A stretch of 21,295 bases of DNA from a virus. Its lineage: Duplodnaviria; Heunggongvirae; Uroviricota; Caudoviricetes. The number at the start of each line of letters is the position of its first letter. The stretch's first letter is position 1. The notes below the pieces were generated by a model that did not search any database, had not been told where the DNA came from, and was given only the letters and a program-made list of their open reading frames with translations. This document shows, piece after piece, positions 1 through 21,295 of this stretch. Made by a program: the position numbers and the translations under genes. The DNA is taken from positions 1 to 21,295 of IMG/VR virus record IMGVR_UViG_3300020046_006452, one strand, 5' to 3'.

Positions 1-214
1 AAGCAGCACGGAAAAACTCCTTACCACCGGTAGATGACATACTAATAGTGAAGCTAGCTTCTGGGTGACCACTCTCTCCCACTTGCTTGAAGTCGTGGTC
101 ATAGTGCATGGTAATGTTGGTATGAGGAGAGGTTGCAAGAGCTTCCTTCTTCTCTTCCAGTGGTCCGCGAGACTCTATTGGACCGCGTTGTTCAAGTAGG
201 TTTTTCAGTTTCAT
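1..214 (-). CDS. Hypothetical protein, 3'-truncated by window edge; possible head-packaged (internal) protein
   Basis: Not in the ORF track. ATG at 214 lies 2 nt after the TAA of the GIY-YIG gene, and the frame stays open to position 1: MKLKNLLEQRGPIESRGPLEEKKEALATSPHTNITMHYDHDFKQVGESGHPEASFTISMSSTGGKEFFRAA. The N-terminus resembles capsid-targeting leaders ending in LxE. Confidence 0.75.
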   Translation of the reverse strand, partial: MKLKNLLEQRGPIESRGPLEEKKEALATSPHTNITMHYDHDFKQVGESGHPEASFTISMSSTGGKEFFRAA

Positions 215-216
215 GG

Positions 217-1053
217 TTAAGCTTGTGTTGCACACTGTTGTTGTAGTAGTTTTACATACTTCAACATTGTTGGATAGGACACACCTAGTCGATTGCAAAG
301 CTCTACCTTAGGTGTATTTAACGATAACAATCGCTCAAGGGTTGGACGAACCTCTATCCAATTTCTCTCAAATCGTGCCCTCTTGGCTTGAGATAATTTC
401 TTCCTGTAATCTACGGAGTTGTATGTAGATGAGGGATTACTCCAATTGGCCTTAGAGGTTGCCGCGGTTTGGGCACGGTAAGCAGGATCCTGTTTCATCT
501 GCTGAAACTTAGCACTAGCCTTAAGGCCCTCACTTATGTGCTTTCGAGTTTGATCGCTCTCTTTTTTTCCTAAGTGAGACTTGCCTCCCAAACTAGCATA
601 GCGTTTTTGTGTATCTGACGGTATCACATTAAAACGATACTGTGCTCCCTGCTCTATTAGATTGGGTATGACAGATTTGCGCATAACATCAAGTCCCACC
701 TCAGAGTATATGTCCTCCCACACCTTGCCCCTCTTCTGCCTATTCACCCTCATAGCCTCCTGATTTAGGCCTCCACTTCCCATGTAAACCATATTGTAGC
801 CCTCTTCCACACATCGGTGTTGCTTCTGGTAAGCAACCTCAAGTTGATCAAGTTCTTCCTTACTGTCAATACCTTCCTGCAACACAGTCCAATCAAAACC
901 CAAAACACCGTACTTAGCGAGGGCTTTATGGAATACAGAGCGAGGGTGCTGCGAGGACTTGTGGTGTTGTTTAATGCGTTGGGCTAACGTCTTGCAGGTT
1001 TGGCCCACATACACCTTCCCATTAAGTTTGTTAGTAGCTTTGTAGATGATCAT
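217..1053 (-). CDS. GIY-YIG homing endonuclease, free-standing, with NUMOD3-like and C-terminal HTH-like DNA-binding segments
   Basis: N-terminal IIYKATNKLNGKVYVGQT (GIY-YIG), catalytic RIKQH, LEVAY and YNM motifs; HLGKKESDQTRKHISE (NUMOD3-like); VELCNRLGVSYPTMLKYV (HTH-like). Confidence 0.92.
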   Translation of the reverse strand: MIIYKATNKLNGKVYVGQTCKTLAQRIKQHHKSSQHPRSVFHKALAKYGVLGFDWTVLQEGIDSKEELDQLEVAYQKQHRCVEEGYNMVYMGSGGLNQEAMRVNRQKRGKVWEDIYSEVGLDVMRKSVIPNLIEQGAQYRFNVIPSDTQKRYASLGGKSHLGKKESDQTRKHISEGLKASAKFQQMKQDPAYRAQTAATSKANWSNPSSTYNSVDYRKKLSQAKRARFERNWIEVRPTLERLLSLNTPKVELCNRLGVSYPTMLKYVKLLQQQCATQA

Positions 1054-1073
1054 CTAACATAGATAGTCTACTA

Positions 1074-2930
1074 CTACTGAAACTTCAAGTAACCAATGAT
1101 CTTATTCATTGGCGCGAACGCTCCGGTGAGCTTAAAAAGCTTATCGTTATACTTAAACACCAAACCCTCAGTAGGAAGAATAGCACTAAAGCCGCCAATA
1201 TCATTCAATCGAGATAATTCTCGCTTGAGAAAGGAAAGGGCCTCTGGAGCGTCTGCTCCTTGAGAGGCTTTAATTTGGGCAATAGCATTCTTCAAGCTGG
1301 TTCCCATATCGCTAACACTCTGGTTGGGGTTGAGTGCTACTAGGCCTTGAATGTTACGTAGAGCGTACACTCCCAGCTTTAGGAATAGATGCTCTAGTGG
1401 CTTTGCAGCCTCCTTGCGAGTAGCCTGGACTCCAGTCTTGTCAAACTGATCAATCCAAGATCGGAAGGCTTCATTGTCCACTTGACTGCGAATGTCCCGT
1501 ATGTTAACCTGCTTGCTATCAAACCCCCAGCGACCAACTAGTTGATTACGCACTGCAGTTGGGATCTTGTATCCTTGCTTCTTGGCTTGCTCAGAAACGA
1601 AGTTAGTCCACCACTTGGCGTAGTACATTTTAACCTTGTCATTCTTCTGCAGCTTACTTTGCTCGCGGATTGAGTTAACCATTGCTAGCAGCTCATCCTT
1701 CTGTTTATCGTAGTCTGCAGACTTGGTTATACTGAGAGGGTTGGTTACCTTAATCTGGTAGGTCTTCTGGTTGTCTGCTTGTACTTGTCTTAGGGCACCA
1801 TCCAACTGCTTAGCTGCTTGTTGATCTTCGTCAGTAACATTACCTTCCTGGTCGTAGGTACGAATGTTATGTAATCGAAGTTGAGTAGTACCATAAGGAA
1901 CCACGTTAGCGGTAGCTGGGTAGAGCACTTCTAGATTAAGGAAGCGCTTACCATTCTGGAAGAACATACTACGTTGTGAGGTAGTTAGTCGATTGATTGC
2001 TGACTCCAGATCCTTCATCGCCTCAGCAAAAGCAGCTTGAATTGGTCCTCTGCCAGCGAACATATCCTCCACCTGCTTTACCGATAGGGAGTTCTCACCA
2101 AAGTTCTTAAGCTGTCCCTTATTACGAGCAGCCACTATGCGACCGTTCCTATACGATACCATCAAATTCTGACCATCCAACTTCTCCTGCACTGATTTGA
2201 TCTCACCACTTAGTACTAGTGTGATCATTGTTTCAACGTCCTGGAAGGTTAAGTCTAGGTCTTCGTACGGATGTACAAGGTGGCCAGCGGCACCTCCTTC
2301 ATTGATACGACCCTTGGAGGGCTTCAGTACATCGTACACCCGTTTGAGTAGACTTGGAGAGGTACCTGGATAACTGGTAACGAACTTGTTGAAGTTTCCA
2401 GCTGCTAAGTCTGCACGTACGGTGGAGGCACTAATTGGCTTACCCTTCAATTGATCGGGCCTATTAGCATATAGCAGAGGCTTAACGTCTAGTGGTAGAT
2501 TAACCACAACTAGACCTGGTTTAGCGTACTTACCGCCCTTAGCATGTCCAGCTGTAAACTTAACAACCCTATCGTAATCTTCCCCTTTGTTGCTCGCTGC
2601 TAACGCATACTTGCCAGGAGGTGCTGTCTCGATGTACTTGTATGAAGCTAGTAGAGGATTATCCTGTTGTACTGCTTCAACACTAACATTACTGACTCCA
2701 GTTAGTAGCAGCTTCCACACTGCCATACTCTGCTCTCTAGTGATACCATCCCTCTCCTTAGGCCCAATCAAGATCCGCACCTCTTGTACTTGGGGGTGGG
2801 ATGCATAGCGCTTAACTAGATCTAAGTGGCCTCCGTGTGGTGGCTTGAATCCACCAGGCATCAATACAACTACCTTATCTGTAGTCTGCTCTAAAAAAGC
2901 CTCAGCTAGGAAGTTGGATAGTAGACTCAT
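1074..2930 (-). CDS. Fusion protein: HxGH (cytidylyltransferase/NMNAT-like) nucleotidyltransferase plus ATP-dependent ligase-like (KxDG) domain
   Basis: N-domain has GGFKPPHGGH (H32-H35) and ISASTVR. C-domain has EKLDGQN (ligase motif I, K250), FLNLEVL (III-like), LRLHNI (IIIa-like), EGLVF (IV, E588) and FKL (V-like). The linker contains RINE|GG at aa 208-213. Confidence 0.8.
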   Translation of the reverse strand: MSLLSNFLAEAFLEQTTDKVVVLMPGGFKPPHGGHLDLVKRYASHPQVQEVRILIGPKERDGITREQSMAVWKLLLTGVSNVSVEAVQQDNPLLASYKYIETAPPGKYALAASNKGEDYDRVVKFTAGHAKGGKYAKPGLVVVNLPLDVKPLLYANRPDQLKGKPISASTVRADLAAGNFNKFVTSYPGTSPSLLKRVYDVLKPSKGRINEGGAAGHLVHPYEDLDLTFQDVETMITLVLSGEIKSVQEKLDGQNLMVSYRNGRIVAARNKGQLKNFGENSLSVKQVEDMFAGRGPIQAAFAEAMKDLESAINRLTTSQRSMFFQNGKRFLNLEVLYPATANVVPYGTTQLRLHNIRTYDQEGNVTDEDQQAAKQLDGALRQVQADNQKTYQIKVTNPLSITKSADYDKQKDELLAMVNSIREQSKLQKNDKVKMYYAKWWTNFVSEQAKKQGYKIPTAVRNQLVGRWGFDSKQVNIRDIRSQVDNEAFRSWIDQFDKTGVQATRKEAAKPLEHLFLKLGVYALRNIQGLVALNPNQSVSDMGTSLKNAIAQIKASQGADAPEALSFLKRELSRLNDIGGFSAILPTEGLVFKYNDKLFKLTGAFAPMNKIIGYLKFQ

Positions 2931-3462
2931 TACCTTTTACATAAGTATGCTGAGCCCTAAGTTGACGCTTCAAATCGATTACATCCTGCTGAAGAGCCTC
3001 AACCTTGGATATCAGATTGATTAGTACTCTGCCCACCGGTATATCTCGTAGGGATGGTATTGATTTGATCTGGATGTCATCTACCACTGCAGTACCATCC
3101 ACGAACAACCTATAGTCCTTATAGTACTTTTCATCAAGTGATTGGCCAATGTAGATCTTCTCCACATTACGATGAGGAATCAGATGGCGTGCTTCAATAT
3201 CCTTAGTGAGGGGGTTGTAGGACATATAGTGCAGAATGAAGTACACCTTATCAGTCCTCATCGCTTGATCGGTGGCGGGAGTTCCAATATGCAATGAGAA
3301 GGGGTTGCCTACGTGGTTTTCCTTAATGTGCTCAATGCTTTCCCCATTCCAACGTTGGTAGACGTTCTTGGTCTCAATTTTACCCATCACCTGCTCGTTG
3401 AACGGCATGTTTAGTATGGGGAATAGAGTTTGACAATTGCGGATGGTGCTGTTGTTAATCAT
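2902..3462 (-). CDS. Hypothetical protein with C-terminal coiled coil, probably virion-associated
   Basis: 186-aa ORF starting 2 nt after the upstream TAG; heptad pattern LINLISKVEALQQDVIDLKRQL; the last 29 nt overlap the next gene. Confidence 0.7.
   Translation of the reverse strand: MINNSTIRNCQTLFPILNMPFNEQVMGKIETKNVYQRWNGESIEHIKENHVGNPFSLHIGTPATDQAMRTDKVYFILHYMSYNPLTKDIEARHLIPHRNVEKIYIGQSLDEKYYKDYRLFVDGTAVVDDIQIKSIPSLRDIPVGRVLINLISKVEALQQDVIDLKRQLRAQHTYVKGNESTIQLPS
2941..2948 (-). promoter_or_regulatory. ATACTTAT motif, putative phage late promoter
   Basis: gcATACTTAT ends 10 nt before the ATG at 2930; the same motif precedes four other starts. Confidence 0.6.
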
Positions 3463-3464
3463 AG

Positions 3465-5009
3465 CTACTTGTTTTGATACACGTTGTAGTATGTGCCTCC
3501 AGCATTTTGTGCAGTTACTGCAGCGATTGACTGAGGTCGCACGAATCGAGGATCGGAGGTCACACCAACCTTACACACCTCCACATCACCAATAACACAA
3601 CCCCAATAAGCATCACCTGATCCTGAGGGTTCAAAGCATAATTGGGCAGGGTGACCATACTGCACTAGTATCAAGTCAAACTGCTCTTCAAGGTAGCCTG
3701 TTTGAGCATCCTGGAAGGATAGTATTGGAGTTGTACCATAACCACTCCCAATTGTGACAATGTTGTTTTGAGGAGGATACCATCCATCTGCCCCAGGTAT
3801 TCGACTAGAGGGTGATGGTGTTCTTGTTTGCACGTCGTGGATGAATACTGTCATGAATGAGTTATCTACAGGGTTAGCTGTAGACATGTCCCATGATCCA
3901 GTATTAAGCTCAGTTGCACTCGTTGCAGGATTGTAGTAGTAGTTGTCTATTGAACCAGAGTAGGAGGCAGAGTCGCTTGACACCCAAGCCTTATTCCACC
4001 TTCTTAGCTTGAACCTAACACTATAGATGCCTCCATTCTCACTGAACATATCAGTAGAGGCAAATCCGGTAAACGATCTCAACCAGTAATCAGTACCTTG
4101 TAAATCTCCACTAGCACTGTAGGTAGTTGGGAAGTAGAGACGCCTACTCCTTAAGGCTCGATCATGTGCTTTGATACCTGACGTGGTTCCATCAGCTTGA
4201 TTTGCTGCTTGATCTGCCAAACTAGCAGAAACTTCCACTTGGGTTATAGCCACTCCATCAACCAAATCAAACACCGCATTGTTGAGTTCATTGAAGCAAT
4301 CCACTTGAGTGGTAGGATTGAGGCCTGCAGCTTGACCCACTAATCCAGTGGTAGGATCAACGTGTATCTTGTAGCAGCTACCGTTGATAGCAAAAGTTGA
4401 TGGACTAGTAATTGAGGATGGATAGGAGGTAGCATACTGAAACGGGACATACTTGGGATCAAATACCTTCCAGCTGCTAGTTACTGGATAAGCACTACCT
4501 GTACCTATTCCATAGCTGCTTCCGTTTGCTGCAAACTGACTGTGGAAACTTTTGGAAGTCCATGTGGGAATCCAAGTAACATAACCACCTTGCTCTACAT
4601 AACTCCACGATGGGGTTAGGCAGTTCCACAAGAAGTCCCCAGCCTGTGACCCCCAAGGCACCGCAGACATTGAGGTAGGTAGGTTGGATTGGTCACGAAA
4701 CATCAGAGAGGATGATGGCCACCTAGTGGTCAAATAGTTGTATCCTGGAATCCTAACCCCTCTTGTTGTTAACTGTATTGGGTCTCCAGGGTAGTTTAGG
4801 AATGAGCTTGAGAACATCCACTCCTTGTTCAGAGACGCACTATAGGATGCTGAGAGAGGCCCGTAAGAGGAACTGTAAGCAGTACCAGCGTTAAACTGCC
4901 CAGTGGTCACCATAGGAACAAAACTAGCTGTATGCCAGTATCGGTCTGGAATGTTGGTCGGATTGATCAACTTGTAGAACTGGCCGAAAGCTTTAGTAAT
5001 AAAGGCCAT
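3465..5009 (-). CDS. Hypothetical Ser/Thr/Gly-rich protein, probable virion structural protein
   Basis: 514-aa ORF, 2 nt from both neighbours, with a beta-rich S/T/G/Y composition like the other structural genes; no catalytic motifs recognised. Confidence 0.7.
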   Translation of the reverse strand: MAFITKAFGQFYKLINPTNIPDRYWHTASFVPMVTTGQFNAGTAYSSSYGPLSASYSASLNKEWMFSSSFLNYPGDPIQLTTRGVRIPGYNYLTTRWPSSSLMFRDQSNLPTSMSAVPWGSQAGDFLWNCLTPSWSYVEQGGYVTWIPTWTSKSFHSQFAANGSSYGIGTGSAYPVTSSWKVFDPKYVPFQYATSYPSSITSPSTFAINGSCYKIHVDPTTGLVGQAAGLNPTTQVDCFNELNNAVFDLVDGVAITQVEVSASLADQAANQADGTTSGIKAHDRALRSRRLYFPTTYSASGDLQGTDYWLRSFTGFASTDMFSENGGIYSVRFKLRRWNKAWVSSDSASYSGSIDNYYYNPATSATELNTGSWDMSTANPVDNSFMTVFIHDVQTRTPSPSSRIPGADGWYPPQNNIVTIGSGYGTTPILSFQDAQTGYLEEQFDLILVQYGHPAQLCFEPSGSGDAYWGCVIGDVEVCKVGVTSDPRFVRPQSIAAVTAQNAGGTYYNVYQNK

Positions 5010-5011
5010 AT

Positions 5012-7231
5012 CTATCGTGCTGTTAGTGCTTGTGATATCACATCCCTCCTAGACACTGCTCCTGTATTCTGAGTTGTATATGAGAAGAAGTTGGTCTCAG
5101 TTTGGCAAGTGTTGGATGGTATCTCTCCTTTAAGGTTAACCATGATGTCATCCAATCGGGTAACATACTCAGACTGCCTACCAGTGTAATCGAAGTACTC
5201 TATCTTGATGTCAATTGACTGGGAGATCACTGAGAAGAATGTCGCTAGCTCAACAGTCAGGGGTACACTGAACTGAATAATACTAGGTGTGTAGCCTGTC
5301 AGCTTGAATGGCTTGATGCTCAGCTCTCCTACGTAAGCTGAGCCACTTATGTTAGGCGTTTCATCTATTACTCGGGATCGAAGTACTGGCCTACCAAACC
5401 CACTACCATCAGTTTCAAAATCAAACACCACCTTGCCATAGTACTTACGGAGTGGTGAGTCGTTGACTACCTTACCGATCAATCTACCAAACGCATCGTA
5501 GGCATTAGTGTTTCGACGTTCCTGGTTTAGCAGGCTTGAAGAAACCCACCTCGTATCCCTCATTGGATCTTGCAGGAATGCTTGTGGATATAGTGAAGGA
5601 GCAATCACATTGTAGTTCAGAGGAGTGCTACTCATATACACTTCCAACTCAGTAAACGGATCGAGTGTTAGATTTAGTCCGAAGGTGTACAGCTGATCTA
5701 GGTCATAGTTCTGATTATACCGAGCCGCAAGAACACACGATTGTGTATGTTGTGCATACAACTCAACCGAGTCAATCAACACTGTATCCGATACGGAACC
5801 TGAAATCAGATCAAAAGAGTCTGGTACCTCCTGGTACACATTCCAGTAGTTATCTAAGGTGGATTGAGAGGTAAAGTACCCAATTAGCTGATAGTCGGAC
5901 TCTAGCTTAGCGTAAGAGGTATCGTTGGGAAATGATGCATCGGTGAGATATTCTACTGGCTTAACTACCTGATCATTGAGTAACTTGAAGTCACCAGTAC
6001 TAGCACCTCGTTTGGTATAACTGCGAATCCTATACACCTCTCCACTGATTGGTTTCAGGTCAGTGAAGGTGAGCTCAAGATACGATTGAGAGACAAATAT
6101 ACTCTCAGCAAAGGTGATATCGGAGGGTGCATAGGTGATACTACCCGAAAAGAAGGATGCCTGCTTATAACGGTGAGTACCCAAATACTGCTGAGGTAGA
6201 AATCTCTGATCGACAGTAATCACCTCCAAAGGTTTACTCAACACTGCCTGCCTATCACTAATCACCTCAACTATGTTGCTGCTGTAATCACGTAGCTGCT
6301 CCTGCACACTACCAGAAACAGTAACATTAGTCATCGCAGGTGGATTGAGACTTTGAGGAGTACTAGCAGAGTCAAAGAACTCAAAGAAGCCACCTAGATG
6401 CTCCTTCTTAAAGAACGAGGAGGAAGCGAGGAGGATGGTATTGAATCGATCGGTATAACTTATCTTGTAGCCTCCTTCAATATCAGAATCTCTCTTCCTC
6501 AGGGCAGTATTGACAGTATTTGAGGTGGTGGCAGATTGGCGAGGATTGATCAGTAGATTTTGCACCCTTACATCTCGAATATCGGGACTGGTGCTAAAGT
6601 CGCGATCATACCCATGGAAGTCAGAGCTGATTAGGGTTAACTGATCAACACTTGAGGTTAGGGTTGTGTATACAAAACCACTAGCAGTTGCTTGGGTTTG
6701 CACTCGGGCTGGTCCATATACTTGTGTGATCCCTACGTGAGGTGGAGTATCGAAGATCAGATCTGCGTTATTCCTCTCAGTGGGAGATATGAAGCACGTT
6801 CTCGTCCATCTAACATCAAATTCTGGGTGGTAGTTTATGTTGGGGTTGAGATTGCGATAGTTAGGATTGACTGGTCTACCCTGCAAATCAATCGCTGCGT
6901 TTCCAACGAGATGGACCTCAGCAATACCATGAGCAGTGATATCGTAAACCTCAACTATGATGTAGTACTGATTAAACCGGTCTATGAAATTACTTACTTC
7001 ACAGAATACATTCTTACCTCCAGCATCCACAATCTCCACGTCAATCACGGAGTTCAGCCTCAAACCCTCACCATTACCCTTAAGCACAATAACTCCCTTA
7101 CCTCCACCTAAAGTAGTAGGAAAGTAAGTGACATCAAAGTACTGCGCAGAGTCCTCACTTGAGTCCTCTATTAAGTACTTAGCCTTTGCGTAGCCCCTAG
7201 GTTGAGGTTGCTTGTATAAGCTGATCTGCAT
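5012..7231 (-). CDS. Hypothetical protein, probable virion structural (tail/baseplate) protein
   Basis: 739-aa ORF preceded by ATATTTAT; beta-rich N-terminus (YFDVTYFPTTLGGGKGVIVLKG...IDVEIVDAGG) and S/T-rich composition; no enzyme motifs. Confidence 0.7.
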   Translation of the reverse strand: MQISLYKQPQPRGYAKAKYLIEDSSEDSAQYFDVTYFPTTLGGGKGVIVLKGNGEGLRLNSVIDVEIVDAGGKNVFCEVSNFIDRFNQYYIIVEVYDITAHGIAEVHLVGNAAIDLQGRPVNPNYRNLNPNINYHPEFDVRWTRTCFISPTERNNADLIFDTPPHVGITQVYGPARVQTQATASGFVYTTLTSSVDQLTLISSDFHGYDRDFSTSPDIRDVRVQNLLINPRQSATTSNTVNTALRKRDSDIEGGYKISYTDRFNTILLASSSFFKKEHLGGFFEFFDSASTPQSLNPPAMTNVTVSGSVQEQLRDYSSNIVEVISDRQAVLSKPLEVITVDQRFLPQQYLGTHRYKQASFFSGSITYAPSDITFAESIFVSQSYLELTFTDLKPISGEVYRIRSYTKRGASTGDFKLLNDQVVKPVEYLTDASFPNDTSYAKLESDYQLIGYFTSQSTLDNYWNVYQEVPDSFDLISGSVSDTVLIDSVELYAQHTQSCVLAARYNQNYDLDQLYTFGLNLTLDPFTELEVYMSSTPLNYNVIAPSLYPQAFLQDPMRDTRWVSSSLLNQERRNTNAYDAFGRLIGKVVNDSPLRKYYGKVVFDFETDGSGFGRPVLRSRVIDETPNISGSAYVGELSIKPFKLTGYTPSIIQFSVPLTVELATFFSVISQSIDIKIEYFDYTGRQSEYVTRLDDIMVNLKGEIPSNTCQTETNFFSYTTQNTGAVSRRDVISQALTAR

Positions 7232-7236
7232 CAGCT

Positions 7237-7244
7237 ATAAATAT
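7237..7244 (-). promoter_or_regulatory. ATATTTAT motif, putative phage late promoter
   Basis: Lies in the 16-nt gap after the Mre11-Rad50 stop and ends 5 nt before the ATG at 7231. Confidence 0.6.
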
Positions 7245-7247
7245 CAC

Positions 7248-10200
7248 CTAGCAGTTTATGCAGCTGAAACCGTCCTTGCGATTGATGTTGATGATATTAT
7301 CCACCATATCCCTAACCACATCGATGTGTGAGATGATCAAACTGAATCGGAACACGTCCTTCATATAAGTGAATAGAGTGTGCATCGAGTTGAGGTTCGA
7401 GGAGTCAAGTACCCCCAAACCCTCATCAATAGCAATGAAGTCTGGTTTAGGTAGGTTTGTGGTCTTGATCAATGCAATCCGGATTGCTAGAGAGGCTACA
7501 AATCGCTCCATTCCGGAAGCTAACTCCAACGGCCAGCGGCCGCTATCATAGCCAATGAATGCATTGATATTCTTGCCGTCAGTCTCAAGTATTACAGTGA
7601 AATCAACTACCTGGGAGAGTATGTTATTGACGTAGTTTTGAATGAATGGTACCGCGCGGCTGATCAAGGTGTAGGGGATTCCATCCTTGGATACAGCCTT
7701 ACAATAGGCTTCATATACAGTCAACTTGGTCAAGAGGTCATCCACATCCTTAAGGCTTCTTCTTGCTACATCCAGCTGATGAATACTAACTTGATTGCCT
7801 GCAAAGCAGGTGCTATAATCATGTAGCACCACTTTGAGCTTACTATTGAGACCTTGTAGAGAGGTATTGTGTTGGTTGATCTGATCAGCCAACTTGGCGT
7901 TGATCTTAAGCCTCTCCTCATCCACGTAGTAGTCCGCGATCTTGGTCTCAAGTTCTACCATAGACCTCTCTTGAAGCTGGCGAGTACTATCGCAGGTCTT
8001 CCATAAATTGTGAGCTAGCTCCACAGCACGCTTTGCTTCAACTACCTCCTGCTCAGCCTGTACAATCTGCACTTTCTGGTTTATGGTGCTCTGATTAAGT
8101 TCGATGAAGTGATCTAGGTGTTGCTGCTTCTCTTGTAGCGAGGTACCTGTCTTATAGTCCTCTTCCAGCTCAATCTTAGTGGCCATGGCATCCTTAACGA
8201 ACACGTTGTTAACGCAGTACGTGCAGTTAGGATCATACTCATGCTTACTTAGGTTCGCTAACTTAGCTAGCTTGTGATCCACACTTACTTTGAGAGCTGC
8301 TAGTAAGTTAGATATGCGTGTACTCTCTTGTTGATTGCTTTGACACTGCAGTAGGATTTCCTGGTTGAAGCCCTCCTGGATTTGTGAGAGTTGTTCTACT
8401 TGCTTGGTTTGATGAGCTTGAGCCTGATCGAGTGTGATTCTCTGTAGGTCAGCTTTGGACTTGAGAGATACTAGTAGCTGTTCTAGTTGTTGCTTCTTAC
8501 TGAGTAGATCCTCTATGTCTAACCCAGTATGCTTGACTGGGTGTACTTCCTTGTTGAGTTGATTGATCTGTGCTATCTCATCCTCAATGTCAACCTCAAG
8601 TTTATCTCGCTCAGCAGCTAACTGCTGTAGGGCTACTTGTGCAAGGTCGCGGACCTGCTCCTGCTCTCGAATCACAGCATCATAGTCTTGCTTTTGGTGC
8701 ACCTCCAATTGAGCAGTAATGCTTTTGACCTCCTTATTGGCTAGCTCAAACAGCAAATCAAAAGTAGCTAGATCTAGGAAGTTGGCGAGCAACTCCTTTC
8801 GTTCACCTTGGGTCTTCTCAACGAAGTTGGAGCTGTTACCCTGCATCGATAATGCAGTCAATACAAAGTCATCAAAGGTACCCACGTAGCTTTGTATGAT
8901 CCTATCGGTATCGCGACGTTGCTCACCATTCAACGATACTGTTTCACCCTCCTGATTAACATAGGAGAAGTCAATATCGACACGCAACCTCCCAGCCAAT
9001 GGACCTTTTTTGTACCGAGAGGCTTGCTTGTGTATGGTGTACAAACATCCATCCAACTCGAATGTGAACTTACAGCTAAACCAGTCCTTCTTGTTATTAA
9101 GTACTTGATCAGCCTTACTGGCACGAGATGTATAGTCAAACAAGCAAAAGCATAGAGCGTCTAGGATGGCTGACTTGCCAGTGTGGTTGGGTGCAAATAA
9201 ACCACAAGTACCGTTTAGCTTCTCGAAGTCTATCACATTACCCTCTCCATAGGAGAACATATTGGAAAACTCAAAGTGCTTTGGTTTCCACACTACTCCT
9301 CTAGCTACCTCAGCGTGGTTAAGTTGTGAGTTTAGCTGATCACTTATTGCTAGAACTTGACTGAGGGTGAGAGGATCGATGTTCGAATCCTTATAGTAGT
9401 CTGCTATCAGCTGACGCTGAATCTGAGGATTGCGGATATCTCCTTGATAGATGCCAGATTCGATCTGATCAGAGGTACTACCTCCACCTATACGATCTAG
9501 GTCATTAACCGCTACCTCAACTACTCCATATTCCTTACGTAGAGTAGCAAGTATGTCTTTGAGTTGGTTAGATGAAGTACCCTTTATTCGCAACCTGACA
9601 TTAGTCTTGGCTGAGATAGGGAGACCTTTGGGTAGAACACCACCCTCTACGTCGATGGTATAGAAGCTGTACTGATTAGGTATGTCATGGAAAGTTACCT
9701 TATAGTCTTTAAGGTCAAGGAAAGCGTAGCCATGACCTTCAAATGACTCTCCAAAACTCTGTTGGAGGAGGCTCCCGGGATAGAATACTAGCGGATCAGA
9801 GGATACTAGTATCTGCCTCTTGTGTATATCACCCAGCAACACTAGATCAAATCCAGCAAAGGTATCCCAATCCAGTCCATGAGATATCACTAGACCACTA
9901 TCGACAGCACTATTAGCGATAGTACCGTGATACATTGCCACCTTCTTGTAGTTCTCATCATATCCCTCAGCCTCTAGTTTATCTGCGGTTGAGTACTTAC
10001 TAGGTGGATCTAGCAGTGACATTACACTAATAGCTAGATCTCCAATACAGTATACTCCAGAATCACGTAAGTAGAATACGTTAGGGTGCTTAAGAGCCTC
10101 CAGTATTGGAGTTAGTGCATCTAGTCTGTGATTGTTGTTGAGATTGGTGTCATGATTTCCAGCGATCACTATGGTGGGTACTCGATTACCAAGTTGCTCA

Positions 10201-10430
10201 AAGAACCCAGTAACCATGCTAATTAGCTCCGGACTCATGTCGGTCTTAGCATGCACAATATCACCTCCAACGGTGACAATGCTGTTAGGAGGAAGTTGAT
10301 CGACAGCTAGGTATAGCTTTTCGAACACCTCCTTATACTCCTTGTGACGCTTCCAGTTTCTGATGTGGATATCAGCCACATGGAGGATGTAATCCACTTT
10401 CTTAAGCTCACTTGCAATCCCATTTATCAT
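7248..10430 (-). CDS. Single-chain Mre11-Rad50 (SbcD-SbcC, T4 gp47-gp46-like) recombination nuclease-ATPase fusion
   Basis: Metallophosphoesterase motifs ADIH, GGDIVH, AGNHD, GDIH, YPGS. ABC-ATPase motifs: Walker A APNHTGKS, Q-loop SMQG, coiled coil with CTYC zinc hook, signature ASGME, Walker B/D-loop IAIDEGLGVLD, H-loop IISH. One uninterrupted 1060-aa frame. Confidence 0.95.
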   Translation of the reverse strand: MINGIASELKKVDYILHVADIHIRNWKRHKEYKEVFEKLYLAVDQLPPNSIVTVGGDIVHAKTDMSPELISMVTGFFEQLGNRVPTIVIAGNHDTNLNNNHRLDALTPILEALKHPNVFYLRDSGVYCIGDLAISVMSLLDPPSKYSTADKLEAEGYDENYKKVAMYHGTIANSAVDSGLVISHGLDWDTFAGFDLVLLGDIHKRQILVSSDPLVFYPGSLLQQSFGESFEGHGYAFLDLKDYKVTFHDIPNQYSFYTIDVEGGVLPKGLPISAKTNVRLRIKGTSSNQLKDILATLRKEYGVVEVAVNDLDRIGGGSTSDQIESGIYQGDIRNPQIQRQLIADYYKDSNIDPLTLSQVLAISDQLNSQLNHAEVARGVVWKPKHFEFSNMFSYGEGNVIDFEKLNGTCGLFAPNHTGKSAILDALCFCLFDYTSRASKADQVLNNKKDWFSCKFTFELDGCLYTIHKQASRYKKGPLAGRLRVDIDFSYVNQEGETVSLNGEQRRDTDRIIQSYVGTFDDFVLTALSMQGNSSNFVEKTQGERKELLANFLDLATFDLLFELANKEVKSITAQLEVHQKQDYDAVIREQEQVRDLAQVALQQLAAERDKLEVDIEDEIAQINQLNKEVHPVKHTGLDIEDLLSKKQQLEQLLVSLKSKADLQRITLDQAQAHQTKQVEQLSQIQEGFNQEILLQCQSNQQESTRISNLLAALKVSVDHKLAKLANLSKHEYDPNCTYCVNNVFVKDAMATKIELEEDYKTGTSLQEKQQHLDHFIELNQSTINQKVQIVQAEQEVVEAKRAVELAHNLWKTCDSTRQLQERSMVELETKIADYYVDEERLKINAKLADQINQHNTSLQGLNSKLKVVLHDYSTCFAGNQVSIHQLDVARRSLKDVDDLLTKLTVYEAYCKAVSKDGIPYTLISRAVPFIQNYVNNILSQVVDFTVILETDGKNINAFIGYDSGRWPLELASGMERFVASLAIRIALIKTTNLPKPDFIAIDEGLGVLDSSNLNSMHTLFTYMKDVFRFSLIISHIDVVRDMVDNIININRKDGFSCINC

Positions 10431-10463
10431 TCTCTCATTACCTTTTCCTCTGATTCGAGGGTG

Positions 10464-10492
10464 AAGTTAGTTGATTTTTACCAGAAGGTCAA
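10464..10492 (-). promoter_or_regulatory. sigma70-like promoter for the Mre11-Rad50 gene
   Basis: TTGACC (10492-10487), 17-nt spacer, TAACTT (10469-10464). The -35 box overlaps the primase stop codon and the -10 box ends 33 nt before the ATG. Confidence 0.55.
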
Positions 10493-11421
10493 CTAACATA
10501 CTGATTTAAGTTGATCTTAAGCCTGATCAGATCACCAAAGTCTACCACCGGTGCGTTTTGCAGCGCTTGAACCATCTGCTGATAGCCCAACTCGCTCGGA
10601 TCCTTACCTTGTAGCTTTACATGCCGCACCGTTATACCATGATTGATAAAGTACTCCATATAAGCTAGAGATGCTTTGAATGCATCTTGATCTAATGCCA
10701 GGTACACCTCCTTAGATTTGGTGGTGATCTTGGCCTTAAGGGAGGGTTGAATGATCTTGCCAAACAGAGGTATGGCATTGCGTTTGGTAGCAATAGCATC
10801 AAACACTCCCTCAACTAGTACTACGGGTTCTGACCAATTGATCTGGTTCTCAAAGCCTATAATGTCCTTGAGTACTGGTGGATTCTTGTGTACACCAACC
10901 TCACGATAAAAGCTCCTTCCAGAGAAGAAGTTTAGCTTGTTGTTGCTATCGTAGCTTGGTATTATCAACATACCACTATAAGGCCCCTTGTCACAGAAAC
11001 CAACACGATACCTCAAAATGTCGATGGCCGTTAGCCCTCGCTCAACCATGGCATAATGAATGGCATGTCTGTAGCTTGGAGTATCCTGGGGTATGTGTAG
11101 AGGTTGATAGTCCTCAGGTAGAGATACCAACTCTCGATCGTATTTGGGATTGGAGTCCCATCGCCGATCACCAACCAACCGCTTAACATCATAGACAACT
11201 TGAATAGAAGCTCCACTCTTTCTTAGTAGAGTTCCAATCGAGTTTCCTTTGGCATCGCAGACCCAACAGTGCCACTTTTGTGTACCATAGTTAACCTGCA
11301 ACTTACGCTTGTAGTGGTTACAGAACGGACAATAGTAGCTTACTTCCTCGTGGCGCATTGCAATACCACTTCCTAAGTGCTGATCTACGATCTGCCTTAC
11401 TTGAGCCAACTCCACAGTCAT
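10489..11421 (-). CDS. dnaG: DnaG-type DNA primase (Zn-binding domain plus TOPRIM)
   Basis: CPFCNH...HCWVC zinc ribbon; TOPRIM motifs LVEGVFDA and LALDQDA; KDPSE. Start reassigned to the ATG at 11421 (MTVELAQ) instead of the GTG at 11448. Confidence 0.92.
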   Translation of the reverse strand: MTVELAQVRQIVDQHLGSGIAMRHEEVSYYCPFCNHYKRKLQVNYGTQKWHCWVCDAKGNSIGTLLRKSGASIQVVYDVKRLVGDRRWDSNPKYDRELVSLPEDYQPLHIPQDTPSYRHAIHYAMVERGLTAIDILRYRVGFCDKGPYSGMLIIPSYDSNNKLNFFSGRSFYREVGVHKNPPVLKDIIGFENQINWSEPVVLVEGVFDAIATKRNAIPLFGKIIQPSLKAKITTKSKEVYLALDQDAFKASLAYMEYFINHGITVRHVKLQGKDPSELGYQQMVQALQNAPVVDFGDLIRLKINLNQYVS

Positions 11422-11427
11422 GTTGTG

Positions 11428-11456
11428 ACTATACACAGAAAAACTCACTCAGACAA
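11428..11456 (-). promoter_or_regulatory. sigma70-like promoter for primase, probably giving a leaderless mRNA
   Basis: TTGTCT (11456-11451), 17-nt spacer, TATAGT (11433-11428), then only 6 nt to the ATG at 11421. Confidence 0.6.
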
Positions 11457-11855
11457 CCACTGAGATGGTACTTGCTTATCTGCGTACTTGAAGCCATGTT
11501 TTACACACCAATCTGCGTAGGTAGTTTTAGACCCCTTTCTGATGCGATTGCGTGAGTTCTGGAACACAAATCGGATATCGATGTGGGGATGTTGCTGCTG
11601 GATCAGTAAGTGCTTCTTACGGTCCTCGATTACAAACCGGCCCTTGGTTTCCACAAAGATGCCGTTGGGTAGCTTAAAATCTGGAGTGTAGGTGTGATCA
11701 CTAACTGGTACCTGGTACTTGATCTGATGACACTCATACTCAGCTTCTACTCCACTTTCAGCTAGTTGTTGGTGAACTACGTCCTCTAGTCCGCTTCTAT
11801 AACCTCGTGTAACTGCAGACTGTCGTGTTGTTCTCTTTCTTCGGGACTTTACCAT
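11445..11855 (-). CDS. T7 endonuclease I-like Holliday junction resolvase
   Basis: GYRSGLED, YTPDFKLPNGIFVETKGRF (PD...ExK), DRKKHLLI, IDIRFVF, SKTTYADWC and VPSQWL are the motif set of the T7 gp3 family. Confidence 0.93.
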   Translation of the reverse strand: MVKSRRKRTTRQSAVTRGYRSGLEDVVHQQLAESGVEAEYECHQIKYQVPVSDHTYTPDFKLPNGIFVETKGRFVIEDRKKHLLIQQQHPHIDIRFVFQNSRNRIRKGSKTTYADWCVKHGFKYADKQVPSQWLSE

Positions 11856-13504
11856 TTGTCGTATCGCACTATGAAAGTGGTGTCTACGTTACTTGGTAGT
11901 TGAATTGGAGTGCTTAGTTTACCAACTGCAACTAGGTTGTGATCGCCATCATAGAGACCAATAGTTGTAACATAGGGCTTGAAACTAGAGCCAGTAGAGA
12001 AGGCCTTGAACTCAAACTGATTGGTGTTTGAATTATACCTTTGCAGAGTTCTATTGACACTTCTGTTGAATTCTCCTGGGTTTACAGTACATGATATCTC
12101 AGTCTCATAGATGGTCTGAGTGGCACGCACATCTACCTGATCTACTCTCATATACTTAGCCAAATTGGATGATAAGACTATCATACCATTAGTGTAGAAG
12201 GCATTGCCAACGAAGGTATTACCTACGTTCTGTGTACGATGTGACACTGTGACATCCGCTGGAGTGAATGCTCCTCGATACAGCTTAACGCTGTCGATGA
12301 TACCGTTGAATCCTCTTTGATTATCCCAGGAGTTTCCGATGTAGATGTTGGATTGGTTGGAGCAGTCTGCTGCTACTTCAACATCCGCTACATCACCTCC
12401 CACCTGAGTACCATTGACCCACAACTGGAGGAGTGAGCCTGTCTTGATTGCGGCGATGTGGTAATAGCTACCAACACTAGCTGCATTGGATGTTAACCTC
12501 ACTGATTCGTATAAGGCGTTTCGCTCAAATACAAATCGAGAGGCAGAGTAGTAGAGGTTGTATGGAGTCTTCTCTGCTACCCCTTCCACAAATAGATTGC
12601 CATTGAGATCAGTCTGCAGTCGTTGACTAGGTCCTGCCTTAGTAATGATTACACTACCTGAGGAGGAAGCTAAGTTCTGATCTGGTTTGACTAGTGCAGT
12701 GACTGTGAAGTCTCCATTCTCAAAATTCAGGAACTGGTAGTACTCTAAAGCCTCGGGGGCCCCCGCCTCGATGCGAGAGTTCTGACTAGCAGTAAAGAAG
12801 AAGCTAGTACCTACTAGATGCTGTATACTCGATGGATTGAGCTCAGCTGACCTAGTGGCTAGTAGATTGGTGTGCCTAGACTCTAAGGAGTAGAGGCCTC
12901 TGTTAAAGTCTGAGTGAAAGCTGACTGTCCCCTCTCCTAGATACTTGTACACTGAATCCGAAGGCCACTCACAGACCATCTGTTTTGATACTGAACCTGA
13001 GACTACTGATCCTAGTATCGAGATACCCCCACTAGGGTAGATGTTACCATATAGATCATCTACTAGAGTGTAGGCTGTAGAGCTGTAGGTAACAAACAGC
13101 TTAACGCTATCTTGTTGGATCGACTCACCGAACTTAGTCTGCGGGATGCTAATAGCCTTTGCCCTATCCTCTAGGAAGCGGTATTGGTAGTTGATGTTGC
13201 CACCACCAAAAGTTGCTCGGGTATTGGTGTAGAAGTCTCGGTAGTAGAGGTGATCTAGCGATCGGTGGACTACTCGCTGATACTGCCCATTTGAGGTGGT
13301 TGGCTCGGTGGCGGTTAGAGTCAGGTTACCCTGATCGAAGGTATCGTTGAGGGGATCACCATTGAGGTAGTAGGAACGGGGATTGTAGTCGGCCTCGTAG
13401 ATTGAGCTGCTCAGAAAACTACCAGTAAGCGAGATCAGTTTATGGGCTCGGAACGGTGTTAGTCTGATGTCAGACTTGTCAAGGCTTTTGAAGATCCCCG
13501 CCAT
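11849..13504 (-). CDS. Probable tail/baseplate protein with an inserted LamG (concanavalin A-like) domain; paralogue of 15239..16282
   Basis: LamG-like FTVTALVKP, YHIAAIKTGSLLQLWVNG, IYIG, FNGIIDSVKLY. C-terminal EFN...YVTTIGLYD...LVAVGKLSTP is shared with the 347-aa protein. Confidence 0.75.
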   Translation of the reverse strand: MAGIFKSLDKSDIRLTPFRAHKLISLTGSFLSSSIYEADYNPRSYYLNGDPLNDTFDQGNLTLTATEPTTSNGQYQRVVHRSLDHLYYRDFYTNTRATFGGGNINYQYRFLEDRAKAISIPQTKFGESIQQDSVKLFVTYSSTAYTLVDDLYGNIYPSGGISILGSVVSGSVSKQMVCEWPSDSVYKYLGEGTVSFHSDFNRGLYSLESRHTNLLATRSAELNPSSIQHLVGTSFFFTASQNSRIEAGAPEALEYYQFLNFENGDFTVTALVKPDQNLASSSGSVIITKAGPSQRLQTDLNGNLFVEGVAEKTPYNLYYSASRFVFERNALYESVRLTSNAASVGSYYHIAAIKTGSLLQLWVNGTQVGGDVADVEVAADCSNQSNIYIGNSWDNQRGFNGIIDSVKLYRGAFTPADVTVSHRTQNVGNTFVGNAFYTNGMIVLSSNLAKYMRVDQVDVRATQTIYETEISCTVNPGEFNRSVNRTLQRYNSNTNQFEFKAFSTGSSFKPYVTTIGLYDGDHNLVAVGKLSTPIQLPSNVDTTFIVRYDKW

Positions 13505-13515
13505 TTCATTGTGCG

Positions 13516-14370
13516 TTACTTCTTAATGTCTGCCAAATGCATTAGTAGTCTTGTACCATCCGGTGAGATGGTGGTACGGATTCTAGAAACAGCCAATTTA
13601 GCTCTAATCTTCTCTACTTCCCCCTTATCAGTCTTATCAGGGAACTCAAACACTACAACGTTTCCACTAGGTGTTCGATACCAACTAGACTCAAAAGCAT
13701 GTCGTTTCATAAAATCCTGCACGTCCTTTGTGTTTGGATCTAACTTACCACTTGGCTTTTCACTTCGCTCACCGGGACCTTTGGGTATCATTCTTGAAGC
13801 CCAGCGTAGAGTATCACTTGCTTCCTCTATATTCTTGTAGTCGTCGAATGCAGTCTCGTCACTACCGCTATCAATGTCAGATCGATCTTGGGTAGGTGCT
13901 GGATGCTTTTTCTGAAGCTTAGCTTTCAACTTTTCCCATGCTGTGTTGCGAGCGTTTGAGTCTTGTGGTGGCATCTGGTTGCTCATCCAGTAGACTACTG
14001 CTAGGATATCCTCTTTGGGATATTCCCACCACTTGCTGAGATCTGGTAGTTTGTTCATTGATGTGTGGGTTTCTCTTAGCCTACTCTCCTTCAATTGACT
14101 AATCTGCTGTATGGCCTTTGGTGTAGCTGTACGTACCTTAGTAGCACGAATGTAGGGGTCACCCCACTGCATACCTCCTCCCATCTCATAATTCCACTTT
14201 AAGCTTTTACCAATAGCTTTTGCGGTCTCTTTATCCGCACACGCGTAGATCTTACCTTCCCATTCTACCACGTAGATAGTTTGGCCCAGGGTAAATCCCT
14301 GAGCTTGGGCATACTCCTTTTCGGGGTTATACTCCTCCTTGATTACTGGTGTGTTGGGTTGCTTGTTCAT
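13516..14370 (-). CDS. Hypothetical charged modular protein, possible protease-processed internal head protein
   Basis: 284-aa K/E-rich ORF with its own ATACTTAT motif; (I/L)xE sites (VIKE, QLKE, RLRE, NIEE) fall between apparent modules. Confidence 0.65.
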   Translation of the reverse strand: MNKQPNTPVIKEEYNPEKEYAQAQGFTLGQTIYVVEWEGKIYACADKETAKAIGKSLKWNYEMGGGMQWGDPYIRATKVRTATPKAIQQISQLKESRLRETHTSMNKLPDLSKWWEYPKEDILAVVYWMSNQMPPQDSNARNTAWEKLKAKLQKKHPAPTQDRSDIDSGSDETAFDDYKNIEEASDTLRWASRMIPKGPGERSEKPSGKLDPNTKDVQDFMKRHAFESSWYRTPSGNVVVFEFPDKTDKGEVEKIRAKLAVSRIRTTISPDGTRLLMHLADIKK

Positions 14371-15169
14371 TCAATGCAGTAGCTAATCTAGCTATAAGTA
14401 TGCTGGGGTTTGATTTGAACTCTGATTCCCACACCCTAATCACCCTAAAACCTGCCTCCTCAGCCATAACGTCCTTAAGCCTGTCATTTGCTCTGGTGGA
14501 CTCTGTGCCGGTGTGATGGTATTTGGTCGAGGGATTACCATGCCAGTAATCTCCATCCAGTTCAACTAGAATCTTAGTATCTTTGATCTGGATGTCGTAT
14601 GATTTACAAGTACCATTGTGATTGAGAAAGAACTGGAACTTGTATGCTATGCTGTGTTGATCGAGCAGGTCACATGCTGCCTTTTCAAACTTATTCATGG
14701 TTTTGTGCTCAAAGATCTTCTTGATAGCTTCTGGAGTGTGGGTCTTTCCGTACATCCCATTTTTTTCTCCTACACCGAGCCCCTTTTCAAGTCTAGTTTG
14801 AGACATCCTTTTCTTTGATTCATCAGTATGTTTTTTTCCAAGCCTAGGATCCCAACCCTCCCCGCGGCGCTTTATTAGACCTTGACGAATCCTATCCTTA
14901 GCGATCCTAGTCAATTTAGCTCCCTTTCGGTGGGATTTATCACCAGTCCAAGTAGTTCTAATTGAGGTACTACAAACCCTACTACATGCCTTTTTTCGAG
15001 GTGATATAATGTTGGAGCATTCCACATATTCACATTTGTGGTAGTCGGGGAACAAGTCTAGGTTCGTGTTCACGTACTGTTGGAACGTGACCTTATGTAG
15101 CTTGAAGAGGTGGGCAGCTATGCCCTTTTCTCCAATGTACTTCTGACAATAGATGCAAAATCTCTCCAT
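14327..15169 (-). CDS. Vsr/DUF559-like (PD-(D/E)xK) homing endonuclease with Zn-finger and NUMOD3-like DNA-binding modules
   Basis: CIYC...H...H and CEYVEC...CSRVC Zn motifs; RLGKKHTDESKKRMS and GMYGKTHTPEAIKKI (NUMOD3-like); nuclease core NKFE...YDI...ILVELDGDYWHG...ND...GFRVIRVWE. Confidence 0.88.
   Translation of the reverse strand: MERFCIYCQKYIGEKGIAAHLFKLHKVTFQQYVNTNLDLFPDYHKCEYVECSNIISPRKKACSRVCSTSIRTTWTGDKSHRKGAKLTRIAKDRIRQGLIKRRGEGWDPRLGKKHTDESKKRMSQTRLEKGLGVGEKNGMYGKTHTPEAIKKIFEHKTMNKFEKAACDLLDQHSIAYKFQFFLNHNGTCKSYDIQIKDTKILVELDGDYWHGNPSTKYHHTGTESTRANDRLKDVMAEEAGFRVIRVWESEFKSNPSILIARLATALNEQATQHTSNQGGV
14394..14401 (-). promoter_or_regulatory. ATACTTAT motif, putative phage late promoter
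   Basis: gcATACTTAT inside the 3' end of the endonuclease ORF, ending 23 nt before the ATG at 14370. Confidence 0.55.
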
Positions 15170-15180
15170 ACTCTTTGGAT

Positions 15181-15188
15181 ATAAGTAT
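15181..15188 (-). promoter_or_regulatory. ATACTTAT motif, putative phage late promoter
   Basis: Intergenic, ending 11 nt before the endonuclease ATG at 15169. Confidence 0.6.
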
Positions 15189-15199
15189 GGGGTGAAGCT

Positions 15200-15271
15200 T
15201 CAAAAACTAAGCTCTAATTTGAATTTAACAAAGACTTCTCAAAAATCGAGCTTGACCTTCACAAGTGCCTC
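15200..15271 (-). repeat. Degenerate tandem duplication of the last codons of the 347-aa gene
   Basis: The gene ends EALVKVKLDF* (15271-15239) and is followed in frame by EVFVKFKLELSF* (15238-15200); both end TTT TGA. Confidence 0.5.
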
Positions 15272-16282
15272 CCTATTGAAGCTCTTTAGCAATGGCCTAC
15301 TCAACTTAGCTACTGCCACCAAACGGTTATTTGGATCGTACATACCAATTGTGGTAATGTACACGTTTGGATTACGCAGCATACTAGAGTGCCTCAAACG
15401 TCCTGAACTTCCAGTAACGAAGGTGGGGTTGTTGGAGAAGTTGAACTCACGGTTGGTGACACGAACGAAGTAGTGAGTTGAAGTTACCTTCTCTTCGCTT
15501 CTTGCAGCAAAGTAGGTAGCATTCTTGATCGCCATCGACATTGTCACATGGTTACGAGCTTGGACCAACGAAGCTGCAGATGCAGAGTTGATCGGCCATC
15601 CCAAACCACTACGCAGAAGACCTGCGTGGAACACATAAGTTCCTTGGTCTGGGTAGAATAGACCGTATACGGTATTTGATGCTGACACTCCACCAGATCC
15701 GGACTTGATTGAATACACCCTACCTGCCTCGGTCAGAGTATAGTCATCACTTCCACCACTAGTGTCGATGAAAGAGGAATACGCAGTGGAGCTACCTAGT
15801 GTTGATCCACTACCAAGTCTCAACTCCCAATTTCCTGGATCGATCTTCTGACGGAACCTTGCACGTGCAAGATTGATCACAAAGATCTCATCAGAGTCGG
15901 TACCATTGAACGAAAATACACTGTCAGTTGGTGGAAGTAGTTGGTTTCGATACTGGCCATAAATTGCTCGTGATGGGGTATCGTTGACGTTCTGACCAAT
16001 GGTATTAGCATCTCCATACGATCCACTACCCAGCCTATGGCCATACGCAACAGAGAACTGAATCGCCGCATTGACAGCGGTTGCTGGGTCGCGATGGTAT
16101 ACGTTGACATGGTAGTTACCAGACTGAGATACTTGAGCTGAGGATGTGTAGAATCCAATACCACCGGCAATCGACTGAGAATAGGGGTTCATATCCTCCG
16201 ACCAAATCGGCTGAGAAATGGTCTGAACATCCCCCTTGATTACGTCGTTGTCGAGGTCGAAGTTTTTATAGACTTGTGCCAT
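15239..16282 (-). CDS. Conserved-looking virion (tail/baseplate) protein
   Basis: 347-aa S/G-rich ORF; C-terminal EFNFSNNPTF...YITTIGMYD...LVAVAKLSRP, shared with 11849..13504 and reminiscent of tail-collar fibre attachment domains. Confidence 0.75.
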   Translation of the reverse strand: MAQVYKNFDLDNDVIKGDVQTISQPIWSEDMNPYSQSIAGGIGFYTSSAQVSQSGNYHVNVYHRDPATAVNAAIQFSVAYGHRLGSGSYGDANTIGQNVNDTPSRAIYGQYRNQLLPPTDSVFSFNGTDSDEIFVINLARARFRQKIDPGNWELRLGSGSTLGSSTAYSSFIDTSGGSDDYTLTEAGRVYSIKSGSGGVSASNTVYGLFYPDQGTYVFHAGLLRSGLGWPINSASAASLVQARNHVTMSMAIKNATYFAARSEEKVTSTHYFVRVTNREFNFSNNPTFVTGSSGRLRHSSMLRNPNVYITTIGMYDPNNRLVAVAKLSRPLLKSFNREALVKVKLDF

Positions 16283-16302
16283 GTTTGGTTGAAGTTGTCA
16301 GA

Positions 16303-17061
16303 TTAGATAGACGTACGCTCTTGAACGTCAATCTCTAGGAAAGCTGACGGGTTTAGGGTGATGGAGACGGTCTTGAAACCACCAGTCTCGTTTCCAATGA
16401 TGGTTAGAAGTGCTCGGCGGATGGTGGTGGTGTCTGCCTGCATGATTGGCTTCAACACAAACTTGGATCCTACCGCGGTGATGGTCTTTCCTGCAGTAGT
16501 GATACCAGTAACTTCATCATCTAGGAAGCTAGTAACGCTGATGTTACCAGAATCTTGAGTGTTGATCGAAGGGTTGCTACCAGCCAAAGTAGATCGAGGG
16601 TTTGAGTTTTGACGTGTAACCTGAGAAGCCGGAGCAACAGTCAGTGTGGCTACAGTATCATCACTCAATATAGCTGTATAACCTAGGCTACTATTACCAC
16701 CGGCAAGGTTCAAGGTCGCTGGGGTGATCGTTACTTCCTGGTTCAGGGAAGTGAAGGTTACCGTGGAAGGTGCTACAGAGATTACAGGGATACCGATCAC
16801 ATCCTTAGGAAGGGTAATCAGCTTATACCTCATCATCTGAGTTTCATCTGGGAGACCTTCCAAAATAGGCATTCCTTCGATAACAGCACCATAGTAGTTG
16901 GTTCCCAATGTATGAGCCGGATTCCAAAGATCATAGTCGATCTCATCGTCACTTAGAGCAAACTTGGTTATGTTAAGCTGTCCACCAGCTGCTAGGATTT
17001 GACGCCCCTTATTGGTAAGGATGGCATCTACCGTTACGGAAGAGTTATCTAAGTACCCCAT
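16303..17061 (-). CDS. Conserved-looking virion (tail/baseplate) protein
   Basis: 252-aa ORF preceded by ATATTTAT. The N-terminus MGYLDNSSVTVDAILTNKGRQILAAGGQLNITKFALSDDEIDY resembles the start of tail-collar fibre (P2 gpH-N/DUF3751-like) domains. Confidence 0.75.
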   Translation of the reverse strand: MGYLDNSSVTVDAILTNKGRQILAAGGQLNITKFALSDDEIDYDLWNPAHTLGTNYYGAVIEGMPILEGLPDETQMMRYKLITLPKDVIGIPVISVAPSTVTFTSLNQEVTITPATLNLAGGNSSLGYTAILSDDTVATLTVAPASQVTRQNSNPRSTLAGSNPSINTQDSGNISVTSFLDDEVTGITTAGKTITAVGSKFVLKPIMQADTTTIRRALLTIIGNETGGFKTVSITLNPSAFLEIDVQERTSI

Positions 17062-17090
17062 TATGAATTTTGTGTGCTAGTCATGCGTTA

Positions 17091-17098
17091 ATAAATAT
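17091..17098 (-). promoter_or_regulatory. ATATTTAT motif, putative phage late promoter
   Basis: Intergenic gcATATTTAT ending 29 nt before the ATG at 17061. Confidence 0.6.
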
Positions 17099-17117
17099 GC
17101 CCTGCGTTTGAAACCTG

Positions 17118-20100
17118 TCAACGTCTCTGCCTATTTGATCGAGTACCGGTGCGGGTAGTGGTTGGTACCCCTTGATTTGTACCCCTTACTTCAAAAGTAC
17201 CCCTTGCTGTAGGATTTGCCACTAGATCAGTACCACCACCCAGGGTTATGGTAACTACAGGTCCCCCATCTGACGTATCCGGACTGTCGATATTCCAGTC
17301 AACTGAGCTCATCTTACAGCCATCGTACCTAGCGTTACGCATTCCATAGCTGTCGTGGAGATGGAAGTCTTGTACTTGTGCTCTATAGTTTAGGCACGTT
17401 ACTCGTACAAGTGGTATGTACGAGTAACGTCCATCATCCATATCATCCGATAGAGAGGATGATAACACTAGATGAGGTCCATTGGGTTTGACAACAAAGG
17501 ATCGAATGTTGCTAAACACAAAGTCTCTTCCTGTACCATCAGGTAGAGTGCCTAGACTCTGAGTAACTGTGGATCCTACATACCCAAATTCTAGTCGACC
17601 AAAACCACTACCAAGTCCTCCATCCACATTGGTATTCATAACAACATCAACCTGGTACCACATCTCCATTGTTTCCGGCCTAGTCGTATCATAGAAGAAT
17701 GAGTCTAGTAGAGCGTGATTACTAACCTGCACTCCTGTGTTGTTCATTAGCAGGGTTAGTCCTTGCGGTAGTGCTGGGTTACCAGCGACCATAACCCATT
17801 GGGTATTTGTGGTGTTTAATGGATCGTTTGGTCGTAATCCAAAACGACTAGTCCACAGGTCACTCTGATAACCTGCAATAGTTGATAGAGCATAACTAAC
17901 GGAAGATGTGTATAGAAAGCTTAGTCCCTTACCTTTGAAAATATCTCCACTGTATGGGTGATCTGCCACATTACTTATCTCACTACGCCTACTATCCGTG
18001 ACTACTACATTGAATGGGTCGTGATAATCATAACGACTAGAAGTGATCCAGTAAGGTTCAGAACGAGTAGATCCACTACCAGAGGTAGCATACGTCATGA
18101 AGACATACTGGGAACCATAACCAGCCAGATCTCTTCCGTACTGGGATTCCCTTAGGTTGATTGTATCGTAAGCAGTACCAAATTGCAACGACACTTGACT
18201 ACCTGAACTATTGTAAAGAGGACGACCATATTGATCGGTATCCCCTGTTAGATCTGGCGAGGCATAGATGGTTTCATCAAAGATCACATAGTCGTAATCC
18301 ACAGTAGGCAGATTAGGCTCTAGCTCAATTACCCCCTCTTCAACATAGCCAGGAAGGTTGCGGGTTGGTTCTCCACCTCCATCTTGAACAAAGGCACCTG
18401 GTTGTAGGTAATCTGCACCATTGGCAGCAATTACCCCCTCCTGCACATAGCCTTCCATATCACGGAAAGGCTCTCCATCCCCATCCTGTACAAATCCACC
18501 TGGTGATGGTATCGTTTGCTGCAGTGAGGCTGACCAGTGAAGTTCCTCATATGAAGGAGCCTGGGATGGCCACTTGGAGCGATCTAGGATGGTTGGTTCG
18601 ATTACAAGACCCACCTGAGTGTTTGCTCGGTAAGGAACCAGCTTCTTGATTAGCTGGAATAGACTTGCATCGAAGTGAGCGAGTAGGCGGATGTAGGCCT
18701 GAGAGTTGTTCCTTGTGCCATACTTCTTGGTGTACTCATACTTCAACCCCTCCAATCCAGGGTAGTTGACTAGTTCATAGTAGGCAGGGTCACCGATATA
18801 ATCATCAATACTCAGCCCACCAAACTGTTCTGCAATGTCCTGATTGACTTCATTTGTGGGTGATAGGTAAACACCTAAACGAGAGCTATCTGGTGGATTG
18901 TCATCACCCAGACTGCGGATCACGCTCGTATTACGGAACAGTTGATTATCCCCTGCTACAATGGTACTATCAATTCGGATCTTGTTTGCAACTGTTCGGT
19001 TAGCACCAAGATCAGGCCACTCTAGGTAGTGAGTCTCAACTTGTGGTACACTGGAGCTTATTGTGAAGTTAACAAATGTACCCTTTTTAGGATAACTTGT
19101 GCCAGTTGTAAAGTAGTTGAATGTTTGATTGGGATGGGAAGAGGATACACTAGCCGTTGCTTGGTAGTTAACCTTCCTAGTGTCTGCCCCAAGAGGTAGT
19201 CTGAAGGCTAGATCAGCGAAACTTGAAGTGCTACCCGAGTAGATATCGCGATCATTACCTTGAAAACTCGATGGGGCTAGAGTGTGATTGTCTAGTATTG
19301 CATCCTGCAGTACCACACTCCAAAGTCTCAATTCTTGGACACTTCCTGTAAAGATCGCCGCTGAGTGAGAATTGTTTGCAGCGACGACTGCAGATGAAGG
19401 AACATACAGGGTCGAGAGGGAGGTTGATACGTCGTTAATACTAGCACTTACCGTACTAACTACCTTACCATAGTTGGGCTTCTTGACAATTAGAGTGGTA
19501 TCAGATCCATCTCGTGTGATCGCAATGTGGTGAAAGGTACCATCATAGATGGAACTGGACACAGCGACAGAACTTCCATTAACAGTCAACCTAATGGCAT
19601 TGCCATTGATGGCATCGACCACTATATCATTGTTGGCAATTTGTAGAATAGTCTGGTCCTTACTCTGGCTGACAGCCATCTTAACTCGTAGTTCGATGGT
19701 ATCAGGAAAGTCTGTTCCGTTTTCAACCATCCCAATCCACGGTACCGAGATCTTTTGATTGACATCCCCGGACGTAGCTCCATTGTAGCCAACAGTAGTA
19801 GAGTATGAGAATCGATCGTAAGACCAATCAGTACGATCATCAAACTCAGGCTCCGGGCCCCCAAACTCACGAATTCGGAGTATTGTTGATGGTATACCAA
19901 AGCAGTTGATTAGAGCTCGAAGACCTCGCTCAGTACCTTTAGTCTTGAGTAGGTACGGTAGGTTGTTGATGATCCTTTTCCAGATCTCCTTAGTCTTATC
20001 AACAGCCTCTCCCTCGTAGATTGACAGCTGAGCTCCATCCTGATCAGTACCCAAAAAGTACTTCCATAGGTCGTCAATGGTATTGCCATTTTCAAAGTCA

Positions 20101-21295
20101 ACACCCAAGCTCTGAGCTACGTGAAAAACAAGGTCCTTACTGAACCCCTCAAACAAAGACTCATTCCTATCGTGGATGTCGGTCAGTCCCTTAACATACG
20201 CATACAGTATGTCAAAGTAGTGACCAATCATACTAACCATCAACACGTATTGTTGGTTAACCTCCTCTACGTGGATGTGTGCAGGAACTGTCTTAGTTAG
20301 TGCGTGAGGGTTGAGTGAGTCGAATAGACTAGCAGACTGCACAATACTAGTGAACCACTCGGTAACCTGTGAAGAGGTTACTGGGAAATTGACGTGTGGT
20401 TTGCTTGTTGTTGACTTAGGCCAAGTAGTTGCATAGTATTCACCAAAACTACCAGACTCGTAGCTGCTAGACTCGTAGTACAAGTACTCTTCATAGGCAT
20501 CAAAAGATCCTAGTATGTTATTCTTCTTAGCGGTTGCATCTAAAACGTTGCTGAGAGAGTATGAACTTGAAGCTTCCGGAATTGCCGGAGTTGGGTTGAG
20601 AGTGTCGATCCGCGCATCGTAAAATTCCAGCAACTCCATCTTATACATGAAGTTGCGTAGGCGATCCTCGGCTGACCCAAAGTGAACAAAGTTGTCGAAC
20701 TCCCTGAAATCGCAGTTAAGAGGAACACCCTCCAACAGAGATCCACTAAATAGGCGCCTAATCAGTGCCTGGCTGGTTGTTGGATTGGTTGATAGCAAGT
20801 CATCCCAGTCCTTGTAGTCTGTGTTGAGGTTTGTTCGCTCCTTTACAAGACACTCCCAATTAGGGGCTCCAATCTGTACTGGAAGGGCTCCCAGTCTTGG
20901 AGGGGTAATGACTATGGTGTCGGTGTATGGTTGACTAACCTCTTGAGCTAACCACACACTATCTCCGATCCTCAAAACTCCACCAGCTGGGGTTGTCAGC
21001 TTCAGTATGAGGCTGTACGGAAAGTCTGCAAAGGTGAACCTATCCTGCACATAATCGAATACACTAACGTAGGTTAGAGCGTCTTTGTGGAGGTGTAGAT
21101 TGGGTAGGGTAGTGGGTTTTGGTAGATTGAAAAATCCTGCTGCAAAGAACGAAAAGAAGTCCGCCGAGCTATCCCCGTCCACGATAGGAACAACGCGCAC
21201 CTCAAGGCCATCAGCACTGATCTCCTGTACCCTTAGACGGTGTCCATCTCCCGATCCAAGTAGATTTCGCAGAAAGCTAAACCTAGCTTGGTAGC
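17118..21295 (-). CDS. Very large virion protein (>1390 aa), baseplate-wedge-like segment plus LamG domain; 5'-truncated by window edge
   Basis: The frame is open upstream of the GTG at 21200 to the window end (YQARFSFLRNLLGSGDGHRLRVQEISADGLEVRV). Contains NNLPYLLKTKGTERGLRALINCFG (P2 gpI/baseplate-wedge-like) and LamG-like FHHIAITRDG...FTGSVQELRLWS. Confidence 0.8.
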   Translation of the reverse strand, partial: YQARFSFLRNLLGSGDGHRLRVQEISADGLEVRVVPIVDGDSSADFFSFFAAGFFNLPKPTTLPNLHLHKDALTYVSVFDYVQDRFTFADFPYSLILKLTTPAGGVLRIGDSVWLAQEVSQPYTDTIVITPPRLGALPVQIGAPNWECLVKERTNLNTDYKDWDDLLSTNPTTSQALIRRLFSGSLLEGVPLNCDFREFDNFVHFGSAEDRLRNFMYKMELLEFYDARIDTLNPTPAIPEASSSYSLSNVLDATAKKNNILGSFDAYEEYLYYESSSYESGSFGEYYATTWPKSTTSKPHVNFPVTSSQVTEWFTSIVQSASLFDSLNPHALTKTVPAHIHVEEVNQQYVLMVSMIGHYFDILYAYVKGLTDIHDRNESLFEGFSKDLVFHVAQSLGVDFENGNTIDDLWKYFLGTDQDGAQLSIYEGEAVDKTKEIWKRIINNLPYLLKTKGTERGLRALINCFGIPSTILRIREFGGPEPEFDDRTDWSYDRFSYSTTVGYNGATSGDVNQKISVPWIGMVENGTDFPDTIELRVKMAVSQSKDQTILQIANNDIVVDAINGNAIRLTVNGSSVAVSSSIYDGTFHHIAITRDGSDTTLIVKKPNYGKVVSTVSASINDVSTSLSTLYVPSSAVVAANNSHSAAIFTGSVQELRLWSVVLQDAILDNHTLAPSSFQGNDRDIYSGSTSSFADLAFRLPLGADTRKVNYQATASVSSSHPNQTFNYFTTGTSYPKKGTFVNFTISSSVPQVETHYLEWPDLGANRTVANKIRIDSTIVAGDNQLFRNTSVIRSLGDDNPPDSSRLGVYLSPTNEVNQDIAEQFGGLSIDDYIGDPAYYELVNYPGLEGLKYEYTKKYGTRNNSQAYIRLLAHFDASLFQLIKKLVPYRANTQVGLVIEPTILDRSKWPSQAPSYEELHWSASLQQTIPSPGGFVQDGDGEPFRDMEGYVQEGVIAANGADYLQPGAFVQDGGGEPTRNLPGYVEEGVIELEPNLPTVDYDYVIFDETIYASPDLTGDTDQYGRPLYNSSGSQVSLQFGTAYDTINLRESQYGRDLAGYGSQYVFMTYATSGSGSTRSEPYWITSSRYDYHDPFNVVVTDSRRSEISNVADHPYSGDIFKGKGLSFLYTSSVSYALSTIAGYQSDLWTSRFGLRPNDPLNTTNTQWVMVAGNPALPQGLTLLMNNTGVQVSNHALLDSFFYDTTRPETMEMWYQVDVVMNTNVDGGLGSGFGRLEFGYVGSTVTQSLGTLPDGTGRDFVFSNIRSFVVKPNGPHLVLSSSLSDDMDDGRYSYIPLVRVTCLNYRAQVQDFHLHDSYGMRNARYDGCKMSSVDWNIDSPDTSDGGPVVTITLGGGTDLVANPTARGTFEVRGTNQGVPTTTRTGTRSNRQRR
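18327..18503 (-). repeat. Two-copy intragenic tandem repeat, 102-nt (34-aa) period
   Basis: PGGFVQDGDGEPFRDMEGYVQEGVI (18503-18429) versus PGAFVQDGGGEPTRNLPGYVEEGVI (18401-18327): 18 of 25 residues identical. Confidence 0.9.

Follow-up and report, generated by a model that had tools for sequence, protein, structure and literature searches.

The open reading frame (ORF) described here encodes a 618-residue protein in which a nucleotidyltransferase of the HIGH superfamily is joined to a domain with the ligase fold, and relatives of these two enzymes nearly always occur fused or as neighbours. We propose that the protein serves a T4-like phage as a two-enzyme unit for repairing nucleic-acid ends, a reading to which we give a probability of about 0.5. 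The fusion probably mends broken RNA ends, and those of tRNAs in particular.

Organization of the fusion protein

The ORF lies within the window, the whole stretch of 21,295 nucleotides that was analysed. The plus strand across positions 1074–2930 is riddled with stops and the frame is open on the minus strand, running from 2930 to 1074. The start overlaps the 3' end of an upstream ORF of 186 aa by 29 nt, and an AAGG is located 7 nt ahead of the ATG. A T4 late promoter upstream of the ORF was considered and excluded, as the sequence in gene orientation is CATACTTATG and not TATAAATA. The features are as follows.

1074..2930, minus strand: whole ORF, 618 aa plus stop, from an uncultured T4-like phage
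2901..2930, minus strand: putative leader MSLLSNFLAE, residues 1–10, followed by A11; resembles the T4 capsid-targeting sequence MKTYQEFIAE/A
2316..2882, minus strand: HIGH-superfamily (PPAT/NMNAT-type) nucleotidyltransferase domain, residues 17–205, from Foldseek and profile searches
2826..2855, minus strand: HxGH motif GGFKPPHGGH, residues 26–35, from scripted motif positions and domain alignment
2415..2435, minus strand: ISxTxxR motif ISASTVR, residues 166–172, from scripted positions and domain alignment
2298..2315, minus strand: linker KGRINE, residues 206–211, ending in [LI]-x-E before GG; candidate prohead-protease cleavage site, with pLDDT below 50 for residues 206–215
1077..2297, minus strand: predicted covalent nucleotidyltransferase (RNA-ligase-like) domain, residues 212–618, from the AF2 model, VIA-align and conservation
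2166..2186, minus strand: motif I EKLDGQN, residues 249–255, with the predicted AMP-accepting K250; aligned with K99 of T4 Rnl1
1923..1937, minus strand: motif III NLEVL, residues 332–336 (E334); aligned with NFEFV of T4 Rnl1
1182..1712, minus strand: all-helical module, residues ~407–583, between motifs IIIa and IV, from the secondary structure of the models
1128..1169, minus strand: motifs IV (E588, G589) and V (K597, K600), residues 588–601, EGLVFKYNDKLFKL, from scripted positions and conservation

Scripted positions place every motif quoted in the earlier note at the residues claimed for it, including LRLHNI at 351–356, EGLVF at 588–592 and FKL at 599–601; motif Ia (ARNKG, residues 268–272) was absent from that note. 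Its description of two unrelated nucleotidyl-transfer folds in a single polypeptide holds, as both halves are modelled confidently and both assignments are upheld. A helical insert of ~180 residues (about 407–583) had been overlooked.

The C-terminal domain has a ligase fold

The AF2 model of residues 212–618 has a pLDDT of 93.3 and a pTM of 0.89. When this model was aligned to 48,161 chains with VIA-align, the top 13 matches comprised 11 RNA ligases and 2 DNA ligases, with Z scores from 9.1 to 6.7. The RNA ligases include NgrRnl (9.1), REL1 (8.5), Trl1 (8.3), T4 Rnl1 (8.2) and Rnl2 (8.0), and the two DNA ligases, the minimal ligase Pmar-Lig (7.8) and the ASFV DNA ligase (7.6), are nearly tied with the RNA ligases (8–9); capping enzymes score 5.2–5.7. 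The ligase matches cover about 190 residues each, spanning 5–409 with an rmsd of 3.8–5.1 Å, and the structural alignments extend on either side of the helical insert. Foldseek searches with the same domain returned ligases for all of the top 34 matches, the majority of them RNA ligases.

In residues 212–618 the ligase fold comes with the full set of six motifs of ATP-dependent ligases, I, Ia, III, IIIa, IV and V, arranged collinearly. An OB-fold domain is lacking. Motif V is followed by a single helix (605–617), and the protein stops 18 residues past K600; the C-domain models contain no OB-fold domain with motif VI and no beta-barrel. The earlier note was thus correct that no OB-fold or BRCT-like region follows motif V, and its view that this half is more RNA-ligase-like than DNA-ligase-like is borne out both in architecture and in the partner domains described below.

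Conservation was scored in 149 representatives, one per cluster at 50% identity or less. K250, E334 and E588 are each kept in 148 of them, D252, G253, R269, G589 and K600 in all 149, and H354 of motif IIIa is among the residues kept in 148–149. A family-specific GGAAGH opens the domain, with H217 present throughout (149/149), and the invariant motif GGAxGH..HP is peculiar to this family. The earlier note had staked its proposal on a ligase fold in residues 212–618 and on conservation of K250 and E588. Structure prediction places these residues in the ligase fold and both side chains are retained in all but one of these divergent relatives (148/149 each); with this conservation of the catalytic pair, the tests put forward there do not refute the proposal.

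Links by sequence to known ligases are slight. The 618-aa protein has no match to PF01068, PF01653 or PF09511 (the T4 Rnl1 family) and matches PF09414 weakly at motif I (E 0.025); PHROG 562 is matched by 3 of 40 family members, with a best E of 0.002. Comparison of the C-domain profile with T4 Rnl1 by hhalign gives a probability below 1%, yet it pairs motif I with K99 and motif III with E159. The same profile finds nothing meaningful among PDB sequences, no ligase Pfam family is linked to this family by sequence above threshold, and no model in Pfam, NCBIfam or PHROG covers the domain. Our literature searches found no description of the C-domain family, and likewise nothing on DUF6267, DUF5661 or Mel-JY01. 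The domain represents a new kind of RNA-ligase-fold enzyme, absent from these catalogues, and the models predict that it is a covalent (lysyl-AMP) nucleotidyltransferase.

The N-terminal domain is a HIGH nucleotidyltransferase

Foldseek matches residues 17–205 to PPAT with an E of 7e-5, a probability of 1.0 and a TM by target of about 0.65, and the probability is 1.0 for PPAT/NMNAT structures generally. Searches of the PDB with the N-domain profile match PPAT, the MJ0541 NMNAT and NadM at about 1e-6. In a 30-sequence alignment of the domain G26, F28, P30, H35 and R172 are invariant and S167 is almost so; the domain also has its own conserved motif, K115-D118-R121. Most family members carry the NadM-type signature GRFQPxHxGH. 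The protein scores 14.5 bits against PF01467, under the cut-off of 21, which is exceeded in 51 relatives. It misses the NMNAT equivalog/subfamily cut-offs (TIGR01527, NF002243) with 16.4 bits against 127, as do the best stand-alone transferase relatives with 29–45 bits against 127–181. The N-terminal domain belongs with the HIGH (HxGH / ISxTxxR) nucleotidyltransferases, among which NadM/archaeal NMNAT and PPAT are the closest to it.

The two enzymes form a conserved unit

The ligase and the transferase are fused in 50 of 51 complete viral (IMG/VR) ORFs, and four of five stand-alone ligase genes have a separate GRFQPxHxGH transferase gene within 2.5 kb. The fusion thus belongs to a conserved two-enzyme unit, in agreement with the earlier proposal. 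At L010, the upstream gene was considered as a hidden transferase and dismissed, as it lacks the HxGH motif. Among 150 representatives 100 carry the HIGH motif, and PF01467 is matched in 51 of the 87 N-extensions in a Pfam census. More distant ligase-fold families are likewise joined to cytidyltransferase domains, with the order reversed. Clustering of the ligase-fold family at 50% identity gives at least 1,750 clusters, and the nearest structure-library clusters are 98–100% viral; the pairing recurs across this very large and almost exclusively viral family. In the comparative papers from the Aravind group that we consulted, the HIGH–ligase pairing goes unmentioned; Burroughs and Aravind 2016 (NAR 44:8525), which lies outside that set, may mention it. 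A complex prediction for the N and C domains, run with alignments, scored 0.00, which carries no weight for or against binding.

Relatives reach 2,000 aa and contain many domains. Their architectures include CCA-HIGH-Lig, HIGH-CCA-Lig, CCA-Lig, kinase-HIGH-Lig and HIGH-HAD-Lig, in which CCA is a CCA-adding enzyme and the kinase is Pnk-like, and one has a 2H domain. The RNA-specific partners (CCA, 2H) are confined to a few percent of clusters. The census of 87 N-extensions yielded neither NAMPT nor Nudix partners.

A putative capsid-targeting leader

The T4 leader rule requires a hydrophobic residue at positions 4 and 7, L or I at 8 and E at 10 (PMC9026906). The leader MSLLSNFLAE/A has these residues, and that of T4 IPII/IPIII is MKTYQEFIAE/A. 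Within their first 20 residues, 99% of close relatives and 78% of distant ones contain an [LI]xE, compared with 10–17% of controls. At the boundary before the C-terminal domain, position –3 is L or I in 95% of relatives, position –1 is E in 77%, and GG is present in 99%. Together, the T4-like leader and the conserved [LI]xE/GG boundary suggest head loading and cleavage, and by these sequence features the protein may be carried within the phage head.

A cyanophage transferase, gp154 of S-CREM2, starts with MKNFSSFLTE/A, matches the N-domain profile at 94.8%, and has been detected by mass spectrometry in purified virions (PMC10665884), although on only 3 peptides. The ligase-like gp87 of S-CREM2 (DUF6267) is missing from the virion list, and in 19% of relatives C or M takes the place of Glu at the candidate cleavage site; these observations speak against the proposed packaging and cleavage. 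Comparison of the C-domain profile with gp87 and with gp160 by hhalign gives nothing, so that the link to DUF6267 comes solely from structural matches in the ESM Atlas.

Genomic context

The fusion gene shares its contig (85 kb, about 50% complete) with 19 tRNA genes. When the remaining 96 ORFs of this contig were scanned against Pfam, they showed no Pnkp, Tpt1, CCA-adding enzyme, NAMPT or second ligase; PF19782 has no match on it and PF03420, the gp21-type prohead protease, was not seen. A gp21-type protease is encoded by the Microcystis phage Mel-JY01 (190 kb), the sole cultured carrier of a homologue, which also encodes a canonical RNA ligase distinct from that homologue and, with it, a Pnk-like kinase beside a tRNA gene. 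Two of three complete carrier genomes, Mel-JY01 and LR756508 (484 kb), lack a PF01068/PF01653 DNA ligase, the only PF01653 match of Mel-JY01 being a weak one inside the homologue itself; LR756500 has both a family member and an NAD-dependent ligase. Because Mel-JY01 has a canonical RNA ligase and no canonical DNA ligase, the fusion may serve something other than classical tRNA repair. A search of sequencing runs listed no RNA dataset; the DNA matches were partial (shares of 0.44 or less) and came from wastewater metagenomes.

Proposed function and alternatives

In the mechanism that we propose, K250 would accept AMP from ATP and hand it to an RNA 5'-phosphate end, and the ligase domain would join the adenylylated 5' end to a 3'-OH. 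Broken tRNAs are likely substrates because the polypeptides of relatives include a CCA-adding enzyme, a Pnk-like kinase, a HAD phosphatase and a 2H phosphoesterase. The HIGH domain would move AMP from ATP to a ribose-5'-phosphate-type acceptor in the same pathway. Our best guess is that it forms or breaks down, for possible use by the ligase domain, a species of the type A(5')pp(5')X, whether an adenylylated 5' end, AppN or an NAD-like dinucleotide. T4 Rnl1 acts on dinucleoside pyrophosphates, according to PMC13717052, which cites England et al. 1977. The 10-residue leader would bring the protein into the prohead, cleavage by a gp21-type protease after E10 and E211 would free the two enzymes, and these would reach the host alongside the DNA, active ahead of phage gene expression. 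The complete relay, which would be new to nucleic-acid repair and would have a HIGH enzyme that makes or pyrophosphorolytically removes A(5')pp(5')X, a ligase half that uses it to seal, add or restore an RNA-end nucleotide, and a pair that is preloaded in the capsid as a polyprotein, cut, injected and at work before expression, is a doubtful proposition when taken as a whole. The protein may have the counter-defence role suggested in the earlier note. The earlier note had offered tRNA or RNA repair, regeneration of an NAD+-type dinucleotide, and synthesis of a dinucleotide for attachment to nucleic-acid ends; of the three, the partner domains favour RNA/tRNA end repair.

Several observations count against RNA end repair. 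The best DNA ligases nearly tie with the RNA ligases in structure, the sequence links to Rnl1 are marginal, the CCA and 2H partners are rare, neither the incomplete 85-kb contig nor the window has a Pnkp, Tpt1 or CCA gene, and Mel-JY01 possesses a canonical RNA ligase while lacking a canonical DNA ligase. The protein could instead be a phage DNA ligase that seals Okazaki fragments or nicks or repairs the injected genome, perhaps using NAD+ that an NMNAT-like domain rebuilds from NMN. The DNA-ligase Z scores of 7.6–7.8, the proximity of the N-terminal domain to NMNAT, the separate RNA ligase of Mel-JY01 and the two complete carriers without a PF01068/PF01653 ligase would all fit such an enzyme. 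However, to our knowledge an OB-fold domain and motif VI are common to every characterised DNA ligase and the C-terminal domain has neither, LR756500 has an NAD-dependent ligase in addition to its family member, and fusions to a CCA-adding enzyme and a 2H phosphoesterase are RNA-specific. Moreover, the sample of carriers is three genomes, and many T4-like cyanophages dispense with a DNA ligase. We regard a DNA ligase as rather improbable.

An unlikely alternative is that the protein, like the polyvalent proteins of phages, combines two independent counter-defence activities with no shared substrate, namely an NMNAT that would counter NADase defences by restoring NAD+, and an RNA ligase. NadM/archaeal NMNAT are the closest named relatives of the N-terminal domain, multidomain relatives are as long as 2,000 aa, phage NMNATs take part in NAD+ reconstitution (as attributed to Osterman et al. 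2024), and cyanophage papers interpret virion NMNAT-like proteins likewise. Nonetheless, N-domain scores of 16–45 bits fall far under all NMNAT equivalog cut-offs (127–181), the census of 87 N-extensions lacks NAMPT and Nudix partners, and the pairing (50/51 fused, adjoining when split, and seen again in other ligase-fold families, in both orders) is far tighter than in polyvalent mosaics. We consider it very unlikely that the C-terminal domain is instead a non-ligase transferase of AMP or NMP to another acceptor, such as a cap-like RNA or DNA end, a small molecule or a protein, with the HIGH domain supplying or recycling the donor. Capping enzymes share the fold, the invariant GGAxGH..HP motif is private to the family, the helical insert is unusual, and no ligase Pfam family is linked to the family by sequence above threshold, but motifs Ia (R269), IV and V are exactly as in ligases, the capping enzymes lie 3 Z units below the RNA ligases, and the domains fused to it in relatives are enzymes of end healing.

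Against host anticodon nucleases, the textbook answer of phages is an RNA ligase with its healing partners, and these enzymes are also workhorse reagents. Here a second nucleotidyltransferase is tied to the ligase almost without exception, and a role for it in nucleic-acid repair would be unprecedented. Its chemistry, once solved, could reveal a new repair or end-modification step, account for the recurrent NMNAT-like proteins in cyanophage virion proteomes and yield new enzymes with which to manipulate RNA ends. Should the proteins be injected, nucleic-acid repair would join the activities that phages deliver ready-made.

Comparison with known systems

The C-terminal domain resembles T4 Rnl1 (gp63) and fungal Trl1 in its covalent nucleotidyltransferase fold (Z 8.2–8.3), its all-helical accessory module and the absence of an OB fold, and like Rnl1 it is phage-encoded. 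Its motifs align with those of Rnl1 (TKEDGS with EKLDGQN, and NFEFVAP with NLEVLYP), and the fusion of relatives to a Pnk-like kinase and a HAD phosphatase recalls the T4 heal-and-seal (Pnkp) pathway. Unlike Rnl1, in which the helical module follows motif V and binds tRNA, the module here precedes motif IV, PF09511 is unmatched, and there are a unique N-terminal GGAxGH..HP and a probable capsid-targeting leader. Coupling to a HIGH nucleotidyltransferase, which is obligate here, sets the domain apart from both Rnl1 and Trl1, and we know of no characterised RNA repair system with such coupling. The Rnl5 enzymes of Naegleria and Deinococcus, T4 Rnl2 and trypanosome REL1, which seal nicks in duplex RNA, provide the best or near-best structures (Z 9.1, 8.0 and 8.5, respectively), although their accessory domains are N- or C-terminal where that of the phage protein is internal, and identity is 12–16%.

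The N-terminal domain shares the Rossmann-like HIGH fold with HxGH and ISxTxxR motifs with NadM/archaeal NMNAT and PPAT (CoaD), and differs from them in its fusion to a ligase, its sub-cut-off scores, its own K115-D118-R121, and the lack of NAMPT and Nudix in the census. Finally, the ten-residue leader with F7, L/I8, E10 and A11 is like those of T4 IPII/IPIII and Alt, which are gp21-processed injected cargo, and processing after Glu would be consistent with the rule in PMC9026906. The putative cargo differs from the T4 internal proteins in being a pair of nucleotidyltransferases derived from one polyprotein, the detection in virions being that of the cyanophage homologue gp154 (PMC10665884).

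The gene and its surroundings

The minus-strand ORF at 1074-2930 encodes a protein of 618 residues, and the plus strand there is closed by many stops. A script placed every motif quoted in the earlier note at the residues given for it, together with a motif Ia that the note had lacked.

Motifs of the protein and domains of a second fusion in the window
residues 26-35, minus strand: HxGH motif GGFKPPHGGH
residues 166-172, minus strand: ISASTVR
residues 249-255, minus strand: EKLDGQN, containing K250
residues 268-272, minus strand: ARNKG, motif Ia
residues 332-336, minus strand: NLEVL
residues 351-356, minus strand: LRLHNI
residues 588-592, minus strand: EGLVF
residues 599-601, minus strand: FKL
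window 7248-10430, minus strand: Mre11-Rad50 fusion, Metallophos 15-204 and AAA_23 389-628 (PHROG 100 and 77)

The window is phage DNA, with genes for a GIY-YIG homing endonuclease, a fused Mre11-Rad50, a primase, endonuclease I and large virion-type proteins. The Mre11-Rad50 fusion is a single 1060-aa polypeptide joining an Mre11-like phosphoesterase to a Rad50/SbcC-like ATPase. The parent contig (85 kb, about 50% complete) carries 19 tRNA genes, all clustered on the minus strand at 65566-85174, within the last 20 kb. The start of the transferase-ligase gene shares 29 nt with the end of the upstream ORF. A T4 late promoter (TATAAATA) upstream of the gene was ruled out; in gene orientation the sequence at 2931-2960 (minus strand) reads CATACTTATG instead, and an AAGG ribosome site comes after it.

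The GIY-YIG homing endonuclease (217-1053, minus strand) lies immediately downstream of the transferase-ligase gene, which mobile elements also hit in relatives (P0012, P0147 and locus L008:5061-6008). There the transferase and ligase domains may be separated by an endonuclease-like insert that has a ROS_MUCR zinc finger, an intein may stand just ahead of motif I, or the two enzymes may be split into separate genes that flank a GIY-YIG gene. The variants P0034, P0055, P0089 and P0097 (725-860 aa) have an interdomain insert at residues about 205-320 that includes a hydrophobic, membrane-like segment (LPGGTIYFILI...), and a Pfam search of this insert gave no match.

Two enzymes in one polypeptide

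Searches with the single sequence gave marginal HMM matches for the C-terminal half, residues 212-618 (PF09414, E 0.025; PHROG 562, E 0.014), and an NCBIfam search with the protein gave none. The family of this domain comprises 1,753 clusters at 50% identity (E <=0.001), whose proteins usually carry it at the C-terminal end of 600-2,000 aa or else consist of it alone at 410-440 aa. An AlphaFold2 model of the domain built from 40 diverse members (pLDDT 93.3, pTM 0.89) was compared exhaustively with 48,161 PDB chains, and the best 13 matches are 11 RNA ligases and 2 DNA ligases: NgrRnl (Z-score 9.1), REL1 (8.5), Trl1 (8.3), T4 Rnl1 (8.2) and Rnl2 (8.0), then both DNA ligases (7.6-7.8) and Rnl3 (7.1-6.7). 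About 190 residues are aligned in each, spread over model positions 5-409. With Foldseek the top 34 matches are all ligases, mostly RNA ligases, with weak E-values. In the models an all-helical module (about 407-583) between motifs IIIa and IV is bridged by the ligase alignments, and a single helix alone comes after motif V, so that there is no OB fold, as the earlier note had it.

K250, E334, H354 and E588 are each kept in 148 of 149 representatives, and D252, G253, R269, G589, K600 and H217, the last within a family-specific GGAxGH motif, in all 149. An hhalign comparison with T4 Rnl1 places K99 (TKEDGS) on K250 and NFEFVAP on NLEVLYP, with negligible statistical support. Neither the predicted structure nor the conservation of K250 and E588 thus refutes the earlier note's proposal. 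Ligase chemistry is likely, in which K250-AMP would lead to AppRNA and then to sealing.

The proposal of an HxGH nucleotidyltransferase at residues ~17-205 is borne out by structure and profile alike. When the full-length protein is modelled (pLDDT 87.8; linker 206-215 disordered), this half matches PPAT and NMNAT structures in Foldseek (probability 1.0, TM about 0.65 by target). Its profile matches NadM, PPAT and the NMNAT of M. jannaschii at about 1e-6, and most relatives have the NadM-type signature GRFQPxHxGH...ISGTxxR. Because all scores fall far below the NMNAT equivalog cut-offs, we assign the domain to its own subfamily of HIGH nucleotidyltransferases, and it is not demonstrable as an NMNAT. 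A K-x-x-D-x-x-R motif (K115, D118, R121; window 2568-2588, minus strand) is nearly invariant in this subfamily. It is not known from NMNAT or PPAT, and it may mark the acceptor site.

The presence of two unrelated nucleotidyltransfer folds in one polypeptide is a recurrent arrangement. The HIGH motif occurs in 100 of 150 representatives of the ligase family, and PF01467 is matched by 51 of 87 N-terminal extensions. Of the ORFs at the best 80 IMG/VR loci, 29 run off a contig end, and 50 of the 51 complete ones have the fusion; a separate GRFQPxHxGH gene lies within 2.5 kb of four of five stand-alone ligase genes. Such coupling is far closer than a loose mosaic would show. More distant ligase-fold families (AlphaFold DB, ESM Atlas) are joined to cytidyltransferase or citrate-lyase-ligase-type domains, in reverse order too, and the ESM Atlas clusters near the protein are 98-100% viral.

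Possible head targeting and cleavage

The capsid-targeting sequence of T4, taken from its ipII and ipIII genes, is MKTYQEFIAE|A, and residues 1-10 of this protein (MSLLSNFLAE, with A next) are similar to it. In such a leader, targeting depends on residues 4 and 7, and processing on residues 8 and 10 (PMC9026906). An [LI]xE within the first 20 residues is present in 99% of close relatives and in 78% of the distant ones, compared with 10-17% of controls, whichever domain follows. A similar boundary immediately precedes the ligase domain (L/I at -3 in 95% of relatives, E at -1 in 77%, GG in 99%); in the model this conserved [LI]xE|GG sits in the disordered linker, and stand-alone ligases have leaders, down to ten residues long, that end in the same motif. 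The homologous transferase gp154 of cyanophage S-CREM2, which matches the N-domain profile at 94.8%, starts MKNFSSFLTE|A. It was detected in purified virions, and the same authors remark that virion proteomes of cyanophages repeatedly contain NMNAT-like proteins (PMC10665884). A protease of the T4 prohead (gp21) type is encoded by Microcystis phage Mel-JY01, which carries a homologue; none is found on the parent contig, itself about 50% complete. Together these findings support, without proving, a polyprotein whose leader would load it into the phage head, where a protease cut would yield two enzymes, both to be injected.

RNA or DNA ends as possible substrate

Domains found with the ligase in relatives include a CCA-adding enzyme (arranged as CCA-HIGH-Lig, HIGH-CCA-Lig or CCA-Lig), an AAA_33/Zeta-type P-loop kinase ahead of the HIGH domain, a HAD-like insert with a DFDDT motif and one 2H phosphoesterase, as well as DUF5661 and endonuclease-like inserts. 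The CCA, kinase, HAD and 2H domains are the ingredients of RNA, specifically tRNA, heal-and-seal repair, and the enzyme most probably acts on RNA or tRNA ends. The claim that the enzyme is RNA- rather than DNA-ligase-like is supported by the partner domains, by the missing OB fold and by the preponderance of RNA ligases among the top 13 structures, and weakened by Z-scores that are nearly tied. In view of this near-tie and of the gene content of carrier genomes, the enzyme may instead act as a DNA ligase or in a role apart from classical tRNA repair: no PF01068 or PF01653 enzyme is found anywhere in the 190 kb of Mel-JY01, the sole cultured carrier, and a canonical DNA ligase is missing in one of two uncultured jumbo carriers. 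Mel-JY01 does encode a separate canonical RNA ligase of 374 aa and, beside a tRNA-Leu gene, a Pnk-like kinase (a 328-aa AAA_33 kinase protein), all close together at 67400-71457.

HIGH enzymes make pyrophosphate links of the A(5')pp(5')X kind. For this reason, and because T4 Rnl1 accepts dinucleoside pyrophosphates (PMC13717052), our preferred guess is that the HIGH domain would form or reverse a species of this type, which the ligase half could use. A literature search found no publication on this ligase-transferase family.
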